Source: Fidelibacterota bacterium
Lineage (GTDB): Bacteria; Fidelibacterota; Fidelibacteria; Fidelibacterales; DSDE01
Assembly: GCA_046735395.1 (NCBI GenBank)
Contig: JBJKQR010000009.1
Location: 1 to 60,146 of the forward strand
DNA length: 60,146 bases
Direction of reading: 5' to 3'
Shown: piece after piece, positions 1 to 60,146 of the stretch
How positions within the stretch are numbered: the first letter of the stretch is position 1
Layout of the letters: each line of letters opens with the position of its first letter
Position numbers and translations under genes: made by a program
The notes under the pieces: generated by a model
The model's input: the letters and a program-made list of their open reading frames with translations, nothing else
What the model was told of the DNA's origin: nothing
Databases searched by the model: none

Positions 1-93
1 GAACTGCTTCAGCAGTCCATTGCCTTCCTGAATGCCAAATCTCTGGCTGGTGCGACCATTATCACCTCCGGTGACAAGGCTACGGATTTCTGA
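1..93 (+). CDS. 3' end of an unidentified CDS (partial)
   Basis: Open frame ELLQQSIAFLNAKSLAGATIITSGDKATDF ending TGA, followed by a terminator. Confidence 0.6.
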   Translation, partial: ELLQQSIAFLNAKSLAGATIITSGDKATDF

Positions 94-119
94 TTATTCT
101 AATCATATCCGATATTCTG

Positions 120-150
120 AAAAGCCCGGTTCGCCGGGCTTTTCTTTTAT
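120..150 (+). terminator. Rho-independent terminator
   Basis: AAAAGCCCGG-TTCG-CCGGGCTTTT hairpin followed by a T-rich tail. Confidence 0.85.
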
Positions 151-263
151 CCAGCCATTTTTCCACATCCGGATTGACTGAGAGCACATGCCGGGGTGAC
201 TTTATTCTTTTAATCCGCAGAATATATTCCTAAACTCTGAAAAGACTAACAGGGAGTAAGAAG

Positions 264-581
264 ATGAAAAGTAAATTCGCAGTTGCGTTGATCATGTCTG
301 CACTCTTTTCTGCCTTCATGATCGCGGATGGGAATCCGAAGGTGGAAAACAGGATACAGCAGCCGGGTTTTACCACGGCACAGGCGCAGCCTGTTCTGCT
401 GGCTCAGACGGTGATCAAGCGGACCAGCAGCGCCAAGACCTCCACACAGATGAAGAAGGTGGACACGCAGGAAGAGAAAATACAGGCCCTCGAACGGGAA
501 GTCGCGGATCTGAAGGCTGAAAATGCCCGGCTGCGTTCGGCGATTTATGAAGCACGAAAAGCCCTGGAAAGAGTAAAATAG
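264..581 (+). CDS. Small secreted coiled-coil hypothetical protein
   Basis: GGAG SD, N-terminal signal peptide, C-terminal heptads (IQALEREVADLKAENARLR). Confidence 0.75.
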   Translation: MKSKFAVALIMSALFSAFMIADGNPKVENRIQQPGFTTAQAQPVLLAQTVIKRTSSAKTSTQMKKVDTQEEKIQALEREVADLKAENARLRSAIYEARKALERVK

Positions 582-593
582 GGGAGGTCAATA

Positions 594-1241
594 ATGAAAA
601 GACTTAGCATAATCACGCTGCTTCTATTTACGGCAATTTCCTTTTTCGGCTGTACACAGGAAGGAAATCTCGACGTGACCAACAGCAGTAACGGATGGGT
701 GGACGTCACGGTGGATCAGGATCTGACGCGTCTCGACGCGGATGAAAGTGTGACCTATACCTGGGATTTTCTGGCCGATGCCAGCAAGGACGTTCCGGTT
801 ACAGCAGACGGCCTCTATGTTATCGGGTTTGAAAGTACCGGATTCGTCGCCGGAGGGCAGGATGATCAGGTGGAAGTATGGGGCAATGCCGCTGCTCTGA
901 CCATCACAAATAACGGCAGCTATTCAGTGAATGAAATATATATTTCAGAATATACAAATGATACCTGGGGGACGGAGTGGCTTGGCAGCGATGTGCTGGC
1001 GCCCGGTGCATCCGTTGTCTTTACGGTAGAACCCAACGCCTATGATGTGAAGGTAGTTGATACGAACGGAAATATCTATGTCAAGAGTTGGCTCGACTGG
1101 GTCTATCTGGACAGAGACACCATGTACGAACTGACCGTGGGCGGGAAAGGCGGATTGAAGAAGGGCGTTGCTGATATGAAACGGCAGGGCGGGGATCCTG
1201 GAAAATCCGATGCTGCACATCTTCGGATCATCAGACGCTGA
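594..1241 (+). CDS. Hypothetical lipoprotein, beta-rich
   Basis: GGGGAGG SD; lipobox-like FFGC after a hydrophobic stretch. Confidence 0.8.
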   Translation: MKRLSIITLLLFTAISFFGCTQEGNLDVTNSSNGWVDVTVDQDLTRLDADESVTYTWDFLADASKDVPVTADGLYVIGFESTGFVAGGQDDQVEVWGNAAALTITNNGSYSVNEIYISEYTNDTWGTEWLGSDVLAPGASVVFTVEPNAYDVKVVDTNGNIYVKSWLDWVYLDRDTMYELTVGGKGGLKKGVADMKRQGGDPGKSDAAHLRIIRR

Positions 1242-1266
1242 GAAGTCTTCACAAATTACAGATTCG

Positions 1267-1294
1267 AGTCCGGTCATCAGGCCGGACTTTTTTT
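1267..1294 (+). terminator. Rho-independent terminator
   Basis: AGTCCGGTC-ATCA-GGCCGGACT followed by a T run. Confidence 0.8.
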
Positions 1295-1372
1295 ATTCGA
1301 TGAATCCGGGACCGGGAATTTTATAACAAAGTATTGCGGTAACAGGGGATTTGGTTTAATTTTTCTTCAATC

Positions 1373-2683
1373 ATGATAAAAGTATTCAGCAGGGAAGCAA
1401 AAAAACGCATCATTGATGATTTCCGCAACTATGTCTCGCCGCATAAGGCGGATGTATTTCAGTCCTATGGGCTTGATTTCATCATGGGCCGGCGTGAAGG
1501 AATCCATATCTGGGATGTGGACGGCCGCAGGAAGCTCATCAACTGCCACAGCAATGGCGGCGTATTTAACCTGGGACATCGGAACACGGCGCTGATTTCC
1601 GTCCTGAAGAATGCCCTGGAATCCGTGGATATCGGGAATCATCATTTCATGTCCGAGCAGCGGGCTGCCCTGGCCCGGAAACTTGCGCTGCTGACACCCG
1701 GTGACCTGAATTACAGTATTTTCGGCGTGAGCGGGGGCGAAGCGATCGATCTGGCGCTGAAACTGGCCCGGGGCTATACGCAGCGATCGGATATCATTCG
1801 CACGGAGGGCGCCTATCATGGCCATACCGGACTGGCCCTGGCTGCAGGTGAACCCAAGTACCGAAATCCCTTCGGCATCTTCATTCCGGGATTCAAGAGT
1901 GTGCCCTTCAATGATGTGGACGCATTGAAACAGCTTTTGTCCCCGAGAACGGCTGCCGTTATCCTGGAAACGGTGCAGGCCACATCGGGCATCGTGGTCC
2001 CTGACCTGAACTATATGAAGGAAGTACGGCGTCTCTGCAGCGAAAACGGGACTCTGCTCATCCTGGATGAAGTGCAGTCGGGCTTGGGACGGACGGGCCG
2101 AATGTGGGCATTTGAACATTTCGGAATTATCCCGGATATGCTGGTCAGCGGCAAAGGCCTGTCCGGCGGGCTCTATCCCATGAGTGTTACCATGATTCGT
2201 GAATCCATTATGAATTTTTTTAAGGATGATCCCTTTATCCATGTGAGCACCTTCGGAGGGGCGGAACTCGGTGCCGTCGTTTCGCTGGAAGTTTTGAAAA
2301 TCACCTCCAATCCGGCTTTTCTCAATCATGTGGAAGTCATGGGAAACCAGCTTCGTGAGGGCTATGAACAGCTTCTGAAGAAATTTCCGCGAAGTCTGGC
2401 CGGATATTCGCAGCTGGGTATGATGACCAGCCTGCGTTTTCATGATGCTGAGACAGGCCCTCTGTTTACACGGGCGGCCTATGATGCGGGAATCTGGGCC
2501 CTCTTTGCCAATAATGACAGCCGGGCAGTGCAGATTTTGCCTCCCCTCGTAGCCACATCCGAGGAGGTGGCTGAAATTCTGAAACGTATTCGAAATGCGC
2601 TGCGGCGGCTTCCCGTATATCGCCTCCTGTCCCATTCGCTTCGCCACAGCCGGAAACAGCTGACAGAAAGGACCCCGGTGTGA
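1373..2683 (+). CDS. Class III PLP-dependent aminotransferase-family enzyme
   Basis: FNLGH, SGGEA, AYHGHT, LILDEVQSGLGRTG, GKGLSGG (PLP Lys), STFGG. Confidence 0.92.
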   Translation: MIKVFSREAKKRIIDDFRNYVSPHKADVFQSYGLDFIMGRREGIHIWDVDGRRKLINCHSNGGVFNLGHRNTALISVLKNALESVDIGNHHFMSEQRAALARKLALLTPGDLNYSIFGVSGGEAIDLALKLARGYTQRSDIIRTEGAYHGHTGLALAAGEPKYRNPFGIFIPGFKSVPFNDVDALKQLLSPRTAAVILETVQATSGIVVPDLNYMKEVRRLCSENGTLLILDEVQSGLGRTGRMWAFEHFGIIPDMLVSGKGLSGGLYPMSVTMIRESIMNFFKDDPFIHVSTFGGAELGAVVSLEVLKITSNPAFLNHVEVMGNQLREGYEQLLKKFPRSLAGYSQLGMMTSLRFHDAETGPLFTRAAYDAGIWALFANNDSRAVQILPPLVATSEEVAEILKRIRNALRRLPVYRLLSHSLRHSRKQLTERTPV

Positions 2684-3636
2684 GTCTTCTTATTCCCGAT
2701 ATTGATTTTCAGGCTTTTGAAAATCAGCTCAATCCCTCTGTTCGGGACGCCCTGCCCATGGGCGCGGAAATCCTGGGCTATGGGGAAATTTCATCCGTCT
2801 TTTCGCTGCGGGACGACAGCGGCCGGAAAATCGCTGTCAAGCGTCTTCCCGTTTTCAACAGCCGGGAGGAGATTGAAGAATTTAAGGTAACCTTCATGGA
2901 TTACAATCAGCGCCTTCGGGACTGCGGCCTTCTCGTTCCGGACGGGGATGTGACGGCTGTGCGAAGGAAAAACGGCGCCTGGTCCGCCTATGTTCTGCAG
3001 GAGTCCCTGGAACCGTCTGATATTGCCAGTACAGGCCTGGCTGAGCGCGAGGCTGAGTCTGCGTCGAGGCTGTTCCGATCGGTCCTGTTGTATATGGCGG
3101 CTGTCTGGCAAAAGAATGAGGGTGCTTCGCGGCAGCTTCTGGGGCTGGACGGCCAGATATCCAACTGGGCCTTCAGCGGAGGAACCCTGTCCTCGGGATT
3201 GCCGGAATTGATCTATATCGATACGTCCACCCCTTTCATCCGTATGGACGGCCGGGAGCAGTTCCGGGCCGAAATCCTGCTCCAATCCGCACCTGCCGGC
3301 CTTCGCGTATTGCTTAAAAAGATGTTTCTGCAGGAAATCCTCGACAGATATTATCGTTTTCAGGATGTGATCACAGATCTGGGCGCCAATCTGATCAAGG
3401 AGGGCGCATCCCGTCATCTTCCGCTTCTCGTGAACCTGGTCAATTCCATGCTGGATTCGGATCTGAAGGAATTTTCTCTGAGGGAATTCACGGTGGAAGA
3501 CATTGAAAATTATTACAGACGCGACAAATTCATCTGGCAGCTTTTTCTGGCAGCGCGGCGGGCAGACCGCTGGCTGCAGACCCGGATTTTCAGACGCCGC
3601 TATGAATTTCTGCTTCCTGAAATCAAGCAGCGATAA
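2680..3636 (+). CDS. DUF6206-like protein with protein-kinase-like motifs
   Basis: GTGA overlap with the upstream stop; LGYGEISSV, IAVKR, DGQISNW and YID motifs. Confidence 0.75.
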   Translation: MSLLIPDIDFQAFENQLNPSVRDALPMGAEILGYGEISSVFSLRDDSGRKIAVKRLPVFNSREEIEEFKVTFMDYNQRLRDCGLLVPDGDVTAVRRKNGAWSAYVLQESLEPSDIASTGLAEREAESASRLFRSVLLYMAAVWQKNEGASRQLLGLDGQISNWAFSGGTLSSGLPELIYIDTSTPFIRMDGREQFRAEILLQSAPAGLRVLLKKMFLQEILDRYYRFQDVITDLGANLIKEGASRHLPLLVNLVNSMLDSDLKEFSLREFTVEDIENYYRRDKFIWQLFLAARRADRWLQTRIFRRRYEFLLPEIKQR

Positions 3637-3646
3637 AGGACCGCGC

Positions 3647-6487
3647 ATGCTTACACGCAGTGTACCATTCCTGTCATTTCTCATCCTGATGTGGAGCTGT
3701 CAGACTGCAGACCTGTTTCGAAATTCACCGGCCCCGCAGTCGATTCCCGATCTGGATTCGGCGGTGGTGTCCGGTGTGCTGGAAAACGGCCTGACCTATT
3801 ATATCCGGCATAACGATTATCCGGAAGACCGCATCGAAATGCAGCTTCTGGTGAATGTGGGCAGTTTGCAGGAAACAGAATCCGAACGGGGTTACGCTCA
3901 TTTTCTGGAACATCTTGCCTTCAACGGCACGATGCATTTTCCCGGGCAGGATCTGGTCAATTATCTGGAAGGCATCGGCATGCAGTTCGGTGCCGATGTG
4001 AATGCCTATACCTCCTTTGAGGAAACCGCGTACAGGCTGCAGCTGCCGGCGGATAATCCGGAATTTCTGGAAAAGGGCCTGCTCGTTTTTCAGGACTGGA
4101 TGGGGGGCATCGGCCTGGACTCACTGGAAGTTGAAAAAGAAAAGGGCGTCATACTGGAAGAGCTCAGGCTGAGAAAGGGTCTTGCCGCCCGCCTTCGTGA
4201 TATTCATCTGCCGGTGCTGCTGAAGGATTCCCGCTATCCGGACCGGCTGCCCATCGGGTTGGAATCCAGTATCCGCGGCGCAAAATCCACCGATCTCCAG
4301 GCCTTTTATCACAGATGGTATCAACCGGAAAACATGGCCATCGTCATTGTGGGTGATGTGGATGCCGAAGATCTGAAGGATAAGATTCAGAAACAGTTCA
4401 ACGTCAGCGCTCCGGAGCTGATTAATTATCCGGACGTCTTTCCGGTTCCCCGAAAACCTGAATTCTGTGTGAGTGTGGCACAGGATCCGGAACTGAGTTA
4501 CGGAAATCTTTCGCTGTATACCAAACATGCCCCCCGGCAAATCCATACAACCCGGGACTACCGGCAATTTCTGGCGGCACAGCTGAGTATGCAGATCCTC
4601 AATGAACGCCTGGATGTGCTCGCACGAAAACCGCATACTCCCTTTCTGGGTGCAGCCGCTTCCTACGGCTCCTATGTGAGACCTCTGGATGTATTTACCC
4701 TGGGAACAGCCTTTGATCCGGACAGTCTCAGGCCCGCGGTCCGGGCTCTCACTCGTGAGGCGCTGAGAGCACAGCGTTTCGGCTTTACCGGATCCGAGCT
4801 GAAAAGGGCCGCCGCAGATCTGATGAGCAGCTATAAAAAAGCCTGGACCGAACGGACCAAGACCACGTCCGGGAGCCTTCTGGAAAGCTATAAAAATCAT
4901 TTTCTCACCGGAGAGCCGGAGCCGGGAATTGAATATGAATTCAATCTCGTTTCCCGTCTGCTGCCCCGAATCAGGCCCGCTGACCTGAAACAGGCTCTGA
5001 ATCAGATGCTGGATGCTCCCGACCAGGTTGCTCTCGTCAATCTTCCGGAAAATACGGCGGCCGTGATCGATTCCACCGGGCTGGCGACCCTTCTAAAGGA
5101 GGTTGCCGGGGAAGACATCCGGAATGAAGCCGACGACGACACAGATGTATCCTTTCTCGATTTCAAACCCGAACCAGGGACTGTTGTGAAACGAATAGAT
5201 TATGAGAAACCGGGAATCCGTGAAGTGATTCTGGCGAATGGCCTGCACGTGTATCTGCACCCGAGTGACTATAAAAATGATCAGATTATCTTTTCCGGCT
5301 ACAGCCCGGGTGGATTGTCCATGGCAGAGAATGCAAATTATTTTTCAGCATCCATGGCTGTAAATATCATGATGGAAAGCGGTCTGGCCGGCCTGGACAA
5401 ATCCCGGCTTGATAAAGCTCTGTCCGGTATGAATCTGCGGGTCACTCCCCGGATCGGCGATGATTTCGAAGGCTTCAGCGGATTGTCCGACCGGTTGTCA
5501 CTGGAGACGGCCCTGAAGCTGGTTAATCTGTATTTTACCCGGTCCCGCTATGATTCGACGGTATATCCCATACTCCGAACCCATCTTTCCGCGCTGTTAC
5601 AGCGCAGGGAGAATGATCCGGATGCCGTATTCGAAGACAGTCTGTCCTCCTGTCTCTATGACCGCAATCCCCGGATGAGGCCCCTGCGCAGTTCCGATCT
5701 GTCCGCGATTGATCCGGCCGCGGCGGCCGCGTTCTTTCGTGAACGCTTTGCCAATCCGTCCGATTTTTCCTTCTATTTCTCAGGCAATTTCGATACAGAC
5801 AGCCTGGAGCTGCTCTGCCGCAGGTATCTGGGAACGCTCTCCGGTTCCGGTAGGCAGGACGTGGTACCCGATACCCATCCGGTCATGCCTGATACGGTTA
5901 TGGTCAGGACTGTGACGAAGGGAATTGAGAATAAGGGCCGGGCCTGTATGGTGTTTTTCGGTGATACGGATTTTTCCTGGCATGAGGTCCACAATCTGAA
6001 TTCCACTGCTCAGGCGCTGGAAATTCTGCTCAGAGAGCGGATCCGCGAAGATCTGGGAGGTACTTATGGCATCGGTGTCAGTCTGCGTCTGTTTCCGCAA
6101 ATCCGGCCCCGTTATGAATTCATCATCGATTTTTCCTGTGATCCGGCACGGGAGGAAGAACTGTCCGGGCAGGTACTGAGCCTGATTGACAGTCTGCGAA
6201 GCAATGTCCGGGATACGTCCGTGATAGAAAAAGTCAGGGAAGGTTTTCTCCGTCAGAGGGAGACGGATATAGAAACCAACCGATTCTGGACGGCCATGAT
6301 GCAGAATTATACGGTCTATGGTTTCGGGCTGGAAAATATTCTGAATTACCCGGAATTAAGCCGGGATTTCACGATACAGGTTTTTCAGAAGCTAATCCGG
6401 GAAAAATTCAATCCGGAAAAATATCTCAAAGTATATCTGTTGCCGGATCATCTGTCCGGAGAAGGGAAAGAGGCTGCACATGATTAA
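3647..6487 (+). CDS. M16 family (PqqL-like) zinc protease, probable lipoprotein
   Basis: HFLEH inverted zinc motif, NAYTSFEET; start moved to ATG 3647 (AAGGA SD, LMWSC lipobox-like). Confidence 0.9.
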   Translation: MLTRSVPFLSFLILMWSCQTADLFRNSPAPQSIPDLDSAVVSGVLENGLTYYIRHNDYPEDRIEMQLLVNVGSLQETESERGYAHFLEHLAFNGTMHFPGQDLVNYLEGIGMQFGADVNAYTSFEETAYRLQLPADNPEFLEKGLLVFQDWMGGIGLDSLEVEKEKGVILEELRLRKGLAARLRDIHLPVLLKDSRYPDRLPIGLESSIRGAKSTDLQAFYHRWYQPENMAIVIVGDVDAEDLKDKIQKQFNVSAPELINYPDVFPVPRKPEFCVSVAQDPELSYGNLSLYTKHAPRQIHTTRDYRQFLAAQLSMQILNERLDVLARKPHTPFLGAAASYGSYVRPLDVFTLGTAFDPDSLRPAVRALTREALRAQRFGFTGSELKRAAADLMSSYKKAWTERTKTTSGSLLESYKNHFLTGEPEPGIEYEFNLVSRLLPRIRPADLKQALNQMLDAPDQVALVNLPENTAAVIDSTGLATLLKEVAGEDIRNEADDDTDVSFLDFKPEPGTVVKRIDYEKPGIREVILANGLHVYLHPSDYKNDQIIFSGYSPGGLSMAENANYFSASMAVNIMMESGLAGLDKSRLDKALSGMNLRVTPRIGDDFEGFSGLSDRLSLETALKLVNLYFTRSRYDSTVYPILRTHLSALLQRRENDPDAVFEDSLSSCLYDRNPRMRPLRSSDLSAIDPAAAAAFFRERFANPSDFSFYFSGNFDTDSLELLCRRYLGTLSGSGRQDVVPDTHPVMPDTVMVRTVTKGIENKGRACMVFFGDTDFSWHEVHNLNSTAQALEILLRERIREDLGGTYGIGVSLRLFPQIRPRYEFIIDFSCDPAREEELSGQVLSLIDSLRSNVRDTSVIEKVREGFLRQRETDIETNRFWTAMMQNYTVYGFGLENILNYPELSRDFTIQVFQKLIREKFNPEKYLKVYLLPDHLSGEGKEAAHD

Positions 6488-8897
6488 GAAAACCGCGATT
6501 ACACTTGCTGTGTTCATTGTTCTGGTTATTTTAGGCACCCTGCTGTACTATAATCGGATGACGACCCGGGCTATTCCGGACTACACCGGCCGGCTGGTCT
6601 TCAAAGGGCTGGAGGAACCGGTGGAGATATACCGGGACAAATATGCAGTTCCTCACATTTTCGCGAAGAATGAAGCGGATCTGTACCGGGCTACGGGCTA
6701 TCTCATTGCCGAAGACAGGCTCTGGCAGATGGATCTGCTCCGGCGGGTCACCACAGGCCGCCTGTCGGAAATATTCGGAAAGGATCTGGTCCAGGTTGAC
6801 CAGCTCATGAGAGCACTGAAGATCACGGACAAGTCCATAAAAATTCTGGCAAAGTCAAATCCTGACATTCTGACGGATCTGGAAAGTTTTTCCCGGGGTG
6901 TAAATCAGTTTATCAAGGATCATGAACATAAACTGCCGGTGGAATTCAGCATACTCGGTTACAAGCCCGAACCCTGGCAGCCGGTGTATTCCGTAAATCT
7001 CATCGGCTATATGGCCTGGGATCTGACCATGCCCTACAGTGTGGAGACCGTCCTGAACAAGATTCGGGACAAGGTGACTCCCGAACAGTACGCGGAACTG
7101 ATCCCGGATGTCATGAAACAGACGACGACGGTTTATCCGGCAGAATCGCTGAGCGCCCGGGATGCGGATGTGATCGGGACTTCACTGCTCGCGTCCATGG
7201 ATAAGCTGAGTCAATGGGGTGTGCAGAGTTTTCAGGGAAGCAACAACTGGGCAATTTCAGGATCGAAAAGTGCCACGGGTGCTCCCATCTTCTGCAATGA
7301 CATGCACCTGGGACTGAATGCGCCCGGGCTCTGGTACCAGATTCATCAGGTGGTGGAAGGGAAACTCAATGTCACGGGTGTTCTGCTGCCCGGACAGCCC
7401 TTCGTCATTGCCGGGCATAATGCGGATATTGCCTGGGGTATGACCAATGTGGATGTGGATGACATGGATTTTTACCGGGAAAAATTTGACGACAAGGGTG
7501 AAAGTTATCTCTACGATGATTACTGGTATCCGGTGGAACGTCAGGAGGAGACAATCCGGATCAAGGGCGGCACGGATACGACAGTCGTGAATCTTTTCAC
7601 ACAGCGCGGACCCATCATCAGCAGTTTCAAGGATTTTCGCGATGAAATGATTTCCATGACCTGGACGGGAAATCTCATGTCCAACGAGATCAGAACGGTT
7701 TACCTGCTGAACCGGGCTAAAAACTGGGATGATTTCCGTGATGCGATACAGACCTTCCGGGCGGTCTCACAGAATATTGATTACGCGGACCGCTTCGGCA
7801 ATATCGGGCTCTATAACTGCGCCGGCATACCGGTCCGGCCGGCCGGGATGACCGGTATCGATATCTATCCGGGATGGACCAGTGACTATAACTGGAGAGG
7901 CATTCTGCCCTTCGAGAAACAACTTTTCAGTTTCAACCCCAGCTCGGGATACGTGAGTTCGGCCAATAACAAGACGGCCGTCAATGATTATCCCTATCCC
8001 GTTTCCCACTGGTTTGCCCTGCCGTATCGCATCGACCGGATCCGGGAACTGCTGGAGGCAAGCAATTCCATTTCCGTGGACGATATGAAGAAAATTCAGA
8101 GTGATGAAAAGTCGCTTTTTGTCGGAGAAATAAAACCTCTGCTCTTAAACGGAATGAAGGGTAAGAAAGCCTTGAGCGATCAGGGGCGGGCGATGCTGCG
8201 ACGTCTGAAAAAATGGGATGATACCATGACCGTTGAGAGCCCGGAAGCTGCCGTATTCGAACTTTTTTATGTGAATTTTATCCAGAATATGCTTCAAGAT
8301 GAACTGGGAGAAAAACTGTACAGAGAGTACTCCAAGACCAGTGTCCTGTCCAGATATTTTCTCAATAACCTGATGCAGAACGGAGCCAGCGCCTATGCTG
8401 ATGATATCAGTACGCCGGATGTGAAGGAAACACTCTCGGATCAGATCATAAAAAGCTATAAGCAGGCGATCGCCCTTATGATACAGGACCACAGCAACAA
8501 TATCGACAATTGGCACTGGGGTGATATTCACCAGCTCACTCTCAAGCATCCGCTGGGATCGGTGAAAATTCTGGACCGGCTGTTTCATTTCAATTACGGG
8601 CCCATTCCGGCACCGGGAAACGCCACTACAGTCGCCCCGATGGCCTACAAGCTCTCGGATCCCTTCGATGTGAATCACGGGCCGTCTCAGAGACATATCT
8701 ATACCCCGGACAACTGGGATAATTCCTTCAGCGTGATTCCCACGGGAGAATGCGGCGTGCCGAACAGTCCGCATTACTGCGATCAGACGGAAATGTATAT
8801 GAAATTCCAGTATCATCCGGATTATTTCAGCCGGGAAAAAGTCATTGAAAATGCGAAGTATAAGCAGGAGCTGCTCCCCGCAAGGCTGGGGATCTGA
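6480..8897 (+). CDS. Penicillin acylase family (S45) Ntn-hydrolase, membrane anchored
   Basis: RDKYAVPHIFA, DRLWQMD, GSNNWAI (beta-chain Ser), NDMHL; N-terminal TM. Confidence 0.92.
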   Translation: MIKKTAITLAVFIVLVILGTLLYYNRMTTRAIPDYTGRLVFKGLEEPVEIYRDKYAVPHIFAKNEADLYRATGYLIAEDRLWQMDLLRRVTTGRLSEIFGKDLVQVDQLMRALKITDKSIKILAKSNPDILTDLESFSRGVNQFIKDHEHKLPVEFSILGYKPEPWQPVYSVNLIGYMAWDLTMPYSVETVLNKIRDKVTPEQYAELIPDVMKQTTTVYPAESLSARDADVIGTSLLASMDKLSQWGVQSFQGSNNWAISGSKSATGAPIFCNDMHLGLNAPGLWYQIHQVVEGKLNVTGVLLPGQPFVIAGHNADIAWGMTNVDVDDMDFYREKFDDKGESYLYDDYWYPVERQEETIRIKGGTDTTVVNLFTQRGPIISSFKDFRDEMISMTWTGNLMSNEIRTVYLLNRAKNWDDFRDAIQTFRAVSQNIDYADRFGNIGLYNCAGIPVRPAGMTGIDIYPGWTSDYNWRGILPFEKQLFSFNPSSGYVSSANNKTAVNDYPYPVSHWFALPYRIDRIRELLEASNSISVDDMKKIQSDEKSLFVGEIKPLLLNGMKGKKALSDQGRAMLRRLKKWDDTMTVESPEAAVFELFYVNFIQNMLQDELGEKLYREYSKTSVLSRYFLNNLMQNGASAYADDISTPDVKETLSDQIIKSYKQAIALMIQDHSNNIDNWHWGDIHQLTLKHPLGSVKILDRLFHFNYGPIPAPGNATTVAPMAYKLSDPFDVNHGPSQRHIYTPDNWDNSFSVIPTGECGVPNSPHYCDQTEMYMKFQYHPDYFSREKVIENAKYKQELLPARLGI

Positions 8898-8903
8898 AAG
8901 AGT

Positions 8904-9518
8904 ATGAGTTTTCCAGATCCATTCTACAAATGGCGTCCCCATCCCTGGCACGGCCTGGAAACAGGCACCGCGGCTCCGTCTGTTGTGAATGCCTATATCG
9001 AAATCACACCCTTCGATCTGGTCAAGTATGAGGTGGACAAGGCGACGGGATACATGCGGGTGGACCGGCCGCAGCAGACATCGAGCCTGCCGCCGACTCT
9101 CTACGGGTTCATTCCCCGGACTTACTGCGCTGAGAGGGTCAACGCCCTGTCCCCCAATGCCCGGAAGGGCGATCACGATCCGCTGGATATCTGCGTGCTC
9201 AGCGAACGCCCCATCAACAGGAATGAGGTCATTCTGAATGCCCGGGTGGTGGGCGGCATCCGGATGGTGGATCATGGAGAGGCGGATGACAAGATCATCG
9301 CGGTTCTTGCCAACGATGCCCATTACGAGAGCGTTAGAGATATTGATGACCTGCCGGATGCGACACTTCAGCGTCTGAAGCATTATTTCTCAACCTACAA
9401 ACTGGTACCCGGCGAAAGATCTCAGGTGCAGATTGATGACATCTATGACGCGGTCACTGCGCATAAAGTGATACTGGCCTCCATGGAAGATTACAATGAC
9501 GTATTCGGCGACAGGTGA
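8904..9518 (+). CDS. ppa: Family I inorganic pyrophosphatase
   Basis: HPWHG, KYEVDK, YGFIPRT, DHDPLD, DDKIIAV. Confidence 0.95.
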
Positions 9519-9623
9519 ATGATCAGAATCCGGGACCGTCAGCAGGGGGCAAAACTCCGTGAAAAGGCGGTTGGTTACAAATGGGAAAAGTACTAAATTA
9601 GTCTGACAGACAAAGGTGGAAAT

Positions 9624-10040
9624 ATGGCAGCCGGTAGACGAAAGAAAGAGAGTGACACTCCCAAATCCTCGATTCAGTTCCATGACCGGGACAGTCGGCT
9701 TACCTTCATTCAGGAACGACTGGACAGTCTGCTGGATGAATTCGGCGGAAGTTACGGGAGTTTTCTGGCGGAGGAACTGCAGAAACGGCTCGAATATACG
9801 ATTCGTGTGTTTCATGAGGATGCATCGGAACTGCTGATGGATATGGCCAAACAGAGCAATGCGATGATGTCCATGAGCGATGAAATCCGTCAGGGCCGGA
9901 CGATTGAGGATCTGGTCGGGGCCAGTCCCGAACCGATTCCTGCAGCGGCAGCGAATCCGGTAAAACCGGCCGGAACACCGCCCATGGGAACGGACCGTGT
10001 CGGTATGCCGAAAAGTCTGTTTCAAAAAAAACAGGAGTAA
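9624..10040 (+). CDS. Hypothetical protein
   Basis: AAAGGTGG SD, fills the operon gap, helical core with a Pro/Ala-rich tail. Confidence 0.7.
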   Translation: MAAGRRKKESDTPKSSIQFHDRDSRLTFIQERLDSLLDEFGGSYGSFLAEELQKRLEYTIRVFHEDASELLMDMAKQSNAMMSMSDEIRQGRTIEDLVGASPEPIPAAAANPVKPAGTPPMGTDRVGMPKSLFQKKQE

Positions 10041-10058
10041 GGAGTTTTTAGTAACACG

Positions 10059-10445
10059 ATGAATTTTGAATTAAAACGTATTGAAGTATGGCCTTTGTTC
10101 CGGAACAGTTTTTTCGTCAGCAGCATTCTGTTTATCCTCTTTTTCATGGTAATGGGAAACGCCATCATGGAAATGCAGGCCATGCTGAGTCAGAGTATGG
10201 GCAGCGGTGACGCGGGCGTGGCGACAGGCCCGTTCATGCTGATTATAGGCGCGATTCTCAATGCCCTGCTGTTTTCCGGATTTCTGGCTGCCGGAGCCTC
10301 GCTGTACAATGTGGTCAGCAGCCGCTTCGGTGGATACCGCTTTCATCTGGACGGAGAATTCGAAGTGGAAACCCTCATTGAGGAAATTGAGACCCATTCG
10401 GGAAACGAGGCAGATATTGCCCAGGCAAAGGGAAACGATAACTGA
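10059..10445 (+). CDS. Small two-TM membrane protein (DUF3566-like)
   Basis: ELKRIEVWPLF start, two hydrophobic helices, LYNVVSSRFGG. Confidence 0.7.
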   Translation: MNFELKRIEVWPLFRNSFFVSSILFILFFMVMGNAIMEMQAMLSQSMGSGDAGVATGPFMLIIGAILNALLFSGFLAAGASLYNVVSSRFGGYRFHLDGEFEVETLIEEIETHSGNEADIAQAKGNDN

Positions 10446-10447
10446 TT

Positions 10448-11902
10448 ATGAATACAGACAGAGTTCGGGTTCGATTTGCACCCAGTCCGACCGGATACCT
10501 TCATATCGGCGGAGCGAGGACAGCCCTTTTTAATTATTTATATGCAAAAAATCTGGGCGGTGATTTTCTTCTGCGCATCGAGGATACGGATCTGGAACGC
10601 AGTTCCGAGGAAATGATTACAAAGATTCTGGACGGCCTGAGCTGGCTGGGGCTGACTCCCGATGAGGAACCGGTGCTCCAGTCCCGTTATAAACAGGAAC
10701 ATGTGGACGCAGCCGCGCGAATGCTGGAATCCGGCCATGCCTACCGCTGTTTCTGCAGTAAGGAAGAGCTGGATCAGGAGCGGAAGGATGCGGAGGCTCA
10801 GGGGAAAATCTATACTTACAGCAAACGATGCCGTGCCCTGTCGGACAGCGAGGTAACAGAACGTCTGAATGCCGGCCGGCCCTATACGGTTCGTCTGAAG
10901 GTACCGGACGGGGGCGTGACCCGCTTCAGGGATATGGTCTATAAATCCATCGAAGTTCAGAACCGTGAGATTGATGATTTTATCCTGCTTCGCAGCGACG
11001 GCAACCCCGTGTATCATCTGGCTGTGGTGGTGGATGATGCCCGCATGGGAATCACCCATGTGATCCGGGGTGAAGACCATTTGTCCAATACGCCCAAACA
11101 GATTCTGATCTATCTTGCGCTGGGACTGTCCGTTCCCCGCTTTGCCCATGTTCCCCTGATTCTGGGTTCGGACGGAAAACGCCTCAGCAAGCGTTTTGGT
11201 GCCACATCGGTGGAGGAATTTCAGGCCATGGGATTTCTGCCGCAGGGTGTGGTCAATTCGCTGGCACTTCTGGGATGGAGCCACCCCAGTAACGGTACAG
11301 TGTTTGACTTGCATACGCTGGTCAAAGATTTTGATATGGCCCGCATCAACCGCAAGGGGGCGATTTTTGATCTGGACAAGATGATTTATATCAATGGCCA
11401 GCATGTGAGCAGCGCATCCGCGGAAACGCTTTTTGAGGATGTGACAGGGGCTTGGGAAAAGGCCGGGTATGTACAGAGCGATGAGATCAGCCACGGCCGG
11501 GAACGACTTCTGTCAGCTATTGATCTGATGAAGCAGCGCATGCGGCTCACCGAGGAATTTGTCCGTTTCGGCGCCTACCTCTTCCGCGATCCGGAGACCT
11601 ATGATCCGGAAGCGGTGGAAAAATACTGGGCCGCAGAGCGGCTGGACGCCATGATGGCAACAGTGGCGGAGCGATTCGCAGCGGTGTCACCTTTCCGGGC
11701 CGCCGATCTGGAAGCGTCTCTGCGTCATACGGCGGAGGAGTTTGATGTGAAGGCGGCGGTTCTGATTCATGCCCTCAGACTGGCCGTAACCGGTTTCTCC
11801 GTCAGCCCGGATATTTTTCAGCTTCTGGAATTTCTGGGTTCGGAGGTCATTCAAGGCCGCCTGAAAAAAGCAGCTCAATTTATAACAGAACGGATGCGAT
11901 GA
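10448..11902 (+). CDS. gltX: Glutamate--tRNA ligase
   Basis: RVRFAPSPTGYLHIGG, LRIEDTD, HVIRGEDH, RLSKR. Confidence 0.97.
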   Translation: MNTDRVRVRFAPSPTGYLHIGGARTALFNYLYAKNLGGDFLLRIEDTDLERSSEEMITKILDGLSWLGLTPDEEPVLQSRYKQEHVDAAARMLESGHAYRCFCSKEELDQERKDAEAQGKIYTYSKRCRALSDSEVTERLNAGRPYTVRLKVPDGGVTRFRDMVYKSIEVQNREIDDFILLRSDGNPVYHLAVVVDDARMGITHVIRGEDHLSNTPKQILIYLALGLSVPRFAHVPLILGSDGKRLSKRFGATSVEEFQAMGFLPQGVVNSLALLGWSHPSNGTVFDLHTLVKDFDMARINRKGAIFDLDKMIYINGQHVSSASAETLFEDVTGAWEKAGYVQSDEISHGRERLLSAIDLMKQRMRLTEEFVRFGAYLFRDPETYDPEAVEKYWAAERLDAMMATVAERFAAVSPFRAADLEASLRHTAEEFDVKAAVLIHALRLAVTGFSVSPDIFQLLEFLGSEVIQGRLKKAAQFITERMR

Positions 11903-13206
11903 ATCAGATCATTCACAAAGGGAAATGTATTCTGATCGGTCTTGTCCTTTTCCTGACGTCGACAATTCTGTCTGCCCAGGAATTCTTTTCCTACCGGATG
12001 TTCATCCTGGATTTTGAAAACCGCAACAGCTCCGGAGACCAGGCAGAGCTGGTGACCGAATTGCCGCGGCTCATCTTCTCCCAGGCGCTTCGGCTGCCGG
12101 AAGTCCGGTTCTTCCCGGGTACGGAATATGAATATTTCCAGGGCCATCGCGATGATCTCAGCCGTTTTCCCGGAGATATGAATGTTCCCGAGAATCTTAC
12201 GCTGATGGGATCCTTTCAGAAGAATGCCGCCGACGGGAGTCTGATCGATATTCAGCTCCAGTTCGTAACGATTTCGCCCTACAGCCTCTTCGCCACCCGG
12301 AAGATCAGCAGCAGTGCATTGGATACGGATATGCTGGGTGAAGACGTGATGAAAGCCATTGCCGAGGTGCTCAAGCTGGAACTTCTGCCCTCGGATGTGG
12401 TGGCGGAAGCCTTGCCGAAGATGGATGTGGATAAGCTGACCATGGATGAACTGAAGAAGGAGATGAAGGAACTGTCCTCTTCCGTATCCGGAACAGACCG
12501 ACGTTACGACAGTCTGTCTGTCTATGAGAGCGGGGTGGGGCAGGTAAACGGTTCCTTCTATAGGAAGCTGGGAAGTACGGATGCTCAGGCAGATCTGGAC
12601 ATTGCCATGATGAACCGGGAGACGGCCAAATCTGCAATTTATGATATTCTTTTCAATCCCTATACGGTGGAGATTGCCGAGCCGGATTACATTGATTATC
12701 CCTACCGGCCCAATGATATCACCATTCGCCTCGATATCGCCTATCACCTTCAGAAGACACTGATCAATGATATTGCCGAATTGCTGCCCTTTCAACGAAT
12801 CCGGCCTCAGGGCGAAAATTACGAATACCTCAATTTCCGGGCCAAGTACAGCGATATTCCCTTTCAGCTCCAGAGGGAAATACAGCGCGGTGACTACCGG
12901 GTCATCCCGGTCGTTCGTTTTGTTGATAAGCAGGATCATACGCGCTATCTCATTTATGATGAAAAGTACAGCGAGGTCATTCCGGATCTGGATCTGAAAT
13001 TTCCGGTTAAACAGCATAAGCAGTTCAGTCAGCTGCTGACCCTGGCGGCCTCATCAACCGGGATTCAGCTCTACCTGAAGGATGCGAATCAGGTCTGCAG
13101 TTATACGCTGGATCTGCCGGTGGCCGTCGTCCGCAATCTGGACCGGATTGCCGTCGAATTCGTGAAGATCGATGAATTGGAGAGCTACCTTGCGAATGTT
13201 AAATAA
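11899..13206 (+). CDS. Exported hypothetical protein (possible CsgG/FlgO-like N-terminal domain)
   Basis: Signal peptide ending LSA-Q; ILDFEN motif; ATGA overlap with gltX. Confidence 0.7.
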   Translation: MNQIIHKGKCILIGLVLFLTSTILSAQEFFSYRMFILDFENRNSSGDQAELVTELPRLIFSQALRLPEVRFFPGTEYEYFQGHRDDLSRFPGDMNVPENLTLMGSFQKNAADGSLIDIQLQFVTISPYSLFATRKISSSALDTDMLGEDVMKAIAEVLKLELLPSDVVAEALPKMDVDKLTMDELKKEMKELSSSVSGTDRRYDSLSVYESGVGQVNGSFYRKLGSTDAQADLDIAMMNRETAKSAIYDILFNPYTVEIAEPDYIDYPYRPNDITIRLDIAYHLQKTLINDIAELLPFQRIRPQGENYEYLNFRAKYSDIPFQLQREIQRGDYRVIPVVRFVDKQDHTRYLIYDEKYSEVIPDLDLKFPVKQHKQFSQLLTLAASSTGIQLYLKDANQVCSYTLDLPVAVVRNLDRIAVEFVKIDELESYLANVK

Positions 13207-13280
13207 TACTGATATATTACCGCGAAATTAATATGAAACAGTTGTTTCTCAATAATGAAACTGGTAGAACGGAGGCAACA

Positions 13281-13718
13281 TTGAAAACAGGGATTGGGAA
13301 CAGATTGGCCAGAACCTTTGCTGTGACTGCTCTGTTGTTTCTGACAACTCAGCTGCACGCAAATTATAGATTTTACAACATGGTACAGCATGTGTGTAAA
13401 GTATATCAGATTGATGTATCCATGTCGGATATGCAGATGGAAACCGACTACGATTCCAACATATATTTTGATATGAAGATGAAAGCCGGCCGTAATAATT
13501 TTGATACGGTGATGATGGTGGGTTTTCTGGCGACCGGAAAGGCTCTGGAAAAAATGCCGGAAATGGAGATGGAGGGTGTGAATATCCGTGTGACCATTTC
13601 GTCCTCCCGCAGCAATACGCTGATCATTGCATCCGCGAAGGCCAATGATATTATCCGCCTGGCTCAGGGACAGATCAGTGCCGGAGAATTTAAAACAAAA
13701 TACGTAACCATAATATAA
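13281..13718 (+). CDS. Exported hypothetical protein
   Basis: ORF 13233..13718; TTG 13281 preferred because of a GGAGG SD and following signal peptide. Confidence 0.65.
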   Translation: MKTGIGNRLARTFAVTALLFLTTQLHANYRFYNMVQHVCKVYQIDVSMSDMQMETDYDSNIYFDMKMKAGRNNFDTVMMVGFLATGKALEKMPEMEMEGVNIRVTISSSRSNTLIIASAKANDIIRLAQGQISAGEFKTKYVTII

Positions 13719-13731
13719 TTGGGAGGTTCAT

Positions 13732-13968
13732 ATGCTGGATCCATTGACTTTTTGGGGTAGACTTGCACAGATGGGCTATGGAATTCTCTGGTCTGTCGCC
13801 GCATCCATCGGTTTCGCTTTCGGTGTCGGACTGGCTCTGAAGGTGTTTGACTGGCTGTCCATCGATATTGAGGAATGGCAGGAAATCAAGAAAGGCAATA
13901 TGGGTGTTGCCCTGATTTTTGTCTCCATCATTCTGGTGATCGGATCGCTGATTTACAAAGTCATCTGA
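13732..13968 (+). CDS. DUF350-like small membrane protein
   Basis: Two TMs, EIKKGNMGVA motif, GGAGG SD. Confidence 0.8.
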   Translation: MLDPLTFWGRLAQMGYGILWSVAASIGFAFGVGLALKVFDWLSIDIEEWQEIKKGNMGVALIFVSIILVIGSLIYKVI

Positions 13969-13990
13969 TTTTATTAACCTTAATTGAATT

Positions 13991-14015
13991 ATCCCGGTCG
14001 TCCGGGATTTTTTTT
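13991..14015 (+). terminator. Rho-independent terminator
   Basis: ATCCCGG-TCGT-CCGGGAT followed by a T run. Confidence 0.8.
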
Positions 14016-14054
14016 ACCGGCTGATTTTTTTTCAGCAAAGTGCTAAATTATCTC

Positions 14055-14843
14055 ATGATCCGAGCTGCACTGTTATGTTTATTGGTAACCCGGCTTTTTG
14101 CCGGTGTCACGGATGACCTCTTCCGGGGCCGGGACAGTGGTCCTGTTCGGGCGATGAATTCGGTGCTGCTTCAGGTCGCCCCGCTGGACTCCAATGTGCT
14201 GGCTTTTGATGTGATCCTGGAAAATCAGGGAATATCCACCGCCAGAAAGGCGCAGAATTTTATCCGCGATTATCCGCTGGATCCCATGTCAACCTGGATG
14301 CTGCTGGTGCTGGCCGATTATTATTCCATTGAGGGAAAGCCGAATACAGCCAGAGATCTGCTGGAAAAAGCCAAGACCCGTGATGACGTCATTATCAACG
14401 ACGTGTATTATATGATGATAGACGGCCGTCTGAACGGGAAGCTGGAAAGCAGCCCCGGGCTTACGGATGTACACCGGAACAATACTCTTGCCATTGATGT
14501 GGACAATGCCCGTAAAAAGGCAGATGACACGGGGCTTCTTGCCAATACCGGGCCGGATCTGCCCGGCTTGCCCATTCGTCAGAATGCATCTCCTGCAGCG
14601 CGTCCTGCAGGAAAATACCACCTGCAGGTCGGTGCCTATTCGGAACCATCCAATTCTGACCGGATCGTATCCCTTTTCAGAGATAAGAATTACCCGATTC
14701 AGATTCGGGAAAAAAAGAGCGGAGACCGGCTCATCTACCTCGTCTGGATCGGGAATTTCCAGGATCGGGATTCGGCACTCATTGAGAGTGAAAAAATCGA
14801 ACAGGCGATGAGTATAAAAAGTTTCGTCGTCGTGGATCCCTGA
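14055..14843 (+). CDS. SPOR domain-containing exported protein
   Basis: C-terminal YHLQVGAYS...YLVWIGNF SPOR pattern; signal peptide; start uncertain (14040 or 14055). Confidence 0.85.
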   Translation: MIRAALLCLLVTRLFAGVTDDLFRGRDSGPVRAMNSVLLQVAPLDSNVLAFDVILENQGISTARKAQNFIRDYPLDPMSTWMLLVLADYYSIEGKPNTARDLLEKAKTRDDVIINDVYYMMIDGRLNGKLESSPGLTDVHRNNTLAIDVDNARKKADDTGLLANTGPDLPGLPIRQNASPAARPAGKYHLQVGAYSEPSNSDRIVSLFRDKNYPIQIREKKSGDRLIYLVWIGNFQDRDSALIESEKIEQAMSIKSFVVVDP

Positions 14844-14846
14844 CCC

Positions 14847-17252
14847 ATGCGTTATTTTCGACTATTTCGTAAAACACTGCGATGTCTGTTACTGCTGAGC
14901 GTGAGCGCCGGCATCTCTCCACTCGGTGCTGTGGTCGGCGACTGGGCCAGTTACGGCAGCCTCATGAACTGGAAACACTTTGAACCTTATAAATCCGGAT
15001 TTCTGGCCGCGACGGACGGGGGACTGATTTATCGGAAAGATTCGGGCGATATTTCGGTTATAACGAATACGGATGGCCTGGATCATATTGTGATTTCGGC
15101 CCTCTATGTAGACCCTTCTGAACGAATCTGGACAGCGTCCAAGGCCAGCCCTGCCGTCATCAGTACCGGAACGCCGGAAACAGGGTTTGAACAGTTTGAT
15201 TTCAATTTTACCGAAGTCCGGAGCTTTGCCGGAGACAGCATCAATACCTTTGCCGTGTACAAGCAGGATAATACACCGGGCATTGCTCATTTTATCAATA
15301 ATGAAGGCCGGATTGTCTTTCGGGATTTTTATGATCAGTTTCCGGCGGGAATCATCTCCATCAATGATGTCTGTCTGCATTCCGATACGCTGTACATCGG
15401 AACCAATATTGGCCTGTACTGCGCGGATATCCGCAAGCCGAATCTGAAACCGGCCGCTTCGTGGGACCCAATCGTGACAGACGCGAATGTCGTTTCAATC
15501 CGGAATGCAGGTGAGCAGATATATTTTAATTTTGGGAATGATCTTTATTGTTACGATGGGACGACGATTGTTAATGAAGGAATCAGTGTGGGAGAAGTAA
15601 GGCCTTTTCGGATTCATGATGATGAAAATGACCGCTACCTTTCAAATGGTCCGCGAATGTGGGTCAGTCATGATCACCGTAGCTGGACCTTTTACAGAGG
15701 GTTTCCCTCCGGAGCCATTAATGATTTTATCTGGCGGGGTGATACATTGGTCGTAGGCCTGGCCTTTCTGGGTATCGAATCGATAGACAGATCCGGAACC
15801 GTCTTAACAAAATTCATTCCGAATTCACCCTTGCAGGGGCCCTATTATACCATGGCATATTCGGCTGAACAGGGGCTGATAATGGCCAGTACACAAGGCC
15901 TGTCCATCTTATCCACGGATGGATCCTGGCACAATATTGTCCGGTCCGACACGACGATCAGTGTGGGAAATCCCCGACGAAGCAGTATGTTTTCTGCCGA
16001 TACTATCGCGTTTACCTATTTTGGCGGAACAATGTTCGATTGTCTTGTGACTGAAAATAACCTGTTGTACCTGACCTATTCCGGTGTTCATACGGATTAC
16101 ACCCTTCGTTACCCCATCAATTATGAGCCGATTGCCAAGCCCGGGCCTCTGCTGGAACTTGATCTGAATAATTACCGGAATTACATGATTTATGATACGA
16201 CAAATGGCTGCTTCGACGGGTCGGAAGCCTCAGTTGCCGGCGTGGATGAATACATCATAGCCCGGGGGATGGCGGAAACGGATGACGGATCCGTGTGGGT
16301 GATAAATGCCCATGCCTCGGATTTACATCCGCTGCTGAGGATATACCCCGATGGTACGACCCATAAGTACAGCATAGAGGAAAGTGGCAACGCGCTGCAG
16401 GTGCTTCCCGTAGAAATGACGACGGATAACTATAACAGGCTATGGATCGCCAACCAGTATCATCCGGACAATGCACCTGTTACAAGCGGAGGAATTACAA
16501 TCTATGATCTGAACCGGAAACAGTGGTTCTCTGTAGATAGTCGTCACGGGCTGGCAAATCAGGATGTATCCAGTATCGACCGGGATCCGGGAGATGGCAG
16601 TATCTGGATTACCACACCCGGAGGCGTGCAGAATATCATTCCGCCGTCCATGTTGAACTCGGCAAATTTTGATGATAAACTGAAAGCTGCGGTCCAGGCT
16701 CCGGTGGAAGGTCTGTCCGATATCACGGTGACAAGAGTGCGGGTTGACCCGCGTTCAAATAAATGGATGCTGAGTTCGGATGGCGGAATTCGCGTTCTTC
16801 TGGCCAATGGAACCTGGTATAACGGCGGAATCGGATTCACCAGGGGAAACTCACCACTACTCTCGGATGCGGTGATTGAAGTGGTTTTTGACAGCCGGGA
16901 TGCCCGGGCTTATATTCTGAGTGATGCCGGCCTGAATGTTCTCGAAACGGGCTGGGGAAGTGCCATCACCCGGGTTGAAGATATCATTGTATATCCGCAG
17001 CCTTTTGACCGGAACAGCGATGACATCCTGTATTTTGATAATCTGCCGGATCAGTCTGAAATTATTATTTCGTCACTTCAGGGACGGGTTCTGGCAAAAA
17101 TTCCCCTGGACTACGCCGGGAATTATGGCCGGCAGATATCCTGGAATATGTCAGAGAGCCTGGCGGGAAATAAACTTGCACCGGGCGTATATTATGCCTT
17201 GGTTTATAATGTGGACGGGTTGAAGCGAACCTTGAAATTTGCGGTTAAATAG
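14847..17252 (+). CDS. PorZ-like beta-propeller protein with T9SS-type C-terminal domain
   Basis: Reg_prop-like repeats (ITNTDGL, DNYNRLWI, DPRSNKW, NSPLLSD); CTD IIVYPQPF...GVYY...KFAVK. Confidence 0.75.
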   Translation: MRYFRLFRKTLRCLLLLSVSAGISPLGAVVGDWASYGSLMNWKHFEPYKSGFLAATDGGLIYRKDSGDISVITNTDGLDHIVISALYVDPSERIWTASKASPAVISTGTPETGFEQFDFNFTEVRSFAGDSINTFAVYKQDNTPGIAHFINNEGRIVFRDFYDQFPAGIISINDVCLHSDTLYIGTNIGLYCADIRKPNLKPAASWDPIVTDANVVSIRNAGEQIYFNFGNDLYCYDGTTIVNEGISVGEVRPFRIHDDENDRYLSNGPRMWVSHDHRSWTFYRGFPSGAINDFIWRGDTLVVGLAFLGIESIDRSGTVLTKFIPNSPLQGPYYTMAYSAEQGLIMASTQGLSILSTDGSWHNIVRSDTTISVGNPRRSSMFSADTIAFTYFGGTMFDCLVTENNLLYLTYSGVHTDYTLRYPINYEPIAKPGPLLELDLNNYRNYMIYDTTNGCFDGSEASVAGVDEYIIARGMAETDDGSVWVINAHASDLHPLLRIYPDGTTHKYSIEESGNALQVLPVEMTTDNYNRLWIANQYHPDNAPVTSGGITIYDLNRKQWFSVDSRHGLANQDVSSIDRDPGDGSIWITTPGGVQNIIPPSMLNSANFDDKLKAAVQAPVEGLSDITVTRVRVDPRSNKWMLSSDGGIRVLLANGTWYNGGIGFTRGNSPLLSDAVIEVVFDSRDARAYILSDAGLNVLETGWGSAITRVEDIIVYPQPFDRNSDDILYFDNLPDQSEIIISSLQGRVLAKIPLDYAGNYGRQISWNMSESLAGNKLAPGVYYALVYNVDGLKRTLKFAVK

Positions 17253-17263
17253 GAGATCAGCCG

Positions 17264-18805
17264 ATGCGGAAATATGCCATTGTTGCCGGAATTTTACTGA
17301 TAACTGCATCCATGATGCAGGCTGCGGAAGTCGGTGGCGGCATTGGCGGCGTCAGCATTGACGGAAAAATCTGGAATCAGATCAGTCTGCGTCCCGAATT
17401 TTCGGTCGGACCTGTGGGGGTCGGTCTGGATGTGGTGCTCTTTATAGACGGTGACGGAAATATTCGAAAGGATGACTGGGATTTCCGGCAGCACAGTGCG
17501 CAGGTCCTGCTGGATAAAATTCTGTATGTTCGCTATGGCCGCCCCGGGGATCATTATTATCTGAGAGCCGGCGCTCTGGATGACGTGACACTCGGTTTTG
17601 GAATTCTTGTCAATCATTACAGTAACATGCTGGAATACCCGGCTGAACGGCACCTGGGCATACAGGGGTCGGTACAGGCCTGGAACTGGCATCTGGATGC
17701 CTTTGTCGCTGATCTGAAAAGTCCCGGACTCACCGGTGCCCGTCTGAATTTTACCTGGCTGGCCGGTACGAAAATCGGAATTACCGTGGCCAGTGACCTC
17801 AATCAGCTGAGAGGGCTGAAGGACCGGGACGGTGACGGATACCCCGACGAACTGGATAAATTTCCCGATAATCGCGCCTACGTACTGGATTCGGACGGAG
17901 ACGGCCTGGCTGACAGTGACTGGCAGCGGGAAATGGACCGGGACGGAGACGGCGTATTTGACCAGATCAACAATCCGGCCGCGCTGAATGATTTCTGGGA
18001 TCAGGTGGAAACGGCCGGCGCTTCCGTGGATTCGCTCACGAGACAGAGCATTCCGGACAGGAATGTGATGCTTGATCCTCTTCCGCTCAATATTAAAACT
18101 GCAGCCGCAGACCCCTTCACGGCTGTGGCCTTTGACGCCTCCTGGCCCATGCCGCTGACTTTCCTGAACCTCACTCTCTATACACAGATTGCCAAATTCA
18201 TCGGACAGGGACAGGCGGATGCCGGCGTAAAAACCGGCTGGGGGGCAACGCCGGTCGGGATGGCGCTCAGCAAAGGCTGGTTCGGGCTTCGGCTCGAATA
18301 CCGGAAATTCGGCGACTATTTCACAGCTTCCTATTTTGATCACAGCTATGACCTCAACCGGGTCCGTATTTTCCGGGACGGCGAGACGGTGATCATTAAG
18401 ACGCGTGATGAATTCTATCTCGATAATGCCGCCGTTCAGGGTGTGTACGGCGATGCGCGGGCTTCTGTTCTGAATCTGGTCGATCTGAATGCCGATTACC
18501 AATGGATGTCGTCCAGACATGATACGCTCAACAGTTTCAATGCGTCCGTTTCCCTGCGGGAAGGACTGGTACCCAAACTCAGTTCAGCGCGGGCTTATTA
18601 TATTCAGAATAATGAGATCAATCCCTTTGCCTTTCACCGGTCTGAAGATACGATGTGGGGATACAACGTGGATCTGGCCTTGTCGGAAGGGGTAATTCTG
18701 CGATGGAAGTATCAGCAGACCTACCGGGATCTCAATGGTGACGGAATGATCGGAAAGAACGAATCGGTCACACTGACCGGTGTGGAAACGCTCTTCAGTT
18801 TCTAA
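17264..18805 (+). CDS. Putative outer-membrane beta-barrel with TSP3-like Ca-binding repeats
   Basis: Signal peptide, amphipathic strands, C-terminal Phe; DRDGDGYPD, DSDGDGLAD, DRDGDGVFD. Confidence 0.7.
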   Translation: MRKYAIVAGILLITASMMQAAEVGGGIGGVSIDGKIWNQISLRPEFSVGPVGVGLDVVLFIDGDGNIRKDDWDFRQHSAQVLLDKILYVRYGRPGDHYYLRAGALDDVTLGFGILVNHYSNMLEYPAERHLGIQGSVQAWNWHLDAFVADLKSPGLTGARLNFTWLAGTKIGITVASDLNQLRGLKDRDGDGYPDELDKFPDNRAYVLDSDGDGLADSDWQREMDRDGDGVFDQINNPAALNDFWDQVETAGASVDSLTRQSIPDRNVMLDPLPLNIKTAAADPFTAVAFDASWPMPLTFLNLTLYTQIAKFIGQGQADAGVKTGWGATPVGMALSKGWFGLRLEYRKFGDYFTASYFDHSYDLNRVRIFRDGETVIIKTRDEFYLDNAAVQGVYGDARASVLNLVDLNADYQWMSSRHDTLNSFNASVSLREGLVPKLSSARAYYIQNNEINPFAFHRSEDTMWGYNVDLALSEGVILRWKYQQTYRDLNGDGMIGKNESVTLTGVETLFSF

Positions 18806-18890
18806 TAGGGTGCCGGAGCCGTACGCGCTTCGGACGGAGTACCATGACAGCAATCATCGCTAAACCTAATTCGAAAGGATGTCGGCCTTT

Positions 18891-21497
18891 ATGATCAAAT
18901 CACGGGATGTGCGGGAGCAGTTTATTAAATTTTTTACCGAAAAGCACGGTCATCATTTTATTCCCAGTTCTCCGGTGGTACCGCTGACTGATCCGACGCT
19001 TCTTTTTACCAATGCGGGAATGAATCAGTTCAAACCTTATTTTCTCGGTGAGCAGGTTCCGGAAATTACCCGCGCGGTCAATACACAGAAATGTATCCGG
19101 GTGAGCGGAAAGCATAATGATCTGGAGGAAGTGGGCCGGGATACCTATCATCATACTTTTTTTGAAATGCTGGGCAACTGGAGTTTCGGAGATTATTACA
19201 AGGCTGAGGCCATCGAATGGGCCTGGGAACTCTTCACCAAAGTCTGGGGACTTGATCGGGGGCGGCTCTACGCAACCGTCTATCGTGATGATGATGAAGC
19301 CTTTGATCTCTGGAAAAAGATCAGCGGCCTTCCCCAGGATCGCATCCTGCGTTTCGGTGAAAAGGACAATTTCTGGGAAATGGGAGATACGGGACCCTGC
19401 GGCCCCTGTTCGGAAATTCATTATTATCGCGGAGATTCCAAAATCCAGGATCCGGGACGCATCAATGCGGATGACCCTGAATATATCGAACTCTGGAATC
19501 TGGTCTTCATCCAGTACAACCGGGATGAACACGGAATCCTGACGCCGCTGCCCAAGAAGCATGTGGATACGGGGGCAGGCTTTGAAAGATTAGTGGCGAC
19601 GCTGAACGGGGCGAACAGCAATTATGATACGGATGTGTTCTTTCCGCTGCTGGGCGAGATTTCACGGATATCCGGGCATGAATATGACAAGGGTACGGCC
19701 GGAATGCCTCACCGGGTCATTGCCGACCATATCCGTATGCTGAGTTTTGCCATCGCCGACGGCGCCATTCCCGGCAATGACGGCCGAAGTTACGTGCTGC
19801 GCCGGATTCTGCGCCGGGCTGTCCGCTATGGCCGTCAGCTGAATCTTCACGATCCTTTTCTCTATCGTCTGGTGGATGTGCTCGCATCCCAGATGTCCGA
19901 TGTGTTTCCCGAGCTTTCTGCTCAGAAGGATCATATCTCCAATATTATCAAGGGTGAGGAGGAAAGTTTTTCCGTGACCCTGGACCGGGGACTGGAAATA
20001 TTTGAACAGATCTCCTCGGACTGCAATCGTGACAAACGGACGCTGCTGTCAGGTTCGGAAGTATTCAAATTATATGACACCTTCGGTTTTCCCATGGATC
20101 TGACGCGTCTGCTGGCTGAGGAAAAATCCCTGGCCATCGATGAGAAGGGTTTTGATGCCCTGATGACGGAGCAGAAGGAACGGGCCCGGGCCGCGGGAAA
20201 ATTCAAAACGAGTGTGAAGGACAGTCTTGAATGGGTAGAGGTCGGAGCCCCGGCCCCAACGAAATTTCTCGGTTACGAGGACCTGGAGGCTGACGCAACC
20301 TGCCTTAAATATGCGGTCAGCAGTGAAGATTGCTTCATTGTCTGTGACGTCACTCCCTGTTACGCCGAGAGCGGTGGGCAGGTGGGGGATCATGGCCGGG
20401 TCATTTTTGAAAACGGAACGAAGGCTGACATTCTGGATACGCTGATCTTCGGTGAAGACCGGGTTATGAAACTGCAGCGCCGCGATGATCTGCCCGAATT
20501 GCTGAAGACGCCCTTCAGACTGGTGGTGGATCGGGACCGGCGCCGGAATACGGCCCGAAACCATTCCGCGACGCATCTGCTGCATCAGGCGCTCAAGGAT
20601 GTGCTCGGTGGCCATGTCCGTCAGTCCGGTTCATGGGTCGGGCCGGAATATCTGAGATTTGATTTCAATCATCATACGCGCATCAGTGACGAGGAACTGG
20701 CTGCAGTTCAGCAGCGGGTCAATGAAAAGATTCTGGCCGCCGAAACGGTGACGATTAAAAGCATGGGATATCATGATGCGGTCGATCAGGGTGCCATGGC
20801 TCTCTTTGGTGAAAAATATTCAGAGGAAGTCCGGACTGTCCGGATGGGGGATTACAGCTTCGAGCTCTGCGGCGGTACTCATGTGGAAAATACCTCTGAT
20901 ATCGGCCTCTTCGTGATCGTGTCGGAAAGCAGTGTGGCCTCCGGAGTGCGGCGTATTGAGGCGCTCACCGGCCGGATGGCATCGGAAAAAGCCCTGGAAT
21001 CCATTGGCATTGCGGATGGGCTGGCTCATCGTTTCCAATGTACTGTGGATGAACTGCCTTCGCAGGTGGATGCCCTGCAGCGGAAAAAGTCGGAACTGGA
21101 AAAACAGCTCAGCCAGATGGAGAAAAATCTGCTGCTTTCGGATCTGGACAGTTTTCTGGCCGCGGGACAGACATTGGGAGACATTCGTGTGATCTCACGC
21201 TTTGTGGATGCAGGATCCATGGATCTGCTCAAGGAACTGGGAGATAAACTCCGGGAAAGGTGTGAGCAGACCATCATCATTCTGGGAATGAATGTGGACG
21301 GGCAACCGCAGGTTCTGGCGGCCGTAACCGACGATCTGCAGAAAAAGGGCTACCACGCCGGGAAAATCGTCGGCAGAATCGGCAAGGCGCTCGGTGGTGG
21401 CGGTGGCGGACGTCCGCATATGGCGACAGCAGGAGGGAAGGATCCGGACCTCCTCGAAAAGGTGCTTGAAAATTTTGAACCATTCGTTGAAGGATAA
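18891..21497 (+). CDS. alaS: Alanine--tRNA ligase
   Basis: LLFTNAGMNQFK, HHTFFEMLGNWSFG, editing HSATH/ELCGGTH, GGGGG DHHA1 tail. Confidence 0.97.
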   Translation: MIKSRDVREQFIKFFTEKHGHHFIPSSPVVPLTDPTLLFTNAGMNQFKPYFLGEQVPEITRAVNTQKCIRVSGKHNDLEEVGRDTYHHTFFEMLGNWSFGDYYKAEAIEWAWELFTKVWGLDRGRLYATVYRDDDEAFDLWKKISGLPQDRILRFGEKDNFWEMGDTGPCGPCSEIHYYRGDSKIQDPGRINADDPEYIELWNLVFIQYNRDEHGILTPLPKKHVDTGAGFERLVATLNGANSNYDTDVFFPLLGEISRISGHEYDKGTAGMPHRVIADHIRMLSFAIADGAIPGNDGRSYVLRRILRRAVRYGRQLNLHDPFLYRLVDVLASQMSDVFPELSAQKDHISNIIKGEEESFSVTLDRGLEIFEQISSDCNRDKRTLLSGSEVFKLYDTFGFPMDLTRLLAEEKSLAIDEKGFDALMTEQKERARAAGKFKTSVKDSLEWVEVGAPAPTKFLGYEDLEADATCLKYAVSSEDCFIVCDVTPCYAESGGQVGDHGRVIFENGTKADILDTLIFGEDRVMKLQRRDDLPELLKTPFRLVVDRDRRRNTARNHSATHLLHQALKDVLGGHVRQSGSWVGPEYLRFDFNHHTRISDEELAAVQQRVNEKILAAETVTIKSMGYHDAVDQGAMALFGEKYSEEVRTVRMGDYSFELCGGTHVENTSDIGLFVIVSESSVASGVRRIEALTGRMASEKALESIGIADGLAHRFQCTVDELPSQVDALQRKKSELEKQLSQMEKNLLLSDLDSFLAAGQTLGDIRVISRFVDAGSMDLLKELGDKLRERCEQTIIILGMNVDGQPQVLAAVTDDLQKKGYHAGKIVGRIGKALGGGGGGRPHMATAGGKDPDLLEKVLENFEPFVEG

Positions 21498-21502
21498 GAA
21501 GT

Positions 21503-22951
21503 ATGGAAACGAAACTTCTCATAGATCTGAGCAAAAAAGGCAATGTAGGGTCGAGTCTGCCCAAATGTGATGTGCCCGGGAATAAACTTGAGGATCTGTT
21601 CCCGCCGGAACTGCTTCGCGGGGACATAGAGGGAATGCCGGAGGTCAGTGAACCGGAAGTGGTGAGGCATTTTGTCAACCTGTCCGTAAAGAATCATCAT
21701 GTTGACAAGGATTTTTATCCCCTCGGTTCCTGTACCATGAAATATAACCCGAAGATCAATGATGCCATTGCGGCCATGACAGATTTTTCCGAGCTGCATC
21801 CGCTGCAGCCGGCCGCATCGGTTCAGGGTGCGCTGCAGATTCTGTATGAAGTGCAGGAGGCGCTCTGTAAAATTACCGGTATGAAGGATTTTACCCTTCA
21901 GCCCGTGGCCGGAAGTCATGGTGAACTGACGGGCGTGATGGTGATGCGGAATTACCACAAATCCAGAGGAAACGAGAAAAAATATATTCTGATCCCGGAC
22001 TCTGCTCACGGAACCAATCCGGCATCGGTGGTCATCGGAGGCTACAGCCCCATCACTGTCAGATCCACTGCCGAGGGACTGGTGGACCTGGATGATCTGA
22101 AAAGCAAGATTACGTCGGAGACGGCGGGATTCATGCTGACCAACCCGAATACGCTGGGTATTTTCGAGGAAAATGTCATGGAAATCGCCCGCCTGATTCA
22201 TGAAGTGGATGGCCTCATGTACATGGACGGCGCGAATATGAATGCCCTGCTGGGAATTGTCCGTCCTGCGGACATGGGATTTGATATAACACATATCAAC
22301 CTGCATAAGACCTTTTCCACGCCCCATGGCGGCGGCGGGCCCGGATCGGGGCCCATCGGTGTCACCGAAAAACTGCAGTCCTTCCTGCCCCGGCCTCATG
22401 TGAAAAAAACGGCAACCGGATATATTCTGGACAATGACCGGCCTGATTCACTGGGACGGGTTCATGGTTTTTTCGGGAATTTCGGCGTGGTGCTCCGCGC
22501 CTGGGCTTATATCAGAACTCTCGGTGAAGACGGCCTGAAGGCCGTTTCCCGTCATGCCATCGTGAATGCCAATTACCTGCGGGCCAGACTGGATCAGGCC
22601 TATGATCTGCCCTATACCCGTCGCACCATGCATGAAATCGTCTTCTCCGGTGACCGGCAGAAGAAAAACGGAGTCAAGACCCTTGATATCGCCAAGCGCC
22701 TTCTTGATTTCGGTATTCATGCGCCCACTGTCTATTTTCCCCTCATCGTGTCCGAAGCGCTGATGATCGAGCCGACCGAGACGGAAAGCCGGGAAACACT
22801 GGATCGATTTGCAGACATTATGATACAGATTGCCGGCGAGGCCCAGGCTCAGCCGGAACTTCTGAAAAATGCACCGGTCACCACACCGGTGAGCCGCCTG
22901 GATGAAGGAACGGCGAACCGTTCTCTCGATATAAACTGGCTCGGTCGCTGA
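21503..22951 (+). CDS. gcvPB: Glycine dehydrogenase (decarboxylating) subunit 2
   Basis: YPLGSCTMKYNP, SAHGTNPAS, NLHKTFSTPHGGGGPG. Confidence 0.95.
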   Translation: METKLLIDLSKKGNVGSSLPKCDVPGNKLEDLFPPELLRGDIEGMPEVSEPEVVRHFVNLSVKNHHVDKDFYPLGSCTMKYNPKINDAIAAMTDFSELHPLQPAASVQGALQILYEVQEALCKITGMKDFTLQPVAGSHGELTGVMVMRNYHKSRGNEKKYILIPDSAHGTNPASVVIGGYSPITVRSTAEGLVDLDDLKSKITSETAGFMLTNPNTLGIFEENVMEIARLIHEVDGLMYMDGANMNALLGIVRPADMGFDITHINLHKTFSTPHGGGGPGSGPIGVTEKLQSFLPRPHVKKTATGYILDNDRPDSLGRVHGFFGNFGVVLRAWAYIRTLGEDGLKAVSRHAIVNANYLRARLDQAYDLPYTRRTMHEIVFSGDRQKKNGVKTLDIAKRLLDFGIHAPTVYFPLIVSEALMIEPTETESRETLDRFADIMIQIAGEAQAQPELLKNAPVTTPVSRLDEGTANRSLDINWLGR

Positions 22952-22952
22952 C

Positions 22953-24590
22953 ATGAAAATCCGCTTTCAGGGGCACATATCCGAAATCATTCACGACCAG
23001 GCCTGCAGCGGGCTGGACCTGGCATCGCGTCTGTTTCCGGAAACCCAGGGTGAAATCCTGTGCATGGCGATTGACGGACACCACGAGAATCTTCACAATA
23101 CCATTCGGAAAAACGCCCGGATTGTGGATTTTTATACGGTTCGCGACAGCTCCGGTTTCAATTCGCTGGCTGCGACGAATATCGGAGTTCTGCTCTGTGC
23201 CGTTGAAAAACGCTTTCCCGGCGTTACGGTGGCTGTGGAACATTCGCTGGGGAACGGCTATTACTGTGAACCGTCCGAGCTTCCCGTGGATATGCCCGCT
23301 TTCCTGGCAGCAGTTCAGGAAGAAATGAATATTCTGATACGGGCGGATGTCCCTATTCACAGCCGCTTCATGTCGGTGGAGACACTAAGCGGCTACAACC
23401 ATGGGCGTTTCAAGTTTGTCCAGCAGCTGCGAAATAAAAAACTGCGAATCTCCTTTCTCTGCGACCAGGTGCACTGGTTCAATGCTCCTCTGGCGCCCTC
23501 CACGTCCTATATTAAGAAATTCACGCTGACGGCCTATGACAAGGGTTTCGTCATCCAGTTTCCCAACCGCCTTTATCCTGATTCCATCCCGCCCCTGCAT
23601 AAAAGCAACCGCATTTTTGAAGTTTTTCAGGAGTCGAAGCAGCGGGCACAGCTGCTCAATATCCGTTTTGTCGATCATCTCAATCATCTGGTGGAAACGG
23701 ACAAATTCTATGAGGCGATTCAGATCTATGAGGCGCTTCACGAGAAGAAGATCGCCAGCATTGCCGATGCCATCGTGGCAGCCCGGGGCGTGAAATTTAT
23801 TTTCATAGCCGGCCCCTCATCCTCCGGCAAGACCTCCTTCATGAAACGTCTGGCCATCCAGCTTCGGATCAATGGTGTGTCCTTCAAGGCCATCTCGCTG
23901 GATGACTATTTCATAGACCGGGAAAAACTTCCCTACGATGCGGAGGGGAAACAGGATTTTGAGGATTTTGATGCTCTGGATCATGAGTTGTTGAAGAACC
24001 ATCTGAAAACACTTCTCGCCGGCAGGGGCGTGAAACTGTCCCACTATGATTTTCCGACCGGAACCCAGCAGCGGGAGACGGAGGAAACCTTTCTCGGCGA
24101 TAATGAACTGCTGATCATGGAAGGCATTCACGGGCTCAATCCCCGGCTGACCACCGGGATCCCGGGGGACAGCATCTTCCGCATTTATATTTCGGCGCTG
24201 ACCAGCCTGAATTATAATATTTACAATCGCATCAGCACCTCCGATACCCGATTGCTGAGACGCATGATTCGGGATGATAAATATCGCGGACACAGCGCGG
24301 AGAACACCCTGCTGCGCTGGCCGTCTGTCCGGGCAGGCGAAGAGAAATGGATTTTTCCCTATCAGGAACAGGCCGATGCCATTTTTAATTCCGCACTGGA
24401 ATATGAATGGTCCGTATTCAGGCCCTTTCTCTCCGGAAAACTGCGGCGTGTACCCCTTTTCAGCCCGGTGAAACCGCAGGCCCAACGCCTCCTCAATCTG
24501 CTCGAACTCTTTCTCCCCGTACCGGTGAAACATATTCCACCCACTTCCATTATCCGGGAATTTTTAGGTGGAAGTTCGTTCATATACTGA
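22953..24590 (+). CDS. Uridine/nucleoside kinase with N-terminal ThrRS-like domain
   Basis: AGPSSSGKT P-loop, ISLDDYF, EGIHGLNP, RLLRRMIRD, REFLGGS. Confidence 0.85.
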   Translation: MKIRFQGHISEIIHDQACSGLDLASRLFPETQGEILCMAIDGHHENLHNTIRKNARIVDFYTVRDSSGFNSLAATNIGVLLCAVEKRFPGVTVAVEHSLGNGYYCEPSELPVDMPAFLAAVQEEMNILIRADVPIHSRFMSVETLSGYNHGRFKFVQQLRNKKLRISFLCDQVHWFNAPLAPSTSYIKKFTLTAYDKGFVIQFPNRLYPDSIPPLHKSNRIFEVFQESKQRAQLLNIRFVDHLNHLVETDKFYEAIQIYEALHEKKIASIADAIVAARGVKFIFIAGPSSSGKTSFMKRLAIQLRINGVSFKAISLDDYFIDREKLPYDAEGKQDFEDFDALDHELLKNHLKTLLAGRGVKLSHYDFPTGTQQRETEETFLGDNELLIMEGIHGLNPRLTTGIPGDSIFRIYISALTSLNYNIYNRISTSDTRLLRRMIRDDKYRGHSAENTLLRWPSVRAGEEKWIFPYQEQADAIFNSALEYEWSVFRPFLSGKLRRVPLFSPVKPQAQRLLNLLELFLPVPVKHIPPTSIIREFLGGSSFIY

Positions 24591-24618
24591 GTATCTTAAC
24601 TGAAACCGAAAGTGAAGC

Positions 24619-25773
24619 ATGGAAGTCCCGAAGAGTTCTGTTGATCTGCTGATGGAGAAAAATGTTCTCTCCCGCTGGGATATTACCAGCAAGGTTCCGC
24701 GGGGCTTTATCAATTTTTCCATATCCGAGCCGAATTTTCCCACACCGGCGGCCATCCGGAATGAGGCTCAGCAGATTGTGCTGTCAGAGGATCTGTCCTA
24801 CAGCCCCACACCCGGACTGGATGAACTGCGGGATCTGGTGGCCGGAAAATATTTTTATGCAGCCGGCCGTGAGGGTGTCACCATTACCAGCGGCGCGTCC
24901 GAAGCGCTCTACAGTATCATGATGGCCCTGATCCGTCCCGGCGATGAAATTCTGCTGCCTGCCGTCAGCAATCCGAATTACGATTCGGTGGCGCTGCTGA
25001 CCGGCGCCGCCATTCGCCGCTATCCTGTAAATACCCGCGAAAAACAGTTCGTCCGGGCTGATATTCTCCAGCCCCTGCTCAACGAAAAAACCCGTGTACT
25101 TCTGCTCAATTCTCCGCTTGATCCCACGGGACAGACTCTCACGCAGGAAGAATTTACCGTGATTTCCAATCTCTGCCAGGATCGGGGAATCATGATCATT
25201 CTGGATTATACCTACCATGAAATCATTTACGACAGCAGGAGCTTTTCATTCAAGAATATCAGTAATAATGTGATTGTATATTCCAGCCTGTCGAAAGTGT
25301 TCAGTCTCACCGGATGGCGTATCGGATGGATTCTGAGTAATCCGGAGGTGGCCGAACGTCTCAATGCCATCCGGAACCTGATCAGTACCTGCGCGCCGAC
25401 TGTCAGTCAGCGGCTGGCAATCCGGTTTTTCAAGGGCCTTGCCCGGGAGAGTTTTGATAAAATTCTCAGTATTCTCGCCAACCGGAAAAAACTCATGGTG
25501 GAAAGCCTGCGTCAGGCGGATCTCAATGATTTTGTGGAGCCCAGCGGAGGCTATTACCTCTTTCTGAATCTGGAGCATCTCCTTCCCGAAGGCATGGACA
25601 GCACGGCGTTCACCGCATCGCTGGCGGAAAAAAAGGAAGTGGCCGTCGTACCCGGATCCCTTTTTGGACGGGAGGGAACTTCATCCATCCGCATTTCCTT
25701 TGCCACGGATGAAGCAAGTATTCAGAACGGTGTCAGAAAAATCCAGGAAATGACGTCTGAGCTGAATGCCTGA
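24619..25773 (+). CDS. Class I/II PLP-dependent aminotransferase
   Basis: SLSKVFSLTGWRIGW, TSGASEA, VVPGSLFG, IRISFA. Confidence 0.9.
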   Translation: MEVPKSSVDLLMEKNVLSRWDITSKVPRGFINFSISEPNFPTPAAIRNEAQQIVLSEDLSYSPTPGLDELRDLVAGKYFYAAGREGVTITSGASEALYSIMMALIRPGDEILLPAVSNPNYDSVALLTGAAIRRYPVNTREKQFVRADILQPLLNEKTRVLLLNSPLDPTGQTLTQEEFTVISNLCQDRGIMIILDYTYHEIIYDSRSFSFKNISNNVIVYSSLSKVFSLTGWRIGWILSNPEVAERLNAIRNLISTCAPTVSQRLAIRFFKGLARESFDKILSILANRKKLMVESLRQADLNDFVEPSGGYYLFLNLEHLLPEGMDSTAFTASLAEKKEVAVVPGSLFGREGTSSIRISFATDEASIQNGVRKIQEMTSELNA

Positions 25774-25778
25774 ACGTC

Positions 25779-26249
25779 ATGAACGAACAAAATTTCTTTA
25801 CTCATGAATATTGGATGGAGAAGGCTCTGAATGAAGCCAGAGCGGCTGCGGAGGAAGGTGAAATTCCTGTCGGCGCGGTCATCGTCCGGGATAATCGTAT
25901 TATCGGACGGGGACATAACCGCCGGGAAAAACTGAATGACCCGACGGCTCATGCGGAAATCATTGCCATCACGGCTGCCGCCGAGACCCTCGGCAGCTGG
26001 CGCCTGACCGACTGTACGCTCTATGTGACCATGGAACCCTGTCCCATGTGCGCAGGAGCCATTGTCAATTCCCGCGTTCCCACCCTTGTCTACGGGATCA
26101 AGGACAGCCGGGCCGGAGCGGTTGATTCTCTCTATCATCTCTGTGAAGATCCCCGTCTCAATCACCGTGCGCTGGTCTTCAGCGGGATTCTGCAGGATTC
26201 CATCATGAATCTGGTGAATCAGTTCTTTTCAGAACTTCGGAACGAATAA
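25779..26249 (+). CDS. tadA: tRNA adenosine(34) deaminase
   Basis: EIPVGAV, TAHAE, TMEPCPMCAGA, LNH. Confidence 0.93.
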   Translation: MNEQNFFTHEYWMEKALNEARAAAEEGEIPVGAVIVRDNRIIGRGHNRREKLNDPTAHAEIIAITAAAETLGSWRLTDCTLYVTMEPCPMCAGAIVNSRVPTLVYGIKDSRAGAVDSLYHLCEDPRLNHRALVFSGILQDSIMNLVNQFFSELRNE

Positions 26250-26316
26250 TCCCCTCGAATTATTTTCAGTCGATATGGAATCACAGCTCTGCGGACCCGC
26301 AGGGCAAAAAATGACT

Positions 26317-26345
26317 TTGACTCTGAAAATTCCGCTTCTTATATT
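26317..26345 (+). promoter_or_regulatory. Sigma70-type promoter of the TetR-MMPL operon
   Basis: TTGACT-17 nt-TATATT. Confidence 0.7.
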
Positions 26346-26362
26346 TAGACCGAATGGTCGAA
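26345..26362. promoter_or_regulatory. Probable TetR operator
   Basis: Dyad TTAGACC-GAAT-GGTCGAA directly after the -10 box, upstream of tetR. Confidence 0.6.
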
Positions 26363-26380
26363 TAATCAGAAAGGGTCATT

Positions 26381-26983
26381 TTGGCCAGAACCGTGAATGA
26401 GAAGGAACGGCGGACGCAGATGGAGCGCATACTTCGGGAGGCAAAGCATCTGTTTGCGGTTCACGGATATAATGAAAGCAGTCTGAGAGATATTGCCGCA
26501 GCGGCAGATATGGGCAAATCCACATTGTATTATTATTTTCGGTCGAAGGAGGATATCTATCAGGAAATCATTCTGTCCGGTGCACGGGACCATTACCGTG
26601 AACTGGAAGGGAAGATGGAAGGGATCAGCACTGCGAACGAAATGATCCGGGTCATGCTGCAGGGATTTCTTGAACAGGCGGATGCGGATCCGGAACTCAT
26701 CGGCTTGCTGTATCCCCACGGACGGAATGTTCCCCGCGAGGTTCTGCAGAGCCCGGAGGTCCGGCAGGCTTTCGGCTCATTCCGGGAACCGATTCAGAAT
26801 GCCTTTCTCCGGGTGGTGAATGATGCGGCGCGTCATCGGGCTGAAGATATTTTTCAATTGATCTGGACGTATCACAGCGGAATCTCGGTGAAGCTGGTCA
26901 TGGGAATTCCATCGCATACACTGCGGGGAGAGCTGAATCTGATGATTGATGCACTGATAAACATATTGGGAGAAAATTCATGA
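26381..26983 (+). CDS. TetR/AcrR family transcriptional regulator
   Basis: SLRDIAAAADMGKSTLYYYFRSKEDI HTH; TTG start. Confidence 0.93.
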   Translation: MARTVNEKERRTQMERILREAKHLFAVHGYNESSLRDIAAAADMGKSTLYYYFRSKEDIYQEIILSGARDHYRELEGKMEGISTANEMIRVMLQGFLEQADADPELIGLLYPHGRNVPREVLQSPEVRQAFGSFREPIQNAFLRVVNDAARHRAEDIFQLIWTYHSGISVKLVMGIPSHTLRGELNLMIDALINILGENS

Positions 26984-29337
26984 TACGACTGACAAGATGG
27001 GTAATCCGGTATCCGTTATGGGTCACGGGAATCATATTTGTGATCACCGCGTTTTTTGCCATGCAGCTCAAGAATATGAAAATGGATCCCGACATCACGA
27101 ACAGCCTTCCGGATAATCTGGAAGCGAAGCGCCTGTATGACAAGATGGGAGAGGTGTTTCCCTCCAAGGAATTTGTATTTGTCGGACTGGAAGCTGACGA
27201 TCCGCTGTCTCTGAAGGCAGTGCAGACCATGTTCAGCCTGACGCAGGATGTGGAAAAATTTCCGGGAGTGTATCAGGTTATTTCACCGACAAATATCGCC
27301 CTCATCACGGGGACGGCAGACGGCATGGATGTGCGGGACGTGCTGCCGAAAATGCCCGAAAGCGATGAGGACCTTCAGGCTTATCGTGATCGACTGTTCC
27401 GCAGCGATCTGGCCCTGAAAAATCTGATTGCCCGGGATACATCCGCTCTGGGGATGATGATTTTTCTGCGGAATGATGTGGACAATTCGGAGTTCGCCGA
27501 AAAATTCATTCATTTTATTGATACGCGGCCGCTCCCGGAAGGAATCAGCCTGTTTGCGGCCGGGAAAAGCATTCTATCCCATTACATCGGTGTGGGAATG
27601 CAGACGGATATGAGCACCTTCTTCGGTGGCGGTATTCTGGTTATCTTTGTTCTGCTTCTCTTCATTTTCCGTAATGTGAGGGGCGTGGTCCTGCCGCTGA
27701 TGGTAGTGATATTTTCCGTAATCTGGACTCTGGGACTGATGGTGCTTCTGGGATTCGCCCTGTCTCACGCCATTACCATTCTGCCCATTCTCGTCATGGC
27801 CATTGCCGTTGCGGACTCGATTCACATCCTGACGCATTATATGAAAAATTCGGCAGAGCAGACCGATAAAAAGGCTGTTGTACTGAAAACGATGGGAGAT
27901 ATGAATTCTCCGGTTCTCATGACCTCGCTTACGACCATTGCAGGATTTATCAGCCTGGGGACCGTGTCGACGGAATCCATTATGGAACTGGGACTGTTTA
28001 CTGCAGCCGGTGTTCTGTTTGCCCTGATCCTGAGCCTGTCTATAGTGCCGGCGCTTCTCGCTGTCCTGAAGCTTCCGAAAGCCCGACGCATGAAGACGAC
28101 TGTTACCGGACCTTTCACAAGCCGTGCGGCGCTGGCAACGGTCCGTTTTTCCGTGAAAAATTTTCAATGGTTGTCTCTCCTGCTTCTCATTCTGGCGCTT
28201 GTCGGGTTCAGCCGTCTCCGGCATGAATCCTCCACGAAGGATAATTTCCCGCCCGATCATCCGGTACGCATTGCCTGGGATAAAGTGAATTCCCTGTTCG
28301 CCGGCAGCACCTCGTTTCAGATCATGTTTGAGGGAAACGCTAAGGATGTGATGAAGGACCCCCGGATTCTCCGTGATATGGATGATCTCAGCCGGCAGAT
28401 CCGGAACATTGATAAAGTGGGGGATACACAGTCTATAGCGGATTTTATCAAGAAATTCAATAAGGTTCTGAATGGGGACGATCCGGCTTTTTACCGGATA
28501 CCTGCGGATACGGAGACCATTGTAGGGAGCACCTGGATGGAGCGGGACGGCCGCTGGGAGGAAGTGGAGGAAGAGACGAAGACCTCCGGCCGCGATCTGG
28601 TCGCCCAGTATATCCAGCTCTTTGAAATGAGCGGCAAGCCGGATGACATGGCCAATCTCGTGGATTATGACTATCGCAATGCCAAAATGTCCGTATTCAT
28701 CCACGATGACAGGGCCAGTCAGCTCAGACGTATTGACAGTGAAATAAACCGTGATCTCCGCGGAAAGTTCGCAGGGGTGACCGTAGCTGTGACGGGAATG
28801 GCCAAACTGATTCTGGTTGTGGATGAGCTGATTGTAAAGGGGCAGCTCTACAGTATCCTCACATCGCTGGTTCTCGTCTGGATTCTCACTTCCCTGATGT
28901 TCCGGTCGCCTGTACTCGGGCTCTTCAATACTCTTCCCCTGTTCTTTGCCCTCATCCTCAATTTTATCATCATGGGACTGTTCAGCATTCCCATCAATCT
29001 GGAGACCATGGTTACCTCCAGTATCGCCATCGGTGTAGGAGTGGACTATGCCATCCATTTTGTCTACCGCTATCAGCAGAAATTCCGGGACAGCGGGAAT
29101 TATGAAGAGGCCTTTGTGCTGGCCTTCGCGGATTCGGGACTGGCCATCGTGTTTAATTCCTTCATCGTGGCAGCGGGCTTTTCCATCATCGCCCTGTCAC
29201 AATTCGTAGCGGTCAGCTATATGGGAATCCTTATCACCATGACCATGCTGACATCGGCTGCCGGTGCTCTGATCGTTCTGCCTGTCCTGTTTATCAGATT
29301 CAAACCCCGGATTTTCCGGAAAAACCTGGGTGAATAA
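26980..29337 (+). CDS. MMPL/RND family transporter
   Basis: Two repeats with AIAVADSIH and IGVGVDYAIH, about 12 TMs, large periplasmic loops. Confidence 0.92.
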   Translation: MIRLTRWVIRYPLWVTGIIFVITAFFAMQLKNMKMDPDITNSLPDNLEAKRLYDKMGEVFPSKEFVFVGLEADDPLSLKAVQTMFSLTQDVEKFPGVYQVISPTNIALITGTADGMDVRDVLPKMPESDEDLQAYRDRLFRSDLALKNLIARDTSALGMMIFLRNDVDNSEFAEKFIHFIDTRPLPEGISLFAAGKSILSHYIGVGMQTDMSTFFGGGILVIFVLLLFIFRNVRGVVLPLMVVIFSVIWTLGLMVLLGFALSHAITILPILVMAIAVADSIHILTHYMKNSAEQTDKKAVVLKTMGDMNSPVLMTSLTTIAGFISLGTVSTESIMELGLFTAAGVLFALILSLSIVPALLAVLKLPKARRMKTTVTGPFTSRAALATVRFSVKNFQWLSLLLLILALVGFSRLRHESSTKDNFPPDHPVRIAWDKVNSLFAGSTSFQIMFEGNAKDVMKDPRILRDMDDLSRQIRNIDKVGDTQSIADFIKKFNKVLNGDDPAFYRIPADTETIVGSTWMERDGRWEEVEEETKTSGRDLVAQYIQLFEMSGKPDDMANLVDYDYRNAKMSVFIHDDRASQLRRIDSEINRDLRGKFAGVTVAVTGMAKLILVVDELIVKGQLYSILTSLVLVWILTSLMFRSPVLGLFNTLPLFFALILNFIIMGLFSIPINLETMVTSSIAIGVGVDYAIHFVYRYQQKFRDSGNYEEAFVLAFADSGLAIVFNSFIVAAGFSIIALSQFVAVSYMGILITMTMLTSAAGALIVLPVLFIRFKPRIFRKNLGE

Positions 29338-30119
29338 TGAAAAAAATACTGTATTCAATTCTGATTGCTGCCAGCCTGATTTCCATGGCGAACGCTGCGG
29401 ATGAAAAAGCGTCCGGCATCATGAAGGCCGTTCTCGGAGGTGAATCCTGGACCAGCATGACGGCAGATGTGAAGCTGGTTCTGACAAATTCCCGGGGAGA
29501 GAAGAGAGAACGGGAACTGGCGTTCTACTCCGCCGAGGATGGGAAGGGTTTCAGCCGCCTGCTCATGAGATTCACCGCTCCGGCTGATGTGAAGGGAACC
29601 GGGTTTCTGACTCTGGAAACAGCGTCCGGAACAGATGAGCGCTATCTTTATCTGCCTGCCCGGCGGCGAATATCGAAAATATCCAGCAGTGGCGGCGGCG
29701 GCAATTTCATGTCCAGCGATTTTTCCTATTATGATATCGGAAAACCCGAATACGAGGACTGGACTTATTCCTATCTGGGAGAGAAGGAATATCAGGGGCA
29801 TGCCTGTCATGTGATCGAAGCCCTGCCGGCAAGGAGTGACATTCTGGATGATACAGGCTATGGAAAGATCGAGTACTGGATTGACAAAGATGCCATGCAT
29901 ACGCTGTTTGCGAAATATTACGACGAGAATCTGGCAGGATTGAAAACGCTTGAAGTTCTTGACTATTTCCGGGAGGGCGGCCGGGAATTTGCGGCGGACA
30001 TGCTCATGGTCAATGAGAGCATCGGGCACAGCAGCCGGATGACCTTTACTCATATCAAACTCAATGAGGGCGTGGACGATGCCGTATTCTCACCCCGCTT
30101 TCTGCAGATGGGGCGATAG
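29337..30119 (+). CDS. Outer-membrane lipoprotein-sorting (LolA-like) protein
   Basis: PADVKGTGFL, LYLPARRR, FMSSDFSYYD; typical MMPL partner. Confidence 0.88.
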   Translation: MKKILYSILIAASLISMANAADEKASGIMKAVLGGESWTSMTADVKLVLTNSRGEKRERELAFYSAEDGKGFSRLLMRFTAPADVKGTGFLTLETASGTDERYLYLPARRRISKISSSGGGGNFMSSDFSYYDIGKPEYEDWTYSYLGEKEYQGHACHVIEALPARSDILDDTGYGKIEYWIDKDAMHTLFAKYYDENLAGLKTLEVLDYFREGGREFAADMLMVNESIGHSSRMTFTHIKLNEGVDDAVFSPRFLQMGR

Positions 30120-30121
30120 GC

Positions 30122-31345
30122 ATGAATGGAGTGACCATACTTGGTCTGACGACGCTGAGCCTTGTGTCCACGCTCCTGTGCGGGAGTGAAATGAGTTTGA
30201 ACGGATACAGCAAGGCCTACGCATATCTGGATTATCACAGCGGAGAATACAGTCGTCTCGGAAATCGCTTCCAGACACGTTTTACGGGTGATCAGGGATC
30301 TCATCTGAGCTGGGTAGCCGCCCTGAATTATGATTACGATACGGCTGCAGATCCCAGTCCCGGCCTTGAGATCCGTCCGGTGGAAAGTTATGTGAATCTT
30401 GCCTGGCAGCGGGTGGATCTGACCCTGGGCCGACAGTTTGTCTTCTGGGGCAAGACCAGCTGGATCAATCCCAGCGATGTCATCAATCCCTGGGATTATG
30501 CTCACATTTCATCGGAAATTGAAGATTACCGGATTCCTGTCTGGGCCGTGAATACCCAGGTCTACTGGCCTCAGTTTACCTTTCAGGCAGTGGTTATTCC
30601 GCGTTTCACGCCGGATGTGATACCGTATCCACCCCTGCCGCTCACTCTGCCTGTGACCGATATGAACAATACGCAGCTTGCCCTGCGCTTTCTGTCCTGG
30701 ATCGGGCAGACAGACTGGTCGCTGGGGTATTATCAGGGATTCAATTCCACTCCCGAAATTCGTTTTCGGGGTATGAATATGGACCTTGTCCCTCCGGTTC
30801 CGAATCTGGAACTCTGCTATCGGCCGATTCACATGCTGTCTGCGGATTTTGCCAGAAGCCTGTCCTCCTTCACGATAAAAGGGGAAGCGGCCTGCTTCCT
30901 GACCGATGATAAGGACGGACGGGATCCTCTGATCGGCAATGACCGGATTGAAGCGGTGCTTGGACTGGATTGGGCGCTGAGCGACAAACTGAGCCTGACG
31001 GCCCAGGCCAGCGGCACGTCCTTATTGAACTACGACCGGGAGTTGGAAAGGAAACGGATCGAAGAGATGCATGCCGGGGATTATCTCACAGCATCTCCCC
31101 GGAGAACAAGCAGCCTGTCGGCCATGGTCACTGCCGAAGCACTGCCCTACACGACACTTCAGCTAATTCATGTTTTTCATCGCGATCAGGGTGACAATTT
31201 CAGTCTGGCATTTCTGTCCTGGGATATGATGGACGGCGTCAGCCTGACCGGGGGCCTTCTGTTCTTCAACGGGCCGGCCTCGTCTCCCTTCGGAATGTCA
31301 CGGAATGCGGATACATGTTTCCTGGAAATGAAAGTCTCTTTCTAA
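30122..31345 (+). CDS. Outer-membrane beta-barrel (DUF1302-like)
   Basis: LGRQFVFWG, PSDVINPWD, terminal MKVSF. Confidence 0.75.
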   Translation: MNGVTILGLTTLSLVSTLLCGSEMSLNGYSKAYAYLDYHSGEYSRLGNRFQTRFTGDQGSHLSWVAALNYDYDTAADPSPGLEIRPVESYVNLAWQRVDLTLGRQFVFWGKTSWINPSDVINPWDYAHISSEIEDYRIPVWAVNTQVYWPQFTFQAVVIPRFTPDVIPYPPLPLTLPVTDMNNTQLALRFLSWIGQTDWSLGYYQGFNSTPEIRFRGMNMDLVPPVPNLELCYRPIHMLSADFARSLSSFTIKGEAACFLTDDKDGRDPLIGNDRIEAVLGLDWALSDKLSLTAQASGTSLLNYDRELERKRIEEMHAGDYLTASPRRTSSLSAMVTAEALPYTTLQLIHVFHRDQGDNFSLAFLSWDMMDGVSLTGGLLFFNGPASSPFGMSRNADTCFLEMKVSF

Positions 31346-31451
31346 GGAGCAGCCAGGCTGTGGAATATTTTCTGTAATACCAATATGTCTGAATTATCGG
31401 AATGATTCGGGAAAAGCGGGTCCGTTCATGACCCGGGCCGGGTTTACGGAA

Positions 31452-31928
31452 TTACCGGGGGATACAATCCAGCAGCTTCCGCAGGCCCTTCGCATCCTCC
31501 TCGTCAAAGCGTGCGGTCTCGCGGCTGTCAATATCCAGAACGGCATATACGGATCCGGCGCTGTCGAAGAGGGGCAGAACGATTTCGGAATTTGAACGGC
31601 TGTCGCAGGCGATATGCCCGGGAAATTCGTGGACATTCGGAACAATGACCGCTTCCTTTTTGTTGACCGCCGCCCAGCAGACCCCGTTTCCGGCGGGAAG
31701 AGTCTGACAGGCCAGCGAACCCTGATATGGGCCGACCCTCAGAAAATCCGGTTCGAGAAAATAGAATCCCACCCAGAACACTTCCGGAAGTTTATGATAG
31801 AGAATGGCATTCAGGGTCGCCATGTTTGCCAGCGGATCCGGGTATTTTTTAACCAGTGCGGCGAACTGGTGTGTGAGGCGTTCATAGCGCCCGGCCTTGC
31901 CTCGTGATAATTTCTGTTCGTTTTCCAT
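31452..31928 (-). CDS. msrC: GAF-domain protein, free methionine-R-sulfoxide reductase-like
   Basis: WVGFY, GPYQGSLAC, GVC, FPGHIACD, SEIVLP, VLDIDS; start at MENEQ preferred. Confidence 0.85.
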   Translation of the reverse strand: MENEQKLSRGKAGRYERLTHQFAALVKKYPDPLANMATLNAILYHKLPEVFWVGFYFLEPDFLRVGPYQGSLACQTLPAGNGVCWAAVNKKEAVIVPNVHEFPGHIACDSRSNSEIVLPLFDSAGSVYAVLDIDSRETARFDEEDAKGLRKLLDCIPR

Positions 31929-32074
31929 GATAAAACTTACGATCAAATTTACCCAATAAAAATCCCTTTTCATGAATCTTTACAGGGGTTTCCTCCGGGG
32001 AATTTTAGTAATTTCGCTGCGAAACCGCGGAAAGGGATCACCCTCGTGACAGTATCTGAAAATAAGGCGGCCGG

Positions 32075-32974
32075 ATGAAAAGCCGCATCGTCATAGCCGG
32101 CCTGCTCATGACCATTCTGGTATCCGGCACAAATCTGGCGGGCCGGGCCGCTGCCCTGGAAATCAATCCCTGGGCACTGGTCTTTTTTCGTTATGTGATC
32201 GCCATGATCACCATCCGCATCATGCTGGCACTGCGGGGACGGAAAATCCGCATTGACTGGCGTGATTGGAAGAGCCTGACCTTACTCACCCTGTCCGGCA
32301 TTCTGCTGAACCAGATCTTTTTTGTCTGGGGACTGAAATTCACGGTTCCCAGCCATCCGTCTCTGCTCTATGCAACCACATCCTTCTGGATCATGCTGCT
32401 TCGCTATGCCGTACAGAAGGAAGTCCCGACCCGAAAATTTGTTCTATCTGCCGGGCTGGCGGCTGCCGGCGTCCTGTTTGTTTTCGGTAAAAATCTGCTG
32501 GTGTTCAATGCGGATATCCTGCGCGGAGACAGCATTCTGCTGGCGGCTGTCCTCTCCTGGGCGGTCTATACCGCATTCGGCCAGGAAATGGTCCGGAAAT
32601 ACGGAGCCCTGCAGCTGACCTATATCCTGCTGGGTTTGGGTTCCGCCGTGTACATGATTCCCGGAATACTTTCCATTGCCTCGCTGCATCCGGAACACAT
32701 TTCCCTGACGGCCTGGGGCGGGGTGCTGTATATGGGCGTTTTTACATCCGCCCTGTCCTATGTCCTCTATTATTTTATGTTAAAGCATCTGGCGCCGCAG
32801 AAGCTGGCGCTGCTGATCGCGGCACAGCCACCCATGACGCTGCTGCTCAGCATCCTGGCCGGTTACGAGACATTTCAGGCCAGCCTGATCGTGGGAATCA
32901 TACTGATTATCGCAGCCATTGTGCTGTCAACGGAAACCATTAAGATAAAAGGGAAAAAAAGATGGGCAGCGTAA
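32075..32974 (+). CDS. EamA/DMT family transporter
   Basis: About 10 TMs, FFRY and GDSILLAAVLSWAVY motifs. Confidence 0.9.
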   Translation: MKSRIVIAGLLMTILVSGTNLAGRAAALEINPWALVFFRYVIAMITIRIMLALRGRKIRIDWRDWKSLTLLTLSGILLNQIFFVWGLKFTVPSHPSLLYATTSFWIMLLRYAVQKEVPTRKFVLSAGLAAAGVLFVFGKNLLVFNADILRGDSILLAAVLSWAVYTAFGQEMVRKYGALQLTYILLGLGSAVYMIPGILSIASLHPEHISLTAWGGVLYMGVFTSALSYVLYYFMLKHLAPQKLALLIAAQPPMTLLLSILAGYETFQASLIVGIILIIAAIVLSTETIKIKGKKRWAA

Positions 32975-34017
32975 AAGACCTGGAGATACTGGAGCCGGCC
33001 AGCGAATCATCGACCGGTACGGCGTTATTTCGGTTTTCCGACCGCTACTCGGTGTTTGACTGGGGTGAAATGCCGGATCACATTCCCGGCAAGGGAAAGG
33101 CTCTGAACATGATGAGCGCCTGGAATTTTCTGCAGCTGGAGCAGGAGGGTATGGGAAGCCATTTTCTGTCGCTGTATGAGGATGTGTCCGCACCCCGTTT
33201 TGATGTGACCCGGCCCTCCTCCGTCATGAAGGTGAAAATGACCCGGGTTATTCCCATTCAGAATGAGTATGAACTGTATCGGAATACTTCGGCTCCCCAC
33301 TATCTGATTCCACTGGAAATTATTTTCCGGAACGGACTTCCCAAAGGATCTTCCATGTTCAGGAAGCTGGCGGCTGCGAAGGACGATCCGACGAAGACCC
33401 GGAAGCTGCTGGCCTCTCTCGGGCTCGACAGCATCCCCAATCCCGGTGATATGCTTCCCAAACCTGTTTATGATTTTACCACCAAACTGGAAGCGTCCGA
33501 CCGTGCCCTCAGTGATGACGAGGCTCTGCGCATATCCGGCCTGAGCGAAAGGGCTTTTGCTGACCTTCGTCACCTGGCCGGAAAGGTGAACAGCTTCATT
33601 ACCCGACATGCCGAATCCCGGGGATTCCGGCATTTTGACGGAAAGATTGAAGCCATGTATCATCATGGTGAGATTGTGCTGGTGGATGTACTGGGAACGT
33701 TTGATGAAAACCGGTTTCTGTTTGAGGATGAACAGGTGAGCAAGGAAATCCTGCGTCAGGCCTATATCAAGCTTCAGCCCGATTTTGTGAACGCAGTGGA
33801 TGAGGCAAAAAAAATTGCGGCGGATAAGGGCGAAAAGGAATGGAAACCCTACTGCCGCGTGCAGCCCCGCTCTCTGCCTGCCCGTTTCATCGAGCTCGTA
33901 TCGCAGATCTATCGGAGCGGAGCCAATCAGTATCTGGGCCAGACGGTGTTTCCCGATGTCCCGCCCCTCGCTTCACTCATACCCGAACTGCGGAAGGCAA
34001 AGGAAGAATTAGCCTGA
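32962..34017 (+). CDS. purC: SAICAR synthase, long MGSVKD-type
   Basis: MGSVKDL, FSDRYSVFDWGEMP, IPLEIIFRN, DGKIE, DENRF, SKEILRQ. Confidence 0.9.
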   Translation: MGSVKDLEILEPASESSTGTALFRFSDRYSVFDWGEMPDHIPGKGKALNMMSAWNFLQLEQEGMGSHFLSLYEDVSAPRFDVTRPSSVMKVKMTRVIPIQNEYELYRNTSAPHYLIPLEIIFRNGLPKGSSMFRKLAAAKDDPTKTRKLLASLGLDSIPNPGDMLPKPVYDFTTKLEASDRALSDDEALRISGLSERAFADLRHLAGKVNSFITRHAESRGFRHFDGKIEAMYHHGEIVLVDVLGTFDENRFLFEDEQVSKEILRQAYIKLQPDFVNAVDEAKKIAADKGEKEWKPYCRVQPRSLPARFIELVSQIYRSGANQYLGQTVFPDVPPLASLIPELRKAKEELA

Positions 34018-34076
34018 ATTGCTGTAACTTTTCAGCCGTGAGAGCGACTAACTGAGGAACAAAAAAAGGAGAAATA

Positions 34077-35021
34077 ATGGAAACACCCGTACATAAAGTA
34101 CTGATCATCGGCAGCGGCCCTGCCGGGTTCACCGCCGCAATCTATACAGCCCGCGCAAATCTGTCTCCCATCGTCTTTGAGGGTATGGAGCCGGGCGGAC
34201 AGCTGACCACCACCACTGATGTGGAAAATTATCCCGGATTTCCCGAAGGTGTCACCGGCCCCGAAATGATGGATATGTTCCGGAAACAGGCGGAGCGCTT
34301 CGGCGCCAAGACCATGTTTTCCATTGTCAATAAAGTTGATTTCAGCGAACGTCCCTTCAAGGTCTGGACGGATGACGGAAAAATGCATCTCGGTGAATCG
34401 GTTATTATTTCCACCGGTGCATCGGCCCGCTATCTGGGCCTGGAGTCGGAAAGCCGTCTGAAGGGATACGGCGTGTCAGCCTGTGCCACCTGTGACGGAT
34501 TCTTCTACAAGGAAAAGGATATTGTCGTGGTCGGCGGCGGAGATACGGCGCTGGAGGAAGCACAGTATCTGACCCGTTTCGGAAAGACCGTAACGATCGT
34601 TCATCGTCGTGATGAGTTCCGCGGATCGAAAATCATGGCGGAACGCGTTCTGGCCAATCCGAAAATCAACGTGAAATGGGATTCTGTCGTGGATGAGGTA
34701 CTGGGAAATCAGGATATGGCCGGCGTCACCGGCGTACGGCTGAAAAATGTGAAGAGCGGAGAAACGGAAGACATCAGCTGCTCCGGGTTTTTCGTTGCCA
34801 TCGGGCATAAACCGAATTCGGAAGTATTCAAGGGTTTTATCGATCTGGATGATACCGGATATATCCGGACGAAGCCGGACAGCAGCCGGACCAATGTGGA
34901 GGGCGTGTTTGCCTGCGGTGATGTGAAGGATCCGGTTTATCGCCAGGCCGTGACGGCCGCCGGATCGGGATGTGCCGCAGCCATTGATGCCGAACGCTGG
35001 CTGGAGGCCCAGTCTCTCTGA
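34077..35021 (+). CDS. trxB: Thioredoxin-disulfide reductase
   Basis: IIGSGPAG, CATCDG, GGGDTA, HRRDEFR, FACGDV. Confidence 0.97.
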   Translation: METPVHKVLIIGSGPAGFTAAIYTARANLSPIVFEGMEPGGQLTTTTDVENYPGFPEGVTGPEMMDMFRKQAERFGAKTMFSIVNKVDFSERPFKVWTDDGKMHLGESVIISTGASARYLGLESESRLKGYGVSACATCDGFFYKEKDIVVVGGGDTALEEAQYLTRFGKTVTIVHRRDEFRGSKIMAERVLANPKINVKWDSVVDEVLGNQDMAGVTGVRLKNVKSGETEDISCSGFFVAIGHKPNSEVFKGFIDLDDTGYIRTKPDSSRTNVEGVFACGDVKDPVYRQAVTAAGSGCAAAIDAERWLEAQSL

Positions 35022-35045
35022 GTTCAGTCTGATTAATTCATTCTC

Positions 35046-35071
35046 AGCCCCTGCTTTGTCAGGGGCTTTTT
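35046..35071 (+). terminator. Rho-independent terminator
   Basis: AGCCCCTG-CTTTGT-CAGGGGCT followed by TTTT. Confidence 0.85.
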
Positions 35072-35165
35072 GTATCGGGCTGTTTTGTTCAGCATCAATC
35101 GTCCGCAATGAACCACGACCTATATTTTCATAGATTCGGGGGCCTGACTTTGATAAATTCCGGCA

Positions 35166-37010
35166 ATGGAAAAAATCACGCTCACCATCGGTACGGCAGG
35201 GCATATTGATCATGGAAAATCGTCGCTTGTCAAGGCATTGACGGGGACCGACCCGGACCGCTTCATTGAGGAGCAGGAGCGGGGAATGACGATTGACCTG
35301 GGCTTTGCCTTTTATAAGGATCATATCGCCTTTGTGGACGTGCCGGGCCATGAAAAATTCATCCGCAACATGGTGGCCGGGGTCGCCGGTATGGATCTGG
35401 CCGCTCTCATCATCGCAGCGGATGACGGTATCATGCCCCAGACCGAGGAACATCTGCAGATCCTGCGTCAGCTGGGTGTGAGCCGGGGCTTTGTAGTGAT
35501 GACGAAAATTGACATGGCCGATGATGACTGGCGAGGAATGGTGCGCGAGGATATCCGCGATAAAACAGCCGGAACTTTTCTGGAAGGCTGTGAAATCTTC
35601 GAGACCTCGACGGTGACGGGAGAAGGGCTGGATAGGTTACGAGTTTATCTGGATGCCCTGAATCCGGGTGATTTTCCGCGGCAGGAAGGAAATTTGAAAT
35701 ATTATATAGACCGGGTCTTCAGCCGGAGCGGCTTCGGAACCGTGGTGACGGGAACCCTGTCGGGCCGGCCGCTGCAGAGCAGTGAAAAGCTGTATCTTTA
35801 TCCCGGCGCTGCGGAAGTACCGGTCCGGGGCCTGCATGTGCACGGGGAAGCCGTGACCCGGGCCAATCCCGGCAATCGTACCGCCGTCAACCTCGGCGGA
35901 ATAAAAAAGGATGATCTGTCCCGGGGACATATACTCACGGATCTGTCCGGACTGCCGGTTTCCCGAACCTGGCTGCTGAAACTGGACCATCCCCGGGCCT
36001 GTCTGCTGCAGCATCAGCAGCGTGTCCGCCTGCTGACGGGAACCAGTGAAGTGGTAGGGCGGCTGCGTTTTGATGACAAGTGTGAGGCAGACTATGTTCC
36101 GGCCTTATTCACGGGAGAAAAACTGTTTGCAGCCTTTCCTGATGACCGGGCGATTCTGCGGTCCTATTCTCCCATGATCACTCTGACCGGTGCCCGGCTT
36201 CTGTTTCCGGTATCGCCCGACCGGCGCATCTCCATGAAATTTCTGCGGCAAGCCGGTGACCGGAATGCATTGGAACTGTTTCTCGATCTGGAACAGCGTC
36301 TGCTCAGTGAGGAAGATCTGAAAAGATCGGGATTTGTCATCCCGGATCGCCTGTCCGCCATGCTGGTCCGGTTCGAGGGCCAGCGTTCCCGGCGCTTTCT
36401 CGGTTCCCTGTCCCGGCTGCAGAAGGATGCGGCCAGCTTGCAGGCCAGCCTGGAGCGTGCCCATCGTGATCGTCCCTGGTCGGCGGGAAAACTCCTTCGG
36501 GAACTTGCCCTGCTGCAGGATATTCCCCGGGAGATTCAGTCGGCCTATCTGGAGCAGATTGCGGAGATGGCGGGCGCGGAACTTGCCGGCGACCGGCTGA
36601 GGATGAAGGGATTTGAAGCCCGGCTGGACGGAACCGTAAAACAGGGTGCCGAACAGCTTCTGAGCAGCCTGGATGAATCCGGGTTCAGCCTGCCGTCCCG
36701 GGATGAAATGCTGGCCGTCCTGAACTCCGGAAGCGGACGTGCCGCGGATGTCATTGATTTTCTGATCGAGGGGGGACGTCTTATCCCTCTTGCTCAGGAT
36801 ATGTTTATCACGGATGATGCGCGCAGCCGATTGCGGCGTGTACTGACTGACAGTTTCAGGAATTCCGAATCCTTGAGTGTTGCCGATGTGCGCGATGCTC
36901 TCGGTGTCAGCCGGAAATATGCCGTTCCCATTCTGGAATACAGCGACCGCCTGGGCTGGACGGAGCGCAGCGGTGATGAACGGCGGAAGGGAAGCGCGCT
37001 GGATGACTGA
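35166..37010 (+). CDS. selB: Selenocysteine-specific elongation factor
   Basis: [29 protein letters not shown]-terminal winged helix [13 protein letters not shown]. Confidence 0.95.
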
Positions 37011-37090
37011 TCGTTTTAAATACAAAGGCACGGTGACTGGTATTAGCCGGGCCTTGACATTCACCCCTGTGAAGGATTAAGTTTCACCCC

Positions 37091-39691
37091 ATGTCCTCTG
37101 CAGCGAAACCCAAGACCACACCCCTGATGCGCCAGTATTACGGCGTGAAGGAAAAGCATCCGGACAAGATTCTTCTGTTCCGGATGGGTGATTTTTATGA
37201 AACTTTCGAGGAAGACGCGAAAACCGCGTCCCGGGTGCTGGGCATTACACTGACCCGACGCAGCAATGGGGCCGCGGGCGAAACACCCCTGGCGGGATTT
37301 CCGCACCACGCCCTGGATTCCTATCTGCACAAACTGCTCAAGGCCGGGCTGAAGGTGGCCATCTGTGAACAGCTGGAGGATCCGAAACTGGCCAAAGGCA
37401 TCGTGAAACGGGACATTACTGAAATCGTCACGCCGGGGACGGCGGTGAATGATAAGTACCTGGATACGTCGGAGAATAATTTTCTGGGCGCCGTACAGAT
37501 CTCGGAGTCGGGGACGGACTACTGCTTCTGTGATGTGAGCACGGGACAGTTCAATTATCTTCGGGGCAGCCGGGACAAGATCATCAGTTTTATCGAATCG
37601 GGCCCGCCGGCCGAACTGCTCTGCCCGGAAGGACAGGCGCTGCAGGTCGGGAAATTGCTGCCCTATTACAAGGGGCTCATCACCGAACAGGATTCGTGGA
37701 TATTTGACCGCGTCTATGCGGGTGACATGATCCGGGGACAGTTTCAGCTTCAGACTCTCCGGGGCCTTGGCCTGGAGGACGATGACCCGGTTCTGCCCGT
37801 CATCGGGGCAGTGCTGCATTACCTGAAGGAGAATTTTCGCCGGAATCTGGGCCATATCAATACCATCCGCCAGCTTCAGCTGGATGACATCGTGGGACTG
37901 GATCAGTACAGTCTGAGAAATCTGGAAATCTTCCGGAGGCTTTCGGGTGAAAGCGGGGAAGGGACCCTGATCTGGGCTCTGGACTATACCATGAGCGCCA
38001 TGGGGTCGCGCTATCTGCGTCAATGGCTGGTGCAGCCGCTCCGGGACAAAGCGGAAATCATGCGACGGCTGGACCGGGTGGAACGATTTGTATCCAGGGG
38101 CGGAGAACGGGAGGAATTGCGGGCTAAACTACGTGAAATGGCTGATCTGGAACGGCTGGGCGCCCGGCTGGGGGCAGGAAAGCTGAATCCCCGCGAGTGC
38201 ATGCAGATGAAACGGAGCTGCGAACGGGCCCTGGAAATTCAGGAACTGCTCGCCGACGATGCGTATTTCGCCTACCGGGACAGTGACGCGATCCGGAATC
38301 TGATCCGCCTGATCAATGATGCGCTTGAGGATGAGCCCCCTGTGCAGATCTCCGATGGCGGGGTGTTCCGGACAGGCTGGCATCCCGATCTGGAGGAACT
38401 GCGGAATATTGCCCACCATGGCAAAGACTATCTCGTCAGCCTGCAGGAAAAGGAACGGGCGGCGCTGGGTATTCCCTCTCTGAAAATTTCCTACAACCGG
38501 GTCTTCGGGTACTATATTGAAATTACACGGACGCATGGTGACAAGGTTCCGGATACCTATATCCGGAAACAGACACTGGCCAACGCGGAGCGCTACATCA
38601 CACCTGAGCTCAAGGAATACGAAGACCGGATTCTGCATGCGGAAGAGCGGCTGCTTGAGCTGGAAAGCCGGCTTTATGGTGAATTGCTGGAAACCCTGCA
38701 GGAAAGTATTCCGCTGCTGCAGGATATGGCATTCAAACTGGCGGCGGCCGACATTCTCTCATCTCTCGCTGAACTGGCGACACGGAATAAGTGGGTGAGG
38801 CCGGAGATTGCCGCTGACACGCGCCTAACCATTCACGAGGGGCGTCATCCTGTCGTGGAAGCATTACTGCCTCCCGGGGAGCGCTTTATTCCCAATGACC
38901 TCGAAATGGATACGGACACGAATCAGATTCTCATCATCACCGGCCCGAACATGGCCGGAAAGTCCACCTACCTCCGTCAGATCGGAATTATTACCCTGCT
39001 GGCCCAGATCGGGTCTTTCGTGCCCGCCGGCAGCGCGCATATCGGGCTGGTGGATAAAATTTTCACCCGGGTGGGCGCCAGTGACAATCTTGCCTTCGGC
39101 GAAAGCACCTTTCTCACGGAAATGATCGAAACCGCGAATATTCTGAATACGGCCAGTGAACGAAGCCTCATCCTGCTGGACGAGATCGGCCGCGGAACCT
39201 CCACCTACGACGGCCTGTCCATTGCCTGGGCGGTGGTGGAATACATTCATAACAACCGGGCCATGGCTGCCCGGACTCTTTTTGCCACCCATTATCACGA
39301 ACTGACGGAATTGGAAAAGCTGCTTCCCGGCGTGAAGAATTACAATGTGGCTGTCAAGGAATACGGTGATAAAATCGTGTTCCTGCGGAAGATCGTGCCC
39401 GGCGGCGCTGACAAGAGTTATGGAATCTACGTGGCTCAGATGGCCGGACTGCCGTCCGAAATCATTACCCGCGCCAATGATATTCTGTTCAGCCTCAGTT
39501 CGCCGGATCATGCCCTGCCGGATGGAAAAAGGGTGGTGAGGGCGCGGATTCGTGAAGAGAAGAATTTTCAGCTGAATATCTTCCAGGCGGAAGAACATGA
39601 AATTGTGAAAACAGTGAAGGATCTTGAAGTGGAGCGGATGACGCCGCTGGAGGCCCTGCAGAAACTGGATGAATTGAAGAAGAAACTATGA
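37091..39691 (+). CDS. mutS: DNA mismatch repair protein MutS
   Basis: TPLMRQY, FRMGDFYE, TGPNMAGKST, DEIGRGTST, ATHYHEL. Confidence 0.97.
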   Translation: MSSAAKPKTTPLMRQYYGVKEKHPDKILLFRMGDFYETFEEDAKTASRVLGITLTRRSNGAAGETPLAGFPHHALDSYLHKLLKAGLKVAICEQLEDPKLAKGIVKRDITEIVTPGTAVNDKYLDTSENNFLGAVQISESGTDYCFCDVSTGQFNYLRGSRDKIISFIESGPPAELLCPEGQALQVGKLLPYYKGLITEQDSWIFDRVYAGDMIRGQFQLQTLRGLGLEDDDPVLPVIGAVLHYLKENFRRNLGHINTIRQLQLDDIVGLDQYSLRNLEIFRRLSGESGEGTLIWALDYTMSAMGSRYLRQWLVQPLRDKAEIMRRLDRVERFVSRGGEREELRAKLREMADLERLGARLGAGKLNPRECMQMKRSCERALEIQELLADDAYFAYRDSDAIRNLIRLINDALEDEPPVQISDGGVFRTGWHPDLEELRNIAHHGKDYLVSLQEKERAALGIPSLKISYNRVFGYYIEITRTHGDKVPDTYIRKQTLANAERYITPELKEYEDRILHAEERLLELESRLYGELLETLQESIPLLQDMAFKLAAADILSSLAELATRNKWVRPEIAADTRLTIHEGRHPVVEALLPPGERFIPNDLEMDTDTNQILIITGPNMAGKSTYLRQIGIITLLAQIGSFVPAGSAHIGLVDKIFTRVGASDNLAFGESTFLTEMIETANILNTASERSLILLDEIGRGTSTYDGLSIAWAVVEYIHNNRAMAARTLFATHYHELTELEKLLPGVKNYNVAVKEYGDKIVFLRKIVPGGADKSYGIYVAQMAGLPSEIITRANDILFSLSSPDHALPDGKRVVRARIREEKNFQLNIFQAEEHEIVKTVKDLEVERMTPLEALQKLDELKKKL

Positions 39692-40737
39692 AAAATTTAC
39701 GCTTGATTATGGCACTGCGTCTGCTGCTGCTCTTTCTGATATCGGGTTCATTGAATCAGCTGCTGCCGGCATACCGGGCCTACGGGAATTCGGTATTTTC
39801 GCTGAGCGCCAGTCCGGTTTACGAAGCCTTCGGCCCCATGGCGGGACTGCTGACCAGTGGCAGTGAGAATGCCGGTGTGAATGCGCTGGCGCTGAATGAC
39901 GGCCGTGGCCGGAATTTTTATCTGTCCCAGGCCTTATGGTATGCCAATGCCCTGAACTCGACGACCGGAGCCTTTTCCTTTCAGCTGCAGGATAAACGGC
40001 AGGTGGCGGTCATGCTGTCACGCATCAGCCTGGGAAATGTGGCGGACTCGCGGGGAGCGCTTCTGGATTATGGCGCGGACGGTCTGCCGGCAACCTTTGA
40101 TGAGGGGGAGGGGAACGGACGCCTTGACCCGGGTGAACGGCTGAATTATGATAATGTGACCATCCATTCACTGGAAAATTACTGTGTGACGGTGGCTTTT
40201 CCCTTTCAGTTCAAATCTCTTCAATTGGGCGTCAGCAGCCGCTTCATGATGCAGGACCTGCTGGCAGCCAGAGGGTATGGCCTGGCCTTTGATCTCTATT
40301 TTCAGAAAAAATGGAAACGGCTGCAGGGACTGTTCAAAATCTCCGACCTGCCTTCCGGGGTCAATTGGTTTGACAACGGGCACTTTGAAATGACGGTTCC
40401 GGCCGCAGAAGCCTCATTTGTACTGCCGATTACGGTGGCGAAGCTGACGCTGCGTCCCGGCCTGTCGGGGCGGTTCACGCCCGGGATCCGTTACATGGAT
40501 GCGGTGGATCTGGGATCTGCCGGCTCTCTGGATCTGTCGGGAGGGCTGGATCTGAAAATCGGGCAGCGCTTTTCTCTCGGCGGAGCCTGGTTTCAGGGGA
40601 CGGGGGTCAAACTGGCTTCGACGCTGGAACTGAATGGATTTACACTCGAATATGCCTGGCGCGGAAACCGGGATGCTCTCGGTATGTCGCATGTCTTTGC
40701 GCTGAAATTTGATCTGAATGAATTATTGTCCGAATAA
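39688..40737 (+). CDS. Putative outer-membrane barrel (PorV/PorQ-like?) with Asp/Gly-rich insert
   Basis: Signal peptide, GYGLAFDL, alternating strands, LGMSHVFAL end; family call tentative. Confidence 0.55.
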   Translation: MKNLRLIMALRLLLLFLISGSLNQLLPAYRAYGNSVFSLSASPVYEAFGPMAGLLTSGSENAGVNALALNDGRGRNFYLSQALWYANALNSTTGAFSFQLQDKRQVAVMLSRISLGNVADSRGALLDYGADGLPATFDEGEGNGRLDPGERLNYDNVTIHSLENYCVTVAFPFQFKSLQLGVSSRFMMQDLLAARGYGLAFDLYFQKKWKRLQGLFKISDLPSGVNWFDNGHFEMTVPAAEASFVLPITVAKLTLRPGLSGRFTPGIRYMDAVDLGSAGSLDLSGGLDLKIGQRFSLGGAWFQGTGVKLASTLELNGFTLEYAWRGNRDALGMSHVFALKFDLNELLSE

Positions 40738-40883
40738 TGCAATTGCCCTGAATGGCAGAACCGAAATCCGGAGGACGAATTTCTTCCATGGAGTGCAGAA
40801 ATCGAAAAATGAAAATGACTGGGTGAAAAAAGCTGTGCAAAAGGCGGCAGTGGCGAAAAAATTCTTTTTGTATCTTACATATA

Positions 40884-40896
40884 AATCAATAAATTA
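40884..40896 (+). promoter_or_regulatory. IHF-consensus match in the thrS upstream region
   Basis: AATCAA-TAAA-TTA fits WATCAANNNNTTR inside an AT-rich patch. Confidence 0.3.
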
Positions 40897-40995
40897 CGTG
40901 CTGTTTTTGGACGAATGCGCAATGCTGAAGGCCGGAAACGTAAATAGGGAAGTGGATGTCCGGAAAGCGTAAAATACACTTACACGAGTTGATAA

Positions 40996-42915
40996 ATGAC
41001 TGAGAATATTACGGTTAAATTACCTGACGGATCGGTAAAAAGTTTTGAAAAAGGACAGAGCGCCCACGATGTGGCCCTGTCGATTTCTGAAGGATTGGCA
41101 AGAAATTCTGTGGCGGCCCGGGTGAACGGGCAGGTCGTGGATCTGCATCGGCCTCTGAATGAGGATGCTGTGGTGGAGCTGTTGACATGGAAATCCGACG
41201 AAAGTCACGAGATTCTGCTGCACAGCACGGCTCATGTCATGGCCCAGGCGGTGAAACGGCTCTATCCCCAGGCAAAGGTCACCATCGGCCCGGCTCTGGA
41301 AAACCGCTTCTACTACGATTTTGACATGGAGCCGCCTTTCACGGAGGAGGATCTGTCTGCAATCGAAGCTGAAATGAAGAAGATTGTGGAAGAAAAGAAT
41401 CCGGTGGTCCGCCGTGAAATGGATCGGGATGACGCGGTGGCGCTGTTCCGGGACATGGGTGAACATTACAAAGTTGAAATTATTTCCGATATTCCTGCAG
41501 GAGAAACGGTCACCGTTTATTCGCAGGGTGATTTTACAGATTTGTGCCGCGGGCCTCATCTGCCCAATACGGGCATGATACCCGCCTTCAAGCTGCTGAC
41601 CGTCGCCGGAGCCTACTGGCGGGGAGATCAGAAGAACCGGCAGCTGTCCCGCATCTACGGGACCGCCTTTCCCTCCGCCAAGGAACTGAAGCAGTACCTG
41701 CATCAGATGGAGGAGGCGAAGAAACGGGACCATCGCAAGCTGGGCCGGGATCTGGATCTGTTTGAGGTGAATGACCAGGTGGGTCAGGGGCTGGCTCTGT
41801 GGTACCCGAAAGGCGCCATCCTGCGCCGGACCATCGAGGATTACTGGTTCCGCGAACATCGTCGCCGGGGCTATCAGCCCGTCGTGTCGCCGCATGTGGG
41901 CAAGGGTACGCTGTGGGAAACCTCCGGACATCTGGGCTTCTACAAGGACAGCATGTATGCCGGGATGAATGTGGAAGGACAGGACTATTACATCAAACCG
42001 ATGAACTGTCCCTTTCATATCATGATTTACAACGGCCGTCAGCGGAGCTACCGTGAACTGCCGGTGCGCTTCGCCGAACTGGGAACCGTATACCGCTATG
42101 AACTGTCCGGTGCCCTGCACGGACTCATGAGAGTGCGCGGCTTCACTCAGGATGATGCGCATATTTTCTGTACCCATGAGCAGCTGGACGGAGAAGTCCG
42201 CGCCCTGCTGGATTTTTCCTTTGAATATCTGAAGAAATTCGGCTTCAATGAATTCGAGGTCTATCTCAGCACCAAACCCGCCGAAAAATTCGTCGGCGCG
42301 GAAGCGGACTGGGTCAAGGCGGAGGAAGCGCTGCATAATGCGATGACCACGATGGGCGTCGAATATAAGATTGATGAGGGCGGCGGCGCATTCTACGGCC
42401 CGAAAATCGACATCAAGATCAAGGATGCCATCGGACGCGTATGGCAGTGCACGACGATACAGTTTGACTTTAACGAACCGGAACGCTTCGATATCAGCTA
42501 TATCGGTCAGGATGGTGCCCAGCATCGTCCCTTGATGATCCACCGGGCCATCATGGGGTCGCTGGAACGGTTCATCGGAATCCTGATCGAGGATACGGCC
42601 GGCGATTTTCCGCTGTGGCTTGCCCCGGTACAGCTTCGTTTTCTTCCCATTGCGGACCGGCATCTGCCCTTCTGCAGAGAGATGGCCGTGGAGCTGGAGG
42701 AGCTTGGCTTCCGCGTGGATATTGATGAACGGCAGGAAAAGATCGGAGCGAAAATCCGTGAAGCGGAAGTGAAGAAGGTTCCCTATATGCTGATTGTGGG
42801 GGACAAGGAGCTGGAAGAGAAGACATTCAGCCTGAGACAACACAAGGGCGGCGATCAGGGAAGTTATAATCTTGATGCCCTCGTTAAAAAATTGAATACA
42901 GAACGTAAATTCTGA
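40996..42915 (+). CDS. thrS: Threonine--tRNA ligase
   Basis: TGS domain, HSTAH, DLCRGPH, RDHRKLG, KPMNCP, RVRGFTQDDAH. Confidence 0.97.
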   Translation: MTENITVKLPDGSVKSFEKGQSAHDVALSISEGLARNSVAARVNGQVVDLHRPLNEDAVVELLTWKSDESHEILLHSTAHVMAQAVKRLYPQAKVTIGPALENRFYYDFDMEPPFTEEDLSAIEAEMKKIVEEKNPVVRREMDRDDAVALFRDMGEHYKVEIISDIPAGETVTVYSQGDFTDLCRGPHLPNTGMIPAFKLLTVAGAYWRGDQKNRQLSRIYGTAFPSAKELKQYLHQMEEAKKRDHRKLGRDLDLFEVNDQVGQGLALWYPKGAILRRTIEDYWFREHRRRGYQPVVSPHVGKGTLWETSGHLGFYKDSMYAGMNVEGQDYYIKPMNCPFHIMIYNGRQRSYRELPVRFAELGTVYRYELSGALHGLMRVRGFTQDDAHIFCTHEQLDGEVRALLDFSFEYLKKFGFNEFEVYLSTKPAEKFVGAEADWVKAEEALHNAMTTMGVEYKIDEGGGAFYGPKIDIKIKDAIGRVWQCTTIQFDFNEPERFDISYIGQDGAQHRPLMIHRAIMGSLERFIGILIEDTAGDFPLWLAPVQLRFLPIADRHLPFCREMAVELEELGFRVDIDERQEKIGAKIREAEVKKVPYMLIVGDKELEEKTFSLRQHKGGDQGSYNLDALVKKLNTERKF

Positions 42916-42925
42916 AGGAGATCTT

Positions 42926-43441
42926 ATTTCTAAAAAAGAACAGCCGATGGCTATTAATCAGGAAATTACTGCTCAACAGGTAAGACTCATTGCCGGGTCT
43001 GGTGAGCAGCTTGGCATCGTAAGCATACAAGAGGCGCTGCAAGAAGCTGAGAAAAGCGGGTTGGACCTGGTGGAAATTTCCCCCAGTGCGACTCCCCCTG
43101 TATGCAAGTTGCTTGATTACGGTAAATACAAATATCAACAACACAAGCGCGAGAAGGAAAACAAGAAGAAGCAGCATGTTGTACAGCTGAAGGAAATCCG
43201 TTTCCGCCCCGGCACGGAAATACACGATCTGGAGACCAAAGCCAAGAAAATACGGGGTTTTCTGGATACGGGCAACAAGGTGAAGATCACCGTGATGTAC
43301 CGTGGCCGGGAAATGGCCCACAAGGAATTTGGCCAGCAGACGCTTCAGCAGATCATTGATATGCTTGCTGACATCGCGAAGCCGGAAAGCGACCCCAAAA
43401 TGGAAGGTCGTTTTCTGTCTGCCATTCTCGTCACCAAATAG
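42926..43441 (+). CDS. infC: Translation initiation factor IF-3 (probable ATT start)
   Basis: INQEI, LDLVEI, PPVCKLLDYGKY; AAGGAG SD 5 nt before an in-frame ATT at 42926. Confidence 0.95.
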   Translation: MSKKEQPMAINQEITAQQVRLIAGSGEQLGIVSIQEALQEAEKSGLDLVEISPSATPPVCKLLDYGKYKYQQHKREKENKKKQHVVQLKEIRFRPGTEIHDLETKAKKIRGFLDTGNKVKITVMYRGREMAHKEFGQQTLQQIIDMLADIAKPESDPKMEGRFLSAILVTK

Positions 43442-43456
43442 GAAAAGGAGCAATCC

Positions 43457-43651
43457 ATGCCCAAAATGAAAACGAATCGCGGGGCAAAAAAGCGGTTCAA
43501 AGCACTCGCCTCCGGGAAGATCAAGAGGATGAAGGCCTACAAGAGTCACATTCTCACCAAGAAATCAACGAAGAGAAAGCGGAATCTCCGGACTGCAACG
43601 CTGGTGAAATCCACTGAAATGAAACGTGTCAAGAAGATGTTAGGTCTGTAG
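43457..43651 (+). CDS. rpmI: 50S ribosomal protein L35
   Basis: [21 protein letters not shown]. Confidence 0.97.
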
Positions 43652-43663
43652 GAGGAGAGCATC

Positions 43664-44011
43664 ATGCCCAGAGCAAAAAGTACTGTACCGCGCCATCGGC
43701 GCCATAAAAAAATTCTGAAGATGGCCAAAGGGTATTTCGGTGCCCGCCATCGGCTTTTCAAGACTGCGAAGGAAGCGGTTCAGCGGTCCGGGCAATACGC
43801 CTATCGTGACCGCCGACAGAAAAAACGGAACTTCCGTCAGTTGTGGATCACGCGTATCAATGCCGCTGTCCGTCAGCATGGCATGAGCTATTCGCGCTTC
43901 ATCCACGCACTGCAGACGAAGAATATCGTCATCAACCGGAAGGTTCTGAGCGATATGGCGATCCGGGATCCGGAAGCTTTCGCAAAACTTGTGGAATCAC
44001 TCAAAGCATAA
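43664..44011 (+). CDS. rplT: 50S ribosomal protein L20
   Basis: [31 protein letters not shown]. Confidence 0.97.
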
Positions 44012-44025
44012 TTACCGGACTGGTA

Positions 44026-44052
44026 CCGCAGCCGTCTCGCCGGCGGCTGCGG
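44026..44052 (+). terminator. GC-rich hairpin after rplT (weak terminator or stabiliser)
   Basis: CCGCAGCCGTC-TCGCC-GGCGGCTGCGG; poor U-tract. Confidence 0.45.
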
Positions 44053-44133
44053 CCCGTTTCAATCAGAGTCAGCCTGCCGTGAAGACGAATGTCATCACCG
44101 CTGAAGCCACATAATGAAAAAATGATGCAGACT

Positions 44134-45150
44134 ATGGAAATTCAGGAAAAAATCGCAGAAATCCGCCGGCAGTTCAGCGAAGAGATCACGCAGCTCACGC
44201 CGGCCAAATTCAACGACTTCAAATCCCGCTTTCTGGGACGGAAGGGACAGGTCAACGATCTGTTCTCCGGACTGGGAAAGGCTTCCGCCGATCAGCGCAA
44301 GGAGCTGGGCCGGGTTATCAACGATCTGAAAAAAGATCTGGAAGATGCTCTGGACAGCTTTCAGCAGAAAAATGCCGAAGCGTCCCCGGCCGGACAGACC
44401 GCCGCTCCGGATCTGACGATGGATGCCTATCCGGTTCCGCTGGGAACCCGTCATCCGCTGACCCGGGCCATGGATGATATTATCCGTATCTTCAGCCGTC
44501 TCGGCTTCGATATCGCCTCGGGCTATGAAGTGGAAACGGACTGGTTCAATTTTGAATCCCTGAACTTTCCGCCCAATCATCCGGCGCGGGATATGCAGGA
44601 TACATTCTATATCGGTGCCGATACCCTGCTCCGGACTCACACCTCACCGGTGCAGACCCGCTATATGACAGCCCACAAGCCGCCGGTGCGCATTATTGCT
44701 CCCGGACGGGTGTACCGGAACGAGGCGATTTCCGCCCGCTCCTACTGTCTGTTCAACCAGATTGAAGGGCTGTATGTGGATGAAAATGTGTCCTTCAGTG
44801 ATCTGAAGACCACTCTGGATATGTTCTGCCGCATGTATTTCGGCCCCCAGGTGCGGACACGCTTCCGTACGTCCTTTTTTCCCTTTACCGAGCCGTCGGC
44901 GGAAATGGATGTAAGCTGTTTTCTCTGCGGCGGAAAAGGCTGCCGTGTCTGCAAGGATACGGGCTGGCTGGAAATCCTGGGCTGCGGAATGGTGGACCCG
45001 AATGTCTTCCGGTCCGTGGGTTACGATCCGGACAAAGTCAGCGGCTACGCCTTCGGAATGGGCGTTGAACGGATGACGATGATGAAACTGGGTGTTACAG
45101 ATATCCGGATGTTCTTCGATAATGATGTGGAATTTCTCAAGCAATTTTAA
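44134..45150 (+). CDS. pheS: Phenylalanine--tRNA ligase alpha subunit
   Basis: HPARDMQDTF, LRTHTSPVQ, FPFTEPSAE, GYAFGMGVER; start uncertain. Confidence 0.96.
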   Translation: MEIQEKIAEIRRQFSEEITQLTPAKFNDFKSRFLGRKGQVNDLFSGLGKASADQRKELGRVINDLKKDLEDALDSFQQKNAEASPAGQTAAPDLTMDAYPVPLGTRHPLTRAMDDIIRIFSRLGFDIASGYEVETDWFNFESLNFPPNHPARDMQDTFYIGADTLLRTHTSPVQTRYMTAHKPPVRIIAPGRVYRNEAISARSYCLFNQIEGLYVDENVSFSDLKTTLDMFCRMYFGPQVRTRFRTSFFPFTEPSAEMDVSCFLCGGKGCRVCKDTGWLEILGCGMVDPNVFRSVGYDPDKVSGYAFGMGVERMTMMKLGVTDIRMFFDNDVEFLKQF

Positions 45151-45174
45151 TATTCAAACGGTTGAAAAAGACGT

Positions 45175-47565
45175 ATGCGCATAATACTTGACTGGCTGAA
45201 AGAGACAATCGAATTTGATCAGAGCCCTGCCGCTCTTGCTGAAATGCTGACCCTGGCCGGCCTGGAGGCCGAACCGGTGGCCGATGCACCCGGAATACCC
45301 GATTCTGTCCGGGTGGGGAAGGTGCTGTCGGTGGAAAAGCATCCCGATGCGGACCGCCTGTCCGTATGTTCTGTGGACGTGGGCGGCGCCGAGCCGCTGC
45401 AGATCGTCTGCGGAGCTCCCAATGTGGCTGCCGGGCAGCGTGTGCCCGTGGCGACGGTGGGAACCGTGCTGGGTGAAGAATTCACGATCCGGAAATCGAA
45501 GATCCGGGGTGTGGCCAGTGAAGGAATGATCTGCGCGGAAGATGAACTGGGCCTTTCCGGAGACCACAGCGGCATTATGGTGCTGGGTGAAGACAGCGTC
45601 ATCGGATCCGCTTTCAATGAAAAATACCGGACACCGGATGTGCTGGAGGTGGAGCTGACGCCCAACCGTCCCGACTGTTTTTCTCACTGGGGTGTGATCC
45701 GGGAGATCGCGGCCCTCACCGGGAATTCCTACGCTTTTCAGGACGTGAAGGTGAATGAGACGGGACCGGACATCGCGACACTCACATCGGTGGAGATCCG
45801 TGATGCTCAGGCCTGTCCCCGCTATACAGCGCGGGTTATCCGCAATGTGAAGGTGGGCCCGTCACCGGAGTGGCTGCGGCAGCGTATCGAAGCGCTGGGA
45901 CTGCGCTCTGTCAATAATGTGGTGGATGCCTCCAATTATGTGCTGATGGAAACGGGACACCCGCTGCATACGTTTGATTTTGACAAGCTCGCCGGCCACA
46001 GAATTGTTGTGCGCAAGGCGGAGCGCGGCGAAAAATTCATGACACTGGATCACAGGGAACGGGAGCTTTCCGACGACGTCCTGCTCATCTGTGATGCGGA
46101 AAAACCGGTTGCGCTGGCCGGTATCATGGGCGGTTTTCACTCCGAAGTGGATGATAATACCGTCAATCTTCTCATTGAAAGCGCCTATTTCGATCCGGGA
46201 ACGGTGCGCAAGGGATCCAAACAGCAGCAGCTGTCCACCGATGCCTCGAAGCGGTTTGAAAGGGGAACGGATCCCAATCATACGCTGCTCTATTCACAGA
46301 ATCGTCTGGCGGCCCTCATCATGGAGCTGGCCGGTGGTGAAGCAGCCAGCGGAATCATTGATATTTATCCGGATGTGATTGAGGCGAAGACGGTCAGCCT
46401 GCGCTACAGCTATCTGAAAAAGATTGCCGGAATGGACATTGCGCCCTCCGTTTGCCTGAATATTTTCAAGGCGCTCGAATTTCAGGTACTCAGCAGTGAT
46501 GCTGACGGCCTCACCGTGAAGGTTCCCACCTTCCGGCCCGACATTGAGCGGGAAATTGACCTGGTCGAGGAAGTGCTGCGCCTCTATGGCTATGACAAGC
46601 TTCCCCAGCTCAGTCATATCAACATGTCCGTGTCGGAGGTCTGGAATCCGCTCTACGAATTCATGGATGATCTGCGCAATTATTTCTGCGGCCTGGGCTT
46701 CAATGAAACCTTTTCCAATTCTCTCATCAGCCTGGATCAGGCGAAAAAGGGCATCTGGGGTCATGAGCCGGTGGAAATCAGCAATCCTCTGAGCCAGGAA
46801 ATGTCCTGTCTCCGTTCCGATCTGCTGCAGAACCTGCTGACCAATTTCCGGTATAATGCCACCCGCAAACGGCAGCAGCTCCGGTTTTTTGAAATCGGAA
46901 CCGTGTTCGCAAAAAATTCACATCGTGATACAGGCGCCGCGGAAAGGCTGAATCTGGCCGCGCTCGTTTCTGCCTCGGTCTGGGATCTGAACTGGAATGA
47001 AAAGCCCCGGGATGCGGGAATTTACTATCTCAAGGGGATCGTCGATACACTTCTGCGCAAGTACGGCCTGGCCGCTGTAAGCTATACACAGACGCCACAT
47101 GATGATTTTGCCTATTTGTATACATTGACCGTCGGAAAGCGTAAACTGGGGTATATGGGACAGTATAAGGCATCCCTGCAGGAAAAATTTCAGATGAAGA
47201 CGCCGGTCGTGGCCTTCGAACTTGAAACGGAGGCACTTCAGGAACATTTTCGGGCGGCGCACACGCTGCAGCCCATTTCCCTGTACCCGGCCATTTACCG
47301 CGATATTTCGCTGGTTGTCCGGAAAAATATCCCTGCCGAGCTCCTGAAAAAGGATATTGTTCGCTCGGGAGGCAAAAACCTGATAGACATTGTAATTTAC
47401 GATGAATATATTAACAGCGATAGATTGGGAGAAGATAAGCATGCCCTGTCATTCCGGCTTAAATTTCAGAGTCAGGAAGGGACACTGGTGGATGAGGACA
47501 TCGATCCCGTCATGGAGAAGCTGTTTGGAATACTGTATGATAATCATGGAGCACAGCTGAGATAA
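45175..47565 (+). CDS. pheT: Phenylalanine--tRNA ligase beta subunit
   Basis: HPDADRL, IVCGAPN, TPNRPDC, RFERG, FDX-ACB C-terminus. Confidence 0.96.
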   Translation: MRIILDWLKETIEFDQSPAALAEMLTLAGLEAEPVADAPGIPDSVRVGKVLSVEKHPDADRLSVCSVDVGGAEPLQIVCGAPNVAAGQRVPVATVGTVLGEEFTIRKSKIRGVASEGMICAEDELGLSGDHSGIMVLGEDSVIGSAFNEKYRTPDVLEVELTPNRPDCFSHWGVIREIAALTGNSYAFQDVKVNETGPDIATLTSVEIRDAQACPRYTARVIRNVKVGPSPEWLRQRIEALGLRSVNNVVDASNYVLMETGHPLHTFDFDKLAGHRIVVRKAERGEKFMTLDHRERELSDDVLLICDAEKPVALAGIMGGFHSEVDDNTVNLLIESAYFDPGTVRKGSKQQQLSTDASKRFERGTDPNHTLLYSQNRLAALIMELAGGEAASGIIDIYPDVIEAKTVSLRYSYLKKIAGMDIAPSVCLNIFKALEFQVLSSDADGLTVKVPTFRPDIEREIDLVEEVLRLYGYDKLPQLSHINMSVSEVWNPLYEFMDDLRNYFCGLGFNETFSNSLISLDQAKKGIWGHEPVEISNPLSQEMSCLRSDLLQNLLTNFRYNATRKRQQLRFFEIGTVFAKNSHRDTGAAERLNLAALVSASVWDLNWNEKPRDAGIYYLKGIVDTLLRKYGLAAVSYTQTPHDDFAYLYTLTVGKRKLGYMGQYKASLQEKFQMKTPVVAFELETEALQEHFRAAHTLQPISLYPAIYRDISLVVRKNIPAELLKKDIVRSGGKNLIDIVIYDEYINSDRLGEDKHALSFRLKFQSQEGTLVDEDIDPVMEKLFGILYDNHGAQLR

Positions 47566-47765
47566 TGCAGTTGGATGTGCTGGAAAAGCTCGAAGAGAAA
47601 ATACATGCTTCGCTGAGTACCATTCGGCAGCTCAGGAGTGAGAATGCGGCGGCGTCGGAGGGAAGCGGATTGTCGGACGAGACACAGAATGTCGTCCGGG
47701 AAAAGCTTCAGGAGATGCTGCAATGGCTTGATGATCTGGATGACTTAATGAAATCGGAGGGGTGA
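47565..47765 (+). CDS. ZapB-like coiled-coil protein
   Basis: LEKLEEKI...IRQLRSEN; position between pheT and zapA. Confidence 0.65.
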   Translation: MQLDVLEKLEEKIHASLSTIRQLRSENAAASEGSGLSDETQNVVREKLQEMLQWLDDLDDLMKSEG

Positions 47766-47769
47766 ACCT

Positions 47770-48072
47770 GTGAGTGACCTGGCCGAAAATACGACCACCG
47801 TCAGCATCTACGGAGAAAAATACAGTATCCGTGGCAAGGCGGATTCCGGTTTCATTGAAAAGGTGGCCGACTATGTGGACAGCAAGATGCAGGAAGTAGG
47901 GGCGAACATCAGTTCGGCATCCGCACCGCACCGTATTGCCATCCTGGCCGCCCTGAACATTGCCGGAGAACTGTTTCAGACCATTGATGACCGGACAGAC
48001 ATTCTCGAGAAGCTGACAAAAAAATCTGAAGATCTTATCAGCGCCATAGACGAAACTCTCAGTGAAGGGTAG
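47770..48072 (+). CDS. zapA: Cell division protein ZapA
   Basis: VSIYGEKY, VADYVDSKM, AILAALNIA; GTG start with GGAGG SD. Confidence 0.9.
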   Translation: MSDLAENTTTVSIYGEKYSIRGKADSGFIEKVADYVDSKMQEVGANISSASAPHRIAILAALNIAGELFQTIDDRTDILEKLTKKSEDLISAIDETLSEG

Positions 48073-48128
48073 CGGCAGGAGCCCATACCTTTCACAAGCC
48101 CGTGGTTATCCTTTCTCAAGGAGGATAC

Positions 48129-49676
48129 ATGACAAGTAACACGATTTTGATTGTCGCCGGGGCCTTTGCCCTCGGTGTGGTGCTGGTGTATATATTTTAC
48201 CGGGTCAAACTGGGTAATATCAAAACACACGGATACGAAATTCTGGAAAACGCCCGCAAGGAGGGCGAAGCTCTGAAGAAGGAGCGACTGCTGGAAGCCA
48301 AGGATGAAAGCCTGAAGCTCAAGCAGCAGATTGAAGAGGAAAACCGGGTCAAGAGCCGGGAACTTCGGGATCTGGAAAAGGAATTCCAGAAGCGTGAAAG
48401 CAATATCGAACGCAAGATGGATATGCTGGACAGCCGCTATGAAAGCCTTCAGAACACGGAAGATTCCCTGAAGAAGCGGGAAAAGGAAGTGGAAGAACGC
48501 AGCGGTGAAGTGGATGAAATCATCCGGAATCAGAATCGCCGGCTGGAGGAAATCGCCGGGCTGAATTCGGATGATGCGAAGAAACTGCTCATGGAAAGCA
48601 TGTTTGAAAAGGCCCGCGTGGATGCCCAGCTGAAGATGAAGGAAATCAAGGACGAAGCGCTGATGAATGCCAACAAGAAGGCGCGGGAAATCGTCATCGA
48701 AGCCATACAGCGGTCAGCTGCGGATCATACGGCGGAAACGACGGTGACCTCCGTGCTGCTGCCCAGTGAACAGATGAAGGGGCGCATTATCGGTCGGGAA
48801 GGCCGGAATATCCGCCACTTCGAAACCCTCACGGGCGTGGAACTGATCGTGGATGATACGCCGGACACGGTGGTGCTCAGCGGTTTTGACCCTGTCCGCC
48901 GTGAAATCGCCCGGCTGGCTCTGGAAAAACTCATTCAGGACGGACGCATTCATCCTGCACGGATTGAGGAAATGATCAACAAGGCCAGCAAGGAAATCGA
49001 AGAATCCATCATGCAGGCCGCACAGGATGCGCTCATGGAACTGGGCCTGCCGCCCATGAACCAGGAGATGCTGCATCAGATCGGCCGTCTCCGCTACCGG
49101 ACCTCCTACGGACAGAATGTTCTGAAGCATTCCATCGAAGTGGGAATTCTCGCCGGCCTCATGGCCTCCGAACTGGGTCTGGACGGCCAGATGGCGAAAC
49201 GGGCCGGTTTTCTCCATGATATCGGCAAGGCGACGGACCGGAATGTGGAAGGGACGCATACGGCCATCGGCGGTGAAATTGCCCGCCGCAACAAGGAAAA
49301 CGCCATCGTTATCAATGCCATCGAAAGTCATCATAACGAAGTGGCTGTCACCCACCCCATTTCCGCACTGGTGCAGGCGGCGGATGCCATCAGCGGCAGC
49401 CGGCGCGGCGCCCGGGGACAGACACTCGAATCCTATATCCACCGCATGGAAAAGCTGGAGGAGATCTCCAACGGTTTCGCCGGTGTTGCTAAAACCTATG
49501 CGATTCAGGCCGGCCGGGAAGTCCGCGTCATGGTCGAGCAGGATAAACTGAACGATTATGATTCCGGACTGCTGGCGGATGAAATTGCCCAGAAGATCCA
49601 GAACGAGATGACCTATCCGGGACACATCAAAGTCACCGTGATCCGCGAACATCGTTCTGTTGCCTACGCAAAATAG
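48129..49676 (+). CDS. rny: Ribonuclease Y
   Basis: TM, coiled coil, KH (KGRIIGREGRNIR), HD (FLHDIGK); AAGGAGG SD before ATG 48129. Confidence 0.96.
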   Translation: MTSNTILIVAGAFALGVVLVYIFYRVKLGNIKTHGYEILENARKEGEALKKERLLEAKDESLKLKQQIEEENRVKSRELRDLEKEFQKRESNIERKMDMLDSRYESLQNTEDSLKKREKEVEERSGEVDEIIRNQNRRLEEIAGLNSDDAKKLLMESMFEKARVDAQLKMKEIKDEALMNANKKAREIVIEAIQRSAADHTAETTVTSVLLPSEQMKGRIIGREGRNIRHFETLTGVELIVDDTPDTVVLSGFDPVRREIARLALEKLIQDGRIHPARIEEMINKASKEIEESIMQAAQDALMELGLPPMNQEMLHQIGRLRYRTSYGQNVLKHSIEVGILAGLMASELGLDGQMAKRAGFLHDIGKATDRNVEGTHTAIGGEIARRNKENAIVINAIESHHNEVAVTHPISALVQAADAISGSRRGARGQTLESYIHRMEKLEEISNGFAGVAKTYAIQAGREVRVMVEQDKLNDYDSGLLADEIAQKIQNEMTYPGHIKVTVIREHRSVAYAK

Positions 49677-49697
49677 ACCCATGGAGTGAGGAAGACA

Positions 49698-50591
49698 ATG
49701 GCTGCCAAATTACTGACCGGCAAGGAAGTTGTCGAGCATGTGAAAAATGATCTGAAGGAGCGGATCGAAACGCTGGCCACCCGGGGGATCACACCCGGCC
49801 TGGCAGTGGTTCTCGTGGGAGAGGATCCGGCCTCTCAGAGTTATGTGAAATCAAAAGCCCGTCTCTCTGCAAAGCTGGGGATCTTTTCGGAAACCCTGCT
49901 CTTTCCTGCTGATATTACGCAGGGTGAGCTGAATGATGTGGTCAATAATCTGAATAATGACAATCGCTTTCACGGCGTTCTCGTCCAGCTGCCGCTGCCG
50001 GGACATATCAATGAAGATGAAATTATCAATGCCATCCGGCCTGAAAAGGATGTGGACGGCTTTCATCCCATGTCCGTCGGGAACATGGTTCTGAACCGCA
50101 ATACCTTCATTTCCTGCACGCCCTACGGCATTATGGAGATGATGAAATATTACTCCGTATCCCTGCAGGGCAAACATGTGGTCATCGTGGGCCGCAGCAA
50201 TATTGTGGGCAAACCCATGCTGAACCTGCTGTACCAGAAGAGTGCCCAGGCCAATGCCACCGTGACCATCTGTCATACGGGCACGCCGGATATCGCCGAA
50301 TTTACTCGTCAGGCGGATGTGGTCATCGCGGCTGTGGGTGTTCCCGAGATGATCAAGGGATCCATGCTGAAACCCGGCGCCATCGTCATTGACGTGGGCA
50401 TCAACCGGGTGGAAGACCCCGATACCGAAAAGGGCTACCGCATTGTAGGCGATGTGGAATTTGCTTCCGCAGAGACCCGTGCCTCAGCCATTACACCTGT
50501 ACCGGGGGGCGTGGGCCTCATGACCGTCGCCATGCTCATGGCCAACACGGTGAAAGCCGCAGAACTCAGCCTGACCCGGGCGGATATATGA
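49698..50591 (+). CDS. folD: Bifunctional methylenetetrahydrofolate dehydrogenase/cyclohydrolase
   Basis: VQLPLP, KDVDGFHP, CTPYG, GRSNIVGKP, TPVPGGVG. Confidence 0.96.
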   Translation: MAAKLLTGKEVVEHVKNDLKERIETLATRGITPGLAVVLVGEDPASQSYVKSKARLSAKLGIFSETLLFPADITQGELNDVVNNLNNDNRFHGVLVQLPLPGHINEDEIINAIRPEKDVDGFHPMSVGNMVLNRNTFISCTPYGIMEMMKYYSVSLQGKHVVIVGRSNIVGKPMLNLLYQKSAQANATVTICHTGTPDIAEFTRQADVVIAAVGVPEMIKGSMLKPGAIVIDVGINRVEDPDTEKGYRIVGDVEFASAETRASAITPVPGGVGLMTVAMLMANTVKAAELSLTRADI

Positions 50592-51697
50592 TGATCGGGG
50601 ACAAGCTCAGAGCCCGAAGCACCATTGTCCTGAAGATTTTAGCTCTCCTTTTTTTACTCTACCTCTTCCTGCTCAGCATCGAAATGATGGGGGTGTCCTT
50701 CAAGCTGTTCGGCAAGGATTTTGCGAACCGCCTTCTGCAGACCACCGCATCGCCGATCGTGGGCCTGTTCATCGGAATTCTGGTGACCTCCGTGGTGCAG
50801 TCCAGCTCCACGGTCACGTCCCTGGTGGTCGGAATGGTTGCCGCCAATGCCCTGACCGTCACGGCGGCGATTCCCATCATCATGGGGGCGAATATCGGTA
50901 CGTCCGTGACGAATTCCATTGTCTCCATCGGATCCATCGGCCGGCGTGAGGAATTCAAGAAGGCCTTCGCCGCAGCGACCATCCATGATTATTTCAATAT
51001 TCTGGCTGTCATTCTGCTGATGCCCATGCAGATCGGATTCGGCCTGCTCAGCCGGGTGAGCATCTCTGTCTCGGGCCTCATACTGGGCACGCAGGGCCTG
51101 ACCTTCAAAAGCCCGCTGAAGGCCGCCATCAAACCTGTGCTGGACCTTTTAGTGGAGCTGCTCAGCAAAAATCCCGTTCTCATCATTCTCGTGGCCTTTG
51201 TTCTGCTGATCATTGCCCTGAAATACATTGTCACCGTGCTGAAGTCCCTCGTACTGAGAAAAGCGGAAAGCTTTTTTGACAAGGTGATCTTCAAGACCAC
51301 CGCCCGAGCCATTTTCTTCGGCCTGATCCTCACGGTGCTGGTGCAGAGCTCATCGGTTACGACGTCTCTGGTGGTGCCGCTGGTGGGGGCCGGCATCCTG
51401 ACCATCAATCAGATCTACCCCTTTACCATCGGGGCTAATGTGGGAACCACTGTAACCGCCTTTCTCGCCTCCCTGGTCACCGGTGAGATTTCTGCCGTGA
51501 CCGTGGCCTTTGCCCATTTCTTCTTCAATGTCTTCGGCGGTCTCATCATTTTCGGCATCCCCTTTTTCAAACAGATTCCGCTGCGTGCCTCCGCCTTCAT
51601 GGCCGACATTGTCTATCATCATCGCTGGATTGCCTTCGTATATGTGGGAATTGTCTTTTTCACGATTCCGCTGCTTGTGGTCTTCGTACTTTCATAG
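50588..51697 (+). CDS. Na+/Pi symporter (NptA/SLC34-like)
   Basis: Two QSSS repeats, GANIGT and GANVGT. Confidence 0.92.
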   Translation: MMIGDKLRARSTIVLKILALLFLLYLFLLSIEMMGVSFKLFGKDFANRLLQTTASPIVGLFIGILVTSVVQSSSTVTSLVVGMVAANALTVTAAIPIIMGANIGTSVTNSIVSIGSIGRREEFKKAFAAATIHDYFNILAVILLMPMQIGFGLLSRVSISVSGLILGTQGLTFKSPLKAAIKPVLDLLVELLSKNPVLIILVAFVLLIIALKYIVTVLKSLVLRKAESFFDKVIFKTTARAIFFGLILTVLVQSSSVTTSLVVPLVGAGILTINQIYPFTIGANVGTTVTAFLASLVTGEISAVTVAFAHFFFNVFGGLIIFGIPFFKQIPLRASAFMADIVYHHRWIAFVYVGIVFFTIPLLVVFVLS

Positions 51698-51709
51698 GAG
51701 GAGGAAAAA

Positions 51710-52423
51710 ATGTTCAACTTGAGAAAAAAATGGCAGCTTCTGGATGACGTCGTCAAACGTTTTCACCAGGAGGACCTGCTCGATGAAGCCTGGAAGGCCA
51801 TTCTTAAGATGGTTGAATTTGACAGTCAGATGTTCGGGGATGCGCATACCATCCTGCGAAAGGAATATTCGGACGCAGCCATCACGGCGCTGCGCACCCG
51901 GGACCAGGAAGTGAACAGCCTGCAGAAGAGTGTCCGTCAGAATGTGCTGACTCACCTCATCGTATCGAATAAATACAAGAATGAAATTTCTCTGGCCCTG
52001 GGAATGGTGACCATCGTGAACGGCCTGGAACGCATCGGTGACAATTGCAAGAATATTGCCGATCTGGCCATGATTTCCCAGAAAACCATGAATTTCGGGA
52101 AACTGGATGAGACGATCACGGCCCTCGAGGAAAAGGTGTTCACTCATTTTGAAATGCTGAAGAATGCCTTTGCAAAAAATGATGATACCATCTGCCGGGA
52201 TATCATGGTGGAATTCCGGGATACCATTTCCATTCCCATCGATACGACGATTTCAAAAATTATTCACGGCGATTTTTCCGATCTGCCTCAGACGGGTACG
52301 ACGGTCGCCGCGCTTTATCTCAGATATTTGAAGCGGATTGATGCCAATCAGAAGAATGTGGCCTCCATCATGGTCAATCCCTTCACCAACCTCGGTTACA
52401 AAATTAAGGATGCAAACGAATGA
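51710..52423 (+). CDS. PhoU-domain protein
   Basis: DQEVN, LERIGDNCKNI, RYLKRI; follows the Na/Pi symporter. Confidence 0.85.
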   Translation: MFNLRKKWQLLDDVVKRFHQEDLLDEAWKAILKMVEFDSQMFGDAHTILRKEYSDAAITALRTRDQEVNSLQKSVRQNVLTHLIVSNKYKNEISLALGMVTIVNGLERIGDNCKNIADLAMISQKTMNFGKLDETITALEEKVFTHFEMLKNAFAKNDDTICRDIMVEFRDTISIPIDTTISKIIHGDFSDLPQTGTTVAALYLRYLKRIDANQKNVASIMVNPFTNLGYKIKDANE

Positions 52424-53850
52424 GCAAAGGTGTTACGCCCCAGTCACAGGATTATGCTAAATGGTACACGGATGTAGTCCAGAAAGCGGAACTGGCCGAC
52501 TATTCCCCGGTGAAGGGATCCATGGTCATCCGGCCCTACGGATACGCGCTCTGGGAAAATATCCGCGGTGTGCTGGACGGCATGTTCCGGGACAGCGGCC
52601 ATGTGAATGCCTATTTTCCCATGCTGATCCCCGAAAGCTTCCTGAAAAAGGAAGCGGACCATGTGGAAGGATTTTCTCCCGAACTGGCGGTGGTCACCCA
52701 TGGCGGCGGCAAACTGCTGGAGGAACCTCTGGTCATTCGTCCCACTTCCGAAACCATTATCTGGTCCATGTACAAGAAATGGATCAATTCCTACCGGGAT
52801 CTTCCCATTCTCATCAATCAGTGGGCCAATGTGGTCCGCTGGGAAATGCGCACGCGCCTCTTTCTGAGAACCACCGAATTCCTGTGGCAGGAAGGCCACA
52901 CGGCCCACGCCACGAAGGATGAGGCCATGAAGGAGACGCTCATGATTCTGGAACAGTACAAGACACTGGCCCAGGATTATATGGCCATGCCGGTGTATAC
53001 GGGCGAAAAAACGGAGAAGGAAAAATTCGCCGGCGCGGTGAATACCTATTCCATCGAAGCAATGATGGGAGACCGGAAAGCGCTGCAGGCCGGAACAAGC
53101 CATTATCTGGGACAGAATTTTGCCAAAGCCTTTGATGTGAAATTCCAGAATGTGGCCAACGAACAGGAATATGTCTTTGCCAGCAGCTGGGGTGTGAGCA
53201 CCCGTCTGGTGGGAGCCATCATCATGGCCCATGGTGACGACAAGGGGCTGATTCTGCCGCCCAGGCTGGCGCCCCATCAGATCGTGATCGTCCCCATCTA
53301 TCGGAATGACGGGGAAAAATCCACCGTTCTCACCTATGCCGACCAGCTGAGCTCTGCCCTCAGAGACAGGGGCATCCGGGTTCATACGGATCTGCGCGAA
53401 TCCCTTTCTCCCGGTTTCAAGTTCAATGACTGGGAAATGAAGGGTGTTCCGCTGCGTGTGGAAGTGGGCCCGAGGGATGTGGAGAAGAACGGCCTGGTCT
53501 ATGTGAACCGGCTGACGGGAAATAAGACCTTTCCCTCAAAGGACGAGTTTCTGGCTGAAGCGGCGTCGATTCTGGAAACCGTGCAGACACAGATGTTTCA
53601 GGACCGCCTCGCCTTCCGGGAAGCGAATACGGTGGATGTGCGCAGCTATGACGAACTGAAGGACGTCATCGCCGACAACCGTTTCGCCCGAACCTTCTGG
53701 GATGGAAGCCGGGAGCAGGAAGAGAAGATACAGGAAGAGACCAAAGCGACCATTCGCAATAAAATGTTCGATAAAACGGCAGAGGACGGCAGCTGCGTAC
53801 TGACCGGGCGCAGGAGCCGCGACCAGGTGATTTTCGCCAAATCCTACTGA
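52420..53850 (+). CDS. proS: Proline--tRNA ligase, archaeal/eukaryotic type
   Basis: RPTSET, NQWANVVRWE, EFLWQEGHT, QAGTSH, terminal AKSY; no INS editing domain. Confidence 0.96.
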   Translation: MSKGVTPQSQDYAKWYTDVVQKAELADYSPVKGSMVIRPYGYALWENIRGVLDGMFRDSGHVNAYFPMLIPESFLKKEADHVEGFSPELAVVTHGGGKLLEEPLVIRPTSETIIWSMYKKWINSYRDLPILINQWANVVRWEMRTRLFLRTTEFLWQEGHTAHATKDEAMKETLMILEQYKTLAQDYMAMPVYTGEKTEKEKFAGAVNTYSIEAMMGDRKALQAGTSHYLGQNFAKAFDVKFQNVANEQEYVFASSWGVSTRLVGAIIMAHGDDKGLILPPRLAPHQIVIVPIYRNDGEKSTVLTYADQLSSALRDRGIRVHTDLRESLSPGFKFNDWEMKGVPLRVEVGPRDVEKNGLVYVNRLTGNKTFPSKDEFLAEAASILETVQTQMFQDRLAFREANTVDVRSYDELKDVIADNRFARTFWDGSREQEEKIQEETKATIRNKMFDKTAEDGSCVLTGRRSRDQVIFAKSY

Positions 53851-53887
53851 TGCCGGCGTTCAGCCTTTTTTCCGGCGTGAGGCCGAT

Positions 53888-54640
53888 ATGCATATCCGAA
53901 ATACTCAAGTCATCGTTCTGAAAAGGAATCCGAGCGGCGATACCTCCCTCAATGTCCATGTATTCAGTGAGGAGGACGGACGCATCATACTGGTGGCCAA
54001 GGGAGCCCGGGGCATGAAAAGCCGCTGGCTGGGCCATCTGGAACCCTTTTCCCTGCTGAATGTCCATTACTATGATAAACCGGGCCGTCCCTGGCAGCTG
54101 CTTCAGGCCGTGGAAATCATCGACAGCTTCGACCGCCTGAAAAGACAGCCGCCCATGCTGCTCTACGGATCGGTCATTCTGGAAATCCTGGACCGCACCC
54201 AGCTGGATCACAGCGATCCAATGATCTTCAGGCTGCTGACCCATATTCTGAAAAATATGGCCGATGGGCGGGTGGATGCCCAGTATCTGTACTGGTATTT
54301 CTGTTTCATTTTTCTCAGGCTGAATGGCGTGGGCCTGAATATCCGTGCCTGCAGCCACTGCGGAAATGAATTGTCCGAGGCTGTATTCCACATCGGAGAT
54401 GCCAGTTTTTACTGCAGATCCTGTCACCCTGCGGGACAGCAGGAGGCCATCTACAGCGGCGAGGCGCTGCATTTTCTGCAGCATATGGAGGCGCAGCGGA
54501 TCGCCGGCCTAAAGGGCGTGCGGATGGAAAAGGGAATGCGGAATCATTTTGACGGCCTGTTTCATCAGGCCCTCACTGTGCATTTTGATGCGCTGCGCAC
54601 GCTCAAATCCCTCAGCCTGCTGAAAATTCTCGGAGACTGA
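53888..54640 (+). CDS. recO: DNA repair protein RecO
   Basis: OB fold (GRIILVAKGAR, LEPFS), CSHC and CRSC zinc finger. Confidence 0.9.
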   Translation: MHIRNTQVIVLKRNPSGDTSLNVHVFSEEDGRIILVAKGARGMKSRWLGHLEPFSLLNVHYYDKPGRPWQLLQAVEIIDSFDRLKRQPPMLLYGSVILEILDRTQLDHSDPMIFRLLTHILKNMADGRVDAQYLYWYFCFIFLRLNGVGLNIRACSHCGNELSEAVFHIGDASFYCRSCHPAGQQEAIYSGEALHFLQHMEAQRIAGLKGVRMEKGMRNHFDGLFHQALTVHFDALRTLKSLSLLKILGD

Positions 54641-54665
54641 CATTAAGATTCGCAGACTGACAGCC

Positions 54666-55343
54666 ATGGATACACATTTTTCCGGCCCGGGAGAGAGGGT
54701 GATCGTATTCCACGGATATCTGTCCTCGCCCCTGACCCTGCGGAAGCTGGGCCGATTTCTGAACCGCAGGGGCTATGATGTGCGCATTCCGCTTCTGCCG
54801 GGCCATGGACAGGGCCAGGATGAGCTGGAATCAACCACAGTCCGGGATTATCTCGATTTTCCCCGAAACGTTCTGGATTCGCAGGAGGGCGATGATCCGC
54901 TGTGGATCGGCGGTTTCTCCCTGGGCGCTCTGCTGGCCCTGCATTGTCATGATCATCCGCGGGTGAAGGGACTGCTGCTCATGTCCACACCCCTCATCCA
55001 TGCCGGGGGAGATGTGCAGACTCTGAAAAAGGATTTTGAGACTGAGACGGCAGACCTCCCGCCGGCCCTGCTGCAGTGGTCGGAAAAAAGTTTTGAAAAA
55101 GTACTGGCCGTCGCTGCCCGGGTCAGGGAAGACATCCGCACTATTCAGGTGCCGGTGCTGGCGCTGCACGGCGGCAGAGACAGCCTGACGCCGCGGGTGA
55201 ATACGGAGCTGCTGGAGAGTCTTTGTGCGAAGGGGGATTTTGAAAAAATAATTTTGGAAACAAAGGGACATATATTACTTTTAAGGAACGAGACAGAGAT
55301 CGCAAAGGCAATGATCTCATTCATGACAAACAGAAAGAGTTAA
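54666..55343 (+). CDS. Alpha/beta hydrolase (carboxylesterase-like)
   Basis: HG oxyanion motif, PGHG, GFSLG nucleophile, GRD, GH. Confidence 0.88.
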   Translation: MDTHFSGPGERVIVFHGYLSSPLTLRKLGRFLNRRGYDVRIPLLPGHGQGQDELESTTVRDYLDFPRNVLDSQEGDDPLWIGGFSLGALLALHCHDHPRVKGLLLMSTPLIHAGGDVQTLKKDFETETADLPPALLQWSEKSFEKVLAVAARVREDIRTIQVPVLALHGGRDSLTPRVNTELLESLCAKGDFEKIILETKGHILLLRNETEIAKAMISFMTNRKS

Positions 55344-55346
55344 TAC

Positions 55347-56219
55347 ATGCATTATCAACGATATCAATTCGGGCCCGGACGCATCACCGACGGCATCAAA
55401 CTGCTGATCATCATCAACGCGGCTGTGTTTTTTATCGGGCAGATCACCGGCCTGAGCTATACGCTGGACGCGCTGCTCGGCATCGTGCCCTATGACGCCT
55501 GGTCGCGGCTGCATATCTGGCAGCCCTTCACCTACCTGTTTCTCCACGGCTCCCTCATGCATGTGGGCATGAATATGCTGGTGCTGTGGATGTTCGGGTC
55601 GGAACTGGAAATGCTCTGGGGACGGAATTATTTCATGAAATTCTATTTCATCACCGGTATGGGCGCGGGCCTGCTGACCATTATTTTTCAGCCCTATTCG
55701 ACCATTCCCGTCATCGGCGCTTCCGGAGCCATTTACGGCGTGCTGCTGGCCTATGGCATGCTTTTCCCCGACCGGGAAGTGCTGATCTATTTTCTCTTTC
55801 CCATCAAGGTGAAGTATATGGTGGCCATTATCGGCGCCATCGCCTTCATGAGTTCGCTGTCACCGCAGGGCGACAATATTGCTCATTTCACCCACCTGTC
55901 CGGCATGCTCATCGGCTACCTGCTGCTGAAAAAGGGACGGCCGGGACTGCGCAGCCGCCGGGATCAGCATATCGAATCCATCACCGAAAGCATCCGTAAA
56001 ATCCGCGACAAGCTGAGCAAATATTATGAAGCCCATCCTTCCGAACGTCCTCATCATTCATTCATGGATGAGACGAAAAAGCCTTCGTCCATGAAGGAGG
56101 ATCTGGATACCATTCTGGATAAGATCAACCGGGTGGGTTACGGCGGGCTGAACGAGGAAGAGAAAAAGCGTCTCTTCGATGCCAGCAACCATCTCAGCAA
56201 CCGGTCGCCGAAACACTGA
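55347..56219 (+). CDS. Rhomboid intramembrane serine protease with DUF6576-like tail
   Basis: WQPFTYLFLH, GASG, AHFTHLSG; DTILDKINRVGY tail. Confidence 0.92.
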   Translation: MHYQRYQFGPGRITDGIKLLIIINAAVFFIGQITGLSYTLDALLGIVPYDAWSRLHIWQPFTYLFLHGSLMHVGMNMLVLWMFGSELEMLWGRNYFMKFYFITGMGAGLLTIIFQPYSTIPVIGASGAIYGVLLAYGMLFPDREVLIYFLFPIKVKYMVAIIGAIAFMSSLSPQGDNIAHFTHLSGMLIGYLLLKKGRPGLRSRRDQHIESITESIRKIRDKLSKYYEAHPSERPHHSFMDETKKPSSMKEDLDTILDKINRVGYGGLNEEEKKRLFDASNHLSNRSPKH

Positions 56220-56226
56220 TATATAA

Positions 56227-57261
56227 CTATTCAGGCTGAATAAAAAAATGTGACATGTCGTAGCCGGATTTTTCCAGGGATGCACTGTATTCATCTATAA
56301 AATGCCGGATCTGTTCAACGGAAATGACATTGGTGATGCCGTAATTGATCCGGCCGTTCTGATCAACGGTCATCGGCCCGCTGTAGGGCTGCCCGGGCGA
56401 ATAGGATTCACCGGCGGGAAGCGCGGCGGGAGCCAGCAGGGTGGAATAGTCGGCGGAGACGCTGTAGCACATGCCCACCCATTCCATATTCCTCATGCCG
56501 TCGCGGAAGGCCAGAACGAGCCCGCCGCTGGATCCGTGATTGAAAAGTGCATCCACGAGAAAATTTCCCCGGGGATCATCGGGTTTGAGCGATACGATGC
56601 CACGCGTGACCATGAGATTGCCCTTGGGAAAGCCCACCTGGTAGACGAAGCTGCCCCACTGCAGGTCCCGGCTGCGGCCGGCGGGAAGGGTGAAGACGCG
56701 GGGACGGGTATGGGCCGGCGCATGGTATTTCTTGCCGAGGAGGGCCAGGTCGCGGGCCGGATCCATGGCCAGAATCTCAAAATAATTCTGTCCGGCGAAA
56801 TCATTGATATACAGTTTCAGGGACTGGCGGAGGCGGATACGTTCGATGGAGCGCGGCTTCTGATAGGTGGTGATGAGCGTTTCGGGATTATTGACGATGT
56901 GGGCGCAGGTCAGGACGGCGATGCGGACATGGTCGTCATAGACCAGCGTGGCCGTGCCCGATGCCGTTTCGTTCTCCAGCGAGGTGGCGACGGCGGCGCG
57001 GTGCAGCAGCAGGGAATCGGCATTGGTATTGGCCGCATTCCGGGCGTAGCGGAAACTTCGGTACTGGGCAATGCTGTTGATGAGCTTCACCGAGGCCATG
57101 ACATCCTGCAGCTGCCGGCTCACCGGCCGGTCGGGAAATTCACTGTCGTATTTTCCGTCCGCCTTCCGCTCTCCGACGGATCGCCCCGTCAGCGTACAGG
57201 CCTGCATCAGCATCAGCAGCGATAGAATGAGAATGACATATTTGCTCCGGTCAGGTACCAT
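56227..57261 (-). CDS. Trypsin-like serine protease, probable lipoprotein
   Basis: LTCAH, DLALL and NHGSSGG triad motifs; LMQAC lipobox-like after ATG 57261. Confidence 0.85.
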   Translation of the reverse strand: MVPDRSKYVILILSLLMLMQACTLTGRSVGERKADGKYDSEFPDRPVSRQLQDVMASVKLINSIAQYRSFRYARNAANTNADSLLLHRAAVATSLENETASGTATLVYDDHVRIAVLTCAHIVNNPETLITTYQKPRSIERIRLRQSLKLYINDFAGQNYFEILAMDPARDLALLGKKYHAPAHTRPRVFTLPAGRSRDLQWGSFVYQVGFPKGNLMVTRGIVSLKPDDPRGNFLVDALFNHGSSGGLVLAFRDGMRNMEWVGMCYSVSADYSTLLAPAALPAGESYSPGQPYSGPMTVDQNGRINYGITNVISVEQIRHFIDEYSASLEKSGYDMSHFFIQPE

Positions 57262-57286
57262 TGTTAAAAATAGTATGAAAAATATT

Positions 57287-57327
57287 AAGGAACAAGGGAC
57301 AAGGAACAGGATCAAGGCGCCAGGAAC
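57287..57327. repeat. Degenerate 7-mer tandem repeat (AAGGAAC)
   Basis: aaggaac aagggac aaggaac aggatc aaggcgc caggaac. Confidence 0.6.
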
Positions 57328-57481
57328 AAAAAAGAGGAAGGAGCCCGGGTGAAACAGTTTGCAGGCGTCAGGAGACAGTCGGCAGGCCCGTCTCCGTTTC
57401 GTTTCGCTCAACTACGACACGGCAGGCGAGACGAGATGGCGTCGGGGCGAAAAGTGAAACTTTGGCTGGAACGAGACCGAT

Positions 57482-57588
57482 GGTGGCTGAGTGGTATCAT
57501 TCGGTGACTGAGTGGTATCACCCGGTGGCTGAGCGGTATCACCCGGTGGCTGAGCGGTATCACCCGGTGGCTGAGCGGAGCCGAAGCC
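57482..57588. repeat. 21-bp tandem repeat, 4 full units plus a divergent fifth
   Basis: GGTGGCTGAG(C/T)GGTATCACCC units at 57482, 57503, 57524 and 57545; the last ends GGAGCCGAAGCC. Confidence 0.9.
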
Positions 57589-57704
57589 TATGTCATTGCG
57601 GACTGTCACTGCGGACCTGATCCGCAGCGCAATCTGGTTTTACGTGTTGCGAGGATGCCGATAATATCAAGACATGAATGATAGTTTACCGCCCTATAAA
57701 ACGT

Positions 57705-57732
57705 GTACAGACGTTGCATGCAACGTCTGTAC
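57705..57732. repeat. Perfect 28-bp palindrome, REP-like
   Basis: GTACAGACGTTGCA/TGCAACGTCTGTAC. Confidence 0.85.
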
Positions 57733-57767
57733 CGAAATTCTGTAGACACGGCAAATTCTCGTTTCTT

Positions 57768-57833
57768 CCTCAGCCTCAACCTCAACCTCAACCTTAACCT
57801 TAACCTCAACCTTAACCTCAACATCAGCCTCAG
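57768..57833. repeat. Hexanucleotide tandem repeat, consensus CCTYAR, 11 units
   Basis: cctcag cctcaa x3 ccttaa x2 cctcaa ccttaa cctcaa catcag cctcag. Confidence 0.9.
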
Positions 57834-57968
57834 CCCAATCTCATCATTCATCTTCCTCTGCGAACTTCGCGGACTTTGCGAGAGGATTTTTCCCACCAAA
57901 AAAAACTCTTTGCAGAAACGGTCAGCTTGTTTAAATTCAGTCGGTTAAAAGGATTCAGGACTAATTGA

Positions 57969-58036
57969 GTACACATCGAACATGGACGGATGTTTTCTGA
58001 GCTGACCTGAGGCTCACAGGATCTGCGGATGTGTAC
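57969..58036 (+). other. Multi-branch hairpin in the DUF1883 leader (candidate structured RNA)
   Basis: 9-bp outer stem GTACACATC/GATGTGTAC enclosing GAACAT/ATGTTT and TGAGC/GCTCA hairpins. Confidence 0.35.
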
Positions 58037-58227
58037 AGGGTGGCCCGCGGTCGGGCTGCGATGAGGACAGCGAGAGTGCCCCGACAGCTTATCCCCATGG
58101 GACTGAGCAGGGCGGAGCCGTGGAGGAGAAGGGCTGCGACGGGAACAGATTTCAGGCTGTGATCTGATCAGGAAAGCGTAGAAGTGACAGCCGCTTGTGG
58201 CTTAATGTCAAGGAAAGGGTGGGAATC

Positions 58228-58491
58228 ATGGATTATCTTCATTACAAGTTGGATCTGGCGGCCGGGGAAATGGTTGAAATAACCCTCGACAAACAGGCCA
58301 ATGTGCGGCTGGTGGATGATGAGAATTTCGAGAAGTACAAGAGAGATGAGGATCATGAGTATACGGGTGGCCTGGCAAAAAAATCACCCATCCGGCTCAA
58401 GGCGCCCAATCCCGGGAAATGGCACCTTGTCATCGATATGGGGGGCTACAATGCCACCGTAAAGGCGACGGTCAGAATGCTGAAGGGCTGA
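58228..58491 (+). CDS. DUF1883-like small beta protein
   Basis: YLHYKL, QANVRLVDDENFEKY, YTGGLAKKSP, GKWHLVIDMGG; purine-rich SD. Confidence 0.8.
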   Translation: MDYLHYKLDLAAGEMVEITLDKQANVRLVDDENFEKYKRDEDHEYTGGLAKKSPIRLKAPNPGKWHLVIDMGGYNATVKATVRMLKG

Positions 58492-58630
58492 CCCGGGGAC
58501 GGCACCAACCGGGTTCGGAACGCGCAGCCGTCAGCGTATTCCTGTGGGACCGGGTTGGGATGGGAACAAATATGACAATGGCCTGGCACTGATCGAAACA
58601 CCGCTGTTAATCTGATGATGGCATGTGAAT

Positions 58631-59842
58631 ATGATAAAAATATTCCGTGGAAAGCATGATGGACAAGACGTTATTTGGATGGAAGTTCCCTATGATCGAG
58701 TCCTGATCAGAAAAATAAAGTCATTGGGTTATGCAAAATGGTTCCCGGAGAAGAAATTATGGTACATACCATTTAAGAATTTTGATACAGAAAGGATGGC
58801 TGCGGTTTTTGGCTCTGAAATTCTTAAACACATTGATAAAGATTTATTTATTGCGGAAAGGTCTAAAAAGGACTCTCCTGATTTTATTGCTCTGACAAAA
58901 CAAATGAGAATGGAATTGGGAAGCAGGCATTATAGTAAGAGGACCCAGGAGAGTTATACAAATTGGTGCAAACGCTTTTTTCAATTTTATTCTGATAATA
59001 ATTTAGGGGAATTGGATACGAATGCTGTCAATAAATTTTTATCCTATCTTGCAATTCATGAAAATGTAAGTTCATCAACTCAGAATCAGGCCCTCTCCGC
59101 TTTTTTATTTTTATTTCGATTCGTTATGCATCAGGATCTGGAGACTCTGGATGATGTGATTCGGGCGCGTAAACCAACGTATTTGCCCGTTGTTTTATCT
59201 AAATCAGAAGTTAGGGCAATAATTAATAATTTGAACGGAATGACCAGGCTGATGGCTTCTCTGATATATGGTACGGGCATACGGCTGAATGAATGCCTGA
59301 ACCTGAGGATTCAGGATCTGGATTTTGAAAAGAATGAAATACAGGTTCGCGGTGGAAAAGGTGCCAAAGACCGAGTGACGATGTTGCCCGAAATGCTTAA
59401 AAAGGAGCTGAAAAAGCATCTGGAAGACGTTAAAATGATCCATGATTCAGATTTGATCGATGGATGGGGACAGGTGGAGCTGCCGGATGCATTGGACAGA
59501 AAATATCCTTCAGCACCGCGGGAATGGAGATGGCAATGGGTATTTCCACAGGAACATCGTTGGAAAAATGCCCGAACTCTGCAACAGGGACGTCATCATA
59601 TTGACGCGTCCATTTTGCAGAAAGCCTTCCGCAAGGCTGTGGCCAAAACCGGAATGGCAAAACGGGCCAGCGTTCACACTTTACGTCATTCCTTCGCGAC
59701 CCATTTACTTGAAGACGGCTATGACATCAGAACTGTGCAGGAGTTATTGGGACACAAGGATGTGAGAACCACAATGATATATACGCATGTACTGAATCGT
59801 GGTGGAAAGGGTGTCAAAAGTCCGTTGGATAATCTGGAGTAA
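58631..59842 (+). CDS. intI: Integron integrase with N-terminal extension
   Basis: STQNQALSA, GTGIRLNE, GKGAKDR, HTLRHSFATH, LGHKDV, MIYTH; IntI-specific insert LPDALDRKYP..WRWQWVFP..RHH. Confidence 0.93.
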   Translation: MIKIFRGKHDGQDVIWMEVPYDRVLIRKIKSLGYAKWFPEKKLWYIPFKNFDTERMAAVFGSEILKHIDKDLFIAERSKKDSPDFIALTKQMRMELGSRHYSKRTQESYTNWCKRFFQFYSDNNLGELDTNAVNKFLSYLAIHENVSSSTQNQALSAFLFLFRFVMHQDLETLDDVIRARKPTYLPVVLSKSEVRAIINNLNGMTRLMASLIYGTGIRLNECLNLRIQDLDFEKNEIQVRGGKGAKDRVTMLPEMLKKELKKHLEDVKMIHDSDLIDGWGQVELPDALDRKYPSAPREWRWQWVFPQEHRWKNARTLQQGRHHIDASILQKAFRKAVAKTGMAKRASVHTLRHSFATHLLEDGYDIRTVQELLGHKDVRTTMIYTHVLNRGGKGVKSPLDNLE

Positions 59843-59845
59843 ATA

Positions 59846-60001
59846 TGTTATCAGGTTTCCCGATAACACGCAAAGCATTTGTCCGAATCAAAATATATAC
59901 TTGTTATTAATGTGTTTAGATAATATATTCAGCGAATATTATCAGGAAACCAGATAACAGGTTATGATCTTATAAGGAAACCGTACAATTAATAGTTATG
60001 C
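59846..60001 (+). mobile_element. Putative attI region downstream of intI
   Basis: Three related boxes at 59848, 59939 and 59970, then core site GTTATGC at 59995 directly before a new ORF. Confidence 0.65.
59901..59929 (+). promoter_or_regulatory. Candidate cassette promoter (Pc)
   Basis: TTGTTA-17 nt-TATATT pointing at the core site and first cassette. Confidence 0.5.
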
Positions 60002-60024
60002 AGACCCTTCGGGCGGAGGAAAAA

Positions 60025-60146
60025 ATGGCAGATATTAGGATTGATTTACACACGGACTGGGCGAATATCCTTCGCCAGCAGTTTACAGAACGAGGGTATT
60101 CAATACCATCATCTGCAGATAATGATCATATCTGTTTGATGTATTT
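60025..60146 (+). CDS. Probable first gene cassette ORF (partial, hypothetical)
   Basis: GGAGG SD, ATG, open to the window end: MADIRIDLHTDWANILRQQFTERGYSIPSSADNDHICLMY. Confidence 0.7.
   Translation, partial: MADIRIDLHTDWANILRQQFTERGYSIPSSADNDHICLMY

What the first reader, a model, noticed from the sequence alone, without database searches (positions are those of the whole stretch)
58631..60146. Reverse-orientation integron: cassette array begins downstream of intI
Seen: an intact IntI on +, then an AT-rich 150-bp region, a GTT core site (GTTATGC, 59995) and 23 nt later an SD-led ORF on the same strand. The segment is visibly more AT-rich than the core genes. Known: canonical integrons have attI upstream of a divergent intI, and co-oriented arrays are the exception (e.g. 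Treponema denticola). Inference: a chromosomal reverse-type integron in a poorly studied lineage, with an array of novel (possibly defence) cassettes beyond the window.
Basis: partly seen in the sequence, partly recalled or inferred. Interest (0 to 1): 0.8.

Follow-up and report, generated by a model that had tools for sequence, protein, structure and literature searches.

The report
One integrase, three cassette docking sites
This is a real gene-capture platform (an integron) of the known 'reverse' type whose own gene array is cut off by the end of the contig, and the same docking site recurs twice elsewhere in the genome in front of small arrays of predicted anti-phage genes with no recombinase of their own, so one enzyme likely serves several scattered arrays.

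Summary
Observation confirmed. An intact integron integrase (58625-59842) is followed, on the same strand, by a 152-bp AT-rich head, GTTATGC at 59995 and an SD-led ORF. The contig ends at 60146, so this array cannot be seen. The site is attI: a matrix trained on other genomes ranks it first in this genome, and in the integrase's clade 62 of 64 attC hits lie downstream on the intI strand. The reverse layout is therefore an already described type.

New here: the attI head recurs on contigs C36 and C30 with no intI in front, each leading four cassettes, several of them defence-like. At C36 it is 60/65 identical up to the GTT but 27/60 in the spacer. Extra heads occur in 6 of 10 reverse-type and 2 of 5 canonical genomes self-tested, never behind a complete intI. 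The integrase also carries a HARP-like N-terminal domain.

Best reading: one diffusible integrase serves several conserved attI platforms (inferred, 0.65). Print precedent found: one Shewanella prophage. This scan noted satellite attI heads and HARP-integrases before, on other DNA.

The parts
58625..59842 (+). intI, intact integron integrase (405 aa from GTG; alternative ATG at 58631); the only full-length IntI found in the assembly
   Evidence: TIGR02249 432 bits over cut-off 265; catalytic residues; alignment to 2a3v incl. IntI insertion; one match over cut-off in the genome
58625..58820 (+). N-terminal HARP-like domain (about residues 1-65), predicted beta-beta-alpha-beta-beta-alpha
   Evidence: Profile of 13 homologous N-termini hits SMARCAL1 HARP 4o66, E 6e-4; Pfam HARP matches 7 of 13 members at E<=0.1 but not the window's own; model pLDDT 87; fold searches weak
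59846..59868 (.). Palindrome 1 (TGTTATC-N9-GATAACA) right after the intI stop; 5' edge of the attI head
   Evidence: Sequence; TTAT-N10/11-ATAA-like dyad seen by eye after the stop in many of 50 clade loci; partly kept at C36:2099
59937..59959 (.). Palindrome 2, probable accessory integrase-binding site; overlaps a weak promoter-like match (59939-59968)
   Evidence: Identical in the C36 copy; alignment of 9 heads; promoter scan not above chance, 6 vs 4.6+/-1.9
59970..60001 (+). attI core; predicted crossover between G59995 and T59996
   Evidence: Top score among all GTT sites of the 3.06-Mb genome with a matrix trained on other genomes only; similarity to the C36 and C30 copies stops at the GTT
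59996..60024 (+). 5' leader of the first cassette, with a short hairpin motif and Shine-Dalgarno GGAGG (60015-60019)
   Evidence: The same GTT-anchored leader occurs at cassette starts on C62 (after an attC), L107 and L033; 6 of 244 loci, 4 distinct places
60025..60146 (+). First 40 codons of the first cassette ORF, cut by the contig end; unidentified
   Evidence: No Pfam, NCBIfam or PADLOC hit; no homolog; no second copy in the genome; Atlas gives only weak leads
57747..58013 (+). Upstream non-coding block also found in front of the C36 satellite head; marks C36 as a collinear copy of this locus
   Evidence: 69% over 274 columns to C36:1757-2010, with an 87% core over 95 nt found only at C9 and C36
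58228..58491 (+). DUF1883 gene; missing, together with intI, from the C36 copy; no evidence that it belongs to the integron
   Evidence: Pfam; found only in the window's own locus among 168 loci

Best explanation
An intact integron integrase gene is followed on the same strand by its attI site and the start of a first cassette, and two further copies of that attI head, each leading a four-cassette array, lie elsewhere in the genome without an integrase; the single enzyme likely inserts and excises cassettes at all three. Steps. (1) Shown: the layout, the three heads, attC-like sites behind the C36 and C30 heads, one full IntI in the assembly. (2) Established for integrons: IntI recombines double-stranded attI with the folded bottom strand of attC at G/TT and replication resolves the junction. 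(3) Inferred: the TTAT-N11-ATAA dyads are extra IntI-binding sites, like DR1/DR2 of attI1, and the cassette promoter lies inside the head, as in class 2 integrons. (4) Inferred: satellites arise when a platform is duplicated and intI erodes from the end farthest from attI, while selection keeps the 30-65 bp that the remaining integrase reads. (5) Inferred, weakest: the HARP-like domain helps the enzyme find hairpin or fork DNA.
For: blastn finds the head at C36:2181-2253 (92%/73 bp) and C30:12115-12050 (76%/66 bp); nhmmer finds no fourth copy. C36 aligns without gaps over 155 nt: 60/65 identical before the GTT, 27/60 in the spacer, 21/30 at palindrome 1 (Fisher p 5e-9). An attC model built from 36 sites of other genomes hits C36 three times (E 1e-11 to 3e-6), C62 twice and C30 twice weakly. 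Each of the 4 C36 cassettes has 7/7 complementary R' and R'' boxes. A related attC sequence lies distal in all three orphan arrays. One IntI in the genome. Other genomes: extra heads in 5 of 9 further reverse-type genomes self-queried; 0 of 26 extra heads have a complete intI in front; core more conserved than spacer in 16 of 17 pairs; 21 of 21 attC hits behind satellites are on the head's strand. PMC2095811 (abstract start only) states that attI is recognised only by its cognate integrase.
Against: No activity, expression or read data (one search listed no run). The C9 array is unseen. C30 is worn: head 76% identical, attC scores weak (E 0.7-0.9), R'/R'' matches 6, 6, 3, 5 of 7. 9 of 20 regions behind satellites gave no attC hit. 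Satellites were found by BLAST, which favours conserved cores, so the 16 of 17 figure is biased; only C36 has independent flanking homology. 4 of 10 reverse-type genomes have one head only. The assembly is 90.7% complete, so a second intI could be missing. Promoter scans are at chance level.
Confidence: 0.65

Rival explanations
1. Only the C9 integron is live. C36 and C30 are frozen relics of duplicated integrons; their heads are kept because they hold the cassette promoter or a regulator's binding sites, or through gene conversion, not because they still recombine.
For: C30 shows decay. A promoter-like match at 59939-59968 is conserved at C36:2192-2221. Relatives in the same order keep only 3' intI remnants, each followed at a short distance by a same-strand ORF, and no IntI over cut-off, including one single-contig genome, G006. 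IntI loss and inactive arrays are common in print (PMC2426708, 10.1101/2025.06.18.660453; passages).
Against: Conservation runs up to the GTT and stops there in own and other genomes; first cassettes differ between most heads of one genome; C36 cassette ends are perfectly complementary.
Confidence: 0.25
2. The extra heads are an assembly effect: they come from other strains or organisms in the bin, or have their own integrase on unassembled DNA.
For: Metagenome-type assembly in 84 contigs, 90.7% complete; C36's head is 2 kb from its contig start.
Against: Contamination 0.03%. C36 is continuous from host repeats through the head into the array and on for 80 kb; C30 joins C26 by a 127-nt overlap behind a phosphofructokinase-like ORF. 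The flanks differ from C9, so the loci are not alleles. The pattern also appears in genomes with megabase contigs (G043, G048).
Confidence: 0.07
3. The GTT at 59995 is incidental and the ORF at 60025 is an ordinary chromosomal gene beside a lone integrase.
For: GTTRRRY occurs 28 times in the window; no attC is visible in the window.
Against: Top matrix score in the genome; paralogous heads lead arrays; shared cassette leader; downstream arrays in 31 of 50 clade loci.
Confidence: 0.03

Closest known systems
Reverse ('inverted integrase') chromosomal integrons, type example Treponema denticola (PMC4909258, PMC4889954, PMC3607928)
   Same: intI co-oriented with the array, attI just downstream of intI; integrase falls in a 99/96-supported clade with Treponema, Chlorobi, Planctomycetes and Cyanobium proteins; N-terminal extension shared with the Treponema proteins
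   Different: Several attI heads per genome with one intI; short arrays with mixed attC sites; a different host lineage, where 1 of 35 genomes of the order has an IntI over cut-off; sister relation to Treponema not supported
CALIN elements (clusters of attC lacking an integrase; Cury et al., PMC4889954) and the attI-headed CALIN of Shewanella prophage M16-3 (PMC9892861)
   Same: C36, C30 and C62 arrays have attC sites and no intI; loss of intI and use in trans are among the proposed origins; M16-3 has a complete integron plus a CALIN with its own attI
   Different: Here the attI head is kept and more conserved than its spacer, and the pattern recurs in many phyla with a graded series of intI remnants; IntegronFinder searches attI only for classes 1-3, so it would not report these heads (PMC4889954, passage)
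attG insertions and SALINs (10.1101/2022.09.11.507474)
   Same: Cassettes placed away from the integrase gene
   Different: attG sites differ from attI; here the sites are full copies of the cognate attI, with up to 155 bp of head and sometimes an intI remnant
HARP domain of SMARCAL1 and T4 UvsW (PF07443; PDB 4o66, 1rif; PMC4666394, passages)
   Same: Sequence profile match and predicted secondary-structure order
   Different: Fused to an integron integrase that keeps the IntI insertion; the window's own domain does not reach the Pfam cut-off and fold scores are low

Membership tests
Integron integrase (IntI) | Tyrosine recombinase catalytic set R-K-H-R-H-Y | tested here: met
   R220 K245 H351 R354 H377 Y386
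Integron integrase (IntI) | IntI-specific insertion and TIGR02249 score over cut-off | tested here: met
   432 vs 265 bits; insertion aligned to 2a3v
Complete integron | attI next to intI | tested here: met
   Comparative evidence only
Complete integron | At least one attC in an array next to intI | tested here: inconclusive
   Contig ends 152 nt after the G; no continuation found
Complete integron | Cassette promoter Pc | tested here: inconclusive
   Candidates at chance level
Complete integron | Integrase-dependent cassette insertion and excision | not testable with these tools
   Needs a recombination assay or reads
Reverse (inverted-integrase) integrons | intI on the same strand as, and upstream of, attI and cassettes | tested here: met
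   Sequence; 62 of 64 attC hits downstream on the intI strand in 54 loci
Reverse (inverted-integrase) integrons | Integrase groups with Treponema-type proteins | tested here: met
   26-row clade at 99/96; position inside it unresolved, bootstrap not fully settled
CALIN (C36 array) | Two or more attC sites and no intI nearby | tested here: met
   3 model hits; no IntI match on C36; only 2.2 kb lies upstream on the contig
CALIN (C30 array) | Two or more attC sites and no intI nearby | tested here: inconclusive
   Two weak model hits, E 0.7-0.9, a third by a script score no better than its control; no IntI match
HARP domain (PF07443) | Pfam gathering score in this protein | tested here: not met
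   No HARP hit; DUF5710 E 0.03-0.045. The homolog L019 passes, 25.8 vs 25
HARP domain (PF07443) | HARP fold | tested here: inconclusive
   Foldseek top hit 4o66, E 0.22, TM 0.48; VIA Z 4.6, rmsd 2.7, 57 aligned to UvsW 1rif, tied with unrelated folds
HARP domain (PF07443) | Binding to forked or junction DNA | not testable with these tools
   Needs a binding assay

The most novel reading that the evidence does not exclude
Many bacteria run a distributed integron: one integrase, here with a HARP-type junction-binding domain, serves several live attI platforms spread over the chromosome. This gives several 'first positions' for defence cassettes at once, and means a sizeable share of CALINs are active satellites rather than debris.
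Probability: 0.45. Interest if true: 0.75.

Novelty: new variant of a known kind. Interest (0 to 1): 0.5.

Why it matters
The reverse layout alone is a routine new example. The satellite heads bear on an open question: whether the very common integrase-less cassette clusters are dead or still recombine. attI sequences are unknown for most integrons, so surveys cannot see such heads. Using each genome's own post-intI DNA as the probe finds them cheaply and gives matched substrates (C9, C36, C30 heads) for a direct assay. If live, several heads would let a cell keep several defence cassettes in the strongly expressed first position. The HARP-like fusion gives a testable idea for how some integrases find folded DNA.

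Tried and rejected
Extending the C9 array failed: no contig overlap, no sequencing run was listed, no attC in 20 further AT-rich regions of the genome (2 junk hits), no convincing GCATAAC attC within 4 kb of any contig end. C62's first visible cassette has R'' GGCTAAC, so it is not C9's first cassette; whether C62 is a later part of the C9 array is open.

Identifying the 40-aa ORF failed; no plasmid match for the head. My rule-based attC scripts were insensitive or no better than their reversed-genome control, so I rely on the covariance model; its whole-genome run scored only 150 of 732 candidates.

I expected satellites to be specific to the reverse layout; rejected, because 2 of 5 canonical genomes have them too. 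A sixth control, G066, was dropped because the query hit a repeat family. Cross-species queries into G001, G041-G044 (window head), G045-G047, G049, G053, G054, G061 and G067 are not self-tests and were not counted.

A close sister relation to Treponema integrases (FastTree 84) did not hold in the careful tree. The single-sequence model of the whole IntI was poor (pLDDT 43). The cassette-leader pattern in viral contigs was mostly chance: 1 of 32 hits follows a clear attC. Rfam found nothing in the window. DUF1883 is not linked to intI elsewhere.

Literature: 'HARP' with 'integron integrase' gave 0 papers; searches for multiple, second, own or conserved attI gave only the M16-3 case among papers I opened; one search matched unrelated words and one search gave 0.

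Full report
What is in the window. The window is the whole of contig C9 of an 84-contig, 3.06-Mb assembly, 90.7% complete with 0.03% contamination. ORF 58625-59842 is an integron integrase: TIGR02249 432 bits over a cut-off of 265, all six catalytic residues, and the IntI insertion aligned to VchIntIA. After the stop come 152 bp at 30% GC, GTTATGC at 59995, GGAGG, and an ATG at 60025 whose ORF runs off the contig after 40 codons. Upstream genes include recO, a hydrolase, a rhomboid protease, a trypsin-like peptidase and DUF1883, so the setting is chromosomal. Earlier unchecked notes call the host a Marinimicrobia bacterium; I did not test this.

Is the GTT an attI? The heptamer alone is common. 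Four tests say yes. (a) I fetched 160 loci of related integrases and built a tree of 152 proteins. The window falls in a 51-row clade with Treponema, Chlorobi, Planctomycetes and others; a careful tree of 34 proteins without the N-terminal extension gave 99/96 for the matching clade but left the window's place inside it open. (b) A matrix trained only on post-intI sites of those 50 clade loci ranks 59995 first among all GTT sites of this genome, 23.1 against 20.5 for the next. (c) An attC covariance model from 36 sites of other genomes gave 64 hits in 54 loci, 62 of them downstream on the intI strand; 9 were training sites. 31 of the 50 clade loci have such a hit, and 17 of the 19 without one have under 800 nt downstream. 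(d) The leader after the GTT recurs at three other cassette starts. The reverse layout is thus normal for this clade and is also frequent outside it. It is described for T. denticola (PMC4909258, passages) and called paraphyletic in PMC4889954 (passages).

The array itself cannot be read. The contig end overlaps nothing, no run was listed, and no continuation was found. The ORF fragment is unidentified.

The unexpected part. The head occurs twice more in the genome: C36:2181-2253 and C30:12115-12050; a profile search finds no fourth. Neither has intI in front, and the genome has one IntI. C36 is a collinear copy of the window locus: it shares the block 57747-58013 and the whole 155-nt head, and has 88 bp where C9 has the 1.8 kb holding DUF1883 and intI. 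Identity is 60/65 up to the GTT, 27/60 in the spacer and 21/30 at the first palindrome, and ends at the GTT. Behind it are four cassettes with 7/7 complementary end boxes, three with strong attC scores: a Schlafen/AlbA-HATPase-RRM protein, an unknown, a PD-T4-10 B-like protein and a two-ORF unknown. C30 is older-looking, with weak attC scores; it holds an HsdR-N-like protein, an AAA-TOPRIM (OLD/Gabija-like) protein, a RelA/SpoT-domain protein matching PDC-S33, and an unknown. A third orphan array on C62 (two toxin-antitoxin pairs, DUF6789) is cut at its front by an IS21 element at the contig end. A related attC sequence lies distal in all three arrays. The defence labels are profile matches, some partial, not tested functions.

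Is this general? I probed genomes with their own post-intI DNA. Reverse type: extra heads in G043 (5), G048 (4), G055 (8 by BLAST, 1 more through its remnant), G056 (1), G058 (1) and the window's genome (2); none in G041, G044, G052, G057; so 6 of 10. Cross-species probes found extra heads in G050, G051 and G059. Of 26 extra heads outside this genome, none has a complete intI in front: 2 have internally deleted copies, 10 keep only the last 15-90 codons, 14 gave no tblastn match, three of these with only 385-654 nt of upstream DNA. G043, G048, G051 and G055 each have one full clade IntI; G050 has a second, 51% identical; G056, G058 and G059 were not checked for this. The last 31 nt are more conserved than the spacer in 16 of 17 pairs, 93% against 66% pooled, a figure inflated by finding copies with BLAST. 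Behind satellites, 11 of 20 regions have attC hits, all 21 on the head's strand. Canonical controls: 2 of 5 have extra heads, and in G064 they keep the first 46-107 codons, the mirror image. So intI erodes from the end far from attI in both layouts; my first idea that the reverse layout is required was wrong. In the window's own order only this genome of 35 has an IntI over cut-off; three relatives keep 3' remnants.

The integrase's extra domain. Residues 1-65 align with N-termini of 12 homologs from Treponema-like and Elusimicrobia loci. Their profile matches the SMARCAL1 HARP structure at E 6e-4, Pfam HARP matches 7 of 13 members, and the profile also retrieves HARP-SNF2 helicases and tyrosine recombinases with three such repeats (22 of 150 hits scanned). 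The model is confident (pLDDT 87) but fold searches are weak, and the window's own domain misses the Pfam cut-off. I call it HARP-like. HARP is described as a junction-binding domain in fork-reversal enzymes (PMC4666394, passages); a role in finding attC hairpins is my inference.

Mechanism. IntI recombines double-stranded attI with the folded bottom strand of attC, resolved by replication (established; PMC3458562, abstract start only). attI is read only by its cognate integrase (PMC2095811, abstract start only), which fits satellites staying close to the intI-linked copy. The dyads probably act like DR1/DR2 of attI1 (inference), and Pc probably lies inside the head as in class 2 (PMC8876359, passages; scans at chance). 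I put one integrase serving several live heads at 0.65 and frozen relics at 0.25.

What is known. CALINs, their origin by intI loss and their use in trans are in print (PMC4889954, PMC8618304, 10.1101/2025.06.18.660453; passages). An attI-headed CALIN is reported once among the papers I opened (PMC9892861, passages). PMC3607928 (first quarter of the text) assumes one attI per integron. Archaeal attI downstream of intI are in 10.1101/2022.02.06.479319 (passages). 10.1101/542381 (passages) has no mention of HARP, and one search found no paper with both terms. I also read passages of PMC2426708 and 10.1101/2022.09.11.507474. The original T. denticola report and the 2007 review naming the inverted group were not read, no supplements were seen, and subscription journals are mostly outside the library, so absence from print is not established. 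This scan's notes already record satellite heads and HARP-integrases in other genomes; I had found both here before reading them.

Verdict. A real reverse-type integron, an ordinary member of a known group in layout. It is lifted to a variant by two conserved integrase-less attI platforms and a HARP-like fusion, both testable and both unproven in function. Interest 0.5.

Noticed in passing
L168 (G000:C62:161760-167161): Third orphan cassette array with two toxin-antitoxin cassettes; its front is cut by an IS21 (istA/istB) that ends at the contig end. Two of its attC-like sites use GAC/GTC instead of AAC/GTT. It could be a later part of the C9 array.
   Followed up: partly
window 57300-57830: Mosaic of non-coding repeats (a 21-nt tandem unit, CCTCAA runs, short palindromes) with copies on more than 20 contigs, dense on C72; also in front of the C36 head.
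   Followed up: no
L317 (G006:C1:2345000-2364900), L318, L319: Relatives in the same order and family carry only 3' intI remnants (48-121 codons), each followed by a same-strand ORF; G006 is one contig and has three remnants within 8.3 kb, one with a weak attC behind it.
   Followed up: partly
L086, L109, L010, L095, L022, L017: Six clade contigs end within about 45 nt after the attI GTT, as expected if the first cassette varies within a population.
   Followed up: no
L007:2091-2161 and 4825-7674: One integrase with an attC upstream on the opposite strand and an array downstream on its own strand.
   Followed up: no
P0004, P0005, P0006, P0013: Tyrosine recombinases of 570-730 aa with three or four HARP-like repeats at the N-terminus.
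   Followed up: no
L214 and G055:C88:28576-28863: A second attI head with a 38-codon intI remnant lies 3 kb downstream of the complete integron on the same contig; G064:C10 has two heads 1 kb apart.
   Followed up: partly
L238-L243 (G066): A repeat of about 145 bp in front of the attI of a Blastocatellia integron has at least 89 matches, clustered in one chromosome region.
   Followed up: no
L167:12200-12900: A broken ORF resembling a Bro-N/antirepressor gene by eye lies between the phosphofructokinase-like gene of C26 and the C30 head.
   Followed up: no
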